A DNA stretch of 64,000 nucleotides from Clostridia bacterium (GTDB lineage Bacteria; Bacillota; Clostridia; Christensenellales; UBA1242), in the NCBI GenBank assembly GCA_017467585.1, contig JAFUSR010000004.1, forward strand, positions 434,178 to 498,177, read 5' to 3'. The number at the start of each line of letters is the position of its first letter. Positions within the stretch are counted from its first letter, which is position 1. Shown in pieces: positions 1 to 64,000 of the stretch. Below the pieces are notes generated by a model. That model worked only from the letters and a program-made list of their open reading frames with translations. It had not been told where the DNA came from and searched no databases. The translations under genes and the position numbers were made by a program.

Positions 1-1
1 A

Positions 2-106
2 ATTGCCAATCATGTTTATTATGTTCCATCTCAAAATGGAAATGAAAAATCAATAAAACTTCCAGATAAAAAACTGCAAAATATCAAAAACAAAAATAAA
101 AAATAA
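2..106 (+). CDS. 3' end of a CDS truncated by the window edge, product unknown
   Basis: Frame 2 is open from the window edge to TAA at 104-106 (..IANHVYYVPSQNGNEKSIKLPDKKLQNIKNKNKK). No motif recognised. Confidence 0.25.
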   Translation: MANHVYYVPSQNGNEKSIKLPDKKLQNIKNKNKK

Positions 107-122
107 TCAAAAGAGGGCAAAA

Positions 123-2297
123 ATGTTAGATTCTAAAGAGTTAAAAAAAGAAAAAGATTATCTCAGAAATGTTCTTTATATTCTTGAAAAAGCTGTCGAA
201 AAAAACAAAAAAAAGGTGAGTGATATAAATGAAGATTTAGAGGGAGTCATGAAATATGCATGGGACCCAACAAACCGTCTTTCAGACACAGAATTCACTT
301 ATGCAATTGCCGATATTCACAAACAATCTTATTCAAAAGACATTTTAGAAGACAAGCTTTTCAGTTATAGAAAGATGATTAAAAACGCTTATTTTGCTCG
401 TTTTGATTTTGACGATGGAGAAGATGTTCTCCCTGTCTATTTGGGTATTGCTACTCTTGAAGATGGCGACTTCTTTTATGTTTACGACTGGCGCGCTCCA
501 ATTTGCGGAATGTTTTATGACTATGAACTTGGTGAAGCCAGCTACACAACTCCAAACGGCGACACAATTAAAGGAAAGATAACTCTTAAGCGCCAATATA
601 AAATTGAAGGTGACAAAATTAAAGAGGTGTTTGACACCGACATGCAAATTATTGATGAGATTTTGCAAAAGATGCTTCAAGATAACACCAGTGGCAAAAT
701 GAAAAACATAGTCAACACAATTCAAAAGGAACAAAATAAAATCATCAGAAAAAATGATGTTGATGTTTTGGTGGTGACAGGTCCTGCTGGCAGTGGCAAA
801 ACGAGTGTTGCAATGCACAAGATTGCTTATTTGTTATATTCGCTTAAAGATAAAATAACAAATAGCAACATTTTGATTTTGTCTCCAAATGATATCTTTT
901 CTAACTACATTTCAAATGTGCTACCACAAATAGGAGAGAAAAATGTCTATCAAACAACCTTTATGGACTATGTAAAAACGTTTTTAACTGAATATAGGGT
1001 TGTTGGCTCAATGCCTGACATTTATGAAACAATCTATTCAAATAACACCACAAGCACTGAATATAATTCAATAAAACTTAAGTTTGGCGTTCCTTATATT
1101 CACTTGATTGAAAAATATCTCGAAGATTCGAGAGACGACCTTCTAGGCATAAAAGACATTGTTGTTGATGGAAAGGTGGTTATTGAAAAAGCTTATTTGC
1201 AAAAACTCGCTAATGAGTTTGATTTTGGTGGAATGTGTTATGCTGAACAATATAAGAGATTATGTGATAGAATAATTCTTCACACATCAATAAAAACGCA
1301 AAACAATAAGTCAGCAAATGCAAAAATACGCAAAATGCTTGAGAATAACAAAATAAAACCAAAAGACATATACAACAAATTATTTTCAAATAGAGATTAT
1401 TTTGTGCGATTAGTTGAAGAGGTTTATAACAGTCAAGCGACACCAAAAAAGAATCGTTTGTCAATAAGTGTGTTGACAAAAATTTTCGAGTATACTGCTC
1501 AAAACCTCTCTAAAAATTTAATTCCGTTTGAAGATGTCGACGCATATCTATATTTAAAGGATAGGCTGCTTGGTTCAATCAGTCAAACAAAAATTAAATA
1601 TGTCATCATCGATGAGGCTCAAGACTATTCAATGATGCAATATAAAATTCTTTCAGGAATTTTCAAAAATGCCAATGTCACACTTCTTGGCGACTTAAAT
1701 CAGTCTATAATGCCATTTGCAAACTACAAATCATTTGACACCGTTTTGAATCTTGTTAGCAGCGGAAGAGAAAAGGTAAGGTCAGAAAGCATGCACCTGC
1801 CAAGGACATATCGTTCTACAACCGAAATAAACACTTTTGCAAAATCAATAATTCCAGATAGTCCACTATACAATCAGGTAGACAGACATGGTGATGAAGT
1901 TGAAATATCAAAGATAAGTGGAAATAAGTTTGAAAAGCAAATTGCAGAAGCGGCTCTTCTTAAAAAGAAATTTAATTCTGTTGCAATAATCACAAAAACC
2001 CAAAAAGAGGCAAATGACTTTAAAGAATACATTTTGGCAAACAAGAAAAATAATGTCGCAAAAGTGATAAGTCAAAAAGATAAAGTTTATGTTCCAGACA
2101 GAGTAATGATAATTCCGGCTTATCTTGCTAAGGGTCTAGAATTCGACGCAGTTATCATTTCAGACGCAGATAAAAATGTTTATTCACTTGAAGAAAAAAA
2201 TCTGTTTTACGTTGCGGTAACAAGAGCTCTTCACAAACTAAAAATTTATTATTCAAATAATTTAACTGAAAACATAAAATTGCAAAATAACATCTAA
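123..2297 (+). CDS. helD: HelD-type (helicase IV-like) UvrD/Rep superfamily-1 helicase
   Basis: 724 aa. Walker A VVTGPAGSGKTS, motif II IIDEAQDYS, LGDLNQSI, C-terminal FYVAVTRALHKL. A long N-terminal region precedes Walker A, as in HelD. RBS AGAGGG. Confidence 0.8.
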   Translation: MLDSKELKKEKDYLRNVLYILEKAVEKNKKKVSDINEDLEGVMKYAWDPTNRLSDTEFTYAIADIHKQSYSKDILEDKLFSYRKMIKNAYFARFDFDDGEDVLPVYLGIATLEDGDFFYVYDWRAPICGMFYDYELGEASYTTPNGDTIKGKITLKRQYKIEGDKIKEVFDTDMQIIDEILQKMLQDNTSGKMKNIVNTIQKEQNKIIRKNDVDVLVVTGPAGSGKTSVAMHKIAYLLYSLKDKITNSNILILSPNDIFSNYISNVLPQIGEKNVYQTTFMDYVKTFLTEYRVVGSMPDIYETIYSNNTTSTEYNSIKLKFGVPYIHLIEKYLEDSRDDLLGIKDIVVDGKVVIEKAYLQKLANEFDFGGMCYAEQYKRLCDRIILHTSIKTQNNKSANAKIRKMLENNKIKPKDIYNKLFSNRDYFVRLVEEVYNSQATPKKNRLSISVLTKIFEYTAQNLSKNLIPFEDVDAYLYLKDRLLGSISQTKIKYVIIDEAQDYSMMQYKILSGIFKNANVTLLGDLNQSIMPFANYKSFDTVLNLVSSGREKVRSESMHLPRTYRSTTEINTFAKSIIPDSPLYNQVDRHGDEVEISKISGNKFEKQIAEAALLKKKFNSVAIITKTQKEANDFKEYILANKKNNVAKVISQKDKVYVPDRVMIIPAYLAKGLEFDAVIISDADKNVYSLEEKNLFYVAVTRALHKLKIYYSNNLTENIKLQNNI

Positions 2298-2320
2298 AAA
2301 ACATCAAAAAAGGAGTTAAA

Positions 2321-3313
2321 ATGGCTCAAAACACAAGAAAAAGTGATCTGTCCAGCAGCTATTCGCGAAATCTCATTAAAGGCAATGTCACCGGAAATTT
2401 GGGAATAACCTCGGCTGTTAGATATCAAAAAATCTATGGCGAGGGCGTTGACCAATTTGACGTAATAAGAATGCTTCATCGCGAAAACGCATTTAGATTT
2501 TGGTGGTATCTTCTAACCATTGTTGCAACACTTGCCAACATAATAATCTTTCCACAAAGTTGGCTTGCGTCACTTGAAATTTTTATTCTCATTTTAAACA
2601 TTGACTTTGTGTGCAGGGGCAAGGTTATTGGAATTTATTTGGGAATTTTAGATTGCGTATTTTATATTGTTGTGTGTTCGCTCTCTGGGCTTTGGGGAGA
2701 AGTGATCAGAATGGCAGCAATTAACATTCCGCTAAATATTCTTGCCATTGTCAATTGGACGAAGAACATAAAAAAGAAAAAGACGAATGCCACTTCAGCC
2801 GAAAGCAGTTCAACAATTGAGGTTAGAAAATTAACAAAAAAAGCTTATCTAATTTATTCGGCAATTTTGGTTGCATCTTGCGTTGGTGGATATTTTCTTT
2901 TGAACGCTCTTGGAACATCATCAATTGTCATGTCAACAATTCTCTTTGGTGTTGGAATAGTCTATAAACTTCTTAGCAGCTTCCGCTATAAAGAGTCTTA
3001 CATAATGGCAATCATCTCTTGTTTGCTTGGCACAGGCTTGTGGGTTACAATGATATTCATCAAGGGGCCAGCCGATGCAATTGCTCCAACAATCATGTAT
3101 GTGGCAAATCTTGCTGATGCAATTTATGGGCTAATTTTCTGGAACGGACTCTATCGCGAGAGCAACATAAATGGTGGCAAACTGTTTGCTAAGCGCAAAG
3201 TGAAAATTAAAAACATAATAAAGCTTCGCAGAATGTATAAAAATCTATACTTTGATGAATCGGTTAACATCGAACAGAATCAAAGGGCAAAAGAAAAAAA
3301 CAATAATAAATAA
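2321..3313 (+). CDS. Polytopic membrane protein, tentatively PnuC-like nicotinamide riboside transporter
   Basis: 330 aa with about seven hydrophobic segments. Trp motifs (NILAIVNWTKN, IYGLIFWNG) are placed as in PnuC. RBS AAGGAG. The family call is tentative. Confidence 0.5.
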   Translation: MAQNTRKSDLSSSYSRNLIKGNVTGNLGITSAVRYQKIYGEGVDQFDVIRMLHRENAFRFWWYLLTIVATLANIIIFPQSWLASLEIFILILNIDFVCRGKVIGIYLGILDCVFYIVVCSLSGLWGEVIRMAAINIPLNILAIVNWTKNIKKKKTNATSAESSSTIEVRKLTKKAYLIYSAILVASCVGGYFLLNALGTSSIVMSTILFGVGIVYKLLSSFRYKESYIMAIISCLLGTGLWVTMIFIKGPADAIAPTIMYVANLADAIYGLIFWNGLYRESNINGGKLFAKRKVKIKNIIKLRRMYKNLYFDESVNIEQNQRAKEKNNNK

Positions 3314-3436
3314 GTCCAGCAATTGTCTGGACTTTTCTTTTGACAATTGCATTGTCAAAAAATCAATAAATACCTATTGACAAAATTTCCATGGTATTAT
3401 ATAATTATTGTACGAATTGAAGCGGAGGTGAAGAAC

Positions 3437-4009
3437 ATGAGAGATAAACGCACCATAGCATTATTTATTTCATCAATAGTTGCTCTTGTCGCAAGCATTT
3501 CAATTTCTGTTGGAATGGCTGTGGCTTTTGCTGATCCAGTAATTGCAACAAACCTTCCAGTTTTATCATATAAGGTAACAGCAAATCAAGTTAGAGAAAT
3601 GAACTTAGATCCAGTAAGTGCATTTAACGAAAACGTAGAAGAATATGTTCTTGTAAATTCTTACGACGAAGTTCTTTATGCAAACGAGGCAGTGGTTAAC
3701 GACATTCGTTTAGCAAAAATGACTGTCGAAAATGACTACACAACCGATGCAGTATTTCGTGTAACAGTTCTTGTTGAAGGAACAACAAACGCTGTAAATC
3801 ACGTAAAGATTGCAATCTTTGATTTACAAACAAGAGAAGTATATCGCTTTAAAGGAAATCAAACCAGCGTTGATATTTCACTTGAAAACAACAAAACAGG
3901 AAGATATATTTTAGCAGCCTATGTTAAAACAGCTTTCGAAACCGAAGAGGTTGTGTTCCCAGAAACCTACATGAGACTTACAATTTCAACCGAACAAGTA
4001 AACGTTTAA
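3437..4009 (+). CDS. Secreted or membrane-anchored hypothetical protein
   Basis: ATG 3437 follows GGAGGTG, whereas the track ORF starts upstream at 3347. N-terminal hydrophobic segment ends in AFA-D. No known domain seen. Confidence 0.6.
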   Translation: MRDKRTIALFISSIVALVASISISVGMAVAFADPVIATNLPVLSYKVTANQVREMNLDPVSAFNENVEEYVLVNSYDEVLYANEAVVNDIRLAKMTVENDYTTDAVFRVTVLVEGTTNAVNHVKIAIFDLQTREVYRFKGNQTSVDISLENNKTGRYILAAYVKTAFETEEVVFPETYMRLTISTEQVNV

Positions 4010-4065
4010 CTAACAAAAAAAACCTGTCAGTTTAGTCTAATCGATTTGAAACTTGCTAAATACTT

Positions 4066-4100
4066 AACACTTTAACTTGAAAAAGTTAGAGTGTTTTTTA
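4066..4100 (+). terminator. Intrinsic terminator after the 3437..4009 gene
   Basis: 12-bp stem AACACTTTAACT/AGTTAGAGTGTT (one G-T pair), 6-nt loop, then TTTTTT. Confidence 0.65.
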
Positions 4101-4235
4101 ATTCTCTCTTAACCAGCCAACAAAACGGATATTATGCCGTTGTCATAGGTTGTCGTTATCGTTTTAACAATTATACTTATTAGACATACATTTTAACCTT
4201 GACAACAAAGAATATTCGTTTAAACTAAAAAACAA

Positions 4236-4379
4236 CGAGAAAAAAGAGAAAGAGTGTCGTGCGAATGCTAACGCTAGCACACACTCTTTCTTCTAACCAA
4301 GTTTGTTTATATCGTGCTTGTCTTCGGTGGAGCGAAGCGACACCGACTTGTATCAAGACAAGCACATGTTTAAATGCCA
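4236..4379 (-). ncRNA. Candidate structured RNA (or ssDNA-form element), copy 1, paralogous to 25832..26001
   Basis: Minus-strand reading: TGGCATTTAAAC, then an 11-bp stem (GTGCTTGTCTT/AAGACAAGCAC) enclosing a 5-bp stem (CGGTG/CACCG), a linker containing TAAACAAACTTG, then a 10+4-bp hairpin and T-tract. The 66-nt core matches copy 2 at 64/66 positions. No convincing promoter found. Confidence 0.4.
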
Positions 4380-4469
4380 CGTTAATAAATTTAGAAAATT
4401 TGCTTAAAATTAATATAAAAATAAATAGACATATGTTATAATAAATATACAAGAGTTTTAGGAGGAATT

Positions 4470-7310
4470 ATGGAAAAAATAAAAAGAAGAAGTTTTTTAA
4501 TTATTTTTGCTTTAATTTTGATTCTGCCATTTGCATTTATTTTAACTGCTTGTGGTGGGGAAACATCTAAGTCAAAGGAAATAACAGATTTAAGAATTAG
4601 GCTTGGAGAAAACGAATGGGCTAATAGTATAAGCGTTGATTATGGAACAACAATCGGAGAGATGTTTGAGGATGCAACATTCTATTTTGTTTATAGCGAT
4701 GGTGAGAAGAAAGATGTTGTTGAGAGTAATTTTTCTGAAAGCGAATGGAATGAAATCTCAAACTCTTATGCTGAACAATATTTTGTTCAAATTGTAAATG
4801 AAGTAACTGGGGAAAGTAATTACGAGCCATACACTGGCAACACAACTTCAAGAGCCGTTCTTGAGGTTGGTCAGTATAGAGTAGATATTTCACTTAAGAA
4901 TAAGACAGCCTCCATTTATGTGAGTGTTTATCAAGCTTCACTGCAGTCAAAACAGTTGTCAGTTGTTATTTTGCCAAACGAGAATAACAATTATGGTAGT
5001 AAACTTAATGCTGTGCAAACTTATAAATATGGAATGCCTATAAATCATTTTGAAAATGATGAGGAAAACTACACCTCTGATTATAAAATTTATGTTATAG
5101 ATAAACAAAACAATAACAAGGTGCTTTCTGGCACAGATGTTAAACAGGTTTATGCTTTGCCAGAAGTTTATGAAGGTGGGGTTTATTCTTCTTTTGACGA
5201 CATTGAAGAAGGCGACAACTTGCTTGAATATTATAATACAATCGAGGTTTTGGACGATTCTAGCAATATTGATGAAAGGGTCACTTTTCAAAAGAAACAA
5301 GAGTTTTTGCTTGCATATGGATGGCAAATCACAACAGGACACAACTATTCTGATAATTCTCTTATACTGCAAACAGAAAGATTAAAACCAGGCAATTATC
5401 ATTTGTTTGCAAATTATGAGAGCAAAAACTATCAATCTATATACACAGAGCCACTTACCGAACTTGTTGTTGAAAAAGGTGTTTTTGACTTAAAAAAGGC
5501 TATTAGATATAGTGGTCAAGAATGGAGCGAAGAAAATGCTGAAGAAATTATAAGCAAAGTAAAAATAAACATAAACTATACCTTTAATTTAGATTCCCCA
5601 CTTAACACAGTGGATTATTATGGAAATGTGGTAAAAGCTCTCACCGCTACACAACTCAACCAATACAATGTTTCAGCAAATGCTGATTACAATTCTGACA
5701 ATGCCTTTTCAGATGTTGACTTTGGATATGCTGGAGGTGGATACACAGGGCTTAGCTTAGGAAAATTTAGGCTTGTTGAGAAAGATGCAAATAGAAAAGA
5801 TATCAGATTTGACTGTGACAGTATTTTAGATGAAAGTGTGAAATTTGTATATATTCTTGATAATAATGATTATTATGAAAATGACCCTACAGTTTATACA
5901 ACAGATGACTTTGATGAAGTTTCGCTTAACATTTCAAAAGGTCAGGTTTCAAGACCATATGCCTCAATTGGAAATAATCTTTCAAGAGAATATACCGGCG
6001 AGAGTCAAACAGTTGAAAATGCTGGGTTAAATATAGATAATTACGATAAGGCGCTTCTTGAGCAAATAGGCATATATAGTGCAACTGAAATAGGCAACTA
6101 TTCAATCACATTCAAACTTAAAGACAGCACAAACTTCTGCTTCAGAGAAGAAGACAATAGTTATAACTATGGCGAAGATGATGGAAATGGTGGAAGAACA
6201 TTTACCTGGGCAATCACACCTATTGAATTTAGTGCCTGGGACTGGGGATATGATCATCTTGAAGGAAGCTACAACGAAGAACAACTTGAGTATGTAAGTA
6301 GCGTGCAATATATTTCTGGAGTTCATACATTAAGGGTTTCTCTTCCAAAAGACAGCAAATATGATTTGCTTAAATCGAAAGTTCCAACAGCTAAAATTGT
6401 TTGGGAAAGAGTGGAAACAAACAATGATGCCATTGCAACACTTACTCCAGATGGAGATGATTTAGTTATTACTTTTGCAAGCGAAGGATATGTCAATCTC
6501 AAGGCAACAATTGCAGAAACAGACTACTCTTTGGCTTTTGAAAATGCAAACTTACAAGTTGTTATAAACAACGCAAGTTTCACACAAGAACAAAAGGCAG
6601 CAATTTTGGCCGAAATTGGTGCAGAAGAAAAAGATAACGATGTATATGGACTAGATGCAAATCACACGATTAGAATTAGCAGAATTTCAATGCTTCTTCC
6701 AAATGTTTTGCCAGATTACACAGATGTGCTTAATCCACCAGCAACAGCAGACCTTGGAGAATGGAAAATATACTACAATGATGGAAATGAATACATTGAA
6801 AAACACAATGGTTCTCACCTTGACGGCGAAGACACTATTGGCTGGATGTTTAGATTTATTCCAAGTGATGATATGTTTAATGGACTTTGGGTCTATGTTG
6901 ATTTCATAAATGACATTGAATTCTATAACGAAGATATTCCAACGGAAGCTATTGATGCTCTTAAACAAGATGTCCCATTTACATTTGATACAACAACAAA
7001 TAAATATATAGCAACAAACTCTATCACTATGGAAAGAACTGGAAATTCAGTAATGTTGCCAGACAATACTCTTGTTGTGACATCTGAAAATGGTGGATAT
7101 CTTGAATATGAAGGCATTGAAGGAAAGTGGAGAGTTTATGCTGATGATGTTCCTTTTGAAAATAGATCAAACTATTATTTCGATGTTGAAGGTCAATCTG
7201 AAGAATGGATAACATCAAGTGAAAGAGTTTGGACAATTCAATTTGTTCCTAGAAATACAGGCTATAATAATGTAGTTATAAACGTTAATGTAATTATTCC
7301 AAATAATTAA
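4470..7310 (+). CDS. Large surface lipoprotein, function unknown
   Basis: 946 aa. Signal peptide with lipobox LTAC-GG. Asn/Tyr/Glu-rich extracellular-type composition. RBS AGGAGG. Extended -10 TGTTATAAT at 4434-4442. Confidence 0.75.
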   Translation: MEKIKRRSFLIIFALILILPFAFILTACGGETSKSKEITDLRIRLGENEWANSISVDYGTTIGEMFEDATFYFVYSDGEKKDVVESNFSESEWNEISNSYAEQYFVQIVNEVTGESNYEPYTGNTTSRAVLEVGQYRVDISLKNKTASIYVSVYQASLQSKQLSVVILPNENNNYGSKLNAVQTYKYGMPINHFENDEENYTSDYKIYVIDKQNNNKVLSGTDVKQVYALPEVYEGGVYSSFDDIEEGDNLLEYYNTIEVLDDSSNIDERVTFQKKQEFLLAYGWQITTGHNYSDNSLILQTERLKPGNYHLFANYESKNYQSIYTEPLTELVVEKGVFDLKKAIRYSGQEWSEENAEEIISKVKININYTFNLDSPLNTVDYYGNVVKALTATQLNQYNVSANADYNSDNAFSDVDFGYAGGGYTGLSLGKFRLVEKDANRKDIRFDCDSILDESVKFVYILDNNDYYENDPTVYTTDDFDEVSLNISKGQVSRPYASIGNNLSREYTGESQTVENAGLNIDNYDKALLEQIGIYSATEIGNYSITFKLKDSTNFCFREEDNSYNYGEDDGNGGRTFTWAITPIEFSAWDWGYDHLEGSYNEEQLEYVSSVQYISGVHTLRVSLPKDSKYDLLKSKVPTAKIVWERVETNNDAIATLTPDGDDLVITFASEGYVNLKATIAETDYSLAFENANLQVVINNASFTQEQKAAILAEIGAEEKDNDVYGLDANHTIRISRISMLLPNVLPDYTDVLNPPATADLGEWKIYYNDGNEYIEKHNGSHLDGEDTIGWMFRFIPSDDMFNGLWVYVDFINDIEFYNEDIPTEAIDALKQDVPFTFDTTTNKYIATNSITMERTGNSVMLPDNTLVVTSENGGYLEYEGIEGKWRVYADDVPFENRSNYYFDVEGQSEEWITSSERVWTIQFVPRNTGYNNVVINVNVIIPNN

Positions 7311-7312
7311 CG

Positions 7313-7343
7313 AAAAAGGCACCTACTTAGGTGCTTTTTTTTG
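7313..7343 (+). terminator. Intrinsic terminator
   Basis: GGCACC-TACTTA-GGTGC stem-loop flanked by an A-run and TTTTTTTT. Confidence 0.7.
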
Positions 7344-7445
7344 TAATAAAAACCATTTTAATTTATTTTATAAAAAACACATAAAAGCGATAAAAAATAG
7401 ATTATTATATGCTATAATTAAAATATAAATAGTTTGGAGGAAACC

Positions 7446-7715
7446 ATGAGAGGAAAATCAATATTATTTTCTATAATTTCGATTATAACGTATGTTGGTG
7501 TTATTTTTGGAATAGTAATGATTGTTAAAACGCAATTTTTGCTAGGACTTGTTGGGCTATTGCTATTCATAATTCCTGTTTCTTTTCAAAAGAAAGCTAT
7601 CAGTGAAGCTGGTGGAAAGGTTGATGGTTTTATTGCTAAATTTGGTGTTCCCATTATTGCAGCAATCATTGGACTGGTTGCAATAATGGCAGTTGCTTTT
7701 TGGATTAAATTTTAG
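7446..7715 (+). CDS. Small integral membrane protein
   Basis: 89 aa from ATG 7446 (GGAGG 5 nt upstream; the track start 7434 is TTG). Two or three hydrophobic helices. Confidence 0.55.
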   Translation: MRGKSILFSIISIITYVGVIFGIVMIVKTQFLLGLVGLLLFIIPVSFQKKAISEAGGKVDGFIAKFGVPIIAAIIGLVAIMAVAFWIKF

Positions 7716-7798
7716 TCAAAGCACAAATTTAGACTTATATTTTAATTTAGCAATACTATAACTTGCAACTATAACTTCTGAAATGATTGGAGAATAAC

Positions 7799-7833
7799 AA
7801 AAATGACTTAGCGATAGGCTAGGTCATTTTTAT
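7799..7833. terminator. Bidirectional intrinsic terminator between convergent genes
   Basis: AAATGACTTAGC-GATAG-GCTAGGTCATTT stem with an A-run upstream and a T-run downstream. Confidence 0.6.
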
Positions 7834-7872
7834 TGCAAGTTTAAAAGTTTTTAACCTTTGACAGGTTTGTTT

Positions 7873-8592
7873 TTATAATTCAACTTTAGAAAAGATATAG
7901 TTATCTGCAAATTTTCTTGCGCGCTCAAGTTCGCTTTGGCTGTTAACGTGAAAGGCGAGCAGTGGCAAATTTTTATACTTTTTAACAAATCTGTTAGGCA
8001 AGTCACAAGATTCATAAATAATAAAGTTTGGCTCAGAGACGGTGTCGTTAAGTTTCATGCGCTTATATGCAGACCTTGTGAAAAAAGGAAGGGCAGAGCC
8101 TTTATAAAAACTGCTAATTTGACCCCTTTTAACTTTTGGTGCATGTTCTTTGAACCATTCAAGTGTAAAAGGATTTGCGCTGGCAACGGCAAATTCTCCC
8201 TTATATCCTTGAAGGGTTTTCCAAACATATTTTTCATAGTGAGGAGTGTCCAAACTCTTAATATTTACAATAACAGGAACTTGTCCGTTAACAAATTCAA
8301 GAACTTCCAAAAGTGTAGGAATCTTCTCGTGAGAGCCGGCGAGATAAAGTGTGTTAATGTCTGCGAGAGAGCAGTGTCTAACAAAGCCATCACTGTTTGT
8401 CATTCTTCCAAGAGTGCTGTCAGAAAAAACAACAATAGAGTTGTCTGAAAGTGCTCTAACATCAAGGCAGAGCCCATATCCTTTTTCAACAGCGAGTTTA
8501 ATTGCCTGCATGCTGTTTTCAGGAATTTCATCATTAAAAAGTCCTTTGTGAGAGATTGGTGTGTGTCTAATCCAGTTGTCGAAATTGTTCAT
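7873..8592 (-). CDS. Glycerophosphodiester phosphodiesterase (GDPD) family protein
   Basis: 239 aa. N-terminal SHKG..ENS..A...A...G, then LDVR, FSDSTLGRMTN and KIPTLLEVLE, matching the GDPD motif order. Confidence 0.7.
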   Translation of the reverse strand: MNNFDNWIRHTPISHKGLFNDEIPENSMQAIKLAVEKGYGLCLDVRALSDNSIVVFSDSTLGRMTNSDGFVRHCSLADINTLYLAGSHEKIPTLLEVLEFVNGQVPVIVNIKSLDTPHYEKYVWKTLQGYKGEFAVASANPFTLEWFKEHAPKVKRGQISSFYKGSALPFFTRSAYKRMKLNDTVSEPNFIIYESCDLPNRFVKKYKNLPLLAFHVNSQSELERARKFADNYIFSKVEL

Positions 8593-8717
8593 ACAAAAAA
8601 TACCTCAAAAGTTTATTGCTGACAATATATTACACCATAACAGGCCAAAATTACTAGTGTTTGATGCAAATTGCCCCAAATTTTTAAAAATAGTGTAAAA
8701 CCGAGATAAAAAAATCA

Positions 8718-8746
8718 TTGCAAATAGTTTGTTATTTATATATAAT
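8718..8746 (+). promoter_or_regulatory. SigA-type promoter of lepA (TTGCAA-17-TATAAT)
   Basis: TTGCAA 8718-8723, 17-nt spacer, TATAAT 8741-8746. The -10 ends only 8 nt before the lepA ATG. Confidence 0.5.
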
Positions 8747-8754
8747 AATTACAT

Positions 8755-10548
8755 ATGAAAGATAAAAGTCTAATACGCAATTTTTCTATTATTGCCCATA
8801 TCGACCACGGAAAGAGCACTCTTGCAGACAGAATCATGGAACTGACAGGAACAGTCAGCGAAAGAGATAGCAAGGCTCAACTTTTAGATAGCATGGAACT
8901 TGAAAGAGAAAGGGGAATAACCATAAAGCTCGCTCCAGTAACCATGAAATATAAATATAACGGCAAAGAATATGAACTAAACCTAATAGACACTCCAGGG
9001 CACGTTGACTTTACTTACGAAGTCAGCCGTTCGCTTGCCGCCTGTGAGGGGGCAATTTTGGTTGTGGACGCCAGTCAAGGAGTTGAGGCTCAAACACTCG
9101 CAAATGTTTATCTTGCAATAGAAAACGATTTGTTTGTTGTTCCTGTTATCAACAAAATTGACTTGCCAAGTGCAAGACCAGACGAGGTTAAAAAAGAAAT
9201 AGAAGATGTCATTGGCCTAGACGCCAGTTATGCACCACTTGTTTCTGCAAAATCAGGTCTAAATATAGACCAGGTTTTAAATTTGGTCATCGAAAAAATT
9301 CCTTCTCCAAAAGGTGACGACGAAAAGCCACTGCAAGCGCTCATTTTTGATAGTTATTACGACAACTACAAGGGAGCAGTTTGCTTGGTAAGAATAGTCA
9401 ACGGAAGGGTTAAAGCTGGCGACAAAATTCACATGCTTGCCACCGACAAAATATACGACGTTGTAGAAGTTGGTGTGTTCACGCCAAACACCACAACAAA
9501 AGAAGAACTCTGCGCTGGAGACGTTGGCTACATTTGTGCCAGCATCAAAACTGTTTCAGATATCAGAGTTGGAGACACGGTTTGCATATGCGGAAAGGAG
9601 ACTCAGCCACTTCCTGGCTACAAGCAGGTTTTGCCAGTGGTCTACAGTGGAATCTTCCCGGTTGATGGAAGCAAATATAACACACTTAAAGATGCGCTAG
9701 AAAAACTTAAACTTTCCGATGCATCACTTATTTATTCACCCGAAACATCATCGGCTCTTGGCTATGGTTTCCGCTGCGGCTTTTTGGGGCTTCTTCACAT
9801 GGAAATTATAACAGAGAGACTAGAGAGGGAGTTTGGACTTGACTTAATCACAACAGCGCCAAGCGTTAGCTATAATGTGTATAAGACAAATGGTGAAATG
9901 TTAGAAATTTCAAACCCAAGCAATCTTCCAAAAGCAGAACTAATCGATCATATCGACGAACCTGTTATTGCGGCAAACGTGTTTACTCCTCCAGAATATG
10001 TTGGCGACATTATGGACCTTGCAAAAAACAAGAGGGGCACTTTTAAAAACATGACATATCTCGAAGAGAGGCGTGTGAAACTTGAATATGAATTGCCACT
10101 TTGTGAAATTGTTTACGACTTTTTTGACAAACTCAAAAGTTGTTCTCATGGTTACGCCAGCCTCGACTATGAACTGAATGGTTACAAAACCAGCAACATG
10201 GTCAAACTCGACATGATGCTCAATGGCGAGGTGTGTGATGCACTTTCGTTAATTGTTCACAGAGACAAGGCCTACGAACGCGGCAGAGCAATAGCAGAAA
10301 AGCTTAAAGAGGTTGTTCCTCGTCAGCTTTTTGAAATTCCAATTCAGGCCTGCATTGGCAGCAAGGTTATTGCAAGAGAAACAGTTAAAGCCCTCAGAAA
10401 AGATGTGCTTGCTAAGTGTTATGGTGGAGACATCAGCCGAAAGAGAAAACTCTTAGAAAAACAAAAAGAGGGCAAAAAGCGAATGAGAATGCTTGGAAGC
10501 GTTGAACTTCCTAGTGAAGCATTTATGAGCATACTAAAAATAGATTAA
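8755..10548 (+). CDS. lepA: Translation elongation factor 4 (LepA)
   Basis: [33 protein letters not shown], and the LepA-type C-terminal domain. Confidence 0.95.
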
Positions 10549-10603
10549 GAGTTGACTAATTTTAAGTTATAACTTATAATTTAATCATAAAGGGGATACA
10601 TAA

Positions 10604-11752
10604 GTGGCAAAAAAAGATATTAGCTTGTATATTCATATTCCATTTTGCAACAGCAAGTGTAACTATTGTGCATTTGTTTCTCACGTGGGAACAGAATCAG
10701 AAAAAGATTCTTACGTAAAAGATTTGATTGCTGAAATCAAAATGAGAGCGCAAGAATATAACCAATATTTCAGTGTTTGTAGCATTTATATTGGTGGCGG
10801 CACACCATCTTGCATGAACAACTATGCAATTCGCGACATTTTAACTTGCATCTACAAAAATTTTAATGTAAAAAACTCTGCAGAAATCACAATCGAAGCA
10901 AACCCAAATGCAGTCACCAGAGCCAAAATCAGAGAATACATTCTCTCTGGCGTAAACCGTTTTAGTGTTGGCCTTCAATGCACAAACCAAAAGGTTCTTA
11001 GCAGCATGGGTCGAACTCACACAGTTGAAGATTTCGATAACACAATTGAAAACATACGTGAGCAGGGAATATCAAACATCAGTGCAGACATAATGATTGG
11101 TTATCCTGGTCAAACTCTTAAACACGTTCAAGAGAGTGTGGATCACTTGATTGAACTTAAAATCCCTCACATTTCGTGTTACATGCTTCAGGTTGAAGAG
11201 GGAACAAAACTTAAAGCTCTCGTTGATAATAATGCTGCTTATCTTATTACAGAAGACAAAGTGATTGCAATGTATAACTATGTTTTGAAAGAACTCAAAG
11301 ATAACGGCTACGAGCGTTACGAACTTTCAAACTTTTCAAAACCTGGATTTGCAAGTTACCATAACCAAGTTTATTGGAACAGAACAGACTATTTAGGTTT
11401 TGGTGTTTCAGCTCATAGTTATGTGTCTGGCGTTCGCTTTTCTAACACAGACAGCATAAGCGAATATCATCGCTGCATCAATGAACTTAAAAAACCACCA
11501 GTGGCCAGCGCACAAGAACTCACCAAACAAGAGAAAAAAGAGGAAGCAATAATGCTCTCGCTTCGAACTGCAAAGGGGCTCGACACAAAGGCTTATGAAG
11601 CAGAATTTGGTGAGAACTTAATTGCGGCAAAAAAAGACAAACTTGCAAACCTAATCAAAAATGGATTTTTAATTCTCGACAAAGAGGGAATTTTAAAAGC
11701 CACCGACAAAGGTTATTTAGTTTTAAATAGATTAATCTACGAAATAATATAA
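10604..11752 (+). CDS. hemW: Radical SAM heme chaperone HemW (HemN-like)
   Basis: GTG start. CNSKCNYC Cx3Cx2C motif. HemN_C-like tail. Conserved position after lepA. Confidence 0.85.
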   Translation: MAKKDISLYIHIPFCNSKCNYCAFVSHVGTESEKDSYVKDLIAEIKMRAQEYNQYFSVCSIYIGGGTPSCMNNYAIRDILTCIYKNFNVKNSAEITIEANPNAVTRAKIREYILSGVNRFSVGLQCTNQKVLSSMGRTHTVEDFDNTIENIREQGISNISADIMIGYPGQTLKHVQESVDHLIELKIPHISCYMLQVEEGTKLKALVDNNAAYLITEDKVIAMYNYVLKELKDNGYERYELSNFSKPGFASYHNQVYWNRTDYLGFGVSAHSYVSGVRFSNTDSISEYHRCINELKKPPVASAQELTKQEKKEEAIMLSLRTAKGLDTKAYEAEFGENLIAAKKDKLANLIKNGFLILDKEGILKATDKGYLVLNRLIYEII

Positions 11753-11769
11753 TATATAAATAAATAACA

Positions 11770-11795
11770 AGGCCACCAAATTGGTGGCTTTTTTG
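11770..11795 (+). terminator. Intrinsic terminator
   Basis: GCCACC-AAATT-GGTGGC then TTTTTT. Confidence 0.75.
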
Positions 11796-11844
11796 TTCGT
11801 CAAAAATAAAAGTCAAAAAAAGTCAAAAAATTGTCATAAAAGGG

Positions 11845-11873
11845 TTGACAACCACTATTAGCAGTGATAATAT
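11845..11873 (+). promoter_or_regulatory. SigA-type promoter of the hrcA operon (TTGACA-17-TAATAT)
   Basis: TTGACA 11845-11850, 17-nt spacer, TAATAT 11868-11873, immediately upstream of CIRCE. Confidence 0.6.
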
Positions 11874-11881
11874 GTATAGTG

Positions 11882-11908
11882 TTAGCAGTCTAAATGCAAG
11901 AGTGCTAA
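11882..11908 (+). promoter_or_regulatory. CIRCE operator (HrcA binding site)
   Basis: TTAGCAGTC-N9-GAGTGCTAA against consensus TTAGCACTC-N9-GAGTGCTAA, one mismatch. Confidence 0.85.
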
Positions 11909-11968
11909 AAACAAGAATAAAAAAAGTCGACTTAGCGTATAATAAAAATATGCAAAAGGGCGAACATA

Positions 11969-12967
11969 ATGAAACTATCAAAGAGAAAAGAAAAAATCTT
12001 AAAGGCAGTTGTCGAAAGCAACTTGTCTAGTGGCGAGCCAATTTCGAGCAAGGCCATTCAGCAAGAGTATTTGCCAGATGTTTCAAGCGCAACAATTCGA
12101 AATGAACTCATGAGCCTAGAAGAGATGGGCTATCTCACACACTTGCACACATCAAGTGGTAGAGTTCCAACAACAGAGGGCTACAGAAAATATGTTCAAG
12201 AGCTTATGCCAACCAAAAAGTTAACAAAAAAAGAAGTCAGTCAAATTCAGTCTAATTTCACCGACAAACTGGTTAGCTTAAACGACATAATGGTGCGTTC
12301 TGCAAAAACAATTTCAGATGCTTGCAACTATGCTTCAGTTGTTTATTTTGGGGCAAAAGACACGGCCACAATTCTTCAAATCAAAATTATGACCATTTCA
12401 GATTCAACAAAGCTTGTTGTTGTTGCAACCGATCTTGGCGTGATTAGCGAAATGGCAAATCTTGGCGAAGTTTCGCAAACAGAGCTTGACGAAGCGGGAA
12501 GAATAATGACAGAGATTTTTGCAGGAAAGCCATTATCAAGCCTAGAAGACCAAAGATATAGAATTTCAAAAGAACTTGTTAAATATAAACAAATTTTTGA
12601 AACAATCATCGACACAATAGCAAAACGAGATAACACAAAAATTGCTGTTGCAGGAAAAGAAAAAATAATGGATTATCCAGAGTTTGAAGACGTCAACAAA
12701 TTAAAGAACGCCATAAAACTTCTAGATAACGACGAAAAGCTGTTGCCAATTCTCAAAAATTCAAGTTCTGGCGACGGTGTTGAAATTAGTATAAGCGTTG
12801 GCGGCGCAAACGACGATTTGTCAATTGTTACTGCCACTTATAAAATAAAAGGCGACAAAACTTTTTCAACAGGAGTTGTTGGGCCAGTTCGAATGGACTA
12901 TGCCAAGGCAATATCAGTGCTTAAAGAAGTTTCGGACACAATCAAAGATATAACAGACAAGGAGTAG
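11969..12967 (+). CDS. hrcA: Heat-inducible transcription repressor HrcA
   Basis: 332 aa. N-terminal winged-helix region (ATIRNELMSLEEMGYL). First gene of hrcA-grpE-dnaK-dnaJ, downstream of CIRCE. Confidence 0.9.
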   Translation: MKLSKRKEKILKAVVESNLSSGEPISSKAIQQEYLPDVSSATIRNELMSLEEMGYLTHLHTSSGRVPTTEGYRKYVQELMPTKKLTKKEVSQIQSNFTDKLVSLNDIMVRSAKTISDACNYASVVYFGAKDTATILQIKIMTISDSTKLVVVATDLGVISEMANLGEVSQTELDEAGRIMTEIFAGKPLSSLEDQRYRISKELVKYKQIFETIIDTIAKRDNTKIAVAGKEKIMDYPEFEDVNKLKNAIKLLDNDEKLLPILKNSSSGDGVEISISVGGANDDLSIVTATYKIKGDKTFSTGVVGPVRMDYAKAISVLKEVSDTIKDITDKE

Positions 12968-12971
12968 AAAA

Positions 12972-13673
12972 GTGAAGGACAAACATAAACACAAAAATTG
13001 CAACTGCGATGAGTCTTGTGACTGCGGTTGCCAAGATGGCAAAGAGTGCACCTGCAACGATGAGTCTTGCGACTGTGGCTGCCACGACGAAGGCAAAGAA
13101 TGTCATTGTAACGACGGCGAGCACGAGCACTGCGATTGTGGGGACGACTGCAATTGCAAGCACGAGCCAACAATCGAAGACTATCAAAAGGCATTCGACC
13201 AGTTTGAGCAGGCGCTCACAAAAGTAGATGCAGAACTAGCAAAAGTCAAACAAGAAGCCCAAACAAATCAGCATCTCGCAGTTACCTACAAAAAAGACTT
13301 GGAACGCTACAAGGAGCGCAACAAGAACATAGAAGAAGAATCAAAACAAGCAGCAATCGAAAACGTTGCCAGCAAGTTAATTCCAATTCTAGACCAGTTC
13401 GAAGTGGCTCTCTCTGGTGGCGGCGACCAAGCCACAAAAAAGGGCTATCAAATGATTTATGCAGGGCTTAAAAGAACGGTTGAAGACATGGGAATAACCC
13501 CAATTGAAGCCCTTGGCGAAAAGTTTGATTCAAAGCTGCATAGCGCGGTTAGCAAACTCAAAACCAAAGACCGTTCAAAAGATGGCGTTGTAACAGCCGT
13601 TTATCAAAAGGGTTACAAATTAAACGACAAAATCATTCGCTACGCAACAGTTGAAGTTGGCGAATGTGAATAA
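12972..13673 (+). CDS. grpE: Nucleotide exchange factor GrpE with an N-terminal Cys/His-rich extension
   Basis: GTG start after AGGAG. C-terminal two-thirds is GrpE-like ([32 protein letters not shown]). The first ~63 aa carry 16 Cys, all in CxC spacing. Confidence 0.85.
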
Positions 13674-13687
13674 AGGAGAATAAAATT

Positions 13688-15517
13688 ATGTCAAAGATTA
13701 TAGGTATCGACCTCGGAACAACAAACAGCTGTGTTGCAGTTATGGAAGGCGGTGAGCCAACAGTTATTGCAAACAGCGAAGGCAGCAGAACAACACCTTC
13801 TGTTGTAGGATTTTCAAAAGATGGAGAAAGACTTGTTGGACAGATTGCAAAGCGTCAAGCTGTTGCAAACCCAGACAACACCGTCATTTCAATCAAAAGA
13901 GAAATGGGCTCAAACCATAAGGTAAAAGCTCATGGAAAAGAATATACCCCACAAGAAATTTCTGCCATGATTTTGAGCAAACTTAAAGCTGATGCAGAAA
14001 AATATCTTGGCGAAAAGGTAACTCAGGCAGTTATCACAGTTCCTGCATATTTCACCGACAGTCAACGTCAAGCAACAAAAGACGCAGGCAAAATTGCAGG
14101 TCTTGAAGTGTTAAGAATCATCAACGAGCCAACAGCAGCCGCTCTTGCTTATGGCCTAGACAAGGCAGACGACACAAAGGGTCAAAAGATTTTGGTTTAT
14201 GACCTTGGTGGTGGCACATTTGATATTTCAGTTCTAGAAATTGCTGATGGCGTGTTCCAAGTTCTTGCCACTGCCGGAAACAACCGTCTTGGTGGTGACG
14301 ACTTCGATAAGAGAATCATGGACTATTTAATTGAAGAGTTCAAAAAGGAAAATGGCATTGACCTTTCTAGCGACAAAATGGCTATGCAACGTTTAAAAGA
14401 AGCAGCCGAAAAAACCAAAATTGAACTTTCTGGCGTAACATCAAGCACAGTAAGTCTTCCATTTATCACAGCCGACTCAACAGGTCCAAAACACCTTGAA
14501 ATGACAATCACTCGTGCTAAATTTGAAAGCATGATAGAGGACTATGTAAAAGAAACAATCGACCTAACCAAAAAAGCTCTTGCAGATGCAAAACTCGACA
14601 AGAGTGATGTTTCTAAAATCATCATGGTTGGTGGCTCAACCCGTGTTCCACTTGTTCTAGAAGAAGTAAAGAAATTCCTCGGAAAAGAACCATTCACTGG
14701 CATCAACCCAGATGAGTGCGTTGCAATTGGTGCAGCAATTCAAGCCGGCGTTCTTGGCGGAGAAGTTAAAGACGTTCTTCTTCTCGATGTAACACCACTA
14801 TCTCTCGGAATTGAAACAATGGGTGGAGTGTTCACAAAACTTATTGAAAGAAACACAACAATTCCAACAAAAAAATCACAAATTTTCTCAACAGCAGCCG
14901 ACAATCAACCTGGTGTAGATATTCACGTTTTGCAGGGTGAAAGAGAACTTGCTGCCTACAACAAAACAATTGGCAGATTCGAACTCACCGACATTCCACC
15001 AGCACCACGTGGCGTTCCACAAATCGAAGTTACATTTGATATCGACGCAAACGGAATTGTTCACGTTTCAGCAAAAGACCTTGGAACTGGCAAGTCTCAA
15101 GACATAACCATTACTGCAAGCAGCAACCTTTCAGAAGAAGATATCGACAAGGCTGTTAAAGATGCAGAAAAATATGCCGAAGAAGACAAAAAGAGAAAAG
15201 AGGTTGTCGACACAAAAAATAATCTTGACCAAATGATTTTCTCAATTGAAAAAATCTTAAAAGAAAATGGCGACAAACTCAGCGAAGAAGACAAGACAAA
15301 ACTTAACGCCGAAATGGAAAAAGCTCGTGACGTTTACAAAAACAGCGACGACATTGAAAAGCTTAAAGCAGCGCTTGAATCACTCACAAATGTTTCAAAC
15401 GAAATCTTTACAAAACTTTACAAAAATGCCAATCCAAACGGAGCAAATGGCGAGGGCGGAAATGCCGGCAACGGTTCAACCGATCCTAACAATTTTGGCG
15501 ACTACACAACAAAATAA
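13688..15517 (+). CDS. dnaK: Molecular chaperone DnaK (Hsp70)
   Basis: [36 protein letters not shown]. Confidence 0.97.
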
Positions 15518-15559
15518 GCAGACAGCTTAAACAAAAATAAAATTAATTAAAGAGAACTT

Positions 15560-16696
15560 ATGGCAAGCAAAGATTACTACAAAATTCTTGGTGTCAGCAA
15601 AACAGCGACTGACGAAGAAATAAAAAAAGCATATCGCAGCATGGCGAAAAAGTATCACCCAGATTTAAACCCGGGTGATGCTTCTGCTGCTGACAAATTA
15701 AAAGAAGTTAACGAGGCCTATGAGGTTCTCTCAGACAAACAAAAGCGTAGCAACTACGACCAGTTTGGCGATCCAAACGGAATGGCGTCTGGCTTTGGCG
15801 GTGGTGCTGGTGCTGGGGCAGGTGGCTTCGACTTTTCAAGTTTTGGTGGCGGATTTGGCGACATCTTTGGGGATATCTTTTCTAGTTTTGGTGGCGGAAA
15901 TCGTCGCAGAGACCCAAACGCACCAATGCAAGGTGCCGACATTCAGGCTCGAATTAATTTAAGTTTTGAGGAGGCGGCGTTTGGTGCGAAAAAATCCATC
16001 AACTTAAACCGTTCAGAAACTTGTGCAGAGTGTCACGGCACTGGGGCTAAAAACGGAACTGCTTATTCAACATGTTCACGTTGTGGTGGAAGCGGAAGAA
16101 TAACAACCCGACAAAACACAATGTTTGGTCAAATGCTCTCTGAGAGCACGTGTCCAGACTGCTCAGGCACTGGCAGAAAAATAAAAGAAAAGTGTTCAAG
16201 TTGTCAAGGTGCTGGCTACACAAGAGCAAACAGAAGCATTGAAGTTAACATTCCGGGTGGCGTGAACACGGGAACAATTTTAACTCTTCGTGGCCAGGGT
16301 GAGGCCGGAAAAAACGGCGGTCCTGCTGGCGACTTGCAACTGCTGATTAAAGCTGGCGACCACAAAGTGTTAAAGCGTGATGGTTATGATGTTTTCGAAG
16401 ATGTTTATGTTTCGTTCACCGACGCACTTCTCGGAAAGAAGATAGACATTGCGGGAATCAACGAAAAACTGTCAATCACAATTCCAGCGCTCACGCAAAC
16501 AGGAACAATCATAACAGTCAAAGGAAAGGGTACAAAGGTTTTAAACAAAAATTCTTATGGCGACCTGTTTGCAAAAATTATTGTTGAAATGCCAAAATCA
16601 CTTTCAAAAAGAGAAAGAGAACTTGTTGAAGAACTAGATAGGTCAATTCTAGATAAAGAATATCCAAAAAAGAAATCATTTTCTAGCAAAATTTAA
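15560..16696 (+). CDS. dnaJ: Molecular chaperone DnaJ
   Basis: J domain with HPD (KKYHPDLNP), a Gly/Phe-rich region, and four CxxCxGxG motifs. Confidence 0.95.
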   Translation: MASKDYYKILGVSKTATDEEIKKAYRSMAKKYHPDLNPGDASAADKLKEVNEAYEVLSDKQKRSNYDQFGDPNGMASGFGGGAGAGAGGFDFSSFGGGFGDIFGDIFSSFGGGNRRRDPNAPMQGADIQARINLSFEEAAFGAKKSINLNRSETCAECHGTGAKNGTAYSTCSRCGGSGRITTRQNTMFGQMLSESTCPDCSGTGRKIKEKCSSCQGAGYTRANRSIEVNIPGGVNTGTILTLRGQGEAGKNGGPAGDLQLLIKAGDHKVLKRDGYDVFEDVYVSFTDALLGKKIDIAGINEKLSITIPALTQTGTIITVKGKGTKVLNKNSYGDLFAKIIVEMPKSLSKRERELVEELDRSILDKEYPKKKSFSSKI

Positions 16697-16702
16697 CAAA
16701 AC

Positions 16703-16732
16703 AAAAAATCTTGGAACTCCAAGATTTTTTTG
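16703..16732 (+). terminator. Intrinsic terminator
   Basis: ATCTTGG-AACT-CCAAGAT then TTTTTTT. Confidence 0.75.
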
Positions 16733-16778
16733 TTGCAAAATATTTCAATTATGTTATAATAAAGCAAAGGATGACCAA

Positions 16779-17510
16779 ATGAAACTTAAAAGATATTATG
16801 TTAACCAAAATTTAGTTGTTGGGGAAAATGTCAGCCTCGAAGGTGACGAATTTCACCATATGGCAAACGTGATGCGAACAAGAGAGGGAGACAGGGTTGA
16901 ACTTTTTTGTGGTGACGGAAACAACTATCTCGCCACTGTCTATGGTTTATCAAAAAAACATGCAGATCTTCACATAGACTCTGTCACAAAAAGCATGGCA
17001 GAACCAAACACAAAATTAGACGTTTATCAAGCTCTCGCCAAGGGCGACAAATTGTCACTTATCACCCAAAAGATAACAGAACTTGGAGCAAGCAAGCTGG
17101 TGCTGTTTGACAGCAAATTTTGCGATGTAAAAGTCAACACAACAAGAGCAAACAAATTAGACCTTGTCACAATTTCTGCGTGCAAGCAGTGTGGAATGTC
17201 AACCCCTGTTCAAATAGAAGGGATACTTTCGATAAAAGACGTTTGCAAGAAAATTAAAAGCTACGACAAATTTTTTGTGTTCTATGAAAACCAAGAAGGC
17301 ATAACACTTAAAGACGAACTTTTAAAAATATTAAAAAACAAGAACCAAAAAGTTGCAATAATGATAGGAGCAGAGGGCGGCTTTGAACAGGGTGAAATCG
17401 AAAGTTTAAAGCAAGCTGGTGCAACTGTTGTCAGTCTTGGAAAACGAATTCTGAGAACCGAAACCGCAGCAATTGCTGGGGCTGCAGTTGTCATGCAATT
17501 GCTTGATTAA
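16779..17510 (+). CDS. rsmE: 16S rRNA (uracil1498-N3)-methyltransferase RsmE
   Basis: 243 aa. RYYV.., GDEFHHMANVMRTREGD, C-terminal GAEGGF..GE, LGKRILRTETA. Confidence 0.85.
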   Translation: MKLKRYYVNQNLVVGENVSLEGDEFHHMANVMRTREGDRVELFCGDGNNYLATVYGLSKKHADLHIDSVTKSMAEPNTKLDVYQALAKGDKLSLITQKITELGASKLVLFDSKFCDVKVNTTRANKLDLVTISACKQCGMSTPVQIEGILSIKDVCKKIKSYDKFFVFYENQEGITLKDELLKILKNKNQKVAIMIGAEGGFEQGEIESLKQAGATVVSLGKRILRTETAAIAGAAVVMQLLD

Positions 17511-17586
17511 AAAATGCAAAACACAGCACTAGAAATGTAAAAAATGCCTCAAAAAACGCAAAATATACAAAATAAATGGAGAATAG

Positions 17587-18900
17587 ATGAAAAAAGTTTC
17601 AATAGTCAACATGGGCTGCAAAGTCAACCAATATGAGTCCGACACAATTGCTGGGCTGCTTTCTGCAAGCGGATTTTCTGTTGACTTTGGGCTTGTTCCA
17701 GCAGACATATATTGTGTTAACACATGTGCTGTCACCAACGAAGGTGAACGCAAAAGCAGAAATGTTATAACAAAACTTTTAAAGTTAAATCCAGAAGCAG
17801 AAATTTATGTTTCTGGCTGTGCCAGTGAAAATAACAAGGAACATTTCACCAAAATTTCCAATGTTAAATATGTTATCGGGACGCAAAATAAAAACCGAAT
17901 TGCAGCTGCAGTTTGCAAGGATAATGGCGTTAAGTTGGTTAATTCATCTGAGCATATTTCAAACCGCACCAGAGGAGTTCTTAAGTGTCAAGATGGCTGC
18001 AATAATTTTTGCACATATTGTCTTATTCCTTATGTGCGCGGAAGAGAAGTTTCTCGTCCACTTTCTGAACTTGAGAGAGAACTTCAAACAATGGTTAATT
18101 CTGGAGTTCACGAAGTAGTTTTGGCGGGCATCAATCTTTCTGCTTATGGCAACGATTTTAAAGATGGAACATCTCTTGTTTCAGTTGCAAAGCTAATAAA
18201 TTCTATCAACCAAAAAATCGCAAAATTGTCTGAAAAATCATCAAAAAATGCTCAAAATTTGCTCAGATATCGCTTTTCGTCACTCGAAGTCGGCATAATC
18301 ACTGAAGATTTTTTGAACTATTTAAAAACAGATGAAGCGTTTTGTCCACACTTTCATTTGTCAATGCAAAGTGGAAGTAACAAAACTCTTAAGGCAATGA
18401 ATCGTCACTACAAAAAAGAAGAGTTTTTGGCTAAAGTTGAACTTATCAGAAAATACTTCCCATTTGCGGCAATCACTACAGATGTTATTGTTGGTTTTCC
18501 AACCGAAACAGAAGAAGACTTTAACGAAACTTTCGACACATGCAAAAAGGCAAATTTTTTTGAAATGCATGTCTTTCCTTATTCAAGCCGAGAAGGGACG
18601 GTTGCTGCGAAGCTAAAAAATGTTGCAACAAATGTCAAAGACAGGGTTTGGAAACTAAAAAATATGTCTACCGAAAACCACGATAAGTTTATTAAGCAGA
18701 ACATAACTGAAAATCCAGTTCAAAAAGTAATAGTAGAAACAACCAATGGTGACTATTACACAGCTCACACAGCAAACTACATAAAGTGTTATATTCCAAA
18801 ACTAAAATCACAGAATCTTTCAAATAACAGCATTGTTGATGTAAAACTTGAAAAGTTATATCTCGATGGTGCACTTGTCTCGTTATCTGCTATTGACTAA
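17587..18900 (+). CDS. mtaB: tRNA t6A37 methylthiotransferase MtaB
   Basis: N-terminal UPF0004 Cys triad (GCKVNQYES, NTCAVT, SGCAS), radical SAM CNNFCTYC, TRAM-like C-terminus. Position matches Bacillus yqeV. Confidence 0.85.
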   Translation: MKKVSIVNMGCKVNQYESDTIAGLLSASGFSVDFGLVPADIYCVNTCAVTNEGERKSRNVITKLLKLNPEAEIYVSGCASENNKEHFTKISNVKYVIGTQNKNRIAAAVCKDNGVKLVNSSEHISNRTRGVLKCQDGCNNFCTYCLIPYVRGREVSRPLSELERELQTMVNSGVHEVVLAGINLSAYGNDFKDGTSLVSVAKLINSINQKIAKLSEKSSKNAQNLLRYRFSSLEVGIITEDFLNYLKTDEAFCPHFHLSMQSGSNKTLKAMNRHYKKEEFLAKVELIRKYFPFAAITTDVIVGFPTETEEDFNETFDTCKKANFFEMHVFPYSSREGTVAAKLKNVATNVKDRVWKLKNMSTENHDKFIKQNITENPVQKVIVETTNGDYYTAHTANYIKCYIPKLKSQNLSNNSIVDVKLEKLYLDGALVSLSAID

Positions 18901-18938
18901 AATTGCAATTTTTGATATAATATTTTCAGGAGAAAATT

Positions 18939-20015
18939 ATGTCAAGTTCACTCAAACAAAAGATAAGAGTTTTGCGAAAGGTAAAGCCTATCAACAGCAG
19001 TGCTATTGATGATTTTTGCAATGAGGCATTTTCTGATTTTGTCGCTGATGGTGTTCCTTTGCTTTATAAAACAGTGGTAGACAAGTTTGCCACTTATCAA
19101 TTGTCTATTCAAACAAGAGAAGATCTTTCAGATTATTTTGTTAAATGTTTTTATGCTTACAGAAGAAGATTTTTGAATCATTGTGAGGTAAATCCTCATT
19201 TAAAACATAATATATTCTTTAAAATACTTGCAGATTCAAAATATGATGAACAAAATTGGAAAAACTCAATCGCCACAAGATTTGATCACTTGGGTGACCA
19301 ATATAATTCAATTCAAAGATTTTTGTTTTTAACAACAATCGTAGACGACATAAACAATGCTTATAAAACTATTGTGGGAGAGAAGGCTGATGTTTTTGTT
19401 GGCGCCGAAGATAAAAAAGGAAATGTGATGAGTTTCTTTAATCAAGGAGAAGGTTTCATTCACGTAAAGACACAGGATTTTAAAAAAGAAAAACAGCCAA
19501 CAGAGTGCAGATTTTATTTAAATTTAAAATATGAAAATATTCCTGCAGTCATTGATTTAGTTATGAATATGGCAAGAAAAAAGCATTTGCCACTTTACTA
19601 TAAATTTTCTTGCGAAAAGAGACCAGAAGCTCTGCTATATTATTGCAGTTACGAAGAAGCTGACGAGCTCCTCAACATTTTAGACAAAATAAAAAAGAAA
19701 AATCCAAAGTTGTTTGATGGAGCAGAAAAAATTCCAGCCTATATGGGCTCAATTAATGGCTACATTGGTTTTGCAGAAGAACCAGTGGAGAGTGTCAAAG
19801 AATCATCATACACCTCAAGACTTGTTGACTACATAAACGAAGTCATGAAAGTTGTCAACAATTATCAACAAAAAGTGATAACCAAAGATCAATACGAACA
19901 AATGAGAATTAATCTCTGCGAAAAATATAATATTCCAAGAAAATCAAAATATTGGTTTTTAAACAAAACCACATTTGAAGAATTAGAAAAAGATGGCTTT
20001 GAGTTTGGTGAATAA
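18939..20015 (+). CDS. Hypothetical protein, possibly HopA1-like family (unverified)
   Basis: 358 aa, good RBS AGGAGA. Pattern CRFYLNL ... [14 protein letters not shown] recalls HopA1-like proteins, from memory only. No signal peptide. Confidence 0.55.
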
Positions 20016-20020
20016 TTCAC

Positions 20021-20049
20021 TTGACAAAATTATGTTCTAGTGATAGAAT
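20021..20049 (+). promoter_or_regulatory. SigA-type promoter of rpsU (TTGACA-17-TAGAAT, TG-extended)
   Basis: TTGACA 20021-20026, 17-nt spacer ending in TGA, TAGAAT 20044-20049. Confidence 0.6.
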
Positions 20050-20089
20050 ACCAATCGAAAAAGCAACCGCAAGAGGAGGTGAAACAAGC

Positions 20090-20269
20090 ATGTCAACCGT
20101 TAAAGTAGGTGAAAACGAAAACGTTGAAAGTGCAATTAAACGCTTTAAACGCAAATGTCAAAAAGATGGTATCATTGGTGATATCCGCAAACGTGAAGCA
20201 TATGTAAAACCTTCTGTTGCAAAAAAGAAAAAGAGCGAAGCAGCAAGAAAACGTGCTCGCAAAGGCTAA
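20090..20269 (+). CDS. rpsU: 30S ribosomal protein bS21
   Basis: 59 aa from ATG 20090 (GAGGAGGTG upstream). Basic. [20 protein letters not shown]. Confidence 0.9.
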
Positions 20270-20315
20270 AAAAAAGAACTGGCAAGGTTAAAGACTTTTG
20301 AAACTTGCAGAATAC

Positions 20316-20353
20316 AAAAGAGCCAAATATAATATCATTTGACTCTTTTTTTT
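20316..20353. terminator. Bidirectional terminator between rpsU and the convergent sirtuin gene
   Basis: AAAAGAGCCAAAT/ATTTGACTCTTTT stem (one mismatch), 8-nt loop, T-run on the + strand. Confidence 0.6.
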
Positions 20354-20354
20354 G

Positions 20355-21200
20355 TTATCTCAAATCTTTTAATATTTTCATTGTATCTTCATCAAAGCAA
20401 ATTGTTTTGCTTGATATTTCTTCACTTGCTATTGGATAATCTTTATTTATGCGAATAAGATTAAAGTTTTTGTTTTGATAAACCATTCTTTCAAATGGAT
20501 ATTTGATTATTGCAGGAGTATTATAACCAACCCCAATTTCAATTAAAACAACTTTTTTATCTTTTATTTTGTCAAGAAATTCTTGATAGAATTCAGCGTG
20601 CTCATACCAGCCAGCGTCTTGAACAAACTTGTCATCTGCTCTTAAATTCATTTCCATATTTCTGCCACAAACAGGGCATTTTGGAATAAGGTCGCTTGGA
20701 ATTTTGCCGTCCTTTTGCTCAAAATACATTTTTTCAATAAGTTCTTTGTTGTCATAAGTTTTATCGTGGCAAGGAACAGAACATTGAAACAAGCCATAAT
20801 CGCCTTGTGTGTAAAATAGCTTATTTTTGTCAAATCCAGCAATTTGAAATTGATGGTCAACGTTTGTTGTAATGACAAAGTAATCTTTGTCTTTTACTAA
20901 ATCAAAAAGTTTTGAGTATGCTTTGTTTGGTGTTTGCTCCAAATATCTATTTATATAAACATATCTTGACCAATAAGCCCATCGTTCTTCTTCTGTTTTG
21001 TAAGGATAAAATCCACCAGCATACATATCTTTGAAACCATATTTTTCACTAAAATCTTTGAAATACTTATCAAACTTTTCGCCAGAATATTCAAATCCGC
21101 CAGCAGTTGAAAGTCCAGCACCTGCGCCAATCAAAATATAATCTGCATTTGCGATAATTTGTTTTGCTTTTTCAATTCTATCTTTGTAATTTTCTTTCAT
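20355..21200 (-). CDS. Class M sirtuin-like (SirTM-type) NAD-dependent protein ADP-ribosyltransferase
   Basis: 281 aa. GAGAGLSTAGG NAD loop, TTNVDHQF with catalytic His, Zn site FQCSVPC ... KCPVCG. Overlaps the upstream macro gene. Confidence 0.7.
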   Translation of the reverse strand: MKENYKDRIEKAKQIIANADYILIGAGAGLSTAGGFEYSGEKFDKYFKDFSEKYGFKDMYAGGFYPYKTEEERWAYWSRYVYINRYLEQTPNKAYSKLFDLVKDKDYFVITTNVDHQFQIAGFDKNKLFYTQGDYGLFQCSVPCHDKTYDNKELIEKMYFEQKDGKIPSDLIPKCPVCGRNMEMNLRADDKFVQDAGWYEHAEFYQEFLDKIKDKKVVLIEIGVGYNTPAIIKYPFERMVYQNKNFNLIRINKDYPIASEEISSKTICFDEDTMKILKDLR

Positions 21201-22020
21201 ATAAACTCCTATCTATATCTTTAAAAACATTAAACACGACTTTTATATCATACTTATTTTCTTTAAGCCAATTTTTTACTGTATCAACCGCAATGTCGCA
21301 GGCAATGTCATTTGGGAACATAAACTCGCCAGTGGAAATACAACAGAATGCAATAGATTTTAAGTTCATTTCTTTTGCGAGTTCTAGTGAACTTATATAA
21401 CAATTTGCAAGGTCTTGTTTATCTTTTTCTGTGAGTTTGCCATAAATACAAGGGCCAACAGTATGAATTATATATTTACTTGGCAAGTTATAGGCATTTG
21501 TAATCTTTGCTTTTCCATTAGGTTCTTCGTGGCCTTGTTTTTGCATTATTACATTAAGGTCATTTCTCACCTGAAACCCAGCAGCTGAAATGATGATATT
21601 GTCTATGCAAGAATGGAGTGGAATAAAACAACCAAGAAGCTGATTGTTGCCTGCGTTAACGATGGCATCAACAGCCATTGTTGTAATATCTCCTTGAAAA
21701 ACTGCAATATTTTCATCAAAATTTAGGTCATTTAATGTAATTTTGCGTTTTTCATTTGTTTCGCTTGAAAGTAATTTGTCTTGAAGTTCAAAAAAATCTA
21801 TGCCAAAGTCAAATGGTGGAATTTGATTAAGTATCGCTCTTAGCCAAATCCTTTTCTTATCAAAACCCACAGAAAAATCAACATTTACTGAAAAGTTTTG
21901 CTTAATTATTTTTAGCAAACTATCAACAATATTTTCTTTTTCCACGACAGACAAAACCAAAGTGGATTTTTCTTTTGGCCCTAAATCTATTAAGTTTTTG
22001 TAATCTTTTAATTCTATCAT
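21178..22020 (-). CDS. Macro-domain protein-ADP-ribose hydrolase (SirTM-associated type)
   Basis: 280 aa. VFQGDITTMAVDAIVNAGNNQLLGC, HSCIDNIIISAAG, GKAKITNAYNLPSKYIIHTVGP, AFCCISTGEF. Confidence 0.8.
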   Translation of the reverse strand: MIELKDYKNLIDLGPKEKSTLVLSVVEKENIVDSLLKIIKQNFSVNVDFSVGFDKKRIWLRAILNQIPPFDFGIDFFELQDKLLSSETNEKRKITLNDLNFDENIAVFQGDITTMAVDAIVNAGNNQLLGCFIPLHSCIDNIIISAAGFQVRNDLNVIMQKQGHEEPNGKAKITNAYNLPSKYIIHTVGPCIYGKLTEKDKQDLANCYISSLELAKEMNLKSIAFCCISTGEFMFPNDIACDIAVDTVKNWLKENKYDIKVVFNVFKDIDRSLYERKLQR

Positions 22021-22029
22021 ATTACACCT

Positions 22030-22608
22030 TTATTGTATTTTTATAAACAAATCTTCTTTGAGTGTTTTTCTTGCACCTTTTTCCATAATGCCAAAACCAA
22101 TTTTATACATATCTTCAAGTGGAATTATTTCACTTGCAAAAGTTGATAAGAGAATTTCAATCATACCATTCAAAAATGCGTTTGATATATCATCTTTAAC
22201 CTGATTGCCTGTTGTTTGTTCTAGGCCAATATCCTTTGCAAACTCTCGTTTTATTATTTCCCTATACTCAATCGCAAAATCTCCACCTCGTTGTTCCATA
22301 ACAAGTGGAATTAAAAACTTTCGGTTATTGTTGAAAAGATTTCTTAAGTCTATTGTTAGTTTGTTGAACTCTTTATCCTTTCTGTTTTGATTATTAAGAG
22401 TTTGTTCTAAAAGATTTATTTGATTTTCTTTTATTGAATTTAAAACATCATCTAAATTATCAAAATAAAAATAAAATGTTGATTTATGAACTTTTGCTTT
22501 CTCTATAACATTTGTTATTGTAAGTTTTTCTTCTTTTATAAACAAATCCCAATAAGCATTTTCAATTTTTGTGATTGCCCGCTGTCTTGCTTTTGAATAT
22601 TCAGCCAT
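22030..22608 (-). CDS. TetR/AcrR family transcriptional regulator
   Basis: 192 aa. N-terminal HTH (ITNVIEKAKVHKSTFYFYFDN). 9 nt upstream of the macro gene, so a three-gene operon. Confidence 0.8.
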   Translation of the reverse strand: MAEYSKARQRAITKIENAYWDLFIKEEKLTITNVIEKAKVHKSTFYFYFDNLDDVLNSIKENQINLLEQTLNNQNRKDKEFNKLTIDLRNLFNNNRKFLIPLVMEQRGGDFAIEYREIIKREFAKDIGLEQTTGNQVKDDISNAFLNGMIEILLSTFASEIIPLEDMYKIGFGIMEKGARKTLKEDLFIKIQ

Positions 22609-22728
22609 AATTTCTCCTTAAATTTTTCATATTATATCAAAAATCCGACCATTTGTCTATTTTTGACTAACATTTTTCAAAAATAATTGGTAAAATTATA
22701 TTAGATTTATTAAAAGGAGGAAAATGAT

Positions 22729-22890
22729 ATGCCTTGCAAGAAAAAACCAGCACCTGCTTGTGGAACTGCTGACCCAAAGAAAACTGCTCCAGCTTGTGGA
22801 ACTGCTGACCCAAAACCAGCACCTGCTTGTGGTAGTGCAGACCCTAAGCCAGCACCTGCTTGTGGAACACAAGACCCAAAAAAGAAATAA
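22729..22890 (+). CDS. 53-aa tandem-repeat Cys peptide, candidate RiPP precursor (absent from the ORF track)
   Basis: ATG 22729 lies 8 nt after GGAGG (22716-22720). Reads MPCKKK PAPACGTADPK KTAPACGTADPK PAPACGSADPK PAPACGTQDPK KK. Immediately upstream of an rSAM/SPASM gene. Confidence 0.7.
   Translation: MPCKKKPAPACGTADPKKTAPACGTADPKPAPACGSADPKPAPACGTQDPKKK
22747..22881 (+). repeat. Four in-frame tandem repeats (33/36/33/33 nt) encoding PAPACGxxDPK
   Basis: Units at 22747-22779, 22780-22815, 22816-22848 and 22849-22881, differing mostly at synonymous or conservative positions. Confidence 0.9.
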
Positions 22891-22902
22891 CAAAACAAAA
22901 AG

Positions 22903-22942
22903 GTGCTAACTTATTTTTTGATGTAAGTTAGCACTATTTTTT
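22903..22942 (+). terminator. Hairpin plus T-tract between the peptide gene and the rSAM gene (partial terminator or attenuator)
   Basis: Perfect 11-bp stem GTGCTAACTTA/TAAGTTAGCAC (22903-22934) followed by TATTTTTT. The rSAM RBS follows directly. Confidence 0.6.
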
Positions 22943-22952
22943 AGAGGATTAT

Positions 22953-23993
22953 ATGAAAGATTATTTTGCTATTCAATGGCACATTACAGATTATTGCGAC
23001 CAGCGTTGCAAACATTGCTATATTTTTTCAGAAGGACACCCTTTTCTTGTAACAACTCCAATGGACAAACTCACACATATTTTGCAAGATATTCTCTCAT
23101 TGTGTGATAAAATAAACCGATTGCCATATATTTACTTGACTGGTGGAGACCCAATTTTGCACCCAAACTTTTGGCAACTTTTGGAGCTTTTTCATAAACA
23201 TAATGTGAGATTTGCAATTATGGGCAATCCATTCCATTTGACAGAAGAAAACTGCAAAAGAATGAGAGATTTGGGTTGTGTGAAATATCAAGTGTCACTT
23301 GATGGGCTAGAAAAAACTCACGATATGTTCCGAAAACCCGGAAGTTTTAAGGCAACACTTAAAGCCATTGACACAATCAAAAATTCTGGAATGTGGGTTG
23401 CCGTGATGTCAACAGTATCAAAGACAAATGCAAAAGAAATTCCAGAACTTATTGAACTTATGGATAAACTTGGCGTTGATGTTTATGCAGTTGGAAGATA
23501 TTGCCCAACAAACACCCACAAAGCTTATGACCCTAATATTCATATGGCACCACTTGAATATAAAGCATATATGGATAGTTGCTACGAAAAATATGAGAAA
23601 TTAAAAGATTCAAAAACAACCTATCAATTAAAAGACCATTTGTGGACACTCTACCTTTATGAAAAAGGATTGTTTAATCCACAAAAGGACTTGCCCAATA
23701 ATGCAATAATTGATGGTTGCAATATGGGAAGAAACCATATAACGATACTCCCAACTGGAGATGTTTACGCTTGCAGACGAATGGACTCAAAAGTTGGAAA
23801 TATATTTGAAAACGATTTATACACTTTGTGGACTAGCACAAAATATGATGAATACAGACAATATGACAAATTTATAAAATGCAACAAGTGTGAACTCAAA
23901 GCATATTGCAGAGGTTGCCCATCAGTTACTTTCGGTTACACTCACAATATGTATGACGCAGACCCACAATGTTGGAAGGAGATAAAAGAATGA
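22953..23993 (+). CDS. Radical SAM/SPASM-domain enzyme, candidate peptide maturase
   Basis: 346 aa. CDQRCKHC (Cx3Cx2C) at residues 15-22. C-terminal C-x12-G-x4-C and CNKCELKAYCRGC (Cx2Cx5Cx2C) plus a distal Cys, a SPASM-like pattern. Confidence 0.8.
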   Translation: MKDYFAIQWHITDYCDQRCKHCYIFSEGHPFLVTTPMDKLTHILQDILSLCDKINRLPYIYLTGGDPILHPNFWQLLELFHKHNVRFAIMGNPFHLTEENCKRMRDLGCVKYQVSLDGLEKTHDMFRKPGSFKATLKAIDTIKNSGMWVAVMSTVSKTNAKEIPELIELMDKLGVDVYAVGRYCPTNTHKAYDPNIHMAPLEYKAYMDSCYEKYEKLKDSKTTYQLKDHLWTLYLYEKGLFNPQKDLPNNAIIDGCNMGRNHITILPTGDVYACRRMDSKVGNIFENDLYTLWTSTKYDEYRQYDKFIKCNKCELKAYCRGCPSVTFGYTHNMYDADPQCWKEIKE

Positions 23994-24937
23994 AAGCTGT
24001 TGTATTTGATAAAATAACAAATAGTGATGACATTGTTTTAAGTGAGATTGAAAAACCAAAAGCAAAAAAAGGTTGGATTGTGGTCAAAGTCCTAGGATTT
24101 GGACTTAACCACTCTGAACTAATACTTCGAACAAATGAGATAAATGCCGATTACATTAAAAAGCCAATCGTTCCCGGGATTGAATGTGTTGGCGAGGTTG
24201 AAGAAAGTTTGGATAAAAATTTTAAACCCGGCGACAAAGTTTGCTCTATTATGGGTGGAATGGGCAGAAGTTTTAATGGAAGTTATGAAGAATATGCACT
24301 TTTGCCTGTGAACAAGGTTTTTCACATCAATTCAAAAATGGAAAGTAAATATTTGGCTGCTATTCCAGAAACATTTTTCACTGCATATGGCTCTCTTTTT
24401 GAATGTTTACAATTAAAAAAGGGAGAAACCTTGCTTATTCGTGGAGCAACTTGTGCTCTTGGATATGCGGCCATTCAACTTGGCTTGGCAGTGGGGGCAA
24501 AAGTTATTGGAACAACACACAAAAAAGAAAAAATGCACTTTGTAACTGACCTTGGTGCGCAGTGTATTTTGGATAATGGAACAATTGGTGGCACAGTTTA
24601 TGCAAACAAAGTTTTGGAACTTATTGGCCCTAAAACATTAAGGGACAGTATGCAATGTTTGTATCACGGCGGGATTTGTTGCAACACTGGTATTCTTGGC
24701 GGAGTTTACTATTTAGACGAATTTGACCCAATCAAGGAAATCCCAAACGGAACATACTTAACAGGATTTTTTTCAAACTATCCAACACAAGAAGATATGG
24801 ATAACATTTTCAAACTATTAGACAATGCAAACATAAAACCATTCATTGGGGCAAGCTTTAAGTTTAATGATATAAAAAAAGCAATAAAAGCTCAAGAAAA
24901 AGGTGTTGACGGAAAAATCGTTGTAACAATGGAGTAA
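23990..24937 (+). CDS. Medium-chain dehydrogenase/reductase (quinone oxidoreductase/ADH-like)
   Basis: ATG 23990 overlaps the rSAM stop (ATGA). GroES-like N-terminus and Rossmann segment IRGATCALGYAAIQLGLAVGAKVIG. Confidence 0.7.
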   Translation: MKAVVFDKITNSDDIVLSEIEKPKAKKGWIVVKVLGFGLNHSELILRTNEINADYIKKPIVPGIECVGEVEESLDKNFKPGDKVCSIMGGMGRSFNGSYEEYALLPVNKVFHINSKMESKYLAAIPETFFTAYGSLFECLQLKKGETLLIRGATCALGYAAIQLGLAVGAKVIGTTHKKEKMHFVTDLGAQCILDNGTIGGTVYANKVLELIGPKTLRDSMQCLYHGGICCNTGILGGVYYLDEFDPIKEIPNGTYLTGFFSNYPTQEDMDNIFKLLDNANIKPFIGASFKFNDIKKAIKAQEKGVDGKIVVTME

Positions 24938-24948
24938 AGGATAAGATT

Positions 24949-25827
24949 ATGGAAGATATTTCTTACAAATGTAATTTTGTTGTAGATAAAAGCAAGTGTA
25001 TAAAATGTGGCAAATGTAAAAATGTTTGCTCTGGAATGGTTATTGAATACGATAAACAAGGTTTTCCATACATCAAGCCATTTGAGCGCTTTGGTTGGCG
25101 TGGCTGTTGGAGATGTGAACACTGCCTTGCGGTTTGCCCTGTGGGAGCTATTTCAATCTTTAACAAAAAGCCAGAGAACTCACTCCCACCACCAGACAAA
25201 AACCTTGGCGAACAAATGGAAAGACTTGTCAAATTCCGCAGGTCTTGTAGAAGATTTTTGGATAAAAATGTTGAGCCAGAGATTATAGACAAAATTCTGT
25301 CGGCACTAGAAAATGCCCCAACTGGTGGAAATGCCCAAAATGTAGAATATACTGTGATAGATGACAAAGAACGAGTAAAACAAATTTGGAATGTTGCCTA
25401 TAAAAAAATGGATGAGCTTGCTCGTGAGCATATTTACACTCATAGTTTTAGTGATTTCTACTATAAAAAGATGAAGGAATCTGAAAAAACAGTCCGAAAA
25501 AATGATTTGCTTTTTTGTGGTGCTCCACATCTATTTATTGCTCACGAAAAATGCGTGGGCAAATGGGCAGAAGATAGCAAAAACAACTGCAACATAGCAA
25601 CTGCATATTTTGACCTGCTTGCAAATTCATTTGGTCTTGGAACGGTCATCATGTCATATTCAAGTGAAGTCCTAAACGAACTTGTTCCAGAAGCAAGAGA
25701 AATGCTAAACATTCCAAAAGACCACTTTACAGGTCTCATTGTTGGATTTGGTTATCCAGAGATAAAATATGCCCGTGGAACGCAGAAAAATAGAAAAGCA
25801 AAAATACATAGATACAGAAAAGAATAA
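24949..25827 (+). CDS. 2x[4Fe-4S] ferredoxin domain fused to a nitroreductase-family domain
   Basis: CIKCGKCKNVC and CEHCLAVCP motifs, then nitroreductase-like RRSCRRF, PTGGNAQN. Confidence 0.75.
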   Translation: MEDISYKCNFVVDKSKCIKCGKCKNVCSGMVIEYDKQGFPYIKPFERFGWRGCWRCEHCLAVCPVGAISIFNKKPENSLPPPDKNLGEQMERLVKFRRSCRRFLDKNVEPEIIDKILSALENAPTGGNAQNVEYTVIDDKERVKQIWNVAYKKMDELAREHIYTHSFSDFYYKKMKESEKTVRKNDLLFCGAPHLFIAHEKCVGKWAEDSKNNCNIATAYFDLLANSFGLGTVIMSYSSEVLNELVPEAREMLNIPKDHFTGLIVGFGYPEIKYARGTQKNRKAKIHRYRKE

Positions 25828-25831
25828 ATCA

Positions 25832-26001
25832 TGGCATTTAAACGTGTGCTTGTCTTGATACAAGTCGGTGTCGCTTTGCTCCACCGAAGACAAGCACACT
25901 CCTAAACAAAACTTGCTGAACTTAAACTGCTTGAATGGAAAATAACATGAGCGAAAAAGGCGTCCACATGCTGAAGCGATTGTGGTACGCCTTCTTTTTT
26001 T
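25832..26001 (+). ncRNA. Candidate structured RNA (or ssDNA-form element), copy 2, paralogous to 4236..4379
   Basis: Starts 5 nt after the nitroreductase stop. Core 25832-25897 matches the reverse complement of 4314-4379 at 64/66 positions. Ends in a 12-bp bulged hairpin (25957-25993) and CTTTTTTT. Confidence 0.4.
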
Positions 26002-26632
26002 GCTCATGTATATATTTTCACAGGAACATTCAAGCAGCAAACTATTCTCTAAAAACATTTGTTAACTCTTGTTTTTATTTGCGAATACTTGTAAATAGTT
26101 GTGCCCAGTACATGGTATTTTCTATTTTTTCGTGATACTCTCAAATTGCCTTAGCGAACAAGTACACATAAAGTAAGCATAAATTCAGCATACTTTCCTT
26201 ATTTGGGTACTTCACATTCCGTATATCTTTATGCTAAGGTAAAATCGCTTTTAGTTGAAAGTCGACTAACTAAAAGCTAAGTAATATCAAATGAAATCAA
26301 AAACAAGGCATATAAACATCAAGAAGATGTCAAATAATGTCATTCACTTTTTGACTTTTAAATGATATTACTAAATTGTGTTTTTAATTGGTGCACAAGT
26401 TAAAAATGCAAAAACTGAATAAAAAGGACAACGCAAATGTTTAACAAATTAGAATTAGAATAGAGTTGGTTAAGTTTAGTTAAAAAGAATTCGTGTCGCA
26501 CAATGGCATATTAAAAAAATCACCTACCCAACCTTAGGGGAAATATAAGGCAGTTAACATTTTGGCGTAGAAAAAATAATCTTTTTCTATGTCTTTTTTA
26601 ATTCCCAAAAATCTAAAAAAGGAGTTAAAAAA

Positions 26633-26761
26633 ATGCAAAAAACAACTAACGAAATCAAAAATGTGCTAGATTTATCGCTTATTAACCATGAGTTTATTGT
26701 TGCCATGCTGAATTTAATCCTTAAAGAAAAGGAGAAGCAAAATGGACTATCAAGAAACTAA
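26633..26761 (+). CDS. Possible 42-aa small ORF upstream of rep
   Basis: AAGGAG 7 nt upstream. MQKTTNEIKNVLDLSLINHEFIVAMLNLILKEKEKQNGLSRN. Overlaps the rep start. No homology recognised. Confidence 0.25.
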   Translation: MQKTTNEIKNVLDLSLINHEFIVAMLNLILKEKEKQNGLSRN

Positions 26762-27617
26762 AGTATATTTCGATGGTAGTCACTATATTGGCATACCAAA
26801 AACGACTCAAAGTTGGAAAAAGAAAAAGCATAAATCAGCAAACCCTACTGAAACAGAATCGAAAGTTAAAGAAATGTTAAACGAATGTACTGATGAAACT
26901 AGAAAGGAAAAGAAAGAACGAATTGTAAATGAACTGAACGAAAAAGTAAAAGATATTGAACAAACTGAACAGATTGTAAATAAAGTAATTGAAAAAGAAA
27001 AACGAAATCGTATTGTTAGACTCACGAGATTATTCAGAAAAGCCAATTTGCAAGAATGGAACTACTTTTGTACTTTCACTTATGATTCCACAAAACTTAC
27101 TGAACAAGAATTTAGAGTTAAATTTCTAAATTGCTTAAGACATCTATCCACTCGCAAAGGTTGGAAATATATTGGTGTCTTTGAAATAAGCCCTGAACAG
27201 AAAAGATTACATTTTCATGGAATATTTGTAATAGCCGAAATGGTTGGCGAATTAAAAGAAACTAAAGATTATTCAACCAGAACTCATCAAATGCAAATTA
27301 CACACCAAAACATATTCTTTTTGGAGAGATTTGGAAGAAATGACTTTAGCAAAATAGAAAATGACAACCATACTCAAGAAGCTATTATGTATATGCTCAA
27401 ATATATTAGAAAAACTGGTGAAAAAGTAATCTATTCAAAGCACTTACAGACATTTTTTATAACAGATATACTCGAAGATGATGTTGTTTGCACTATCGGA
27501 CAAGAAGATAGAAAAATACTACTATTTGACAACTTTAGATGTTTGGATTTTTCCACTGGAGAGGTTTTAGGAACTGTTAGCAAAGAGTTAATAAATAAGC
27601 TACCAAAGGGTTATTAA
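26742..27617 (+). CDS. HUH-superfamily rolling-circle replication initiator-like protein
   Basis: 291 aa. Motif I FCTFTYD, motif II (HUH) LHFHGIFV, motif III YMLKYIRK, in canonical order. Confidence 0.7.
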   Translation: MDYQETKVYFDGSHYIGIPKTTQSWKKKKHKSANPTETESKVKEMLNECTDETRKEKKERIVNELNEKVKDIEQTEQIVNKVIEKEKRNRIVRLTRLFRKANLQEWNYFCTFTYDSTKLTEQEFRVKFLNCLRHLSTRKGWKYIGVFEISPEQKRLHFHGIFVIAEMVGELKETKDYSTRTHQMQITHQNIFFLERFGRNDFSKIENDNHTQEAIMYMLKYIRKTGEKVIYSKHLQTFFITDILEDDVVCTIGQEDRKILLFDNFRCLDFSTGEVLGTVSKELINKLPKGY

Positions 27618-27792
27618 TCTTTCGCCCGCGAATTGTGCACAAAAACTCTTAGTTATCAAGGGTAAATTGTATTGCTTTTCGCAACCCTTGACAACTAAAG
27701 AAAGATTATAACTCTTTAAAATATTTATCCCTTTTTGTTCTTTCGCTGGGTATCGAAAGATAAATAAAAAAAATAAAAGGAGATAAAACCAA

Positions 27793-29301
27793 ATGAAAAC
27801 AGCAGTAATATATGCTAGATATTCCAGTACAAACCAAACTGAACAAAGTATTGAAGGTCAAGTGCATGTATGTCAAGACTTTGCGAAACGCAACAACATC
27901 ATCATAGTTGATTCATATATCGACCGAGCAATAAGTGGAACAACAGATGAAAGAGATTCATTCCAAAGAATGTTAAAAGATAGCAACAACAAAAAATGGA
28001 ATTATGTTTTGGTGTATAAGTTAGACAGATTTGCTAGAAGCAAATATGAAGCTGCAATACACAGAAAACACTTAAAAGACAATGGAATTAAATTATTGTC
28101 TGCTATGGAAAACATCCCAGAAACACCTGAAGGAGTTTTGCTTGAATCACTCTTAGAAGGAATGAACCAATACTTTAGCGAAGAACTTGCACAAAAAGTA
28201 AGTCGTGGACTACACGAATCAAGAATGAAAGGACATGTTATAGGAGATGTATCTTTCGGCTATATAAAGGAGAATAAAATGTTAAAGATAAACGAAGGAG
28301 AAGCAATAATCTTAAAAAGAATATTTGAAGATTATGCAAGTGGAAAAACAATATTGCAAATTTCAAGAGATTTTGAAAAAGAAAATATAACAAGAAATGG
28401 ACACAAGTTTATACCACAAACAATAAGAGATATGCTTAAAAGAAAACTATATACTGGCGAATATTCAGTTAATGGCAAAGTATATGACAAAATCTACCCA
28501 CAAATAATAACCAAAGAACTATTTGAAAAAGTGCAAAAAAGAATGGACTTAACAAGATATGGTTGCAGAAAAGATAATCATGAAATATTTAGAATTAAAG
28601 ATAAATTATATTGTGGACATTGTAATAGAAAAATGTATCCATTTTCAACAAAATCTAGAAATGGAAACTATCTAAGATATTACAAATGTATTTCAACAAA
28701 GAAAGATGATAACTGCTTAACTAGAATAATTGAAAAGAACTTTATAGAAGGTGTTGTAGATAAATTCTTTAAACAACAATTCACTATACAAAAGAATCTA
28801 GATACAATAACCGATTTAATCTATGAAGAAAACAAGAAACGAACAAAGAACAATAATTCACTTATAAGCATTAAATCTGACTTGCAAAGAGTAAATACAG
28901 CCATTTCAAATATAATGTCTGCAATAGAAAAAGGAATAATCACTGAAACAACAAAATCTAGATTAGAAGAACTTGAATTAAAAAGAAAAGATTTAAGCGA
29001 AAAATTGATAATTGAAGAATCTAAAGTTAGCTATGAATTAACAAAAGATAATATACAGAATTTCTTTAAACTAACAATGAAAGAATGTCCTGACAAAGCA
29101 ATAGATTTATTTCTAAAGTTTGTTAAAGTATATGAAGATAAAATAGAAATTGGACTTAATTATTCAATAAACCAAAGCAATACTGAATATGTGCCAATTA
29201 AAAGTTATGCATTTACTGAAACACTTGAAATAACTAGAACTTTCAAAGGTGGAACAACTAGAACAAAAACTTTAACTTATGATGTCTATTCAGTAGTCTA
29301 G
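27793..29301 (+). CDS. Large serine recombinase (integrase)
   Basis: 502 aa. Resolvase-type N-terminus AVIYARYSSTNQ..SIEGQ, recombinase domain, Zn-ribbon CGHCNRK..YYKC, coiled-coil tail. Confidence 0.85.
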   Translation: MKTAVIYARYSSTNQTEQSIEGQVHVCQDFAKRNNIIIVDSYIDRAISGTTDERDSFQRMLKDSNNKKWNYVLVYKLDRFARSKYEAAIHRKHLKDNGIKLLSAMENIPETPEGVLLESLLEGMNQYFSEELAQKVSRGLHESRMKGHVIGDVSFGYIKENKMLKINEGEAIILKRIFEDYASGKTILQISRDFEKENITRNGHKFIPQTIRDMLKRKLYTGEYSVNGKVYDKIYPQIITKELFEKVQKRMDLTRYGCRKDNHEIFRIKDKLYCGHCNRKMYPFSTKSRNGNYLRYYKCISTKKDDNCLTRIIEKNFIEGVVDKFFKQQFTIQKNLDTITDLIYEENKKRTKNNNSLISIKSDLQRVNTAISNIMSAIEKGIITETTKSRLEELELKRKDLSEKLIIEESKVSYELTKDNIQNFFKLTMKECPDKAIDLFLKFVKVYEDKIEIGLNYSINQSNTEYVPIKSYAFTETLEITRTFKGGTTRTKTLTYDVYSVV

Positions 29302-29312
29302 ACAAAGAAAAA

Positions 29313-29345
29313 AGAGCATATTCAAATATATGCTCTTTATCTTTT
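29313..29345 (+). terminator. Intrinsic terminator after the recombinase gene
   Basis: AGAGCATA-N8-TATGCTCT then TTATCTTTT. Confidence 0.6.
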
Positions 29346-29473
29346 AGTCTAAAAACTGCAAGTTTCAATTTTCTATGACTAAAAGCCAGTTTTTTTGTTT
29401 GCAAAAATAAATCAGCATTATTATAATTATTCAAATAAATAGTAATTTATAGAAAAAATGTTCGACAAATTTG

Positions 29474-29502
29474 TTGCAAGGTGCTTTTTGCTGTGATAAA
29501 AT
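29474..29502 (+). promoter_or_regulatory. SigA-type promoter of comM (TTGCAA-17-TAAAAT)
   Basis: TTGCAA 29474-29479, 17-nt spacer, TAAAAT 29497-29502. Confidence 0.5.
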
Positions 29503-29519
29503 GAAATCACAAGGAGAAA

Positions 29520-31043
29520 ATGACTATGCTTGCAAAAATAAATAGTTATGGTCTTGCTGGACTTTCTGGCTACAAAATTGATGTTGAGGTAGACATAAAC
29601 TTGGGGCTTCCGGGTTACGACGTGGTTGGCCTTCCAGACGCAGCCGTAAAGGAGAGCAAAGAGAGGGTTCACTCAGCAATCAAAAATAGTCTGTTAACTT
29701 TTCCTAAACACAAAATAACAGTTAACCTTGCACCTGCCAACACAAAAAAAGAGGGGCCAAGTTTTGACCTTGCAATTGCTGTTAGCATTTTGGTTGCAAG
29801 CGAACAGGTTAAGCAAAAAGCGGCGAGCGAATATGTGATGCTTGGAGAACTTGGACTAGATGGCAAAATAAAATCAGTCAGGGGAATTTTGCCACTGCTT
29901 ATTTCAGCAAGAGAAAAAGGCTACACAAAGTTTATAATTCCGGCAGAAAACCGCCCAGAGGCCAGCTACATAACTGGCGTAACGGTTTATGCAATGGAAA
30001 ATCTTTCAGATGTTGTGTCGCTACTCAACGGAACCAAAACGTTTGAAGCTGTCAAAAACAGAACATGGCACATAGACAACACCTATGCTGCAGAAGATTT
30101 TTCAAGGGTTAAGGGTCAACACGCCGTAAAAAGAGCAATGGAAATTGCAGTCAGTGGTGGCCACAATATTTTGCTTTCTGGACCTCCAGGAGCAGGAAAG
30201 ACCATGCTTGCAAGATGTGTTCCAGGAATTTTGCCAGACCTCACTTTTGAAGAGGCTCTAGAAATAACCAAAATTCACAGCATTGCAGGAGTGCTTGATC
30301 CCGACAAAGGTGTGGTAACCTCAAGACCATTTAGAGCTCCACATCACACGGCGACAAACGTTTCGCTCATTGGTGGCGGCAGAGATTCAAAGCCGGGCGA
30401 AGTCAGCTTGGCGCACAATGGTGTTTTGTTTTTAGACGAAATGCCAGAATATAGCAGAAGCTGTGTAGAAGCCCTTCGCCAGCCACTAGAAGATGGTGTG
30501 GTCACTGTTGCGAGAGCTTCAGCCACTTATGAATATCCAGCAAACTTTATTTTGGTTGCCAGCATGAACCCATGTCCATGCGGAAACTATGGCAGCAAAG
30601 ATTTGACTTGCACATGTTCAATGAGTCAAATAAACAAATATCTTAAAAAGATTTCAGGGCCGATTCTAGATAGAATCGACATTAAAGTAGATGTCGACAG
30701 AGTTGCCTTTTTAGACTTAACTCAAGAGTCTAACGAAGAATCTAGCAGCGAAGTTAAAAAAAGAGTTGACAAGGCTCGCGAAATTCAGCGCAAAAGATTT
30801 GAGGGAACACATGTTTATTGCAACGCAAAAATGACAAGCAAACAAGTTAAAGAATTTTGCAAACTAGACCAAACAAGCGAACAACTACTTAAGGTTGCTT
30901 TTGAAAGATTTAATATGTCAGCCCGTGGTTACACTCGAATTTTAAAAGTGGCAAGAACAATTGCAGACCTTGATGGTGAGCAAAATATTTTGCCAAAACA
31001 TATTGCTGAAGCAATAAATTATCGCACAACAGAGAAGAATTAA
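29520..31043 (+). CDS. comM: YifB/ComM family Mg-chelatase-like AAA+ ATPase
   Basis: 507 aa. Lon-like N-terminal domain, Walker A LSGPPGAGKTM, Walker B LFLDEMPE. Confidence 0.9.
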   Translation: MTMLAKINSYGLAGLSGYKIDVEVDINLGLPGYDVVGLPDAAVKESKERVHSAIKNSLLTFPKHKITVNLAPANTKKEGPSFDLAIAVSILVASEQVKQKAASEYVMLGELGLDGKIKSVRGILPLLISAREKGYTKFIIPAENRPEASYITGVTVYAMENLSDVVSLLNGTKTFEAVKNRTWHIDNTYAAEDFSRVKGQHAVKRAMEIAVSGGHNILLSGPPGAGKTMLARCVPGILPDLTFEEALEITKIHSIAGVLDPDKGVVTSRPFRAPHHTATNVSLIGGGRDSKPGEVSLAHNGVLFLDEMPEYSRSCVEALRQPLEDGVVTVARASATYEYPANFILVASMNPCPCGNYGSKDLTCTCSMSQINKYLKKISGPILDRIDIKVDVDRVAFLDLTQESNEESSSEVKKRVDKAREIQRKRFEGTHVYCNAKMTSKQVKEFCKLDQTSEQLLKVAFERFNMSARGYTRILKVARTIADLDGEQNILPKHIAEAINYRTTEKN

Positions 31044-31113
31044 AAAACGCAAATGGAATTAGAATTTTTTAAAAAACAACGCAAATTCTGTTCAAAAGTG
31101 AGAAAAATAAGAC

Positions 31114-32196
31114 ATGTATAATAAAAATGAATTAGCAATTTTATATCTCGATAAACTCGAATTATCTTACAAAAAGTTTGGAGAACTTTTGTCAAGTCTT
31201 GAGTCTGCTTCAGAAATTTTTGAAAAGAAAGGGCAAGACAAACTTTCACTTTTTGCAAAGCCGAGTGCGGTTGAATTTTTAACTCGTCACTCATATGAAC
31301 AGATTGAAGAATATGTAACAAAAGACTTAGAAAAATTTAACATTTTTGCTGTGACCATTTGCAGCAGTGCATATCCTGAAATTCTCAAGAACATTTCAGA
31401 CCCACCATATGTTCTCTACACAATTGGAGACATTTCACTTTTGTCACGTCAAAAAATAGGGGTGGTAGGAACGCGCAAAATCACAACCTATGGCAGAGAC
31501 GTTGCAAACAAGTTCACTCGAGAGCTCTCCCAGGCTGGGCTAGTCACCGTAAGTGGCTTGTCTTACGGCGTTGACACTTGTTGCGCAAAATCCACACTCG
31601 AAGCAGGTGGAAAAACAATTGCAGTTTTAGCTGGTGGCTTAGACAATATTTATCCTGCAGACAATCTGGCCTTATCTCAAAAAATCGCAAAAACAGGACT
31701 CTTAGTTAGCGAATATAGGCCATTTGTGCGCCCAAAGCAATATAGTTTTCTTGCGCGCAACCGAATTATCAGCGGTTTAAGTGATGGGGTTTTGGTTGTT
31801 GAGGCGGGTCGTCATAGTGGCGCAACAAGCACTGCTAATTTTGCAATAGAACAGGGCAGGGAACTGTTTGTAGTTCCAGGAAACATCAACAGCCCACAGA
31901 GCGAGGGAACTAACGACCTGATCAACGAAATGCCAGATTGTTTTACAATTTCAACTTCACAAATTTTAACAAGGCTTGGTGTTCAAACACAAACTGATCA
32001 AAAGACCAAAACTGTTCAACTAGACTTTTTCAGTCAGCAAATTGTAGATTATCTCAAAAATGGCGAAGCTCATTTTGATTCAATTTGTGCTGCGCTTGCA
32101 GTAAATGCTTCTGAGTTGTCTAGCGCACTAACCATGCTCGAAATCATGGGTGTTGTCAACAAAAATGCCGGCAACTATTATTCGCTGGCAATGTGA
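31114..32196 (+). CDS. dprA: DNA-processing protein DprA
   Basis: GVVGTRKITTYG, SGLSYGVDT, ARNRIISGLS, C-terminal winged-helix-like tail. Confidence 0.9.
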   Translation: MYNKNELAILYLDKLELSYKKFGELLSSLESASEIFEKKGQDKLSLFAKPSAVEFLTRHSYEQIEEYVTKDLEKFNIFAVTICSSAYPEILKNISDPPYVLYTIGDISLLSRQKIGVVGTRKITTYGRDVANKFTRELSQAGLVTVSGLSYGVDTCCAKSTLEAGGKTIAVLAGGLDNIYPADNLALSQKIAKTGLLVSEYRPFVRPKQYSFLARNRIISGLSDGVLVVEAGRHSGATSTANFAIEQGRELFVVPGNINSPQSEGTNDLINEMPDCFTISTSQILTRLGVQTQTDQKTKTVQLDFFSQQIVDYLKNGEAHFDSICAALAVNASELSSALTMLEIMGVVNKNAGNYYSLAM

Positions 32197-32204
32197 GAGA
32201 AAAA

Positions 32205-32930
32205 ATGAAACCAAAATTTTCAAAAACAGTCAATGCAATGCTTTATTCTTCGTTTGCAAGAATGCTGCCGAGCGTCAACCAAATTTCAAAGCATTATAAT
32301 ATAGACACTCAAAATGCAAAAGTTTTGTTTGTTCCTTTTGCTGACGAAGAAAACAAATATTACATTGCGCTATGCAAACAGGCACTGTGCCTTGCTGGAA
32401 TTCAAAAGTCAAACATAAACACACTTTCTAGCCACACACATAAAAATGGAAAGTTTGATATAATATTTGTTAGCGGCGGAAATGTTTGCAGACTAAAAGA
32501 CAAACTTGAACAAATAGACTGGTTCGAAGAAATAAAATCTCGAGTGATTTCAGGAACTCTTTATATCGGCGATAGCGCCGGAGCAGTCTTGCTCGGAAAA
32601 ACCATAGAGCACACTCTCGAATATGAACCATATTCAAAAGAGCTCAGCTCTTATGATGGCCTATCTATAATAGATAAAGGGGTTGTTGTTCATTTTTCAA
32701 AAGTGAGGTTCTCTGGCGAAAAGAAAAGAGTGATTAAAGTCAAAGACTGTTATCTTGCCCATGTTCGCCAAACAAAATTTTTGGGCAAAAATAATTTTAT
32801 TACAGTCAAAAACAATCAAGCAATATTGCTAAAAAATGGCAAGTTAAAAAATATATTTTTTAGCTATGGCAAAATCAAAAAAAGTGTTCTTGCTGAGAGT
32901 TCAAAATATCACAAAAAGGACACAAAATAA
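32205..32930 (+). CDS. Peptidase S51 (dipeptidase E-like) family protein
   Basis: FVSGGNVCRL and IGDSAGAVLLG motifs. The start is uncertain: ATG 32205, or GTG 32193 overlapping the dprA stop. Confidence 0.5.
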   Translation: MKPKFSKTVNAMLYSSFARMLPSVNQISKHYNIDTQNAKVLFVPFADEENKYYIALCKQALCLAGIQKSNINTLSSHTHKNGKFDIIFVSGGNVCRLKDKLEQIDWFEEIKSRVISGTLYIGDSAGAVLLGKTIEHTLEYEPYSKELSSYDGLSIIDKGVVVHFSKVRFSGEKKRVIKVKDCYLAHVRQTKFLGKNNFITVKNNQAILLKNGKLKNIFFSYGKIKKSVLAESSKYHKKDTK

Positions 32931-33018
32931 TGTTTGACAATCGCAAAATGATTGTGTTACTATGAGCAAAGTCTAGATGAATTAGACACGAGTTAAAAAG
33001 AAAATTTTGGAGAGAATA

Positions 33019-35133
33019 ATGAAGACATTAGTTCTAATTGAAGGACCCGGCAAAAGAGAAAGCGTTCAGAAATATCTTGGCGATAACTACAAGGTTGTTC
33101 CAACATTTGGCCACATTCGCGACCTGCCAACAAAAGGGCTTGGCGTAAATGTGCTAAAAGATTTTGAGCCCGAATATGTTGTTGCTGGCGACAAGAAAAA
33201 AGTTGTTAAAAATCTTCAAGATGAATATAAAAAAGCCGATGGCGTTTTAATTGCCACCGACCCAGACCGCGAGGGAGAAGCAATTGCATGGCATGTTTGC
33301 GAAGTTCTCGGAATCGACAAAAACAGCAACTGCCGAATAACATATAACCAAATTGAAAAAAACACCGTTCAAGAAGCGGCAAAACATCCAAGACCAATCG
33401 ACCAAAAGCTTGTTGATGCTCAGCAGGCAAGAAGAGTTCTTGATCGTTTGGTGGGTTACAAAATAAGCCCAATTCTTTGCAAAAAAATTCAAGCCAACAT
33501 GAGTGCTGGCAGAGTTCAAAGTGTAACACTTAAGCTTGTTGTAGACCGCGACAGAGAAATTGAAAATTTTAAGCCAGAAGAATATTGGGCGCTTGTTGCC
33601 AAACTCACAAAAGAGGGCAAAAAAGAGGTTATCAAAGCCAGTTTCGTTGATGGCAAAGACAAAAAAATTAAAACCAAAGAGCAGATGGACAAAATAATAG
33701 AAAAGTTGTCTGCAGGAAAGTTCTTTGCAAAAAGCGTTAAAAGAGAAATAAAGTTTTCTCATCCAAGCGCACCATTCACCACAAGCACAATGCAAAAAGA
33801 GGCTGGAAACAAACTTGGCATGAGCTTAAAAGTTATTTCAGCAACAGCTCAAACTCTTTACGAAGGTGCACCACTTACCACTGGTGGAAAGCAAGCGCTC
33901 GTAACATACATCAGAACAGACTCAACTCGTGTTAGCCCAGAAGCTCAAAAAATGGCAAGGGACTTTATCACTGAAAAATATGGTGACAAATATTTGCCAA
34001 AAGTTAACAGAGTTTACAAAAACAAAAAAGATGCTCAAGATGCGCACGAAGCAATTCGTCCAATCAGTTTGGCAAACACTCCAGAAAAAATGCAGTCGCT
34101 TCTTGGAAAAAATGAATATAAGCTATATAAATTGATATACGACAGATTTTTGGCTAGCCAAATGGCAGATGCTGCTTATGATAGTCTCTCTGTTGACATT
34201 GAAAACTCTGGTTATAAGTTCAAAACAACAGGCAGAGTTCAAACCTTTGATGGCTACACCCTGTTATATAACAACGCCACCGAAGAAGATGATGAAGACA
34301 CTTCGGCCAAACTTCCAGACATTGCAGAGGGCGACGAATTAAAACAAAAAGAGCTTATTCCAGAGCAGAAGTTCACAAAAGCACCACCAAGATACACCGA
34401 ATCAAGTCTTGTTGACGCAATGGAGAGCAAGGGCATTGGCAGACCAGCGACTTACACTCAAACGGTCAGTGTTCTCTATGCAAGAAATTATATCGAAAAA
34501 GAAAAGGGCAAGGCCATAAAGTCAACCGAACTTGGCAGAGTTGCCGTTGACTATTTGGTTAAACACTTCGAAAACATAATGGATATTGGCTTTACTGCCG
34601 ACATGGAAAATAAACTCGACGACATTGAATATGAGGGCAAAAATTGGCAAAGTGTTGTCTCTGAGTTCTATGGTCCGTTCGAACAAGAAATCAAAGCGGC
34701 GCTCCGAAGTGGCGACAACGCAAAAATTCCCGACGAAGTCAGTGATGTCAAGTGCGACAAGTGCGGAAGCATGATGGTTATTCGAACTGGCAAATTCGGA
34801 AAGTTCCTTGCTTGTCCAAACTATCCAAAGTGCAAAAACACAAAGCCTCTCGAAGACGACAGACCAGTTGTTGCAAAGTGCCCAAAATGTGGCAAAAACG
34901 TTCGCAGACTCAAAAACAAAAAAGGCAAATACTTTTATGGTTGCGAGGGCTACCCAGATTGCGACTATGTTAGTTGGGATATTCCAGCAAACGAAAATTG
35001 CCCAAATTGCAACACACCAATGATAGTTAAACTCTATCAAAAGACAAAGGTTATCAGTTGCCCAAAGTGTGGCTTTAACAACAAAGTAACAATAAAATCA
35101 GAAACAGAAGAAAATGAAAACACAAACAGTTAA
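33019..35133 (+). CDS. topA: DNA topoisomerase I
   Basis: TOPRIM (LVLIEGPGK, ATDPDREGEAIAWH), active-site region TYIRTDS, three C-terminal Zn ribbons. ATG 33019 after GGAGAG. Confidence 0.95.
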   Translation: MKTLVLIEGPGKRESVQKYLGDNYKVVPTFGHIRDLPTKGLGVNVLKDFEPEYVVAGDKKKVVKNLQDEYKKADGVLIATDPDREGEAIAWHVCEVLGIDKNSNCRITYNQIEKNTVQEAAKHPRPIDQKLVDAQQARRVLDRLVGYKISPILCKKIQANMSAGRVQSVTLKLVVDRDREIENFKPEEYWALVAKLTKEGKKEVIKASFVDGKDKKIKTKEQMDKIIEKLSAGKFFAKSVKREIKFSHPSAPFTTSTMQKEAGNKLGMSLKVISATAQTLYEGAPLTTGGKQALVTYIRTDSTRVSPEAQKMARDFITEKYGDKYLPKVNRVYKNKKDAQDAHEAIRPISLANTPEKMQSLLGKNEYKLYKLIYDRFLASQMADAAYDSLSVDIENSGYKFKTTGRVQTFDGYTLLYNNATEEDDEDTSAKLPDIAEGDELKQKELIPEQKFTKAPPRYTESSLVDAMESKGIGRPATYTQTVSVLYARNYIEKEKGKAIKSTELGRVAVDYLVKHFENIMDIGFTADMENKLDDIEYEGKNWQSVVSEFYGPFEQEIKAALRSGDNAKIPDEVSDVKCDKCGSMMVIRTGKFGKFLACPNYPKCKNTKPLEDDRPVVAKCPKCGKNVRRLKNKKGKYFYGCEGYPDCDYVSWDIPANENCPNCNTPMIVKLYQKTKVISCPKCGFNNKVTIKSETEENENTNS

Positions 35134-36415
35134 TATAATAGGAGGTGGTCTTGCAGGTTGCGAGGCCACTTATCAGTTGGCAAAGCGTGGCATAAAAGTT
35201 AAACTTTTTGAACAAAAGCCACTGGTTTTTTCTCCTGCACATACGAGCAAAAATTTGGCAGAAATTGTTTGTAGCAATTCGCTTAAAAGCACAGACCTTT
35301 CTTCGGCTTCAGGAATGCTCAAAGCAGAACTAGAACTTTTAGATTGCAAGTTGCTTCAAATTGCAAAGGAGTGCAGTGTTCCGGCCGGCAGTGCGCTTGC
35401 TGTCGACAGAGAATTGTTTAGCCAAAAGGTAACAAATTTTATTAAATCGCTTTTTGGTGTTGAAATAATAAATCAAGAGGTTACAAAAATAGATACAAGC
35501 CTTCCAACAATCATAGCAACGGGGCCACTAACTTCTGGCAAACTGTTTGAAGAAATAGGAGAGTTGCTTGGCGATGAGAGGTTATATTTTTACGATGCCT
35601 CTGCGCCAATTGTCGATGGCGACACAATAAACATGGAAAAAACTTTTTCTGCCGGCAGATATAACAAAGGCGATAGCGACTACATAAATTGCCCAATGAA
35701 CAAAGAAGAATATTATAACTTTGTTCACGAATTGGTGGCGGCAAAAAGAGTTGAACTTCATGAGTTCGAAAATGTTCAGGTTTTTGAGGGCTGCATGCCA
35801 ATTGAAATAATGGCTAGTCGCGGAGAAGACACTCTCAGATTTGGCCCATTAAAACCAGTTGGACTCGTTGACGAAAATGGCAAGAGACCGTTTGCCGTTG
35901 TTCAACTCAGACGAGAAAACACAGAGGGCAAAACTTACAATCTTGTTGGCTTTCAAACAAATCTTGTTTATGGCGAGCAAAAAAGGGTTTTCTCGCTTAT
36001 TCCGGCTCTCAAAGATGCGGAGTTTATAAAATATGGTGTCATGCACCGCAATTCATATATTTGCGCTCCAGCGCACCTAACTCAAAACTTTTATCTAAAG
36101 AAACACCCAAACATTTATTTTGCTGGCCAAATAAGCGGAGTAGAAGGTTACGTAGAGAGCATAACCAGTGGGTTGGTTGCGGCAATATCAATGTTTAACA
36201 TGCTCAGCGAAAAGCCTCAAATAGATTGGCCACAAGAGAGCATGATTGGCTCGCTTTCAAAATATTTGGTTACGGCAGACGAAAAGAACTTTCAACCAAT
36301 GAACGCCAACTTTGGAATTTTGCCACCGCTCGAAACTCAAATAAGAGACAAAAAAGAGCGCAAACTTGCATATTCTAAGCGTGGAATTGAATCGATAAAA
36401 CAAATTTTAAATTAG
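35114..36415 (+). CDS. trmFO: Methylenetetrahydrofolate-tRNA-(uracil54-C5)-methyltransferase TrmFO
   Basis: IIGGGLAGCEA FAD motif. Position after topA as in Bacillus. Confidence 0.9.
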   Translation: MKTQTVNIIGGGLAGCEATYQLAKRGIKVKLFEQKPLVFSPAHTSKNLAEIVCSNSLKSTDLSSASGMLKAELELLDCKLLQIAKECSVPAGSALAVDRELFSQKVTNFIKSLFGVEIINQEVTKIDTSLPTIIATGPLTSGKLFEEIGELLGDERLYFYDASAPIVDGDTINMEKTFSAGRYNKGDSDYINCPMNKEEYYNFVHELVAAKRVELHEFENVQVFEGCMPIEIMASRGEDTLRFGPLKPVGLVDENGKRPFAVVQLRRENTEGKTYNLVGFQTNLVYGEQKRVFSLIPALKDAEFIKYGVMHRNSYICAPAHLTQNFYLKKHPNIYFAGQISGVEGYVESITSGLVAAISMFNMLSEKPQIDWPQESMIGSLSKYLVTADEKNFQPMNANFGILPPLETQIRDKKERKLAYSKRGIESIKQILN

Positions 36416-36511
36416 TTGTCAAAAATCATAGACAAACAAGAGAGCGTTTGTTATAATAAAATCAGATTTGACTATTTTTGACCTTCAATGGCTAAAATAA
36501 AGGAGAGACAT

Positions 36512-37048
36512 ATGAATCAATTAAAAGGAACAACCATCATAGGTGTTCAGCGCAACGGACAAATTGTCATTGTTGGCGATGGACAAGTTACCATGGGCGA
36601 GAGTGTTGTGTTTAAGGGCACAGCAAAAAAGGTTCGCAGAATTTATAACGGACAAGTTGTAACAGGTTTTGCAGGGGGCACAGCCGATGCTTTTACCCTT
36701 TGTGAAAAGTTTGAAGGCATGCTTCAAAAACACTCCGGAAACTTAATGCGTGCAGCAGTTGAACTTGCTCAACTTTGGCGCAGAGATAATGCGCTTCGTC
36801 AACTCGAGGCAATGATGATAGTTGCCGACAAAGAGAACATGCTAATAATTTCTGGCGTTGGCGACGTGTTTGAGCCAGAAGACGGAATTTGTGCGATTGG
36901 CAGTGGTGGAAACTATGCGCTTGCAGCCGCTCGTGCACTAAAAGCAAACACAGATTTGTCTGCAAGAGAAATTGCAGAAAAATCTCTTAAAATTGCAAGT
37001 GACATTTGCGTTTACACAAACGGAAATCTCACAATTGAGGAGGTGTAG
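36512..37048 (+). CDS. hslV: ATP-dependent protease subunit HslV
   Basis: ATG 36512 after AGGAGAG. GTTIIGV with N-terminal Thr. [14 protein letters not shown]. Confidence 0.9.
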
Positions 37049-37051
37049 AAA

Positions 37052-38362
37052 ATGGAATACACACCAAAACACATAGTAGCTGAACTAGATAAAAACATAA
37101 TTGGACAGTCTCAAGCAAAGAGAGCTGTTGCAATTGCGCTTCGCAATCGCTATCGCAGAAGCAAACTCTCTGAAGACTTGAGAGAAGAAATCTATCCGAA
37201 AAACATAATCATGAAGGGACCAACAGGTGTTGGTAAAACAGAAATTGCAAGAAGGCTTGCAAAACTCGTCAAGGCTCCTTTTATTAAGGTTGAAGCAACA
37301 AAGTTCACCGAGGTTGGTTATGTTGGAAGAGACGTAGAGAGCATGATAAGAGACTTGGTTGAGGCTAGCATCCGTTTGGTTAAGGCCGAAAAAAACAACG
37401 AAGTTAAATCACGTGCCGAAACAATTGCCTACACAAGAGTTGTCAATGTTCTTTATCCAACCTACAAAGACAAATATTTGCCAGAAACCGACGAACAAAA
37501 GGTTAAGTCAATGCTTCTATCTGATTTAACAGTTGGCAAGTTCGATAACGACGTAATTGAAATAGAAATAATCGAGAGCCCACAACCAATGCCAATGATG
37601 CCAGGAATGGAAATCAATCTTGGAGACATAATGGGCGGAATCATGCCAAAGAGAAGAAAGCGCAAACGTTTGCCAGTTGTTGATGCTCTTCGCATTTTCA
37701 CAGCAGAAGAGAGCGACAAACTTATCGACATGGACAGTGTTAATGCCGAGGCTCTTCGTCGTGCAGAACAAGATGGAATTATATTTATTGATGAAATAGA
37801 TAAAATCGCTGGCGAAACTTCGGGCAGAGGTGGTCCAGATGTTTCAAGAGAGGGTGTTCAAAGAGACATTTTGCCAATAGTAGAAGGCTCAACTGTCAGC
37901 ACAAAATATGGTCCAATCAAAACAGACTATATTCTCTTTATTGCAGCAGGAGCCTTTCACGTAAGCAAAATTGAAGACTTAATTCCAGAACTTCAAGGCA
38001 GATTCCCAATAACTGTGGAACTCGACAGTTTAACCAAAGAAGATTTTGTAAACATTCTGTCTAACACAGAAAATAGTTTGCCAATGCAATATGGGGCGCT
38101 TCTTGGCGTTGATAACATAAAACTAGATTTCACTGACGACGCCATTAACGAAATTGCAAATATTGCAGTAATGCAAAACGAAACAAACGAAAACATCGGT
38201 GCAAGACGCCTGCAAGCAATAATGGAACAACTTCTTGAAGATATCAGCTTTAATGCAACAGGAGATCATCCGTTAATTGAAGTTAAAATCGACAAGAAAT
38301 ATGTAGACGAACATCTCGACAAACTCATAAAAGAACACGACCTCAAAAAGTATATTCTTTAA
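37052..38362 (+). CDS. hslU: ATP-dependent protease ATPase subunit HslU
   Basis: Walker [16 protein letters not shown], Walker [11 protein letters not shown], sensor region [10 protein letters not shown]. Confidence 0.95.
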
Positions 38363-38372
38363 GGAAGCAAAA

Positions 38373-38687
38373 ATGGAAGAAATTTCTCAAGGCATGTTAG
38401 AAGATATGATAGACTCTGACCAAACACTTGTTGTAGATTTTTATGCCAGCTGGTGTGGTCCATGCAAAATGATGCACCCAGTAATAGAAAAAGAGGGCGA
38501 AAAGCACAAAAATGTGAAGTTTGTTAGAGTAAACGTTGAAGATGCTTATGATTTTTGCGAAAAAAATAATATTGCAAGCATTCCAACAATAATAGTTTAT
38601 AAAAATAAAAAAGAAACAAACAGAACAATGGGGTTGATGAGCTCCGACGACTTCCATCAATTCATTGAACTGTCAATTAATCAATAA
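38373..38687 (+). CDS. trxA: Thioredoxin
   Basis: 104 aa, WCGPC active site. Confidence 0.9.
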   Translation: MEEISQGMLEDMIDSDQTLVVDFYASWCGPCKMMHPVIEKEGEKHKNVKFVRVNVEDAYDFCEKNNIASIPTIIVYKNKKETNRTMGLMSSDDFHQFIELSINQ

Positions 38688-38776
38688 AATTGCACAAAAA
38701 GCACAAGATTTTTGTCAAAACCATGGTTGCCATGGCAAAAAAACGCAAAATTTTGTGTTTTTTTGTTTTTTAAATA

Positions 38777-38805
38777 TTGACAATACATTTTTGTGATGCT
38801 ACAAT
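38777..38805 (+). promoter_or_regulatory. SigA-type promoter of nifS-nifU (TTGACA-17-TACAAT)
   Basis: TTGACA 38777-38782, 17-nt spacer, TACAAT 38800-38805. Confidence 0.6.
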
Positions 38806-38834
38806 AACATCAGCAACAAAAAAAGGAGAAACTT

Positions 38835-40019
38835 ATGGAAAAGAGAAAAACCGTATATCTAGATAACGCTGCCACAACACAAATCTCTAGCGAAGTTTAT
38901 CGCGACATGATTGACGCATATGGCAAGTTATATGGAAACAACTCAAGCCTATATTCTCTTGGCAGAGAAGCTGACTATGCTTTAGAGCAGGCTAGAGAAA
39001 AGGTTGCAAAAGCAATTGGCGCAAACCCAAATGAAATCTATTTCACATCTGGTGGAACAGAGGCCGACAACTGGGCAATTAAAGGAATTGCAAGAGCAAA
39101 CCGTCACAAAGGCAACCACATCATCACATCAGCAATCGAACACCCAGCAATTCTAGAAAGCTGCAAAGCTCTAGAAAAAGAGGGCTTCAGAGTAACCTAT
39201 GTTCCAGTAGACGAGTTTGGTGTAGTTAAATATGCCGAAATCATCAAAGCCATGGGTCCAGACACAATTCTTATCAGCATCATGACAGCAAACAACGAAG
39301 TAGGAACAATCGAGCCAATTCGTGCCATTGCGGAGCTTGCTCGTGCAAACGACGTAATCTTCCACACTGATGCCGTTCAAGCAATTGGTGCAGTAGACAT
39401 CAATGTTAAAGAAATGAAAATTGATGCAATGAGCATTTCTGGTCACAAGCTTTATGGACCAAAGGGAACAGGCGCACTTTATGTTAGAAAAGGTGTAAAA
39501 ATTGACAAACTTCTCGACGGCGGCAGCCAAGAACGCGGCATGCGTTCTGGAACAGTTAACGTTCCTGCATTTGTAGGCTTTGGAAAGGCTATCGAAAAGG
39601 CAACCGAAAACATAGAAGAAAACAACAAATACCTTCGTTCGGTCAGAAGATATTTCTTAAAAACTCTCAGCGAAAGAGTTCATAACATTGCACTTAATGG
39701 CCACCCAACACAACGTCTTGCCGGAAACGCAAGCGTAAGCTTTGAAGGTGCCGAAGGCGAAGCAATCTTAATGCTTCTCGACAAAGAGGGCATCAGCGTT
39801 TCAACTGGTTCTGCTTGTGCAGCAGGCAACTTAGAGCCAAGCCACGTTCTTCTTGCAATGGGCAAAACCGAAGAAGCTCAAAACACAATTCGTTTTAGCT
39901 TTGGTCTTAATAACACAAAAGAAGACGTCGACTATGTTGTAGCAAAACTTCAAAAAGTCGTAAAGAAGCTCAGAAGCATCTCAGCAATCAGAATTTATAA
40001 AAACAAGGTGGAATTATAA
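38835..40019 (+). CDS. nifS: Cysteine desulfurase (NifS/IscS type)
   Basis: PLP lysine in SISGHKLYGPKG, catalytic Cys loop STGSACAAG. Confidence 0.9.
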   Translation: MEKRKTVYLDNAATTQISSEVYRDMIDAYGKLYGNNSSLYSLGREADYALEQAREKVAKAIGANPNEIYFTSGGTEADNWAIKGIARANRHKGNHIITSAIEHPAILESCKALEKEGFRVTYVPVDEFGVVKYAEIIKAMGPDTILISIMTANNEVGTIEPIRAIAELARANDVIFHTDAVQAIGAVDINVKEMKIDAMSISGHKLYGPKGTGALYVRKGVKIDKLLDGGSQERGMRSGTVNVPAFVGFGKAIEKATENIEENNKYLRSVRRYFLKTLSERVHNIALNGHPTQRLAGNASVSFEGAEGEAILMLLDKEGISVSTGSACAAGNLEPSHVLLAMGKTEEAQNTIRFSFGLNNTKEDVDYVVAKLQKVVKKLRSISAIRIYKNKVEL

Positions 40020-40020
40020 T

Positions 40021-40416
40021 ATGTATAGTCAAAAAGTTTTAGATATATTTTATGACCCACAAAATGTTGGTGTAATCAAAGGCGCAAATGGCGTAGGCAA
40101 AGTTGTTGACGACACATGCGGCGAAATCTTAAAAATTTATGTAACACTCGATGGTTCAAAAGTTGTTGATGCAAAATTCCAAGCTTATGGTTCTCCTGCA
40201 GCAATTGCAGCAACAGCATCTGCAACAGCACTTATTCTTGGCAAGACATTAGAAGAGGTTTCAAAAATCACAGCTGATCAAATTTTGGCTGAACTTGGTG
40301 GCGAACTTCCAGACAACAAAAAATATGTTTGTCCACTTGCTGAAAAAGCTCTTCACAACTTAATTGCAAATTGCCACAAAAAAGCAAATGGCAAAGCAAC
40401 AGACGACGAAGAATAA
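40021..40416 (+). CDS. nifU: IscU/NifU-like Fe-S scaffold protein (variant)
   Basis: 131 aa. DDTCGE and VCPLAEKAL Cys motifs. The central motif reads YGSPAAIAATAS, with Ser where IscU has Cys. Confidence 0.8.
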   Translation: MYSQKVLDIFYDPQNVGVIKGANGVGKVVDDTCGEILKIYVTLDGSKVVDAKFQAYGSPAAIAATASATALILGKTLEEVSKITADQILAELGGELPDNKKYVCPLAEKALHNLIANCHKKANGKATDDEE

Positions 40417-40436
40417 ATTAATTTCAAAAAACAACA

Positions 40437-40470
40437 AAATCTGCGAAAAAATCGCAGATTTTTAGTTTTT
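40437..40470 (+). terminator. Intrinsic terminator
   Basis: AAATCTGCGA-AAAAA-TCGCAGATTT then TTAGTTTTT. Confidence 0.75.
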
Positions 40471-40593
40471 ATGTCAAATTTTTATGTCATAAAACATATT
40501 TTTGCAGTTTTTTGTGCTTGATGATTTATAAAAACCACAAAAAATTGCATAATATTTCATTTTTTGCAAACACTAGCAACCAAGGAGGAATCT

Positions 40594-40806
40594 ATGGAAG
40601 ATTTTTTAAAGTGTGGAATAGTGTGCCTAGGCATTGGCATGGTGATTGGTGGAATAATTGTTGCAAAAAACAAAAAAATGGCCACCCAAATTGATGAAGG
40701 AACAGACAAAATTGCAGAAAAATTTGAAGAGGTAAAAGATTCGGCTAAAGAAAAATTTGAAGAAATGAAACAAAAGAACAAAAAGCAAACAAAAGCGAAA
40801 AATTAA
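40594..40806 (+). CDS. Small membrane-anchored protein (YtxH-like architecture)
   Basis: 70 aa from ATG 40594 (AAGGAGG upstream). One TM helix, then a Lys/Glu-rich helix. Confidence 0.55.
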   Translation: MEDFLKCGIVCLGIGMVIGGIIVAKNKKMATQIDEGTDKIAEKFEEVKDSAKEKFEEMKQKNKKQTKAKN

Positions 40807-40885
40807 ATTAATGTGGTCAAAAACGATAGACAATAACAAAAATTTTATGTTACTATATATTCAGTAAACTAAGTGAGAGAGGCAA

Positions 40886-41296
40886 ATGAAATTACTTGGC
40901 CTAGACGTAGGAACAGTTCGCATTGGTGTTGCCACCAGCGACATAATGCAAATAATTGCATCGCCTTATGAAGTATATAAAAGGCGAACACCATATCTAG
41001 ACACGAGATATATTGTTGAACTTGCCGAAAAGTTAGAAGCAGAAAAAATTGTTTTTGGTCTTCCACTTAAACTTGACGGAACAGAGGGTGACAGCGCAAA
41101 AATGGCGCGAGACCTTGCCCAAAGAGTTTCTGAGCAAACTAGTTTACCAATAGTTTTTCAAGATGAAAGGCTTTCAACAGTTTCAGCAGAGCGAATTTTG
41201 ATTGAAACTGGCAATCGCAGAGACAAGCGAAAAGACAAAATTGATGCAATTGCTGCGACAATCATATTGCAAAACTATATTGACAAAGTCAAATAA
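40886..41296 (+). CDS. ruvX: Holliday-junction resolvase-like pre-16S rRNA nuclease RuvX (YqgF)
   Basis: LGLDVGTVRIGVA, ERLSTVSAE, IDAIAATIILQNY. Confidence 0.9.
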   Translation: MKLLGLDVGTVRIGVATSDIMQIIASPYEVYKRRTPYLDTRYIVELAEKLEAEKIVFGLPLKLDGTEGDSAKMARDLAQRVSEQTSLPIVFQDERLSTVSAERILIETGNRRDKRKDKIDAIAATIILQNYIDKVK

Positions 41297-41309
41297 AAGG
41301 AGAATTATC

Positions 41310-41648
41310 ATGGCAGAAGAAACAAAAATCAATGGCGAAAAAGTTCCAGATTCACTTGACCACATGAACAATGACGACGACGATATTGTAACACTTATGT
41401 CAGCAAACGGCGAAGAAATTCAATTTGTAGAAATCGCAGGCATTGCATATCGTGGAAATTTCTATGCAATTTTGCAACCAGTAGAACTTCTTGACGGAAT
41501 GGAAGAAGACGAAGCGCTTGTGTTTAAAGTAACTCGTGGCAAAGATGGCGAAGATAAATTCGAAGTAGAACTCGACGACACTGTCATCGATGCAGTTTTT
41601 GTTGAATATAACAGACTTCTCGACGAAGCAGAAGACCAAACAAAATAG
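41310..41648 (+). CDS. DUF1292 family protein
   Basis: ATG 41310 after AGGAG. Acidic ~112 aa (NGEEIQFVEIAGIAYRGNFYAILQP). Usual partner downstream of ruvX. Confidence 0.7.
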   Translation: MAEETKINGEKVPDSLDHMNNDDDDIVTLMSANGEEIQFVEIAGIAYRGNFYAILQPVELLDGMEEDEALVFKVTRGKDGEDKFEVELDDTVIDAVFVEYNRLLDEAEDQTK

Positions 41649-41673
41649 TTTGCTATTGTAGTCACATAAAAAT

Positions 41674-41701
41674 GTCACCATTTTTTTTGGTGACTTTTTT
41701 G
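41674..41701 (+). terminator. Intrinsic terminator
   Basis: GTCACC-loop-GGTGAC then TTTTTTG. Confidence 0.65.
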
Positions 41702-41802
41702 TTACAAAAAATTATTTGTGACGGTATAATATTGACGCAAATGCCATGTTATAGTATAATAATATTATAAAAAATATGGTGAATTAAAGTGGAGGTTTCA
41801 AA

Positions 41803-43839
41803 ATGGCAGATTTATGTTACATGATAGATAGTGCTGACAACTTAAGAATAATGCCTAGACAACTTGTAGAACATTGGTATGACGTAACTCTTCGTGGCAC
41901 GCTAAAGGCCATGGGTCAAGAAGATTTAGCCAATGCTGATGCAGAAACAATAAAAAAAGAAGTCCCAAAATTCTTCGACGGTGAACAAGGTGCAGAGTTA
42001 AAGAGAATCACAGACTATTACACAACAATATTGAACTGGACAACAAAACCAGTTATCGAATTTAACAAGGTGATTGTTCTTTCATCAATGCTTTCTGATG
42101 AAAACTTTTTAAATGAACATAAAAAACTTTTAAAAGACAAACAAATTTTAGTGGCGTTAAATCCAATTGCATGCCCTTATCAAAGCCTTGAAAAACAAAC
42201 CCCAGATGAAATCTTTGAAGCATTTAAAACAATTCGAATTGTTAGCAACGCAAACGACTTGATATACACTAAAAGAAGCACAGATGGAAAATATGATGTG
42301 CACGTTACTGACGATAGTGCTGCAACTCAAGAACAAGATTTGTCACACAAAATAGAAGACTTAATTCCTTTATCACACAAAATGAGAACAAAACAATTTG
42401 CTTCAATTAAATTTCTAGAAAATTATGACGGTGAAGTTGAATATAGTTTTAATGAACTGTTTGTGGCAAACGCAAAGATTGATGATGTTGTTAATTTTAT
42501 CAAAACCCATAAAAACTTGTCTCCATATGAAAAGTTTTTCTTGGCTTATAAATACGTTTACGGAACCAACAGATATCAAGAAGAAGGAGAAGACGATCCA
42601 AACGAAATAAGTCGATCTCTTCTTAGCATTTTAAATGGCGACAAAATTGTTTGCGCAGGCAAGGCTAATCTTCTTAAGGCAATTCTTGACAAACTGGAAA
42701 TCCCGGCAGTATATCGTGGCTGTAGTGGTCACGCCATTTGTACACTTGCACTAAACGACCCTAAATATAATATTTTTGGAATCTACGATTGCGACCCAAC
42801 AAACATCAAAGATCCACGTTTAGTTGACGACAGTAATCCAATTTATGAAGAAATTTTTGTTAAAATTGATTGGATGAGTGAACTTTCAGAAGAGTCAAAA
42901 AAATATTTGATGGAAAAATCTGGATTAAGCAAATTGCCATCAGAAGTTTTACAGGGGTCGTCACAACGATTTTCTCAAAGAGATCAAGGCATTATCATTT
43001 CAAAAAAACTTTGTTGGGACTTGAGCCTAGAGGCAAGACAACGCTGGAAAAAAACAATTATTGAATTTGAAGAAAGAGTAAAACAGCGCATCGAAGAAGG
43101 CAAAATTGATGAATTATATGAGAAAGTCATGGGTGTCTATCAACAATATAACAACACCACAGAAGGGAGTTATATAAAAGGAAAATTTGTTGCTGATATT
43201 AAAAATCTTTTGCGTGAATATGAAGACATTAAAAAATCTTGGCGAATAATTCAAGAAAAAAGAGAAATGGATAAAAAGTATGCTGCTGAAAATCAAGATG
43301 TTTCTACCAATCTACCAGAGTTAGACATGTCTGGTTTTGATGGTGAACCATTAGATGATGCAGGGCTTTTTAATCAAAGACGCGACCTTGGGTATGAGTT
43401 TGATGCAGACGATGCAGAGTACTATCTAACTAAGCTCATTGGAATCAACTTAGACGAAGAATCGGTAAAAAAGGCACTTGAAAGCTATAACCAAAAAATA
43501 ATTGATGCATGCAACAATAATATTGAAGCATATCAGTTGTTAGATTCTAAACGGGGAACAATATTAATTCCTGCTGAAGAAAAAATTTTAAGACTCTCTC
43601 GAATCATGGCGATGCTCGAAGAAGCTCATGCAAGAGATGATAAAACATTAGTAGGGGAACTGTTTGCCGCTGTAAAAATAGATGGCTTAGAAACATGGTT
43701 TTCAAATCCAGAGCAAATAAGATTAAATGAGCAAGAAATAAGGGAAGCCGCAAAAAAAGCAGGGCTCGAAAGAGTAGACGAGGTTTTGGAATTTCTGCGA
43801 AATCCAAATGCCCAAACGCAATATTCAACAATGGAATAA
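41803..43839 (+). CDS. Large cytoplasmic protein with a transglutaminase-like Cys-His-Asp core, paralogue A
   Basis: 678 aa. RBS GGAGG. No signal peptide. Core KIVCAGKANLLKAILDKLEIPAVYRGCSGHAICT..YDCDPTN. Confidence 0.7.
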   Translation: MADLCYMIDSADNLRIMPRQLVEHWYDVTLRGTLKAMGQEDLANADAETIKKEVPKFFDGEQGAELKRITDYYTTILNWTTKPVIEFNKVIVLSSMLSDENFLNEHKKLLKDKQILVALNPIACPYQSLEKQTPDEIFEAFKTIRIVSNANDLIYTKRSTDGKYDVHVTDDSAATQEQDLSHKIEDLIPLSHKMRTKQFASIKFLENYDGEVEYSFNELFVANAKIDDVVNFIKTHKNLSPYEKFFLAYKYVYGTNRYQEEGEDDPNEISRSLLSILNGDKIVCAGKANLLKAILDKLEIPAVYRGCSGHAICTLALNDPKYNIFGIYDCDPTNIKDPRLVDDSNPIYEEIFVKIDWMSELSEESKKYLMEKSGLSKLPSEVLQGSSQRFSQRDQGIIISKKLCWDLSLEARQRWKKTIIEFEERVKQRIEEGKIDELYEKVMGVYQQYNNTTEGSYIKGKFVADIKNLLREYEDIKKSWRIIQEKREMDKKYAAENQDVSTNLPELDMSGFDGEPLDDAGLFNQRRDLGYEFDADDAEYYLTKLIGINLDEESVKKALESYNQKIIDACNNNIEAYQLLDSKRGTILIPAEEKILRLSRIMAMLEEAHARDDKTLVGELFAAVKIDGLETWFSNPEQIRLNEQEIREAAKKAGLERVDEVLEFLRNPNAQTQYSTME

Positions 43840-43850
43840 TAAACAAACAA

Positions 43851-43881
43851 AAAATCACTCAGGTGGCGGGTGATTTTTTTT
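43851..43881 (+). terminator. Intrinsic terminator (paralogous to 45936..45966)
   Basis: AAAATCACTC-AGGTGGC-GGGTGATTTTTTTT. Confidence 0.7.
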
Positions 43882-43963
43882 GTTCTCCCACTAACTATTG
43901 ACTGCTGCCGCTCTTTATGATATAATATTATCATAAAAATATGTGCAAAAACGGGAGGTTGTC

Positions 43964-45928
43964 ATGGAAGTTTGTTATATTGTTAATAAAGACAAAAACA
44001 CCCTTGAAATATATCCAAAGGGTTTGGTTCAACATGAATTGTTTCGTCAACTAGCTCTTGGAATAAAAATGGCAAATCCCAACTTTGATTCTACAAGTGA
44101 AATCGAAATAAACAAAGAAATTGAAAAAATAAATCGTTCAAATGATCAAGAGCTCATCGATTTAATAAATGAAACGAAAAAAGATTTTGATGAAATGTTG
44201 AATTCAACAACAATTCCGAGTGAACAATTTGGCAAAGTTATTGTTTTTTCTGGGCTGCTTAGAAATTCTGAATTTTTAGAAGAAAACAAACAATTATTAA
44301 ATAACAAACACCTTCTTGTTGCTTTAAATGCTTTGTCTTTCAGCTATTCTTCAACAGATGGTGATGATAACTTGAAAAATTCTTCTATTATTGATGTGGT
44401 AAGTTACACTAACGATGATGATGATCCACTTAAGGACATCCAAAAGCAAAATTTAGAGTCAAAGATTTTTGACTTGTTGCCTATTATTGACAAGATTAAG
44501 TTCAGATCGATTAGATTTTTAGAAAATTACGATAGCAAAATTACATATTCTTTTGAAGAATTAATGACTGCTGATAAAAAGATTGAACAAGTGGTGAAAG
44601 TCATAAATTCATATAAAAACCTTTCCCCATACGAAAAATTTTGCATGGCATATTGCTATGTTAATGAATATCAATACAACAAGGTTGAAGAATCATATTC
44701 AGCAGAAATAAGCAGATCGCTTTTGTCAATACTAAATAGCAACAAAATTGTTTGCGCAGGCAAGGCTAATCTTCTTAAGGCAATTCTAGATAAATTAGAT
44801 ATCCCTTCTATATATCGTGGTTGTGATGGTCATGCCATTTGCACGGTTGCAATCAACGACCCCAAATATAACATCTTTGGCATATATAATTGTGATCCAA
44901 CAAACATCACAGATCCAAATTTGTTTGACGACAAAAATCCACTTTATAAAGATCTTTTTGTAAATGTAAAGTGGATAAACAAATTAACTCATAGCCAAGA
45001 ATATTATTTGATGAGAGACTCCAAATTAAATTCAATGCCACAACAAGTATTGCAGGAGTCGACCAAACGATTTGCAAAACGTGACGAATTACTTAAATTG
45101 TTAACCTCAACAGAAAGACACGCAATTCCATCATTTAAAGATAGGGTTGGTTTTAAAGGAACTTTTCAAAAATTAACCAACATTATAAATGATGTATTGC
45201 AAGAAACAGACACCAATGATCAAATTTTCGAAAGAATAAAAAAATGGAAAGGGGCTGTCACAGGCATACAAAAAGATTATAATATCAAAACTGGTGAGGT
45301 TTCTCACGTGATTGACAATGTTCATCATTATTTCGAAATCAAAAAATCATGGCAGCTACTTAAAGAAAGACTGCAGAGGGAACAAGCAGGGCAGCCACTT
45401 ACTGCAGATGAAGAATTTGTGATTCGTCATTCTGCTGAGTTTGAAGAAATGGGATTGCTAAATTCAAATGTAGAAAGTCAAGAATTTAATTCTGTCTATG
45501 CCGAAAGATATTTGCAAAATTGCAACATAAAACCAACAGAAGAAGCGGTTGCACAAGCCCTTGAACAACTCAAACAAAAAATAACTGTTGCTTGTGAAGA
45601 AATTAATAAAATTTATGAGCCATTAGACAATCAAATAGAAGGTGCAGATCAGCTAGAAAGCAAACCATTAATCAACATTTCAAATGCACTAAGAGCTTTG
45701 TCTGAAGCCCATGCAACCAAAAACGAATCAAAGTCTAAAGCAATTTTAATTGGTGCACGCCTCGACGGAATAAGAACCTGGGAAGATAATCCAACTAAGA
45801 GAAAAAAGATAGAAGAAGATTGGCGAAAAATTGCAATAGAAAATGGCCTCAATCCAGACGAGATTTTGCCAACACTAGATCATCCAGACTTCACGGCTCA
45901 ACCTCAATCTTCAACAAGGGAAGAATAA
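43964..45928 (+). CDS. Large cytoplasmic protein with a transglutaminase-like Cys-His-Asp core, paralogue B
   Basis: 654 aa from ATG 43964 (GGGAGG upstream; the track start 43943 is GTG). Core KIVCAGKANLLKAILDKLDIPSIYRGCDGHAICT..YNCDPTN. Confidence 0.7.
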   Translation: MEVCYIVNKDKNTLEIYPKGLVQHELFRQLALGIKMANPNFDSTSEIEINKEIEKINRSNDQELIDLINETKKDFDEMLNSTTIPSEQFGKVIVFSGLLRNSEFLEENKQLLNNKHLLVALNALSFSYSSTDGDDNLKNSSIIDVVSYTNDDDDPLKDIQKQNLESKIFDLLPIIDKIKFRSIRFLENYDSKITYSFEELMTADKKIEQVVKVINSYKNLSPYEKFCMAYCYVNEYQYNKVEESYSAEISRSLLSILNSNKIVCAGKANLLKAILDKLDIPSIYRGCDGHAICTVAINDPKYNIFGIYNCDPTNITDPNLFDDKNPLYKDLFVNVKWINKLTHSQEYYLMRDSKLNSMPQQVLQESTKRFAKRDELLKLLTSTERHAIPSFKDRVGFKGTFQKLTNIINDVLQETDTNDQIFERIKKWKGAVTGIQKDYNIKTGEVSHVIDNVHHYFEIKKSWQLLKERLQREQAGQPLTADEEFVIRHSAEFEEMGLLNSNVESQEFNSVYAERYLQNCNIKPTEEAVAQALEQLKQKITVACEEINKIYEPLDNQIEGADQLESKPLINISNALRALSEAHATKNESKSKAILIGARLDGIRTWEDNPTKRKKIEEDWRKIAIENGLNPDEILPTLDHPDFTAQPQSSTREE

Positions 45929-45935
45929 ACAAACA

Positions 45936-45966
45936 AAAAATCACTCGGATGGTGGGTGATTTTTTG
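45936..45966 (+). terminator. Intrinsic terminator (paralogous to 43851..43881)
   Basis: AAAAATCACTC-GGATGGT-GGGTGATTTTTT. The preceding TAAACAAACAAAAAATCACTC is identical in both copies. Confidence 0.7.
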
Positions 45967-46147
45967 CTTGCTAAATAATTATATATAATTAACATAAAAC
46001 TACTTGCAAAAGTTTTTTTTGTGTGTTATTATAATTCACGATCACGCACCCATGTGGACAGTTTTGCTGTTGCAGTTGCTTGGTTTAAGGCGCTGTGGCA
46101 ATTCTGGATGAAGCAGGGGGAGGAAATAAACAAGGAGGAAAAAGGTT

Positions 46148-47092
46148 ATGTCAGTAGTATCAATGAGACAACTTCTAGAAGCTGGCGTTCACTTTGGTCA
46201 CCCAACAAGAAAATGGAATCCAAAGATGAAAAAATATATCTTTACTGCAAGAAACGACATTTATATTCTTGACCTAGAAATGACAGTAGGCTTAATTGAC
46301 GAAGCTTATGCATTTATCAAGAGTGTTGCTGAAAGCGGAAAGAGCATTTTGTTTGTTGGAACAAAAAAACAAGCAAAAGACGCCATCATAGAAGAAGCAA
46401 AGCGTTGTGGCCAATTCTATATGGGCAACCGCTGGCTAGGTGGCACTCTTACTAACTTTAAGACCATCAGAGCAAGAATCGATAGACTTGCCAAATTAAA
46501 CCAAATGGAACAAACAGGCGAGTTTGATTTGCTTCCAAAGAAGGAAGTTATGAAGCTTAAAGCAGAAAGAGACAAACTCGAAGAGAATCTTGGTGGAATC
46601 AAAGAAATGCATACACTTCCTGGTGCTATGTTCGTTGTTGACCCACACAAAGAATATATTGCTGTTCGCGAAGCTAGAAGCTTGGGTATTCCAATCGTTG
46701 GCCTTGTGGACACAAATTGCGACCCAGACACAGTTGACTATGTTATTCCTGGAAACGACGATGCTATTCGTGCTGTAAAACTTATTGCAGGCGCAATGGC
46801 AGATGCTGTTATCGAGGCTCGTGAAGGCGAAGAAGGCTTGGCAAGAATCAAAGCTGCCGAGGCAGAAGCAGAAGCTGCTGCAAAAGCAGAAGAAGCTCCA
46901 GCCGCTGAAGAAAAAGAAGAGGCTCCTGCAGCAGAAGAAAAAGCAGAACCAGTTGCCGAAGAAGTTCCAGCAAAACCAGCAAGAAAAAGAAAAGCTGCTG
47001 CAACTGAAGAAGTAGCAGAAGCTCCAGCAGCCGAAGAAAAACCTGCAAAGAGAACAAGAAAAACAGCAAAAACTGAAGAAGTTCAAGAATAA
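46148..47092 (+). CDS. rpsB: 30S ribosomal protein uS2 with an Ala/Glu/Lys-rich C-terminal tail
   Basis: [19 protein letters not shown]. About 80 aa low-complexity tail ([29 protein letters not shown]...). Confidence 0.95.
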
Positions 47093-47115
47093 TAGTTAAA
47101 GGAGAACCAAAACAA

Positions 47116-47766
47116 ATGGCATTTACAGCAAAAGATGTAGTAAATTTGAGAGAAAAAACTGGTGCAGGAATGCTAGACTGCAAACAAGCTCTCACCGAAA
47201 CAAATGGCGACATAGACAAGGCAGTTGAATATCTCCGCAAAAAAGGTGTTGCTTCTGCCAGCAAAAAAGCTGGAAGAGTAGCAGCCGAAGGTGCAGTATT
47301 CTCTTACATCCACATGGGTGGAAAGATTGGTGTGCTTCTTGAACTCAATTGCGAAACAGACTTTGTTGCAAAAAGTGACGCGTTCCAAGAACTCGGTCAC
47401 GACATTGCTCTTCAAATCGCAGCAGCAGCTCCAAAGTATGTAAGCCGTGAAGAAGTTGACCCATCTGAACTTGCAAAAGAACAAGAAATTTTGCGTGCTC
47501 AAGCACTTAACGAAGGCAAACCAGAAGCTGTTGTTGAAAAAATGCTTGCCGGCAGAATTAACAAGTTCTATAAAGATGTATGTCTTTTAGACCAAGAGTA
47601 CGTAAAGGACAACACAAAAACAATTCAAGCAGTGGTTAACGAAGCCATTGCAAAAATTGGCGAAAAGATTTCAGTTCGCAGATTTGTTCGCTACGTAATG
47701 GGCGAAGGCCTTGAAAAGAGAAATGATAACCTTGCAGAAGAAGTTGCAAAAACTCTTAAAGCATAG
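47116..47766 (+). CDS. tsf: Translation elongation factor Ts (short form)
   Basis: 216 aa. N-terminal UBA-like [26 protein letters not shown]. Confidence 0.95.
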
Positions 47767-47780
47767 TTAATCAAAAGTTC

Positions 47781-47810
47781 AAAACACAGCTTAAAGGCTG
47801 TGTTTTTTTG
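47781..47810 (+). terminator. Intrinsic terminator
   Basis: AAAACACAGC-TTAAAG-GCTGTGTTTTTTT. Confidence 0.75.
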
Positions 47811-48013
47811 TTGTCTGTTTTTATATGTTGAAAAGTCATTAAAAAAGTACAATTTCATTTTAAAGTCGAAAATTATGTCTAAAACGCAAGAAATTAAAAT
47901 TTATATGGTGAAATATTTAAAAAATTTTTCGTAAACCCTATTGACAAATTTGGGCGAAAATGCTATAATAAGCTCGTAAATAAGATAAACCTAATAATTA
48001 AGGAGAAAAAACA

Positions 48014-48577
48014 ATGAAAAACTTTAAAAAAATTATTTTAGTAATGGGTCTTGGAGCATCATCATTGCTAGCCTCTTGTGGAGCAAGCACAGATAAAAAT
48101 GGGGTGTCTGATTACTACGACGAGTCAGATGAATATGGTTATAAGCAAGAAAAACGTTTAGAAAAAGAAATTGTAGACATCATTGAGGGAAACGGAGTAA
48201 AAATCTATCTATTTGATGTTCAAACAATTGATGTTTTTAAATATGATGACGGTTATAATTATCTAGTTCTTGGTGGAGAATCGATTTATGACTTATATAA
48301 TGGACGAGAAAAAACTGCTATAACATATAATATATCAGATGAAAATGCTGCCAATTTTTTTGGAGATGCACTTTTAAGTCAAGGACATAGTACTTATGGA
48401 ACAATCATTTCAAACGACCACTTTGCTTGTCAAAAATATGGAAGAGGGCAAATAAGAGATGTCAGAGTTGCTCTTGCAGACGAATCAACAACACTATATT
48501 CAATTAAAAACTTAGATAAAGATGAACTAGTTTACACAATCAACTCTCAAGCAGATGCTGAAATGGCAAATTATTAA
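48014..48577 (+). CDS. Lipoprotein, function unknown
   Basis: 187 aa. Lipobox LLASC-GAS. RBS AAGGAGA. Confidence 0.7.
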   Translation: MKNFKKIILVMGLGASSLLASCGASTDKNGVSDYYDESDEYGYKQEKRLEKEIVDIIEGNGVKIYLFDVQTIDVFKYDDGYNYLVLGGESIYDLYNGREKTAITYNISDENAANFFGDALLSQGHSTYGTIISNDHFACQKYGRGQIRDVRVALADESTTLYSIKNLDKDELVYTINSQADAEMANY

Positions 48578-48584
48578 TAAAACA

Positions 48585-48616
48585 AAAAACACAGCACATA
48601 CGCTGTGTTTTTTGTT
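48585..48616 (+). terminator. Intrinsic terminator (same stem sequence as 47781..47810)
   Basis: AAAAACACAGC-ACATAC-GCTGTGTTTTTT. Confidence 0.75.
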
Positions 48617-48695
48617 TGCAAATTAGTTGCTATTATTTTGTGTTTTTAGTAAAATGATATTTGGTTATTATTATAAATAAAATATAGGAGTTTTT

Positions 48696-49262
48696 ATGAT
48701 AGAAGAACAATTAGAAGAAATCTACATGATTTTAGAAGATGACATTGACAAGGCAATTGCACATCTAAAAGGCGAATTTAACAACATTCGTGCAGGAAGA
48801 GCCAACCCACACATTTTAGATAAAATCTTGGTTGACTATTATGGCACACCAACACCAATCGGACACATGGCTAACATTTCTGTTCAAGAGGGCAGAATTT
48901 TGGTTATCAGCCCATGGGATCAAAGCCAAGTTCGTGCAATATGCAAAGAAATTTCAGCAAGCGACATTGGTCTTACTCCTGCTGACGATGGAAGGGTTAT
49001 TCGCTTAACGTTTCCACAACTCACCGAAGAGAGAAGAAGAGAGCTAGTTAAGTCAACAAAAAAGCTTGCAGAAGATGCAAAAGTTGCTTGCAGAAATGCC
49101 CGCAGAGATGCCATCGATGAACTTAAAAAATTAAAAAACAATGGACTTTCAGAAGACCAAGAAAAGGGCGAAGAAGACAACGTTCAAAAGAAACTGGACG
49201 CTGCAATAGCAAACATTGACAAACTTATGGACGAAAAAGAAAAGGACATAATGACCGTCTAA
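48696..49262 (+). CDS. frr: Ribosome recycling factor
   Basis: 188 aa. FNNIRAGRANPHILD, ISVQEGRILVISPWD. Confidence 0.95.
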   Translation: MIEEQLEEIYMILEDDIDKAIAHLKGEFNNIRAGRANPHILDKILVDYYGTPTPIGHMANISVQEGRILVISPWDQSQVRAICKEISASDIGLTPADDGRVIRLTFPQLTEERRRELVKSTKKLAEDAKVACRNARRDAIDELKKLKNNGLSEDQEKGEEDNVQKKLDAAIANIDKLMDEKEKDIMTV

Positions 49263-49444
49263 TGATAGGAAAAACCATCGACCAAGCAAAGAGCGAACTT
49301 GCTAAGCTCGGCATAACAGAAATCGAAATAATCAACAACTTTGTCAGAGAAATTGAGGGTAGCACTTTGCTTGTTACAAACTGCAAAATAAAACAAAAAA
49401 AAGCAACGCTAACCGTTGGCAGTTTCAAACTAAATAAGGAATAA
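49262..49444 (+). CDS. Stand-alone PASTA-like small protein
   Basis: 60 aa. The ATG overlaps the frr stop (TAATG). IGKTIDQAKSELAKLGIT..GSTLLVTNCKI..KATLTVGSF follows the PASTA-domain pattern. Confidence 0.45.
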   Translation: MIGKTIDQAKSELAKLGITEIEIINNFVREIEGSTLLVTNCKIKQKKATLTVGSFKLNKE

Positions 49445-49449
49445 TTTTT

Positions 49450-50361
49450 ATGTTAAAAAGAACACTCACAGGAATTTTAATAATTGCCGTAGTGGCAGGC
49501 TTTGTTGCGCTCAGAATGGTGCATACAGCCTTTTTTGATGCATTTGTCTTTGCACTCATGATAGCGGCAGGCTTCGAAATGATAAGAGCCAAGAAAAAAG
49601 CAGGCAAAGTTTTATTTGAACGTCTGATAATTTTGTTTCCAATTCCAGTTGCAGCGGGATATATCTTTGTTCAAAATTTAGCTGTTTCTTTGCTAATTGA
49701 AGTGCTTTCAATCGTTGTTCTATTTGTTGCAAGTGTCGGCATAGAACTTATTATAAATGCAGTCAACAGAAAGAGTGGTGCACCAGCGCCAGAAAATGAC
49801 AAACTGCTTGCAATAACAAAAGACACAATGGGGGTTATCATCTATCCACTTGCGGTCATCAGCACAATGTTTATTCTCAACCACTTTGGATATAATATTG
49901 GTTATGTCATGATCATAACAATGTTTGCAATAACCATGACAACCGACACATTTGCATATCTTTTCGGAATGCTCTTTGGAAGAAGACAAAATTCAGCCCG
50001 TTTTGCACCAGAAATCTCACCAAAAAAGAGCATGGCAGGCTTTTATGCAGGCATCGCTGGTGGATTGATTGTTTCAGTAGTTTGCTGGCTGTTATTTTAT
50101 CACTACAACTTGTTCGATAGTGGCCTAGTTGCGAGTCTTTCAACATCGTCATCGCTCATATTATTCACAGTCACAGGAATTGTGGCAAGTCTTGCAACAC
50201 AATTTGGCGACCTGCTTGCCAGTGCTGTAAAGAGACAGGCAGACCTTAAAGACTACAGCAACTTGCTTCCAGGGCACGGTGGAGTTATGGACAGAATCGA
50301 CGGCGAAATGTTTTCTAGTGCCGTTGTGGCAACAATGTTTGCACTGTTTTTATTGATTTAA
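49450..50361 (+). CDS. cdsA: Phosphatidate cytidylyltransferase
   Basis: Polytopic. Signature SAVKRQADLKDYSNLLPGHGGVMDRIDG. Confidence 0.9.
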   Translation: MLKRTLTGILIIAVVAGFVALRMVHTAFFDAFVFALMIAAGFEMIRAKKKAGKVLFERLIILFPIPVAAGYIFVQNLAVSLLIEVLSIVVLFVASVGIELIINAVNRKSGAPAPENDKLLAITKDTMGVIIYPLAVISTMFILNHFGYNIGYVMIITMFAITMTTDTFAYLFGMLFGRRQNSARFAPEISPKKSMAGFYAGIAGGLIVSVVCWLLFYHYNLFDSGLVASLSTSSSLILFTVTGIVASLATQFGDLLASAVKRQADLKDYSNLLPGHGGVMDRIDGEMFSSAVVATMFALFLLI

Positions 50362-50376
50362 TAAAGAAGGAAAGAT

Positions 50377-51702
50377 ATGAAAATTTTATATATACTGCTT
50401 GCACTTTTAATTTTGATGATACTCATCACTGTCCACGAGTTTGGGCATTATATTGCAGGCAAAATATTTAAATTTGATATAAACGAATTTTCAATTGGCT
50501 TTGGTCCTGCTATTTATAAAAGGACCAAAAAGAATGGGGAGGTTTTTTCAATTCGCGCGTTGCCACTTGGTGGTTACTGTGCGTTTGAGGGAGAAGACCA
50601 GGAAGTTCCAAACCAAAATGAAAAAACTGCTCAAGACGAGCAATCCAAGGCGGACGCAAAAAATGAGCCGGCTCAGGTTCAAGTTCAATCACACAAAAAG
50701 CCTTTTAACAGCCAACCAGCATGGAAGAGGCTGATTGTCCTTTTTGGTGGCGTGTTTTTCAACTTCATGTTCGGAATTATCACCAGCGCAATCTATTTGA
50801 TGGTTGCAGGCTATGGCGTTCCCGTTGTTGCAGCAAGCAGACAGGGCGCCATTCAACAAGGAGATAAAATTGTTGCAGTAAATGGAAAAACCATAGAAGC
50901 TTATAGTCCACTTGCTGACATTTTGGCTGAATATAGCGGCGAAACAACACTTACTATCACTCTTGTTAGAAATGGCGAAACAAAGACAGTTCCTGTTATC
51001 AAAGAACAACTAGAAAATGGCTATTTTTATGTTGCCAACACCACCAAAATTGAAAAGAATTTATACATAAAATCTGGTGAAGAATATATCGAAATTTCTG
51101 CAAAAGACTTTCAACAAAAGATAATCAATGAAAGTGTAACGAAAGATGTCGATGGAAAATATTTTCCAGTTATGAGTGAAACATATTATCAAAAAAATGA
51201 AGACAACACTTTCAGCGAATACACCGTTCAAAAATTGATAGATGATGGCGTTATTGCTCATGCTAACACCGGTTTTTCACTTGGAATAATGTATTACACC
51301 GCCATTGAACATTATGGCTTTTTTGAATGTCTCTTAAAAGCTTGGCCGTTCGGATTTTACATTTGCAAAGTGATTTTGGGGGCTCTTGGAGGAATATTCA
51401 CAGGGGCCACAAAAATCAGCGATTTGGGTGGAACAGTTACAACAATTTCAACAATAGCAACATATTCAGCCATAAACCCAATGATAATTTTATATCTGTT
51501 CCCAATGCTGTCATTTAACTTAGCAATATTTAACATATTGCCAATTCCTGCGCTAGATGGGGCAAGAATGGTATTTGTTTTGTGGGAACTAATCACAAGA
51601 AAACCAGTCAACAGAAAGGTTGAGGGTTACATTCACACAGTAGGGTTGTTTGTGCTCTTGGCGCTAGTCCTGTTCCTAGACGTTTATCATCTGTTCATTT
51701 AA
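50377..51702 (+). CDS. rseP: Site-2 zinc metalloprotease RseP/RasP family
   Basis: HEFGHY (HExxH) in TM1, internal PDZ-like region, FNILPIPALDG motif. Confidence 0.9.
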   Translation: MKILYILLALLILMILITVHEFGHYIAGKIFKFDINEFSIGFGPAIYKRTKKNGEVFSIRALPLGGYCAFEGEDQEVPNQNEKTAQDEQSKADAKNEPAQVQVQSHKKPFNSQPAWKRLIVLFGGVFFNFMFGIITSAIYLMVAGYGVPVVAASRQGAIQQGDKIVAVNGKTIEAYSPLADILAEYSGETTLTITLVRNGETKTVPVIKEQLENGYFYVANTTKIEKNLYIKSGEEYIEISAKDFQQKIINESVTKDVDGKYFPVMSETYYQKNEDNTFSEYTVQKLIDDGVIAHANTGFSLGIMYYTAIEHYGFFECLLKAWPFGFYICKVILGALGGIFTGATKISDLGGTVTTISTIATYSAINPMIILYLFPMLSFNLAIFNILPIPALDGARMVFVLWELITRKPVNRKVEGYIHTVGLFVLLALVLFLDVYHLFI

Positions 51703-51726
51703 CAAATTAATTCAAAAGAGAGAAAA

Positions 51727-53307
51727 ATGGAAAAAATTGACCAACTTTTAAACAACTTAACTGGCGGAAAATACGACTTTGTTTACAAGTCGGCGGTCTT
51801 AGACAGCAAAACAGGTGTTTGCACAATTGAAATTTTTTATAAAGATGGAACAATTTTAACTCAGGCAGACAAAGAAAAGTGCAATAAAGCTCTAGCAGAA
51901 ACACTTGGCAATTATAAATATGACATTCACTACACAAAAAACTTTTTGTCAGAAGGAACAATAAAAACTTTTGTTCGTGCATACGCAAAGAGCAATTATG
52001 TTTCTGTTAAGTTGCAGGTAAATTCTGTTGAACTTGGCAAGTCCAACTTGGTCAGTTTGACAATCGCTGAAGAGCAAGAGCAATATGTAAAATCTCAAAA
52101 GATTTTGCAAGACATTTCAAAGGCTCTTTCAGAGCGCTTTATGGCGCGATTTAATGTTGTTGCAAACTATCAGCCAAACATGATAGATTTTTCTGTAATA
52201 GAAAAACAAGAAGAGCCAACAATAATAAGTGAAAAAGTAATTTCTGTCACCGACAAAAAAGTTTTGATGGGCGAAGAGATAGAAGGCGATGCAACCTACA
52301 TTCGCGATAGCAGAAATTCTGGTGTAACAGTCACCATTTGTGGAAAAATTCAAGACACAAAAATGCTTTGGACAAAGCCAAAAGTAAAACCGGGTCAAAA
52401 CGCAAAAGACGTCATTGACTATTTTAAGCGCGATGTTCCAACAAGTGAAAGATTAGAAGCTGGTCAAAAGCCATATTATAAATTCAAAATTCAAGATTTC
52501 ACGGGCGAAATAGATGTTTTTGCTTATCCAAAACAAGAAGAACAAGAGGCTTTTGCAAGCATCTTTGAAACCCGCTCAGCCATTGTTCGTGGAGAAGTAA
52601 AAGACGACAACTATTTTGGAATTCACATAAGGGCCACAAGTGTCAGCGAATGCAAATTGCCAGATGTTTGGGAAGAAAAAATAGACTACAAAAAAGAAAA
52701 ACCATACTATGAGTTTGTCAAACCAGAAAACATGGAATATACAAACCAAGTTGGGCTTTTCAGCATGTTCGACGCCCCAAAAGTTGCTCCATATCTCGCC
52801 AACAACGAAATCGTCGTGTTCGACTTCGAAACAACAGGCTTAAAGCCATATGAGGGCGACAAAATTGTCGAAATCGGTGCGGTCAAAGTGATAAATGGTG
52901 CAATTGTTCAGTCGTTTAGAACTTTAGTTAACCCAGAAATGCACATTCCTGAAGCATCTTCAGCCGTTCACAAAATCTACGACAAAGATGTGGTAAATGC
53001 ACCAAAAGCTGCCGAGGCGCTCCAAGACTTTTACAAGTTCACTCGAGGCGCAGTGCTTGTTGGCTACAATGTTAACTTTGACTATAGCTTTTTAATGACT
53101 CAGGGAAAGCAGGCTCAGTATAATTTTGACAACAAAACCTACGATTGTCTAGATTTGGCTCGTCGCTCGGTTAAGGGCTTAAAAAACTATAAACTCGGAA
53201 CAATTGCAAAAGAACTGGGCGTTTCGCTCGAAAATGCTCACAGTGCACTTGCCGACACAATTGCAACGGCCGAAGTTTTTATAAAACTTGCAGATAACAT
53301 AAAATAA
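51727..53307 (+). CDS. PolC-like N-terminal/OB/DEDDh 3'-5' exonuclease protein lacking the PHP and polymerase domains
   Basis: 526 aa. Exo motifs VVFDFETTGL, VGYNVNFDYSFL, HSALADTIATAEVF. OB-like KFKIQDFTGEIDVFAYP..VRGEV resembles the PolC OB domain. Sits at the syntenic polC position. Confidence 0.7.
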   Translation: MEKIDQLLNNLTGGKYDFVYKSAVLDSKTGVCTIEIFYKDGTILTQADKEKCNKALAETLGNYKYDIHYTKNFLSEGTIKTFVRAYAKSNYVSVKLQVNSVELGKSNLVSLTIAEEQEQYVKSQKILQDISKALSERFMARFNVVANYQPNMIDFSVIEKQEEPTIISEKVISVTDKKVLMGEEIEGDATYIRDSRNSGVTVTICGKIQDTKMLWTKPKVKPGQNAKDVIDYFKRDVPTSERLEAGQKPYYKFKIQDFTGEIDVFAYPKQEEQEAFASIFETRSAIVRGEVKDDNYFGIHIRATSVSECKLPDVWEEKIDYKKEKPYYEFVKPENMEYTNQVGLFSMFDAPKVAPYLANNEIVVFDFETTGLKPYEGDKIVEIGAVKVINGAIVQSFRTLVNPEMHIPEASSAVHKIYDKDVVNAPKAAEALQDFYKFTRGAVLVGYNVNFDYSFLMTQGKQAQYNFDNKTYDCLDLARRSVKGLKNYKLGTIAKELGVSLENAHSALADTIATAEVFIKLADNIK

Positions 53308-53343
53308 TTAAGTATAAAACATATAATAATTGTAGATAAATAC

Positions 53344-53372
53344 TTGTCAAAACAAAATTTTTGATGTATAAT
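53344..53372 (+). promoter_or_regulatory. SigA-type promoter of the rimP-nusA-infB operon (TTGTCA-17-TATAAT)
   Basis: TTGTCA 53344-53349, 17-nt spacer ending in TG, TATAAT 53367-53372. Confidence 0.6.
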
Positions 53373-53395
53373 ACAAATAGTTAAGCAGAACATGC

Positions 53396-53424
53396 GAGCA
53401 ACCGAAAGGTTGCTCTTAATTTTG
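53396..53424 (+). promoter_or_regulatory. Leader hairpin (possible attenuator) upstream of rimP
   Basis: 8-bp stem GAGCAACC/GGTTGCTC with a GAAA tetraloop, followed by TTAATTTTG. Lies between the promoter and the rimP RBS. Confidence 0.4.
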
Positions 53425-53447
53425 CAAAAAAGAAAAAGGGAGAGATT

Positions 53448-53906
53448 ATGGCAAAACAAACAGTTGCAGAAAGGGTTAAAACCCATATTCAACCAATTGT
53501 CGAAGGGCTCGGTTATGAACTTGTTGATGTCGACTACGAAAAAAAGACTGGTGGCTATCAATTAACTGTTTACATCGACAGTCCAAACGGAATTGGGCTA
53601 GAAGACTGTGAAAAGGTTCACAGAGCAATCGATGCACCGCTCGACGAACTAGACCCAACCGAGGGCTCATATAACCTAAGCGTTTCATCTTGTGGTCTAG
53701 ATTGGGCATTCAGAAGCGCAAGAGACTATCAAAAAAACATTGGCGAAATGGTAGACATCAGTTTGTTTGCGCCAGTCAACCGCAAAAAGAATTACACAGG
53801 CAAACTTGTTTCGTTTGACGGCACAAATGTTACAATACTTGCCAAAACAAAAATATCATTTAAAGTAGAAGCTATTGCAAAAATTTGCAAGCACATAGAT
53901 TTTTAG
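53448..53906 (+). CDS. rimP: Ribosome maturation factor RimP
   Basis: 152 aa. VEGLGYELVDVDY. Position upstream of nusA. Confidence 0.9.
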   Translation: MAKQTVAERVKTHIQPIVEGLGYELVDVDYEKKTGGYQLTVYIDSPNGIGLEDCEKVHRAIDAPLDELDPTEGSYNLSVSSCGLDWAFRSARDYQKNIGEMVDISLFAPVNRKKNYTGKLVSFDGTNVTILAKTKISFKVEAIAKICKHIDF

Positions 53907-53924
53907 GAGGATAAAAACAAAAAA

Positions 53925-55037
53925 ATGGTAAACAAAGATTTCTTTCAAGCATTAGAAGACTTAGAAGCAGAAAAGGGAATAAAAAAGGAGTATTTTTTAG
54001 ACGCGCTTCAAACAGCACTCACTAGTGCATACAAAAAGAACTACGACGAAGGCAGAAAAATTGAAGTTAAATTAATTCCAGAAAAAAACACAATCAAAGT
54101 TATTGCATATAGAGACATTGTTGATGTTGTCGAAGACCCAGACACACAAATTTCTCTCGAAGATGCAAAACTCATCAAAAAGACAGCCAAAATTGGTGAC
54201 ACAATTGCCGAAGAGTTTTCACCAAAAGACTTCGGAAGAATTGCTGCTGGCGCTGCAAAACAAGTTATCACTCAAAAACTTAGAGAAGAAGAACGCAGCT
54301 TGGCCTATGGCGAACTCGAAGGAAAAATCGACACTCTCATCACTGGCATAATTCGCAGAATCGATGCCGACACAATTTATCTTGAACTTGCAGGAACATC
54401 AATCGAAGGTGTTCTCATGAGTCAAGATCAAATTCCTGGCGAGAGCTACAATCTTAACGACAGAATCAGGGTATACATCAAAAAACTTCGCGAAACAGCT
54501 CATGGCGTTCAAGCAGTTGTTTCAAGAACAACCCCTAACTTTGTTCGCAAACTTTTTGAACTCGAAGTTCCAGAAATTCAAGCCGGAATAGTAGAGATTA
54601 AGAGCGTGGCAAGAGAAGCTGGTTCAAGAACAAAAATTGCAATTGCAAGCAAAGACCCTAACGTTGATGCTCTTGGTGCTTGCGTTGGTCAAAAGGGCGT
54701 TCGTGTAAACAACATTGTTGCAAGCTTAAATGGCGAAAAAATTGATATCGTTATTTATTCTGACGACGTGTTCGAATATATCGCTCGTGCACTATCTCCT
54801 GCAAAAGTTGTTAGTGTAGAAATCGACGAAGCAGCCAAGAAGGCTCTCGTTATCGTTCCAGACGACAAATTGTCTCTTGCAATTGGCAGAAGCGGCTTAA
54901 ATGTTCGCTTGGCAGCAAGACTCACTGGCTGGAAAATAGATGTTAAGAGCGAAAGCAAAGCAGCTAAAACTCCAGAACAAACAAGCACAAACCTCGATGA
55001 TATTGGTGGCTTGTTTGATGACATTAACTTAGACTAA
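53925..55037 (+). CDS. nusA: Transcription termination/antitermination factor NusA
   Basis: S1 and two KH domains (GACVGQKGVRV, AIGRSGLNVRLAARLTGWKIDV). Confidence 0.95.
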   Translation: MVNKDFFQALEDLEAEKGIKKEYFLDALQTALTSAYKKNYDEGRKIEVKLIPEKNTIKVIAYRDIVDVVEDPDTQISLEDAKLIKKTAKIGDTIAEEFSPKDFGRIAAGAAKQVITQKLREEERSLAYGELEGKIDTLITGIIRRIDADTIYLELAGTSIEGVLMSQDQIPGESYNLNDRIRVYIKKLRETAHGVQAVVSRTTPNFVRKLFELEVPEIQAGIVEIKSVAREAGSRTKIAIASKDPNVDALGACVGQKGVRVNNIVASLNGEKIDIVIYSDDVFEYIARALSPAKVVSVEIDEAAKKALVIVPDDKLSLAIGRSGLNVRLAARLTGWKIDVKSESKAAKTPEQTSTNLDDIGGLFDDINLD

Positions 55038-55049
55038 AAGGAATCAAAA

Positions 55050-55301
55050 ATGAAAAATACTCCAGAAAGAACTTGCATAGCATGTCACAAAAAGGGTGAC
55101 AAACGAGATTTTGTCAGAATTGTCAAAACATCAGAAGGACAAATTGTTTTAGACAAAACTGGCAAACTTAATGGAAGAGGCGCCTATGTTTGCGCAAGCG
55201 AAGAATGTATTCGCCTTTGCAAAAAAACTCATGCATTAAATCGTGCATTTAAACAAGATGTTTCTGATGAGATATACGACAAGCTTGCCAGCGAGGTATA
55301 A
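55050..55301 (+). CDS. ylxR: YlxR/RnpM (DUF448) RNA-binding protein
   Basis: RTCIACHKKGDKRDFVRIV, GRGAYVC. Confidence 0.85.
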   Translation: MKNTPERTCIACHKKGDKRDFVRIVKTSEGQIVLDKTGKLNGRGAYVCASEECIRLCKKTHALNRAFKQDVSDEIYDKLASEV

Positions 55302-55582
55302 TGGACAAAGTCAAATCATACATTGGTTTTGCCAAAGCTAGTCGCGCAATAGTTTTTGGCCAAAACACAATAGAAAAAACAAAGCATATTTGTGGAATTG
55401 TCTGTTCAGACAAACTAACGGCAAACACAATAAGCAAGCTTAAAACATATTCGGAAAATCTAATTGTTTTAAGCGAAGAAAACTATAACAAATTAAATCT
55501 AGCGGCAAGTGCATTTGCCATAACAGACAAATCACTGATGACCGCAATTCAAACACAATTAAAGCAATTTGGGGGAAAATAA
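55301..55582 (+). CDS. ylxQ: L7Ae-family RNA-binding protein YlxQ-like
   Basis: 93 aa. TAATG overlap with ylxR. Conserved position between ylxR and infB. Confidence 0.6.
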   Translation: MDKVKSYIGFAKASRAIVFGQNTIEKTKHICGIVCSDKLTANTISKLKTYSENLIVLSEENYNKLNLAASAFAITDKSLMTAIQTQLKQFGGK

Positions 55583-55583
55583 A

Positions 55584-57983
55584 TTGGCAGAAAACAATTC
55601 AAAAGTAGAGAACGAAAATATTAAAGCAGTTCAGGCTATCATTCAACATGGCAGTCTGAATCTTCTTGCTTCAAATATTAGAAAACTCAAGGCTCAATTA
55701 GACCAGTTTGGTTCACTTTTGGCGAACAAAGAAGCTCAATTTGCTGCAAAAGAGCAAAAGCCAGAAAAGGCTGCTCAAGCAGCTTCTGTTCAGCCTCAAA
55801 AGGCAGAACCAAAACCACAACAACCACAGCAAAGACCTGTTCAACAACCTCAAACAAAAATCAGAAAGTTTGATTCAAATGGTGCTGGTGCGCAAGGCGC
55901 AAGACCAAACACTTTTGGTCAACGCCCAAATGGTGGTTTTGCTAAAAAGCCACAGGGCGCGCAAGGTCAGCGACCAGCAGGCCCAAGACTTGCCAAACCA
56001 ACCGAAATGTTAGATATCAGCTCACTCGCCGGCAAAAAACCACAGCATCAAACCAAAAAGAAGACTTTCGAGAAGAACGACGACAAAAAGTCAATGAACA
56101 AAAAGGCTTTAGTTATGCGTGGTTATGTTGCCGATGAATCTCTCGAAGACGATGGCGAGAGTGTTCGCATGGGCAGCAAAAAGCGTGGTGCACAAAAACA
56201 AAAACAAACAAAAGCTGCCGAAGTTCAACCAGCAATCACTCACGCAGTTATAACAACTGATAACTTAACAGTTAAATTGCTTGCAGAAAAAATTGGAAAA
56301 CCAGCAACTCAAATTATCAGCAAATTCTTAATTCTTGGAATTATGGTTAACATAAACAGCAACATCGACTTTGAGTCAGCAGAACTTGTTGCTGGAGAGT
56401 TTGGAATTACTCTTGAAAAGCAGGTTGAGCAGACCTACGAAGAAAAAATTGCCGAACTCATGAAAGACGACACCAAAGAAGAAGACAAAGAGGTTCGCCC
56501 ACCAGTAGTAACGGTAATGGGTCACGTCGACCACGGAAAAACCTCGCTACTAGATAGAATCAGAAAAACAAATGTTGTCACTGGCGAAGCTGGTGGAATC
56601 ACTCAACACATTGGTGCCTACACAATTAAAGTAAATGGAAAGCAAGTAACATTTATCGACACACCAGGTCACGAAGCCTTTGTCAGCATGCGTGAACGCG
56701 GTGCAAAACTAACCGACATTGCCATTTTGGTTGTTGCCGCCGATGATGGAGTCATGCCTCAAACCAAAGAGAGCATAAAACATATAAAAGCCGCAAAAAT
56801 TCCAATGATTGTTGCCATCAACAAAATAGATAAAGAAGGCGCAAACATTGAAAAAATCAAGCAAGAACTTGCCGAAAATGATGTTCTTCCAGAAGAATGG
56901 GGCGGCGATGCAATTCTTGTTCCAATTTCAGCAAAAACAGGTGAAGGAATTGACAAACTTTTAGAGATGGTTCTCTTTGTTGCTGAATATCAAAACTTAA
57001 GAGCAAACCCAAACAAAAGGGCAACAGGTGCAATAATCGAAGCCAGACTAGATAAGGGTCTTGGAAGCGTTGCAACAGTTCTTATTCAAAACGGAACGCT
57101 TCATGTTGGCGACTATGTTGTTATTGGAATGGTAACCGGAAAAGTTCGTGCCATGACAAACGACAAGGGAGAAAGAGTTAAGAGCGCTGGCCCAAGCACA
57201 CCAGTGGCAATAATTGGCTTGTCGGGCGTTCCAAATGCAGGCGACATACTTTATAGCGTTGACGAAAAAATGAGCAAGAACCTAGCAATAGAGCGTCAAG
57301 AACTTGCTCGTTCAAACATGATTAAAGGCGCAGATTTGTCAATAGAAGCAATGATGAACAAAATTGCTGACAGCAACTTTAAAGACTACAATGTGATTAT
57401 TAAAGGTGACGTTCAGGGCTCAGTAGAAGCTCTCAAACAATCGTTGTCTGCTGTTCAAAACGAAGAAGTTAAAGTTCGCTGCATCCATGGTGGTGTTGGA
57501 AACATCAACGAAAACGATGTCAGTCTTGCAATAGCGGCTCACGCCATTATTATTGCATTTAACGTTAAGGCAGAATTCAGCGCAAAAATCATTGCAGAAA
57601 AAGAGCACGTAGAAATTCATCAATCAAAGGTTATCTACGAGGTTCTTGACTACGTAACAAACAACATAAACAAAATGCTTACTCCAAAATATAGAGAAGA
57701 AGTTATCGGCCATGCAGAAGTTAGAATGCTCTTTAAAGCAAGCAAAGTTGGAATGATCGCCGGAAGCTATATTTTAGATGGCAGAGTAACAAGAGACAGC
57801 AAGGTGCGCATAACTCGTGGAAAGAAAATTGTCTATGAAGGCGAAGTTAACACTCTTCAAAGAGAAAAAGATCAGGCTTCAGAAGTCAAAGCTGGCTTCG
57901 AGTGTGGAATCACCTTCAAAGACTTTGTTGACATGCAAGTTGGCGACATTGTTGAAGCATATGTTATGCAACGAATCAACTAA
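55584..57983 (+). CDS. infB: Translation initiation factor IF-2
   Basis: G domain VTVMGHVDHGKTSLLD, DTPGHEAF, NKIDK. Preferred start is TTG 55584, 7 nt after GGGGGA. The track start 55569 overlaps ylxQ. Confidence 0.9.
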   Translation: MAENNSKVENENIKAVQAIIQHGSLNLLASNIRKLKAQLDQFGSLLANKEAQFAAKEQKPEKAAQAASVQPQKAEPKPQQPQQRPVQQPQTKIRKFDSNGAGAQGARPNTFGQRPNGGFAKKPQGAQGQRPAGPRLAKPTEMLDISSLAGKKPQHQTKKKTFEKNDDKKSMNKKALVMRGYVADESLEDDGESVRMGSKKRGAQKQKQTKAAEVQPAITHAVITTDNLTVKLLAEKIGKPATQIISKFLILGIMVNINSNIDFESAELVAGEFGITLEKQVEQTYEEKIAELMKDDTKEEDKEVRPPVVTVMGHVDHGKTSLLDRIRKTNVVTGEAGGITQHIGAYTIKVNGKQVTFIDTPGHEAFVSMRERGAKLTDIAILVVAADDGVMPQTKESIKHIKAAKIPMIVAINKIDKEGANIEKIKQELAENDVLPEEWGGDAILVPISAKTGEGIDKLLEMVLFVAEYQNLRANPNKRATGAIIEARLDKGLGSVATVLIQNGTLHVGDYVVIGMVTGKVRAMTNDKGERVKSAGPSTPVAIIGLSGVPNAGDILYSVDEKMSKNLAIERQELARSNMIKGADLSIEAMMNKIADSNFKDYNVIIKGDVQGSVEALKQSLSAVQNEEVKVRCIHGGVGNINENDVSLAIAAHAIIIAFNVKAEFSAKIIAEKEHVEIHQSKVIYEVLDYVTNNINKMLTPKYREEVIGHAEVRMLFKASKVGMIAGSYILDGRVTRDSKVRITRGKKIVYEGEVNTLQREKDQASEVKAGFECGITFKDFVDMQVGDIVEAYVMQRIN

Positions 57984-57998
57984 ACAGGAGGAAGGGCC

Positions 57999-58343
57999 AT
58001 GCCAAATATTCGCATGAGTAGGGTTGACTCAGAAATTCAAAAAGCTGTTGCATCAATCATCGATGCCAGAGTAAGAGATGAAAGTTTGGGTGTTATGATA
58101 AGTGTTCAAAATGTCGACACAACACCAGACCTCATGCTTTCAACAATATATTTTTCAGTTTTGGGTGGCGACTCGAAACAAATTCAAAAATATTTAACCA
58201 TACACAAATCTGAAATAAGAAAAGAGCTCGCAAAAAAAATAAGACTAAAAATTCTTCCAGATTTAAAGTTTGAAATTGACACTCTTAACGATTATGCAGA
58301 GCACATGAACAAGCTGTTTGACAGCATTAAAGGAGACAAATAA
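57999..58343 (+). CDS. rbfA: Ribosome-binding factor A
   Basis: 114 aa. RMSRVDSEIQKAVASII. RBS AGGAGGAAGG. Confidence 0.9.
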   Translation: MPNIRMSRVDSEIQKAVASIIDARVRDESLGVMISVQNVDTTPDLMLSTIYFSVLGGDSKQIQKYLTIHKSEIRKELAKKIRLKILPDLKFEIDTLNDYAEHMNKLFDSIKGDK

Positions 58344-59308
58344 TGGAAAAAATTGCAAAAATGATAGCTGAGCACTCAAATTTTGCAGTTTTTGCGCATA
58401 TAAAAACAGACTGCGATGCGGTCTGTTCTTCTTTAGCAATGAAATATGCACTTGCATCGATTGGAAAAAAAGCCGATGTTTTTATCGATTCATCTCTTTC
58501 TTCAAAGATGCAAAGTTTGCCACACATTGAAGACATAAATAACAAAACTTTAGAGAATTATGATTGTTACATTTGTTTAGACACAGCAACAATCGACAGA
58601 CTAGGAAAGTTTAAATATAAAATAATGAAGAACAGAAAAAACTCTTGTCTTCTAGACCACCATGCAACAAATGAAAAATATTGCAAACTCAACTATGTCA
58701 ATGAAACATATTCTTCAACCTGTGAGTTACTTTTTGATTTCTTTAAAATTATTGATGTAAAAATTACACCAGAAATGGCTCACTTGCTGCTTGCGGGAAT
58801 ATATACTGATAGCGGCGAACTCACATTTTCTTGCACAAAGCCACACACGCTTTTGGTCGCAAGCAAATTGCTTTCAATCTATGGTGGGGCAATGGATGAA
58901 ATAACAACACCAATATTTAGAAACCAAACAATGGCGGAGTTTAAACTTAACAAACTTGCATATGATAGAATCAAAATTTATAACGACGGGAAAATAGCCA
59001 TCACAATGCTAGACAACAAAGATTTTGAAGAATTGGGTGTAGGAATAGAAGAAACACATGGTCTTGTGAATATCGGAATTCAAATAGACACCATTTTGAT
59101 TTCAATTTTTGTCAGTCAAGATTCTGAGCAAGAAGATTGTTTTTATGTTTCAATTAGATCAAAGGGAAACATCAGCGCACGAGATGTTGCGGCTGCTTTT
59201 GGTGGCGGTGGACACTTAAACGCTGCAGGCTGCAAAATATTTGACACAAAACAAGGCGTTCACAACGCACTTTTAAAAGCTGCTCAAGAGGTAATTGGCA
59301 GATGTTAG
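58343..59308 (+). CDS. nrnA: DHH/DHHA1 phosphoesterase (NrnA-like)
   Basis: FAHIKTDCDAV, LLDHHATN (DHH), C-terminal GGGGHLNAAG. Confidence 0.8.
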   Translation: MEKIAKMIAEHSNFAVFAHIKTDCDAVCSSLAMKYALASIGKKADVFIDSSLSSKMQSLPHIEDINNKTLENYDCYICLDTATIDRLGKFKYKIMKNRKNSCLLDHHATNEKYCKLNYVNETYSSTCELLFDFFKIIDVKITPEMAHLLLAGIYTDSGELTFSCTKPHTLLVASKLLSIYGGAMDEITTPIFRNQTMAEFKLNKLAYDRIKIYNDGKIAITMLDNKDFEELGVGIEETHGLVNIGIQIDTILISIFVSQDSEQEDCFYVSIRSKGNISARDVAAAFGGGGHLNAAGCKIFDTKQGVHNALLKAAQEVIGRC

Positions 59309-60150
59309 GTGTTTATTGTGTCAATAAAGCTAGCGGAGAAAATAGCACATACGTTGTTTCAAAAATAAAACACATAACAAACGAAAAGTGTGGACACTTT
59401 GGAACACTCGATCCACTAGCAAGTGGTGTTTTGCCGGTGGCGGTTGGCAAGGCCACAAAACTGTTTGACTACTTTTTAACCAAAGACAAAAAATATTTTG
59501 CAATAGCAAAATTTGGAATAGAAACTGACACTCTCGACAGTCAGGGCGAGGTTGTCATAAAAAATGAAAAACAAATTTCACTATCGCAAATTCAGTCTGT
59601 AATCAATAAGTTTATTGGCAAAATCAAACAGGTTCCACCACAATATTCTGCAATAAATATAAACGGAGAACGCGCCTACGAACTGGCGAGGCAGGGCAAA
59701 CAAGCACAGATTAAACCAAGAGAAATTGAAATCTTTAGTCTGTCTGTCAGTGACTATGGTGAAAATATGTTTAGTTTTGAAATCCACTGCTCTGCAGGAA
59801 CTTATGTCAGAACACTTATTAGTGACATTGCAAAAGAACTTGGAACGGTTGCAACAACAGTTTGCATAATCAGGCGTGCGAGTGGCAAGTTTTTGCTCGA
59901 AAATTCTTACACACTTTCAGAGATAGAAAGTGGAAAAGCAGAGCTGCTTTCAATTGACAAAGTTTTAGATCTTCCAATCAAAAGTCTTAGTGAAGAACAA
60001 TCAAAAAAACTTTTAAATGGCCAAACCATAACAACAGAAATAAAAGAAGAACAAACACTTTGTTATTTAAATGACAAACCAATAGGCATTTGCACAACAA
60101 AAAATAATTCAACAAAAATTCAAATTAATTTGTGGGAGGAAAACAAATGA
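59302..60150 (+). CDS. truB: tRNA pseudouridine55 synthase TruB
   Basis: HFGTLDPLASGVLPVAVGKATK with catalytic Asp. Confidence 0.9.
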   Translation: MLGVYCVNKASGENSTYVVSKIKHITNEKCGHFGTLDPLASGVLPVAVGKATKLFDYFLTKDKKYFAIAKFGIETDTLDSQGEVVIKNEKQISLSQIQSVINKFIGKIKQVPPQYSAININGERAYELARQGKQAQIKPREIEIFSLSVSDYGENMFSFEIHCSAGTYVRTLISDIAKELGTVATTVCIIRRASGKFLLENSYTLSEIESGKAELLSIDKVLDLPIKSLSEEQSKKLLNGQTITTEIKEEQTLCYLNDKPIGICTTKNNSTKIQINLWEENK

Positions 60151-60998
60151 TAAATTTTGGACCATCAGGTTTCTGCGAAGACTTTGCAGCAGCAGGCCAC
60201 AAAAAGAGCGAAGAGATGCCGGAGTGGCTTGAAAGTCATGGGCTTTCTGCCTATGAAATAAGCTTTACAAACGGAATAAACATGAGTGACGAAAAGTGTG
60301 TTTTGCTCGGCAAATTGTTTGCAGAAAAAAATATAACACTCAGTGTTCATGGCCCATATTATATCAACTTTGCAAATCCAGACCCAACAATGATAGAAAA
60401 GAGCATCGGATACATAATTAACAGTCTCAAAAAAATGAAACTGCTCGGGGCAAAACGACTTGTGTTTCATCCGGGCGCGCTCATGAAGCAGTCGAGGGAA
60501 GAAGCCCATGCACGTGTTATGTCAAACCTCAAACTTTTGATGGAGCGAATCGATGATCAACACTTTGATTTTGACTTTCAAATTTGCCCCGAGACAATGG
60601 GAAAGCACGGTCAGTGTGGAACAGTTGCCGAAGTTGCTGAAATGTGTTCGCTAGACAAGAGAATTGTTCCAACGCTCGATTTTGGTCACATTAACAGTTT
60701 TGGCCAGGGAAGCTTGGTCACAGAGCAAGATTTTGCAAATGTTTTCGACACGCTCAAAATGTATATTGGCGAGCGCTATCATGACGTCCACATTCATTTC
60801 ACACACATCGAATATGGCCCAAAAGGCGAAGTTAAACATGTTCTTGCAGATAACAATCCACAAAACTTTGGGCCAGATTTTGAGCCACTTGCGAAAGTTT
60901 TAAAAGACTATGAAATTAGTGGCGAAATCATCAGCGAAAGCCCGGGTCATCAAACCAGAGAGTCGGTAGACATGATGAAAATATATCAAAACGCATAA
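60147..60998 (+). CDS. AP endonuclease family 2 (endonuclease IV-like) TIM-barrel protein
   Basis: ATG 60147 overlaps the truB stop (ATGA). LVFHPGA, CPETMGK and LDFGHIN motifs are ordered as in Nfo. Confidence 0.6.
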   Translation: MINFGPSGFCEDFAAAGHKKSEEMPEWLESHGLSAYEISFTNGINMSDEKCVLLGKLFAEKNITLSVHGPYYINFANPDPTMIEKSIGYIINSLKKMKLLGAKRLVFHPGALMKQSREEAHARVMSNLKLLMERIDDQHFDFDFQICPETMGKHGQCGTVAEVAEMCSLDKRIVPTLDFGHINSFGQGSLVTEQDFANVFDTLKMYIGERYHDVHIHFTHIEYGPKGEVKHVLADNNPQNFGPDFEPLAKVLKDYEISGEIISESPGHQTRESVDMMKIYQNA

Positions 60999-61082
60999 AA
61001 AATGGCACTTTCAGTCAAATAATAGTTGCCAACGAGCATAACTTATGTTAAAATTATCGTAGTTAAAAATTGGAGGAAATTT

Positions 61083-61640
61083 ATGATTACAGCAGGCGAT
61101 CTTAGAAAAGGCGTAACATTTGAAATGGACGGCAAAATCTATGTGGTAGTAGACTTCTTGCACGTTAAACCAGGCAAGGGTGCCGCATTTGTTAGAACAA
61201 AATTAAAAAATATTGTAACAGGACAAGTTATTGAAAAAACTTTCAACCCAGTAGAAAAGTTCGAAAAGGCTCACATCGAGCGCAAGGAAATGGCTTATCT
61301 TTATAACGATGGCGATTTGTATTATTTTATGGACAACGAAACATACGAACAAATTCCACTTAACAAAAGTCAAGTAGAAGACGCTCTTATGTTTATCACA
61401 GAAAACATGAACTGCACAATTCAATTTTATAAGGGCGAAGCTTTCAGCGTTGAACCACCAAACTTTGTTGAACTCACAATCACAGAATGTGAACCAGGAC
61501 TTCAGGGAGACACATCAAAGGCAGGCACAAAGCCAGCCACTGTTGAAACAGGTTTCACACTTCAAGTTCCACTTTTTGTAAACAATGGCGAAAGAATTCG
61601 TATTGACACAAGAACTGGAACATACATGAGCAGAGCATAA
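61083..61640 (+). CDS. efp: Translation elongation factor P
   Basis: ATG 61083 after [28 protein letters not shown]. Confidence 0.95.
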
Positions 61641-61646
61641 CAAAAA

Positions 61647-61677
61647 TAAAAACAGCAATTTGTTGCTGTTTTTTTTG
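61647..61677 (+). terminator. Intrinsic terminator
   Basis: AACAGCAA-TTTG-TTGCTGTT then TTTTTTT. Confidence 0.75.
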
Positions 61678-61765
61678 TGCAAAAAATTGCCAAAATAAAA
61701 TTCCTTCAAAATTCGCCAAATATAGCAGTATAAAATGGGCAACCGCAAAATAAGTTTTATTAGAC

Positions 61766-62671
61766 ATGATTAAAGATTTAATCACTGAAAAATTATACAA
61801 TGAAATAGTGGGTTTTTGCAGTATTGGCGACATAGAAGAAATAAGGCTCAGGGCAAATTGTCCTGTTGTTGTCTGCATAAACGGCAAAAATTATGCTGTA
61901 ACAAACAAAAATAATGAATGTGTTTATGCATCAGATATCGATTTAAATCATGTGATATCAAGGGCAACGCAGAATTCTTTTTATGCGGTTAGCGAACAGA
62001 TAAAGCAAATGTTTATTGCTTGCGATGGAGGAATTCGCATAGGAATAACGGGAGAAGTTGTTACAAACCAGACAGGAATTGTCACCATAAAGCATATCAA
62101 TTCACTAAACATTAGAATTCCTCACCAGGTAAAGCATTTTGCCGACGTTGCAATAAAGTTTATCTGTGATGGAAAGAGAGTTTATAACACACTGATTGCA
62201 AGTGGACCAGGGGCCGGCAAAACCACGCTTTTGCGCGATGTTTGCAGAGCACTTTCTGCAGAAAGCACAATAAGAAATATTTTGCTGGTTGACGAACGTT
62301 ACGAAATCGCTAATGTAACAAATGGCAGACAAACACTAAACGTTGGGGCATTTACAGATATTATTTCAGGTGGAAACAAACTCATGGCTTTTGGTCAAGG
62401 AATTCGCTCATTAAAGCCAAATGTAATAGTTACTGACGAATTATACTCAAACGAAGACTACGAAGCTGTCAGAAAGGCAATTCAAAGTGGAGTAAATGTG
62501 ATTGCATCAGTGCACGCGCAAAATCAATTTGAGCTACTGCAAAACGACAACATCAAACGCATGCTAAACGAAAAAAGCATAGAGAGAATAATTGTCTTAA
62601 ATTCTAGTTCAAAAACGAGGTATCAAGGCATCTACGACTCAAACTTAAAGTGCTTATACATGCCTTATTAA
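61766..62671 (+). CDS. spoIIIAA: Stage III sporulation protein AA (ATPase)
   Basis: Walker A ASGPGAGKTTLLRD, Walker B VIVTDE. First gene of a spoIIIA-like array downstream of efp. Confidence 0.85.
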   Translation: MIKDLITEKLYNEIVGFCSIGDIEEIRLRANCPVVVCINGKNYAVTNKNNECVYASDIDLNHVISRATQNSFYAVSEQIKQMFIACDGGIRIGITGEVVTNQTGIVTIKHINSLNIRIPHQVKHFADVAIKFICDGKRVYNTLIASGPGAGKTTLLRDVCRALSAESTIRNILLVDERYEIANVTNGRQTLNVGAFTDIISGGNKLMAFGQGIRSLKPNVIVTDELYSNEDYEAVRKAIQSGVNVIASVHAQNQFELLQNDNIKRMLNEKSIERIIVLNSSSKTRYQGIYDSNLKCLYMPY

Positions 62672-62679
62672 AAAAGAAA

Positions 62680-63171
62680 ATGAAATTAATATTTTGCACA
62701 TTAATCATGTTAACAAGTGGATTTGTTGGAATAACAATTAAAAACAGAATTACAAAAAAATATCAATTTTTTGTGAATTTTGACCGCTTTTTAAACTATT
62801 TAACAATCAATATTGCGTTTTTTCAAAAAAGGCTAACATTGTGTGTTTCGAACTTTGCTAATGAATCTAGTTCAAAAGACATGTTTTATTTTGACCTTGA
62901 AAAATGTTTAAAAGCAAACAATTTTTCAAAAGAGTCAGTTACTAATTTATTGTCTAAAACACTGTCTAATCAAGAAGCTTTGCAAATAGCAGAATTTTTG
63001 ATTGAACTTTCATCTTCACCAGAGCACCAAGTTGAAGAACTCATTTCCAAAGAGCAATCAATCATCAAATCAAAGTTACAAGAATATAGCCAAAAACAAA
63101 AGTCGGTTGGTTCACTTGCTCAAAAACTCAGTCTGTGTGTTGGAGCAATAATTTGCATTCTTATTTATTAA
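62680..63171 (+). CDS. spoIIIAB: Stage III sporulation protein AB
   Basis: ATG 62680. N- and C-terminal TM helices with a helical middle. Called by position. Confidence 0.7.
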   Translation: MKLIFCTLIMLTSGFVGITIKNRITKKYQFFVNFDRFLNYLTINIAFFQKRLTLCVSNFANESSSKDMFYFDLEKCLKANNFSKESVTNLLSKTLSNQEALQIAEFLIELSSSPEHQVEELISKEQSIIKSKLQEYSQKQKSVGSLAQKLSLCVGAIICILIY

Positions 63172-63178
63172 AGGGAAA

Positions 63179-63376
63179 ATGGATATTTCAATTATTTTTA
63201 AAATTGCAGGAATAGGATTAATTACAATTGTTGTCAGCCAAATTTTACAACACTCGGGAAAGGGTGAACTTGCAACATTAACAAATTTGGCAGGATTAAT
63301 TATGGTCTTAGCAGTTGTCCTTAACATGATTAGTGAGCTTTTTGGCAACTTGCAGACGATGTTTAGTTTATATTGA
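63179..63376 (+). CDS. spoIIIAC: Stage III sporulation protein AC
   Basis: 65 aa, two TM helices (IAGIGLITIVVSQIL..GK). Confidence 0.8.
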   Translation: MDISIIFKIAGIGLITIVVSQILQHSGKGELATLTNLAGLIMVLAVVLNMISELFGNLQTMFSLY

Positions 63377-63388
63377 GGAGCATGACTA

Positions 63389-63760
63389 GTGCTACTAAAA
63401 ATAATTGCAATTGGTGCGGTCTCCATAGTTTCGGCTGCCATAATAAAAACATATAGGCCAGACATAGCGCTAGTTGTGAGCATTTGTGGTGGTGTTGCAA
63501 TTGTGCTTTTATCAATTTCAGAAATAGAAAATATTCTATCTGGAATTTCGTCAATTGGTGCTCAGGCTTCTGCGGTAATAAGGCCAATGATAAAAGTTCT
63601 TTGTGTGGCATATTTAACCGAGTTTTGTGCAGACATGGCTGAGGATGCGGGAAATAAAACAATACAGTCCAAAATATTACTTGGGGGCAAAATTTCAATA
63701 TGCGCAATAGCAATTCCAATCGTGTCTCAAATGCTTTCTACAATATTATCGCTGCTATAG
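63389..63760 (+). CDS. spoIIIAD: Stage III sporulation protein AD
   Basis: GTG start 8 nt after GAGGAG. 123 aa, four hydrophobic helices. Confidence 0.8.
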   Translation: MLLKIIAIGAVSIVSAAIIKTYRPDIALVVSICGGVAIVLLSISEIENILSGISSIGAQASAVIRPMIKVLCVAYLTEFCADMAEDAGNKTIQSKILLGGKISICAIAIPIVSQMLSTILSLL

Positions 63761-64000
63761 TGGTTTTGATTATTTGTTGTTTTTCTCAGCCGGTTCAAAA
63801 AGTGTGCCATGCGGAGGCAACTGTCGAAGAACAACTCGACCAAGAGGTTAACTTAATTTTAGACGACATCGACATGTCAGAACTAGAAAATTATTTTGAG
63901 AATAACAAAGAATATTTTGCAAGCACATTCAATGTTTTTTCTTTCAAAGATTTTGTTTTGGCTTTAATAAGAGGTGAAATTTTAACAGATTATAATTCGA
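63760..64000 (+). CDS. spoIIIAE: Stage III sporulation protein AE, 5' part (truncated by the window end)
   Basis: GTG overlaps the spoIIIAD stop. The frame is open to the window end (VVLIICCFSQPVQKVCHAEATVEEQLDQEV...). Signal-like N-terminus. Called by position. Confidence 0.55.
   Translation, partial: MVLIICCFSQPVQKVCHAEATVEEQLDQEVNLILDDIDMSELENYFENNKEYFASTFNVFSFKDFVLALIRGEILTDYNS

Follow-up and report, generated by a model that had tools for sequence, protein, structure and literature searches.

An integrated rolling-circle Rep element family in gut Clostridia carries a covarying hairpin, a candidate Rep origin, at its left terminus

The window, as the whole stretch of 64,000 nt analysed here is called, comes from a genome of 973,583 bp in 4 contigs (G000), and holds two inverted copies of a conserved core. 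As first described, 64 of 66 positions agree between 25832-25897 and the reverse complement of 4314-4379; the mismatches are at position 13 (A/G) and position 46 (C/T). A 25-nt stretch of the core is found at exactly these two places in the window, and shuffles give an expectation of none. Copy 2 stands at the left end of a full-length integrated element with the following parts:

25832-29382, plus strand: full-length integrated element, 3,551 bp, between a nitroreductase-like gene (stop at 25827) and comM (29520)
25844-25899, plus strand: core hairpin of copy 2, with a 13-bp stem in this copy
25949-26005, plus strand: hairpin H2 of the full element, a paired A-run/T-run with an outer GAGC/GCTC closure
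26742-27617, plus strand: HUH rolling-circle Rep, 291 aa, with motifs FCTFTY, HFHG and YMLKY (Pfam PF23343 REP_ORF2-G2P, E = 2.8e-10)
27652-27695, plus strand: inverted-repeat hairpin H3 (GTTATCAAGGGT...ACCCTTGACAAC), with a 12-bp repeat, upstream of the recombinase gene
27793-29301, plus strand: large serine recombinase, 502 aa (Pfam PF00239 Resolvase, PF07508 Recombinase, PF13408 Zn_ribbon_recom)
29311-29382, plus strand: terminator hairpin H4 and right-end motif GTTTCAATTTTCTATGACTAA

The core of copy 2 begins 4 nt past the stop codon of the nitroreductase-like gene, and comM, dprA, topA and trmFO lie to the right of the element. The Rep motifs FCTFTY, HFHG (HUH) and Y-x-x-K-Y are invariant in 15 homologues, which include both of the Rep types described below. 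The 502-aa protein combines the Resolvase catalytic, Recombinase and zinc ribbon domains of a large serine recombinase, and matches the integrase family PHROG 95 (E = 1e-91). Between H2 and rep, the window element has about 740 nt in which no convincing gene was seen; across elements, this space is 0.6–2 kb long and differs in its ORFs, one of which encodes a 209-aa protein without a Pfam match (L035 8560-9189, in G024), and it looks like a cargo slot. Genome G024 keeps the same order of element parts. The genome of the window encodes one Rep and one cognate recombinase; a second homologue of the large serine recombinase is found at G000:C4:27857-28891 (38% identical over 342 aa), with no core hairpin reported nearby.

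The ends of the element were fixed by three independent insertions, each with unrelated flanks. Similarity starts on the left at (A)TGGCATTTAAAC (window, L077 and L083) and stops on the right at ...CTATGACTAA (window and L077), H4 being followed in the full element by ...GCAAGTTTCAATTTTCTATGACTAA, so that the bounds 25832-29382 are accurate to ±2 nt. At all three loci the ends are discrete and the flanks unrelated, with no long direct repeats, as in integrative elements. Relatives in public contigs, whose Reps are 92–93% identical at the protein level and whose DNA is 87–94% identical, also sit at unrelated sites. The L083 copy lies in a contig of 8.6 kb from deer gut (JAGBBT010000116.1), binned as 'Treponema sp.', and is a full-element copy with a Rep 92% identical (protein) and about 90% identity in DNA; either a binning error or a transfer across phyla would account for it. 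Another public contig, L091, holds three hairpin copies (4921-5005, 11277-11363 and 11476-11560) and two opposed recombinase genes within about 7 kb, which suggests two elements side by side or nested.

Copy 1, on the other strand, is a complete but gene-less version of the same element:

4032-4379, minus strand: complete gene-less miniature, 348 bp, from left end TGGCATTTAAAC to right end GTTTCAAATCGATTAGACTAA
4366-4379, minus strand: left-terminal 14 nt, TGGCATTTAAACAT, where similarity between independent insertions starts
4314-4365, minus strand: core hairpin with an 11-bp stem, unpaired GATACAAGT, a 5-bp inner stem and an 11-nt loop
4236-4290, minus strand: H2, a long hairpin with a T-tract, terminator-like
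4123-4221, minus strand: H3, a long imperfect inverted repeat (AAACGAATATTCTTTGTTGTCAAGG...CCTATGACAACGGCATAATATCCGTTT)
4066-4095, minus strand: H4, 13 bp, at the place of the post-recombinase terminator in full elements
4032-4052, minus strand: right-end motif GTTTCAA-N8-GACTAA, common to 32 of the 34 pattern matches surveyed

The miniature consists of the left end with its hairpin, H2, H3 (the counterpart of the inverted repeat that precedes the recombinase gene in full elements), H4 and the right end, both coding segments being gone. Folded as single-stranded DNA, it forms four hairpins (z = -4.65). Its ends agree with those of the full-length elements and of about 30 other miniatures of 333–398 bp. 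The preliminary description had counted two copies of an element of ~150–170 nt, a view that has to be revised in number and in length. A third copy, at G000:C2:154764-155116, is another miniature, 79% identical to copy 1; the two have in common a module of about 350–385 nt, which fills the entire 4010-4469 intergenic region, whereas copy 2 shares only about 85 nt. The view that copies 1 and 2 do not stem from a recent local duplication holds.

Many genera of this GTDB family contain the long form, at 69–90% identity, and 14 of the 29 best core matches in the family sample are miniatures, with module B beginning 154–172 nt from the core start. The survey of element ends, based on 34 pattern matches, comprised 27 distinct miniatures of 333–398 bp, 5 full elements of 3.5–4.7 kb and 2 chance matches; there were 29 miniature rows, two loci having been fetched twice, and the L038 and L102 rows are the chance matches, lying inside those elements. 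Smaller remnants also exist, two of which are cut inside the hairpin. In L018 (G031:C19, ~1501-1590; ~90 nt) the left end is cut in the hairpin loop and joined directly to the right end, and in L040 (G036:C2, ~8001-8190; ~190 nt) the break is at CTTGATACAAG, with a hairpin and the right end attached. Both remnants have the same upstream flank, yet they come from different genera.

The fold of the core listed above for copy 1 had been predicted from the two window copies, and is now backed by covariation. In most copies the stem reaches further outward, up to 18 bp, and mismatch 13 sits within this extension. Among 23 copies, 86.9% of the cells pair, and none of 500 shuffles attains the observed covariation. 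With 71 distinct copies, 88.9% of the cells pair, compensatory changes are seen in 17 of the 22 pairs, and neither shuffles nor slid registers approach the observed pairing; this larger alignment was fitted to a covariance model, which favours the structure, and an unfitted MAFFT alignment gave the same picture. Selection on the structure of the hairpin, suggested from the start, is therefore real in both sets. A pseudoknot between ACUUG and CAAGU, on the other hand, was rejected, since the downstream ACUUG is kept in one subgroup of copies only. Mismatches at conserved pairs across 69 copies comprise 14 G-T and 11 A-C, so that the pairing shows no bias towards the strand that an RNA would use; it is not RNA-specific, and fits a DNA hairpin or cruciform. 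Downstream (3') of the core, a strong hairpin ending in a T-tract (H2) was found in 64 of the 69 distinct copies by a crude fold test run with no shuffle control, that is, a stable hairpin followed directly by a T-tract, as in intrinsic terminators.

A covariance model built from the hairpin was then used to search the family. It found the hairpin in 73 of the 151 family genomes and in 38 of the 58 genera, with 1–11 matches in each genome, as well as in 14 genomes from at least 8 other families of the same order. The hosts are uncultured gut Clostridia with genomes of about 1 Mb. The sites are non-orthologous, patchy and multi-copy, often lie at contig ends, and share no flanking genes with one another. 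Genomes of the same genus are too diverged in DNA to provide empty sites; only one flanking gene has an orthologue there, with synteny lost.

The Rep is present in 28 of the 151 family genomes, and in 23 of these 28 the core lies beside it in a fixed arrangement, a positive answer to the suggested check for neighbouring HUH-Rep elements. Two types can be told apart. Type I Reps are at least 54% identical to the Rep of the window, and the core lies 0.9–1.9 kb upstream on the same strand in 9 of 12. Type II Reps, of 339–362 aa, are 44–50% identical to it, and the core lies about 100–250 nt downstream (in one case 670 nt) on the opposite strand in 14 of 16. Both type II exceptions abut a contig end; in G150 the expected site falls off the contig, while in G007 the contig does cover that site, but no core is found there. 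Similarly, among 32 loci from public metagenome-assembled genomes (MAGs) recovered through the Rep, about 25 hold core, Rep and serine recombinase in this order, and the Rep segment is inverted in two of the 32. The phage database yielded only two distant relatives of the Rep.

Next to the Rep, type II loci encode a Zot-like pI ATPase (phrog_197, E = 1e-8 and 2e-10; PF05707), with all genes on one strand, and their mutual similarity begins exactly at the hairpin and extends for about 7.2 kb. They look like inovirus-type prophages and combine a pI/Zot-like ATPase, a G2P-type Rep, genes on one strand and a length of about 7 kb, with no coat genes identified. Three of them (L038, G016:C2:37407-53456; L041, G008:C3; and L039, G029:C1) are inovirus-like prophages of about 7.2 kb, with the hairpin at the extreme left end, and carry, besides the Rep of 339–362 aa and the Zot-like ATPase, a gene for a 692-aa protein and several small ORFs. 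No large serine recombinase lies within 8 kb of the prophages of G016 and G008, two of the three.

The core marks the left terminus of a family of integrated HUH Rep rolling-circle elements, where it is a cis-acting DNA module; it is very probably a terminal mobile-element module and not an RNA gene. The preliminary description had allowed for the core to be the terminal sequence of an IS or MITE; this is essentially the case, although the element is not a catalogued IS. As to the role of this module, we lean slightly towards an origin or nick site for the Rep as the most likely one, and the two parts blended into one explanation, a mobile-element terminus that also holds the Rep origin, appear on the whole likely.

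The origin of phiX174 reads CAACTTG^ATATT, and the two-tyrosine YxxKY motif, as found in the Rep of this element, is associated with the phiX174 A protein. The core includes TCTTGATA, and its near-invariant unpaired segment, (G)ATACAAGT, reads TCTTGATAC together with the stem. Unpaired ACAAGT is kept in nearly all of 73 copies, and CTTGATA occurs in both window copies and in most of the 73, while copy 3 has CTTAATA. The sequence CTTGATA is the nick motif of the double-strand origin (dso) in Rep_1/pC194-type replicons (PMC10378824), and the dso of pC194 is TCTTTCTTATCTTG^ATAATA (complement of the printed strand; PMC5037232). As in phiX174 gpA and pC194-type dso systems, a cognate HUH Rep is encoded next to a site with the published motif (T)CTTGATA (PMC10378824, PMC5037232), and an inverted repeat lies beside the candidate nick region. 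However, the Rep of the window belongs to PF23343 (ORF2/G2P) and not to Rep_1, the replicon occurs in integrated rather than plasmid form, and the motif varies, with ACAAGT but not CTTGATA being near-invariant in the distant Rep-linked copies.

The other strand of the core reads ACTTGTATC, and this is the coding strand in the type II prophages, so that either strand remains a candidate for the nick. The nick would fall within unpaired GATACAAGT or within the complementary ACTTGTATC, and the Rep would then replicate the excised circle. If it is the complementary strand that is nicked, H2 would lie immediately upstream of the origin. Two further observations weigh against an origin. In both element types, 14 nt separate the hairpin from the integration junction, and it may belong to the integration machinery; besides, it is about 85–90% conserved between elements whose Reps are about 45% identical, which a packaging signal would explain equally well.

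Such a signal leads to the first alternative, in which the hairpin, alone or with H2, would be another single-strand DNA signal, namely a packaging signal recognised by an inovirus-like helper, or else the single-strand origin for the minus strand. The small elements with Rep and recombinase and the 7-kb Zot prophages have this hairpin at their head alike, and the Reps of the two are only 41–50% identical; satellites must copy the packaging signal of their helper, and miniatures that cross genus boundaries require a vehicle for transfer. H2 adjoins the core, just as single-strand origins are placed immediately upstream of the origin in rolling-circle plasmids, according to the statement of Khan 2005 as quoted in PMC5037232. 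Even so, we consider this alternative unlikely, as the near-invariant unpaired segment resembles the nick motif of the phiX/pC194 superfamily, and no conserved ssoA features (RSB, CS-6) were seen. A CS-6 sequence (TAGCGT) does occur in H2 of copy 1 only, and was taken as chance.

It is still less probable that the hairpin is a part of the attachment site or accessory to it, either as an extended P' arm or as an architectural site for the recombinase. This would agree with its constant position, since miniatures, full elements and type II prophages alike have it about 14 nt inside the left junction, and with the weak imperfect inverted repeat formed by the element ends (GTTTCAA... against the complement of ...TTTAAAC). 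Nevertheless, the type II prophages of G016 and G008 hold the hairpin, with a large serine recombinase absent from the 8 kb around them, and the duplex sites of serine integrases, of about 40–50 bp, do not explain compensatory changes in a stem-loop of 60 nt. What we do propose as the P' arm of the recombinase attachment site is the left-terminal 14 nt, whose link to the recombinase we infer.

The weakest alternative, that the core and the terminator form a structured small RNA with a transcript of its own, or else a cis-regulatory leader, as the preliminary description had envisaged for an unrecognised sRNA or riboswitch, has in its favour the covariation of the stem-loop, the T-tract hairpin that follows on the same strand and the three stem changes of copy 3, all G-U on this strand, but is highly improbable for a mobile-element terminus in which the bias towards G-U seen in copy 3 is gone in the large alignment, copies truncated within the hairpin persist, and the downstream sequence is non-coding element DNA or, 0.6–2 kb off, rep, with no consistent regulated gene. 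Nor is there room for a promoter of its own, since the element ends 14 nt upstream of the hairpin and the host DNA beyond differs at each insertion, leaving no conserved promoter. Rfam gave no match at the gathering score across the whole window, and permissive scans (E ≤ 10) of both halves of copy 1 had a best E-value of 0.33. Given the terminator look-alike H2, the core is probably a passive tail on the transcript of the upstream host gene, which would stop at H2.

Returning to the mobile-element terminus, the survey of ends gives some indication of how these elements would integrate. Left flanks are A/T-rich, with an A-run 4–9 nt from the junction, and right flanks hold 6–10 mixed bases followed by a T-run, an imperfect dyad that is what a target of a serine integrase would look like. 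No target-site duplication was found at any of the 32 genuine element ends surveyed. The serine recombinase would excise the element and integrate it at such loosely defined A-run/T-run sites in imperfect dyad symmetry, while proteins of full-length relatives, acting in trans, would see to the excision and replication of the miniatures and perhaps to their transfer. The genome of the window has no Zot-like gene, and hence no helper is visible in it. No joint between right and left end, as expected for a circle or tandem, was found in IMG/VR or JGI metagenome contigs, and in 401 family genomes matches to such a joint occurred at the rate of the reversed-pattern control. Two other explanations for the insertion sites were rejected. 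IS91-type elements insert next to a CTTG or GTTC target, which was not found at the surveyed flanks, and host terminators as targets do not agree with left flanks that lack the complement of the GC-rich segment of the right flank.

Evidence for movement between hosts comes from the miniatures. Copy 1 is 90% and 85% identical to miniatures of G016 and 83% identical to one of G008, whereas dnaK of these two genomes is 73% and 76% identical to that of the window, respectively, which indicates that miniature lineages cross genus boundaries.

RS1 and TLC of Vibrio are inovirus satellites, small Rep-bearing replicons without structural genes, and the element of the window resembles them in this; it has its hairpin in common with inovirus-like prophages. 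Similarly, pDolos (bioRxiv 10.1101/2023.11.28.569023) is a small Rep-bearing replicon without structural genes that could ride a filamentous helper; unlike the integrated window element, which is a candidate satellite, pDolos is an autonomous plasmid. The phages phiRSM1 and phiRSM3 of Ralstonia combine a G2P-type Rep with a serine recombinase for chromosomal integration (PMC4471427), and relatives of the window element share with them a Zot-like pI ATPase. Nevertheless, the phiRSM enzyme is of the small resolvase/invertase type and uses a fixed tRNA-Ser site (PMC4471427), whereas here a large recombinase of 502 aa is associated with many AT-rich intergenic sites, and the 3.55-kb window element carries no virion genes.

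On the other hand, the miniatures recall MITEs, which have been described as 'hitchers' (PMC11389934), and the derivatives of integrative mobilizable elements (PMC5704250), such as CIMEs. Like these, they are gene-less, about 350 bp long, retain both ends of the autonomous element and are present in several copies per genome (333–398 bp, no conserved ORF, 1–11 core matches per genome). However, the clear terminal inverted repeats, target-site duplications and DDE transposases of classical MITEs are not seen here, and, unlike CIMEs, these miniatures form uniform, genus-crossing lineages that keep a replication-origin-like hairpin. A further parallel is provided by the miniphages of f1/M13. These defective interfering particles keep only non-coding intergenic signals (the origin and the packaging hairpin) and need the proteins of a helper; they are laboratory episomes, whereas the miniatures are integrated in the chromosome and their dependence on a phage is putative.

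Each part of this element family has known counterparts, whether the rolling-circle Rep and its origin-like hairpin, the large serine recombinase, the inovirus-like relatives or the gene-less derivatives. Nevertheless, the literature searched yielded no published account of the family, nor of miniatures that are uniform, cross genera and retain a hairpin resembling a replication origin. A spurious candidate for a structured RNA gives way to a defined mobile-element family in little-known gut Clostridia with very small genomes, where one hairpin is common to three tiers, the inovirus-like prophages of about 7 kb, the elements of 3.5–4.7 kb with Rep and serine recombinase, and the gene-less miniatures of about 350 bp. 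As the miniatures keep exactly the non-coding modules of their parent, they provide a natural deletion map of the cis sites required for propagation. The large serine recombinase appears to be permissive, with many AT-rich sites serving as targets, and may be of interest to users of such enzymes as tools.

It is conceivable, though doubtful, that the miniatures of about 350 bp are active, protein-free 'hitchers', which would be served in trans by the recombinase and the Rep and packaged as single-stranded DNA by an inovirus-like helper. If so, this would explain the copies with 90% identity in different genera, and the miniatures would be natural, chromosomally integrating counterparts of the M13 miniphages, perhaps the first case to be described.

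As for the host locus of copy 1, the left end of the miniature lies 90 nt (4380-4469) upstream of the start of a divergent gene for a putative surface lipoprotein of 946 aa (4470-7310). The insertion is located inside the promoter region of this gene, and could affect its expression.

Follow-up and report, generated by a model that had tools for sequence, protein, structure and literature searches.

A stretch of 64 000 nt from a Clostridia bacterium (contig JAFUSR010000004.1; the window) carries a gene for a short Cys-repeat peptide directly upstream of a gene for a radical SAM/SPASM enzyme. The question raised by this locus is whether the pair makes an antibiotic-type natural product or whether the peptide serves inside the cell. 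The initial annotation proposed a RiPP operon of an undescribed kind. The pairing of a ribosomal Cys-repeat peptide with a dedicated radical SAM/SPASM enzyme is supported by our analysis. The system, in contrast, is not of a new kind: it is the curated ACGX system (TIGR04340 rSAM_ACGX, TIGR04341 and PF27855 Target_ACGX), a family defined by bioinformatics alone. We found no paper on ACGX biochemistry or on the association with SirTM genes described below.

Layout of the locus

The peptide gene occupies 22729..22890 on the plus strand. Its translation, MPCKKKPAPACGTADPKKTAPACGTADPKPAPACGSADPKPAPACGTQDPKKK, confirms a 53-aa peptide, a candidate precursor or carrier, with a 6-aa N-terminus and four PAPACGxxDPK repeats, as initially described. 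The proposed Shine–Dalgarno spacing is also correct: the ATG at 22729 is 8 nt beyond a GGAGG at 22716–22720, and a wrong-frame ATG at 22724 is just 3 nt past it. The gene is built of four DNA repeats of 33–36 nt, 81–89% identical. Differences among the repeats are 20 synonymous and 9 non-synonymous, and are distributed 6/6/26 over codon positions 1/2/3, which indicates selection in the peptide frame. Across nine close loci, this is the sole stop-free sense frame; in all nine, two antisense frames are likewise open, which accounts for the antisense artefact ORFs over the gene.

The peptide was rightly called unannotated, its exact sequence being missing from a collection of 15 billion proteins that does contain the radical SAM enzyme, the MDR protein (MBQ8468716.1) and the nitroreductase (MBQ8468717.1) of the same locus. 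On the curated peptide model TIGR04341, it obtains 12.3 bits (cutoff 28), whereas canonical ACGX peptides reach 79–97 bits; the model does not match a close relative's peptide or a methanogen-type peptide at all. The window peptide belongs to a subclass missed by this model. This 'PAP' subclass has one ACGxxDP per repeat, Pro-Ala-Pro linkers and 6–10 residues before the first repeat, whereas canonical peptides have an N-terminal region of 20–45 aa, a SAQG/SAQS motif and ACGSACGAGDK doublets.

The radical SAM/SPASM enzyme (22953..23993, plus strand; 346 aa) matches TIGR04340 over its full length with 492.4 bits (cutoff 400), and NCBI names an identical protein 'radical SAM/SPASM domain protein, ACGX system'. 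The Cys motifs reported at the outset are present: Cx3Cx2C at residues 15–22, and the SPASM-type pattern C256-x12-G-x4-C274 plus C310-x2-C-x5-C-x2-C322. All three are invariant in 49 homologues. The Pfam domains are Radical_SAM (residues 11–169) and SPASM (256–314). No RRE (peptide-recognition) domain was found on this enzyme by Pfam search or in an AF2 model (pLDDT 91.8).

Between the peptide and enzyme genes, a 13-bp hairpin followed by a T-run is predicted at 22902..22945 on the plus strand (MFE −18.3, z −6.7). Comparable structured gaps are found in most of the 47 related loci with a peptide–enzyme gap of 35–260 nt, and the hairpin is likely a partial terminator or an mRNA stabiliser.

Two oxidoreductase genes follow on the same strand, spaced as first described. 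The start of the MDR-family NAD(P)H oxidoreductase gene (23990..24937; ADH_N and ADH_zinc_N domains) overlaps the stop of the enzyme gene as ATGA. Its product is of quinone-oxidoreductase type, the best NCBIfam match being PIG3-type quinone oxidoreductase (140 bits, under the cutoff). Zinc ADHs carry G-H-E where this protein has G-I-E-C-V-G, which we take to mean a zinc-free type. After 11 nt, a gene at 24949..25827 encodes a 2×[4Fe-4S] ferredoxin domain (Fer4, residues 11–70) fused to a nitroreductase-family FMN domain (94–269). An MDR and ferredoxin-nitroreductase pair 83% and 89% identical to these proteins is encoded beside conjugation genes, without the radical SAM enzyme or the peptide; the two can therefore work independently.

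A divergent operon of three genes on the minus strand, overlooked in the initial annotation, lies beside the peptide gene. Its first gene (22030..22608) codes for a TetR-like regulator. The TetR_N match is under the cutoff (17.7 bits); homologues with 52–54% identity hold the same divergent place in loci L001, L002 and L004–L007, and L021 also has a TetR-like gene there. After 9 nt comes a gene for a Zn-macrodomain protein-ADP-ribose hydrolase (21178..22020; NF003163, 311 bits, above the equivalog cutoff of 272). Its top PDB match is 8rsi, and 5kiv (Staphylococcus aureus protein-ADP-ribose hydrolase) is matched too; 8rsi is the macrodomain of M. oralis, from a minimal operon of the SirTM/Zn-Macro pair alone (PMC11490716). 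The last gene (20355..21200), overlapping the previous one by 23 nt, encodes a SirTM-class sirtuin, a protein ADP-ribosyltransferase. PDB 5a3a (Streptococcus pyogenes SirTM) matches its residues 8–255 with 221 bits (E 2.4e-64); the Pfam SIR2 match is weak. The SirTM/Macro pair is flanked by the TetR-like gene on one side and by rpsU-like and HopA1-like ORFs on the other, with no GcvH-L or LplA2 gene beside it.

The 120 nt between the operons (22609..22728) contain promoter-like sites on both strands, identified as consensus matches: 11/12 with an extended −10 TG at 22659–22631 (minus), and 9/12 with TG at 22667–22696 (plus). Together, positions 20355..25827 make up a complete ACGX system of two divergent operons with one shared control region.

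ACGX loci in bacteria and methanogenic archaea

The survey set comprises 79 non-redundant homologous loci, 34 of them with at least 3 kb on both flanks. An ACG-repeat ORF is present in 72 of the 79 loci and in 33 of the 34 with long flanks, so homologues of the enzyme are indeed consistently preceded by Cys-repeat ORFs. Among close genome homologues of the window, the orthologous ORF is upstream in 8 of 8, with two to six repeats. Four Methanosphaera loci encode an identical radical SAM protein, yet their peptides have 5, 5, 6 and 7 repeats. This variation suggests that the repeat is the functional unit.

The peptide–enzyme pair travels with an HxlR/TetR regulator and with NAD(P)H, flavin or Fe–S reductases in bacteria and methanogenic archaea. 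A regulator gene is found in 64/79 loci (30/34 with long flanks); in other subclasses, HxlR stands at the TetR-like position (56/79). At least one of the MDR, nitroreductase and PNPOx-ferredoxin genes is present in 71/79 loci (32/34). The associations with MDR and nitroreductase genes suspected from the window are real across homologues: MDR is found in 46 loci, directly downstream in 44 of 50 sampled MDR-carrying loci, and nitroreductase in 23; a PNPOx-Fer4 fusion is found in 18. A radical SAM–nitroreductase fusion protein was recovered in two independent samples. No protease or exporter recurs across the 79 loci. The eleven largest recurrent neighbour clusters include no protease, transporter or immunity gene; one four-locus cluster has a weak, sub-threshold ABC_transp_aux match. 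Gene order and absence of RRE in the window match the rest of the family. The four features singled out as unusual (no obvious leader, no RRE domain, no adjacent protease or exporter, and two linked redox enzymes) are properties of the whole family.

Between about a third and a half of ACGX loci also carry SirTM, usually with the Zn-macrodomain hydrolase. There are 27 SirTM-positive loci among the 79, including the window, and 18 of them also have the Zn-macrodomain; with long flanks, SirTM and/or Macro is found in 16 of 34. In most of the 27, SirTM is downstream of the radical SAM gene on the same strand, and in L037 the match begins 5 nt past that ORF. Locus L104, reached via SirTM, has HxlR divergent from Target_ACGX, radical SAM, MDR, DUF1848, Macro and SirTM. 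At least half of the loci lack the pair, among them the seven closest genome relatives of the window (L001–L007). Of four SirTM homologues sampled from the SirTM side, three lack ACGX genes within 7 kb, so the ACGX peptide cannot be the only SirTM target. The linkage could come from a common regulon and not from a common substrate.

Chemistry of the repeat and alternative readings

By HMM, the closest characterised family is SbtM (TIGR04082), the second-best match of the window enzyme with 183 bits, far under the cutoff of 350. The whole enzyme aligns to SbtM profile positions 198–515, and in both systems the substrate Cys or Sec stands between small residues with Gly next (GGUG for SbtM, ACG here). 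SbtM, reported from Geobacter and Desulfobacteria, forms a thio(seleno)oxazole at the Cys or Sec of a G-C/U-G motif (PMC9204691). Unlike ACGX, it has about 200 extra N-terminal residues and a selenocysteine substrate with no tandem repeat. The best full-length structural match of the AF2 model, and its top global PDB match, is anSMEcpe (TM 0.72–0.74). anSME acts on a peptidyl Cys beta-hydrogen; it likewise has no RRE domain and is of similar size. However, the anSME sequence score is 57 bits (cutoff 349), and the locus has neither a sulfatase gene nor a C-x-P-x-R motif, the substrate being a dedicated repeat peptide.

The first alternative is a ranthipeptide-type natural product, signalling or antimicrobial, with one PapB-like thioether from Cys-S to Asp-Cβ per C-x3-D repeat and the redox enzymes as tailoring enzymes or electron donors. 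Like PapA, the precursor of freyrasin, the window peptide has several in-line Cys-X3-Asp motifs and a radical SAM/SPASM enzyme, here with a complete SPASM motif. Every repeat in the window peptide, and in the peptides of all PAP-type relatives, contains C-x3-D, and C-x3-[D/E] follows the last Cys in most repeats family-wide. PapB forms cross-links in both CX3D and CX3E, accepts n = 0–6 and can act on minimal substrates (PMC9413430; PMC12715619). A hairpin 3′ of the precursor gene is also typical of RiPP operons. However, an RRE domain is part of PapB, and PapA carries a leader (PMC9413430); the enzyme and peptide here lack these features, and the gene neighbourhoods differ. The enzyme has poor similarity to PapB, with 64.8 bits where the cutoff is 340, below SbtM, AhbD, NirJ and MftC. 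Nor is C-x3-D conserved in the family as a whole: an acidic +4 residue is lacking in TACGSKVS, ACGAAKPEEK and terminal ACGAK peptides and at the first Cys of ACGSACG doublets, methanogen peptides carry TACGSEIN or TACGSKVS, and [A/S]CG is the sole constant. With stress-type HxlR/TetR regulators and no protease, exporter or immunity gene in the largest neighbour clusters, we consider this reading doubtful.

The enzyme might instead make a peptide-bound redox cofactor, an electron carrier for the MDR and flavoproteins, SirTM and Macro being unrelated neighbours. The mycofactocin system likewise combines a radical SAM/SPASM enzyme, a short peptide and dedicated dehydrogenases. The MftC score (96 bits) is in favour, as is the MDR gene, which is present in 46 loci and follows the enzyme gene, in many cases with stop and start overlapping. 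Against it, there is no recurring peptidase or other cofactor-excision gene, 33/79 loci have no MDR in the sampled flank (many such flanks being short), and a closely related MDR exists outside the ACGX system. A variable number of tandem repeats is also more in keeping with a multivalent carrier or buffer than with a stoichiometric cofactor, and we hold this reading to be doubtful too, if anything slightly more so.

A metal-handling role is improbable. The Cys repeats, perhaps as thiooxazoles like those of MNIO-made metallophores, would chelate Cu, Zn or other thiophilic metals within the cell. The array of Cys is dense, with carboxylates nearby, the closest characterised relative has SbtM-type thiooxazole chemistry, and thiooxazole peptides are called metallophores in the title of one report (PMC12668002). 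However, the regulators are HxlR/TetR, the recurrent neighbours include no metal-sensing regulator, metal exporter or chaperone, and no role in metal binding is apparent for the genes of the reductases and of ADP-ribosylation. Finally, the reading of 22729..22890 as a chance open frame in repetitive DNA, without expression, could appeal to its being uncalled by gene callers and to the two open antisense frames, but it is effectively refuted already by the bias to codon position 3, the well-positioned Shine–Dalgarno site, the curated family that covers such peptides and an ORF conserved upstream of the enzyme, as protein and not as DNA, from Clostridia to methanogens.

A possible intracellular stress carrier

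We favour, with a probability of about 0.5, the reading of the ACGX locus as an intracellular redox/electrophile-stress peptide carrier system, analogous to the lipoyl-GcvH-L/SirTM operon. Each functional step is inferred from gene context and from this analogy. The extended SirTM operon of Staphylococcus and Streptococcus groups GcvH-L, LplA2, SirTM and Zn-Macro with two oxidoreductases that use flavin (OYE and LLM); a role in oxidative stress is reported for it, as is ADP-ribosylation at Asp27 (PMC4518038). In both systems, the SirTM/Zn-Macro pair stands by a small sulfur-bearing carrier (putative in the window) with an acidic residue near the sulfur, a modifying enzyme and two NAD(P)H/flavin oxidoreductases. 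In the window, however, the putative carrier is a repeat peptide instead of a folded lipoyl domain, the modifier is a radical SAM enzyme instead of a lipoate ligase, and the reductases are of other families. The targets of other SirTM/Zn-Macro systems are stated to be unknown (PMC11490716).

In the carrier reading, the peptide would be neither cleaved nor exported, and would remain intracellular, serving as a multivalent carrier. The radical SAM enzyme would modify each repeat at the invariant X-Cys-Gly, most likely by abstracting a beta-hydrogen from the Cys and oxidising it; SbtM, which yields a 5-thiooxazole with the thiol retained, and anSME work in this way. The other option, a PapB-like thioether from Cys to Asp, would consume the thiol; it fits the low SbtM score and the high frequency of C-x3-[D/E] in the repeats, a point against the carrier reading. 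The modified sulfur groups may act as a redox/electrophile buffer or as a substrate recycled by the linked reductases. SirTM and the Zn-macrodomain would act as a switch, turning the carrier off and on through reversible ADP-ribosylation, a plausible site being the conserved Asp four residues past the Cys (compare Asp27 beside the GcvH-L lipoyl-lysine). The regulator would induce both operons under oxidant or electrophile stress.

HxlR regulators, quinone reductases and nitroreductases make up a generic electrophile-stress set (YodB, HypR and QorR regulons), which could be merely co-located with the ACGX genes. The genes around the pair speak against a secreted RiPP of the antibiotic type, and the ACGX locus resembles an intracellular module for stress response more than it does an antibiotic gene cluster.

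The radical SAM enzyme and its family

The 346-aa radical SAM/SPASM enzyme (22953..23993, forward strand) matches the NCBIfam profile TIGR04340, 'radical SAM/SPASM domain protein, ACGX system', from end to end (positions 1–341 of 341), scoring 492.4 bits (cutoff 400, E = 7e-148), and NCBI names the identical protein as ACGX system. The window system is a member of this curated, database-defined family, not a new kind of system. There are at least 574 confirmed metagenome matches to the ACGX enzyme, and the hosts of the family are rumen and gut Clostridia, Erysipelotrichales-like genera, Treponema and methanogenic archaea.

The cysteine motifs of the enzyme are C15/C19/C22, C256-x12-G-x4-C274 and C310-x2-C-x5-C-x2-C322, followed by C340. 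The motif cysteines are invariant in 49 homologues, except for C19, which is conserved in at least 90 per cent. The Pfam SPASM model scores 43.7 bits (cutoff 21.5), and the enzyme has both the SAM-cluster and the auxiliary-cluster motifs of SPASM-domain radical SAM enzymes.

The initial annotation had pointed to PapB, the freyrasin maturase, which cross-links C-x3-D units. The window enzyme itself resembles PapB poorly: on the PapB family profile NF047865 it reaches 64.8 bits, where 340 are required. Unlike PapB and the ranthipeptide systems, where the enzyme carries a peptide-recognition domain (RRE) and the substrate a leader, the window enzyme and peptide have neither. The Radical_SAM domain begins at residue 11, and in the AF2 model (pLDDT 91.8) the chain enters the barrel directly with a strand at residues 4–10; no N-terminal RRE is found by domain scan or in the model, and the peptide has no leader beyond six residues. 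The nearest characterised family by HMM is SbtM (TIGR04082), of which the enzyme, at 183 bits (cutoff 350), is not a member. The profile comparison also separates it from the anaerobic sulfatase maturases (anSME, TIGR03942; 57.3 bits, cutoff 349), a non-RiPP family considered in the initial annotation. The best full-length structural match of the AF2 model is the RRE-less Cys oxidase anSME (TM 0.72–0.74), a likeness of architecture only.

The repeat peptide and its subclasses

The peptide gene (22729..22890, forward strand) reads MPCKKK, PAPACGTADPK, KTAPACGTADPK, PAPACGSADPK, PAPACGTQDPK and KK. The motif GGAGG (22716–22720) lies 8 nt upstream of its ATG, and only 3 nt from a rival, wrong-frame ATG at 22724. 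At the DNA level, the four repeats (33–36 nt each) are 81–89% identical. They differ by 20 synonymous and nine non-synonymous changes, distributed 6/6/26 over codon positions 1/2/3, a bias that indicates selection on the peptide reading frame. Among the sense frames, only this one lacks stops throughout the nine close loci. Two antisense frames do so too, which accounts for antisense artefacts in ORF lists; the initial annotation had correctly regarded these, and the wrong-frame ORF, as spurious. The repeats, the GGAGG, the codon-position bias and the recurrence of the ORF among homologous loci establish the peptide gene as genuine. Its absence from protein records also holds: the exact peptide is not present in a collection of about 15 billion proteins that contains the radical SAM enzyme, the oxidoreductase (MBQ8468716.1) and the nitroreductase (MBQ8468717.1) of the same Clostridia MAG.

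The family of ACGX peptides is represented by the profile TIGR04341 ('ACGX-repeat peptide') and by the Pfam family PF27855 (Target_ACGX). Canonical peptides score 79 bits (L104) and 96.8 bits (L023) on TIGR04341. The window peptide reaches 12.3 bits, below the cutoff of 28, and no match to this profile was found for the peptides of L001, a close relative of the same PAP type, or L012, a Methanosphaera locus of the methanogen type. TIGR04341 covers only one peptide subclass and misses at least two, including the PAP type of the window; as a consequence, the substrate gene is dropped in genome annotation, as in the window. The ACGX system itself was known already; the peptide subclass of the window lies outside the curated model.

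The only family-wide constant is [A/S]-C-G. Canonical peptides have an N-terminal part of 20–45 aa with SAQG or SAQS, followed by units such as ACGSACGAGDK with linkers rich in Pro, Glu and Lys. In the PAP subclass there is one ACGxxDP per unit, with PAP linkers and 6–10 residues ahead of the first unit (six in the window). Methanogen peptides carry TACGSEIN or TACGSKVS. An acidic residue at position +4 from the last Cys of the unit is very common without being universal; all four window repeats contain C-x3-D.

Repeat number is variable. The close relatives of the window have two to six repeats, and four Methanosphaera contigs (L012–L015, at about 4670–4915) with an identical radical SAM protein have 7, 5, 5 and 6 TACGSxxx repeats. 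Since the enzymes are identical, repeat number must change fast, and each repeat presumably functions as a unit of its own.

The peptide stop and the radical SAM gene are separated by 62 nt (22891..22952), which include a 13-bp hairpin with a T-run (22902–22945). Among the 47 loci, the window included, with a gap of 35–260 nt, strong hairpins are predicted for most gaps (z below about −2.5 relative to shuffled sequences), with a T-run behind them in only a few loci by a crude criterion. The gap is shorter than 15 nt in sixteen other loci, which suggests translational coupling instead of a hairpin. No Rfam family was matched anywhere in the window. In some loci the two genes are separated by a cupin gene (L028, L031, L036, L071) or a PNPOx-Fer4 gene (L047, L070, L078, L089, L095, L097), placing the peptide 550–780 nt ahead of the enzyme gene; L047 and L078 yielded no convincing peptide ORF.

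Neighbouring genes across the family

Homologous loci were collected from three sources: eight close genome homologues (67–77% identity), all from rumen or gut MAGs; eighty metagenome loci (49–71% identity); and the contexts of selected database proteins. For the closest relative of the window enzyme (L105, 87% identity), the peptide could not be recovered, as the contig begins 100 nt ahead of the enzyme gene. Collapsing enzymes at least 95% identical left 79 loci, of which 34 have at least 3 kb on both flanks (counts for these are given second below). Components were counted by tblastn, also for SirTM, because single-linkage clustering merged peptide ORFs of at least 80 aa with the SirTM cluster. 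Three loci with enzymes of 25–27% identity (L009–L011) were left out; by ORF reading they appear to be haem-biosynthesis loci of the AhbC/AhbD/NirJ type, with a HemB-like gene between two radical SAM genes.

An ACG-repeat ORF is present in 72 of the 79 loci (33 of 34), in agreement with the expectation that homologues of the enzyme are preceded by Cys-repeat ORFs. The MDR gene, coding for an NAD(P)H oxidoreductase of the quinone-oxidoreductase type, is found in 46 (21), a nitroreductase in 23 (10) and a PNPOx-ferredoxin fusion in 18 (10); 71 loci (32) carry at least one of these three reductases. The regulator is of the HxlR type in 56 loci (25) and TetR-like in eight (5), one or the other being present in 64 (30). 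There are nine loci (5) with DUF1848, 27 (16) with SirTM and 18 (13) with the Zn-macrodomain gene. The eleven largest recurrent neighbour clusters include no protease or transporter; one cluster of four loci has a weak, sub-threshold match to ABC_transp_aux. The near-absent leader, the missing RRE, the absence of protease or export genes nearby and the redox enzymes coupled to the maturase, described as unusual in the initial annotation, are all present, but as traits of the family rather than of this locus. The links to MDR and nitroreductase genes, which the initial annotation proposed to check, are real, neither gene being universal.

The MDR gene is usually the next gene after the radical SAM gene. 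In the window, the two overlap by ATGA, and a gap of 11 nt separates the MDR gene (23990..24937, forward strand) from a ferredoxin-nitroreductase fusion (24949..25827, forward strand); this arrangement and the Cys motifs of the enzyme are as initially described. The window MDR reads G-I-E-C-V-G where zinc alcohol dehydrogenases have G-H-E, which we take to mark a zinc-free enzyme of the quinone/enone-reductase type. The nitroreductase is fused to the C-terminus of the radical SAM enzyme itself (447 aa) in two loci from independent sequencing runs (L016:1429-2772 and L017:1012-2355), with a 44-aa ACG-repeat peptide in front and a SirTM gene behind.

Beyond the locus come about 900 nt with no long ORF (25828..26741) and then two genes (26742..29301), one for a replication protein of the REP_ORF2/G2P-like type (Pfam, 40.8 bits), the other for a large serine recombinase with Resolvase, Recombinase and Zn_ribbon domains. 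An integrated element may have its border in the region 25828..29301.

The SirTM/Zn-macrodomain pair and a possible function of the system

Two genes on the reverse strand code for a SirTM-class sirtuin (20355..21200; Streptococcus pyogenes SirTM, PDB 5a3a, E = 2.4e-64) and a Zn-macrodomain protein-ADP-ribose hydrolase (21178..22020; NF003163, 311 bits, cutoff 272; best PDB match 8rsi, also 5kiv). According to its depositors, 8rsi is a macrodomain of Methanobrevibacter oralis from a minimal operon with the SirTM/Zn-macrodomain pair only (PMC11490716). The two window genes overlap by 23 nt and a gap of 9 nt separates the macrodomain gene from that of the TetR-like regulator (22030..22608, reverse strand). 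The three genes make up a single, tightly packed operon that points away from the peptide operon and shares with it a control region of 120 nt. On the far side of SirTM (18939..20269) there is a 358-aa ORF with a weak match to the HopA1 effector family (30 bits), then an rpsU-like ORF, probably ribosomal protein S21-like.

SirTM is a rare gene, which we estimate at no more than one copy per genome; its presence in 27 of the 79 ACGX loci is therefore far above chance. The macrodomain is also found in 18 of these 27. SirTM is mostly encoded 3' of the radical SAM gene and in its orientation, with several different gene orders; the L037 match begins 5 nt past the radical SAM ORF. Of four homologues sampled from the SirTM side, one lies in a full system (HxlR / Target_ACGX, radical SAM, MDR, DUF1848, macrodomain, SirTM; L104). 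No ACGX gene was found within 7 kb of the other three, so that the link is frequent, not obligatory. DUF1848 adjoins the macrodomain–SirTM genes in three of these four loci (L101:5130-6062, L103:5333-6262, L104:5312-6250) and follows radical SAM and MDR in L105 (2127-3056); no relative in the PDB was found for it by sequence, nor an informative NCBIfam match. C-x3-[D/E] occurs at least once in all SirTM-positive loci that have a real peptide; most SirTM-negative loci have it as well, which makes this comparison non-discriminating.

A precedent comes from Staphylococcus and Streptococcus. There, the target of SirTM is lipoylated GcvH-L, which it ADP-ribosylates at Asp27, near the lipoyl-lysine, and the Zn-macrodomain reverses the modification; two flavin oxidoreductases belong to the operon, which has been connected with oxidative stress (PMC4518038). 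According to PMC11490716, no SirTM target besides GcvH-L is known, and those of other SirTM/Zn-macrodomain systems are unknown. Unlike in this extended operon, where GcvH-L and LplA2 are contiguous with the pair, the window pair is flanked by the TetR-like gene on one side and by the HopA1-matching and rpsU-like ORFs on the other.

Two chemistries compete. The leads towards oxidation of the Cys are the profile score on SbtM, the structural match to the Cys oxidase anSME and the invariant X-Cys-Gly, which fits a Cys-centred chemistry. SbtM abstracts the Cys/Sec beta-hydrogen in a G-C/U-G motif, and the sulfur of the resulting 5-thio(seleno)oxazole can still be alkylated (PMC9204691). We rate oxidation of the Cys slightly above a thioether, while still regarding it as rather doubtful. 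The thioether, between the Cys sulfur and an Asp or Glu carbon other than the alpha carbon, is slightly less likely still: C-x3-[D/E] is frequent across the repeats, and PapB cross-links CX3D and CX3E and tolerates other spacings (PMC9413430), but the PapB score of the enzyme is far below the cutoff.

By analogy, the ACGX locus would most likely be a functional counterpart of the GcvH-L/SirTM operon. The repeat peptide would be a sulfur-bearing carrier modified by the radical SAM enzyme; MDR and the flavin/Fe–S proteins would be its reductases; SirTM and the macrodomain would act as a reversible switch, plausibly on the Asp of C-x3-D; and the HxlR or TetR protein would sense stress. In its complete form, the proposal is that the modified ACGX peptide is a missing physiological substrate of 'lone' SirTM/Zn-macrodomain pairs in anaerobes, a multivalent ribosomal sulfur carrier that replaces lipoyl-GcvH-L, is installed by the radical SAM enzyme, is recycled by quinone-oxidoreductase and flavin/Fe–S reductases and is gated through reversible ADP-ribosylation at the Asp of every C-x3-D unit. 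We consider this tentative, with a probability of about 0.28. Some observations speak against the functional model as a whole. Half of the loci or more lack SirTM and the macrodomain, among them the seven closest genome relatives (L001–L007). A pair of MDR and ferredoxin-nitroreductase genes, 83% and 89% identical to those of the window, is found without the enzyme or peptide in L106 and L107 (6047-7885), directly after conjugation genes of the PcfK/PcfJ type. Moreover, HxlR-type regulators, quinone reductases and nitroreductases are a generic electrophile-stress set (YodB, HypR and QorR regulons), so that the genes could be merely co-located without a shared substrate.

In the literature searched, with few papers from subscription journals, we found no paper on the ACGX system or on its link to SirTM; the family is widespread and present in curated databases, and no biochemistry was found for it. 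The family-wide context shifts the reading from a RiPP antibiotic to an intracellular stress module. It offers a concrete candidate answer to the question of what lone SirTM/Zn-macrodomain pairs modify and makes this question testable, since a compact gene set (peptide, radical SAM enzyme, SirTM, macrodomain and MDR) addresses both the ACGX chemistry and the targets of these pairs. If the proposal is true, the system would be a ribosomal antioxidant or electrophile buffer in gut and rumen anaerobes and in methanogens.
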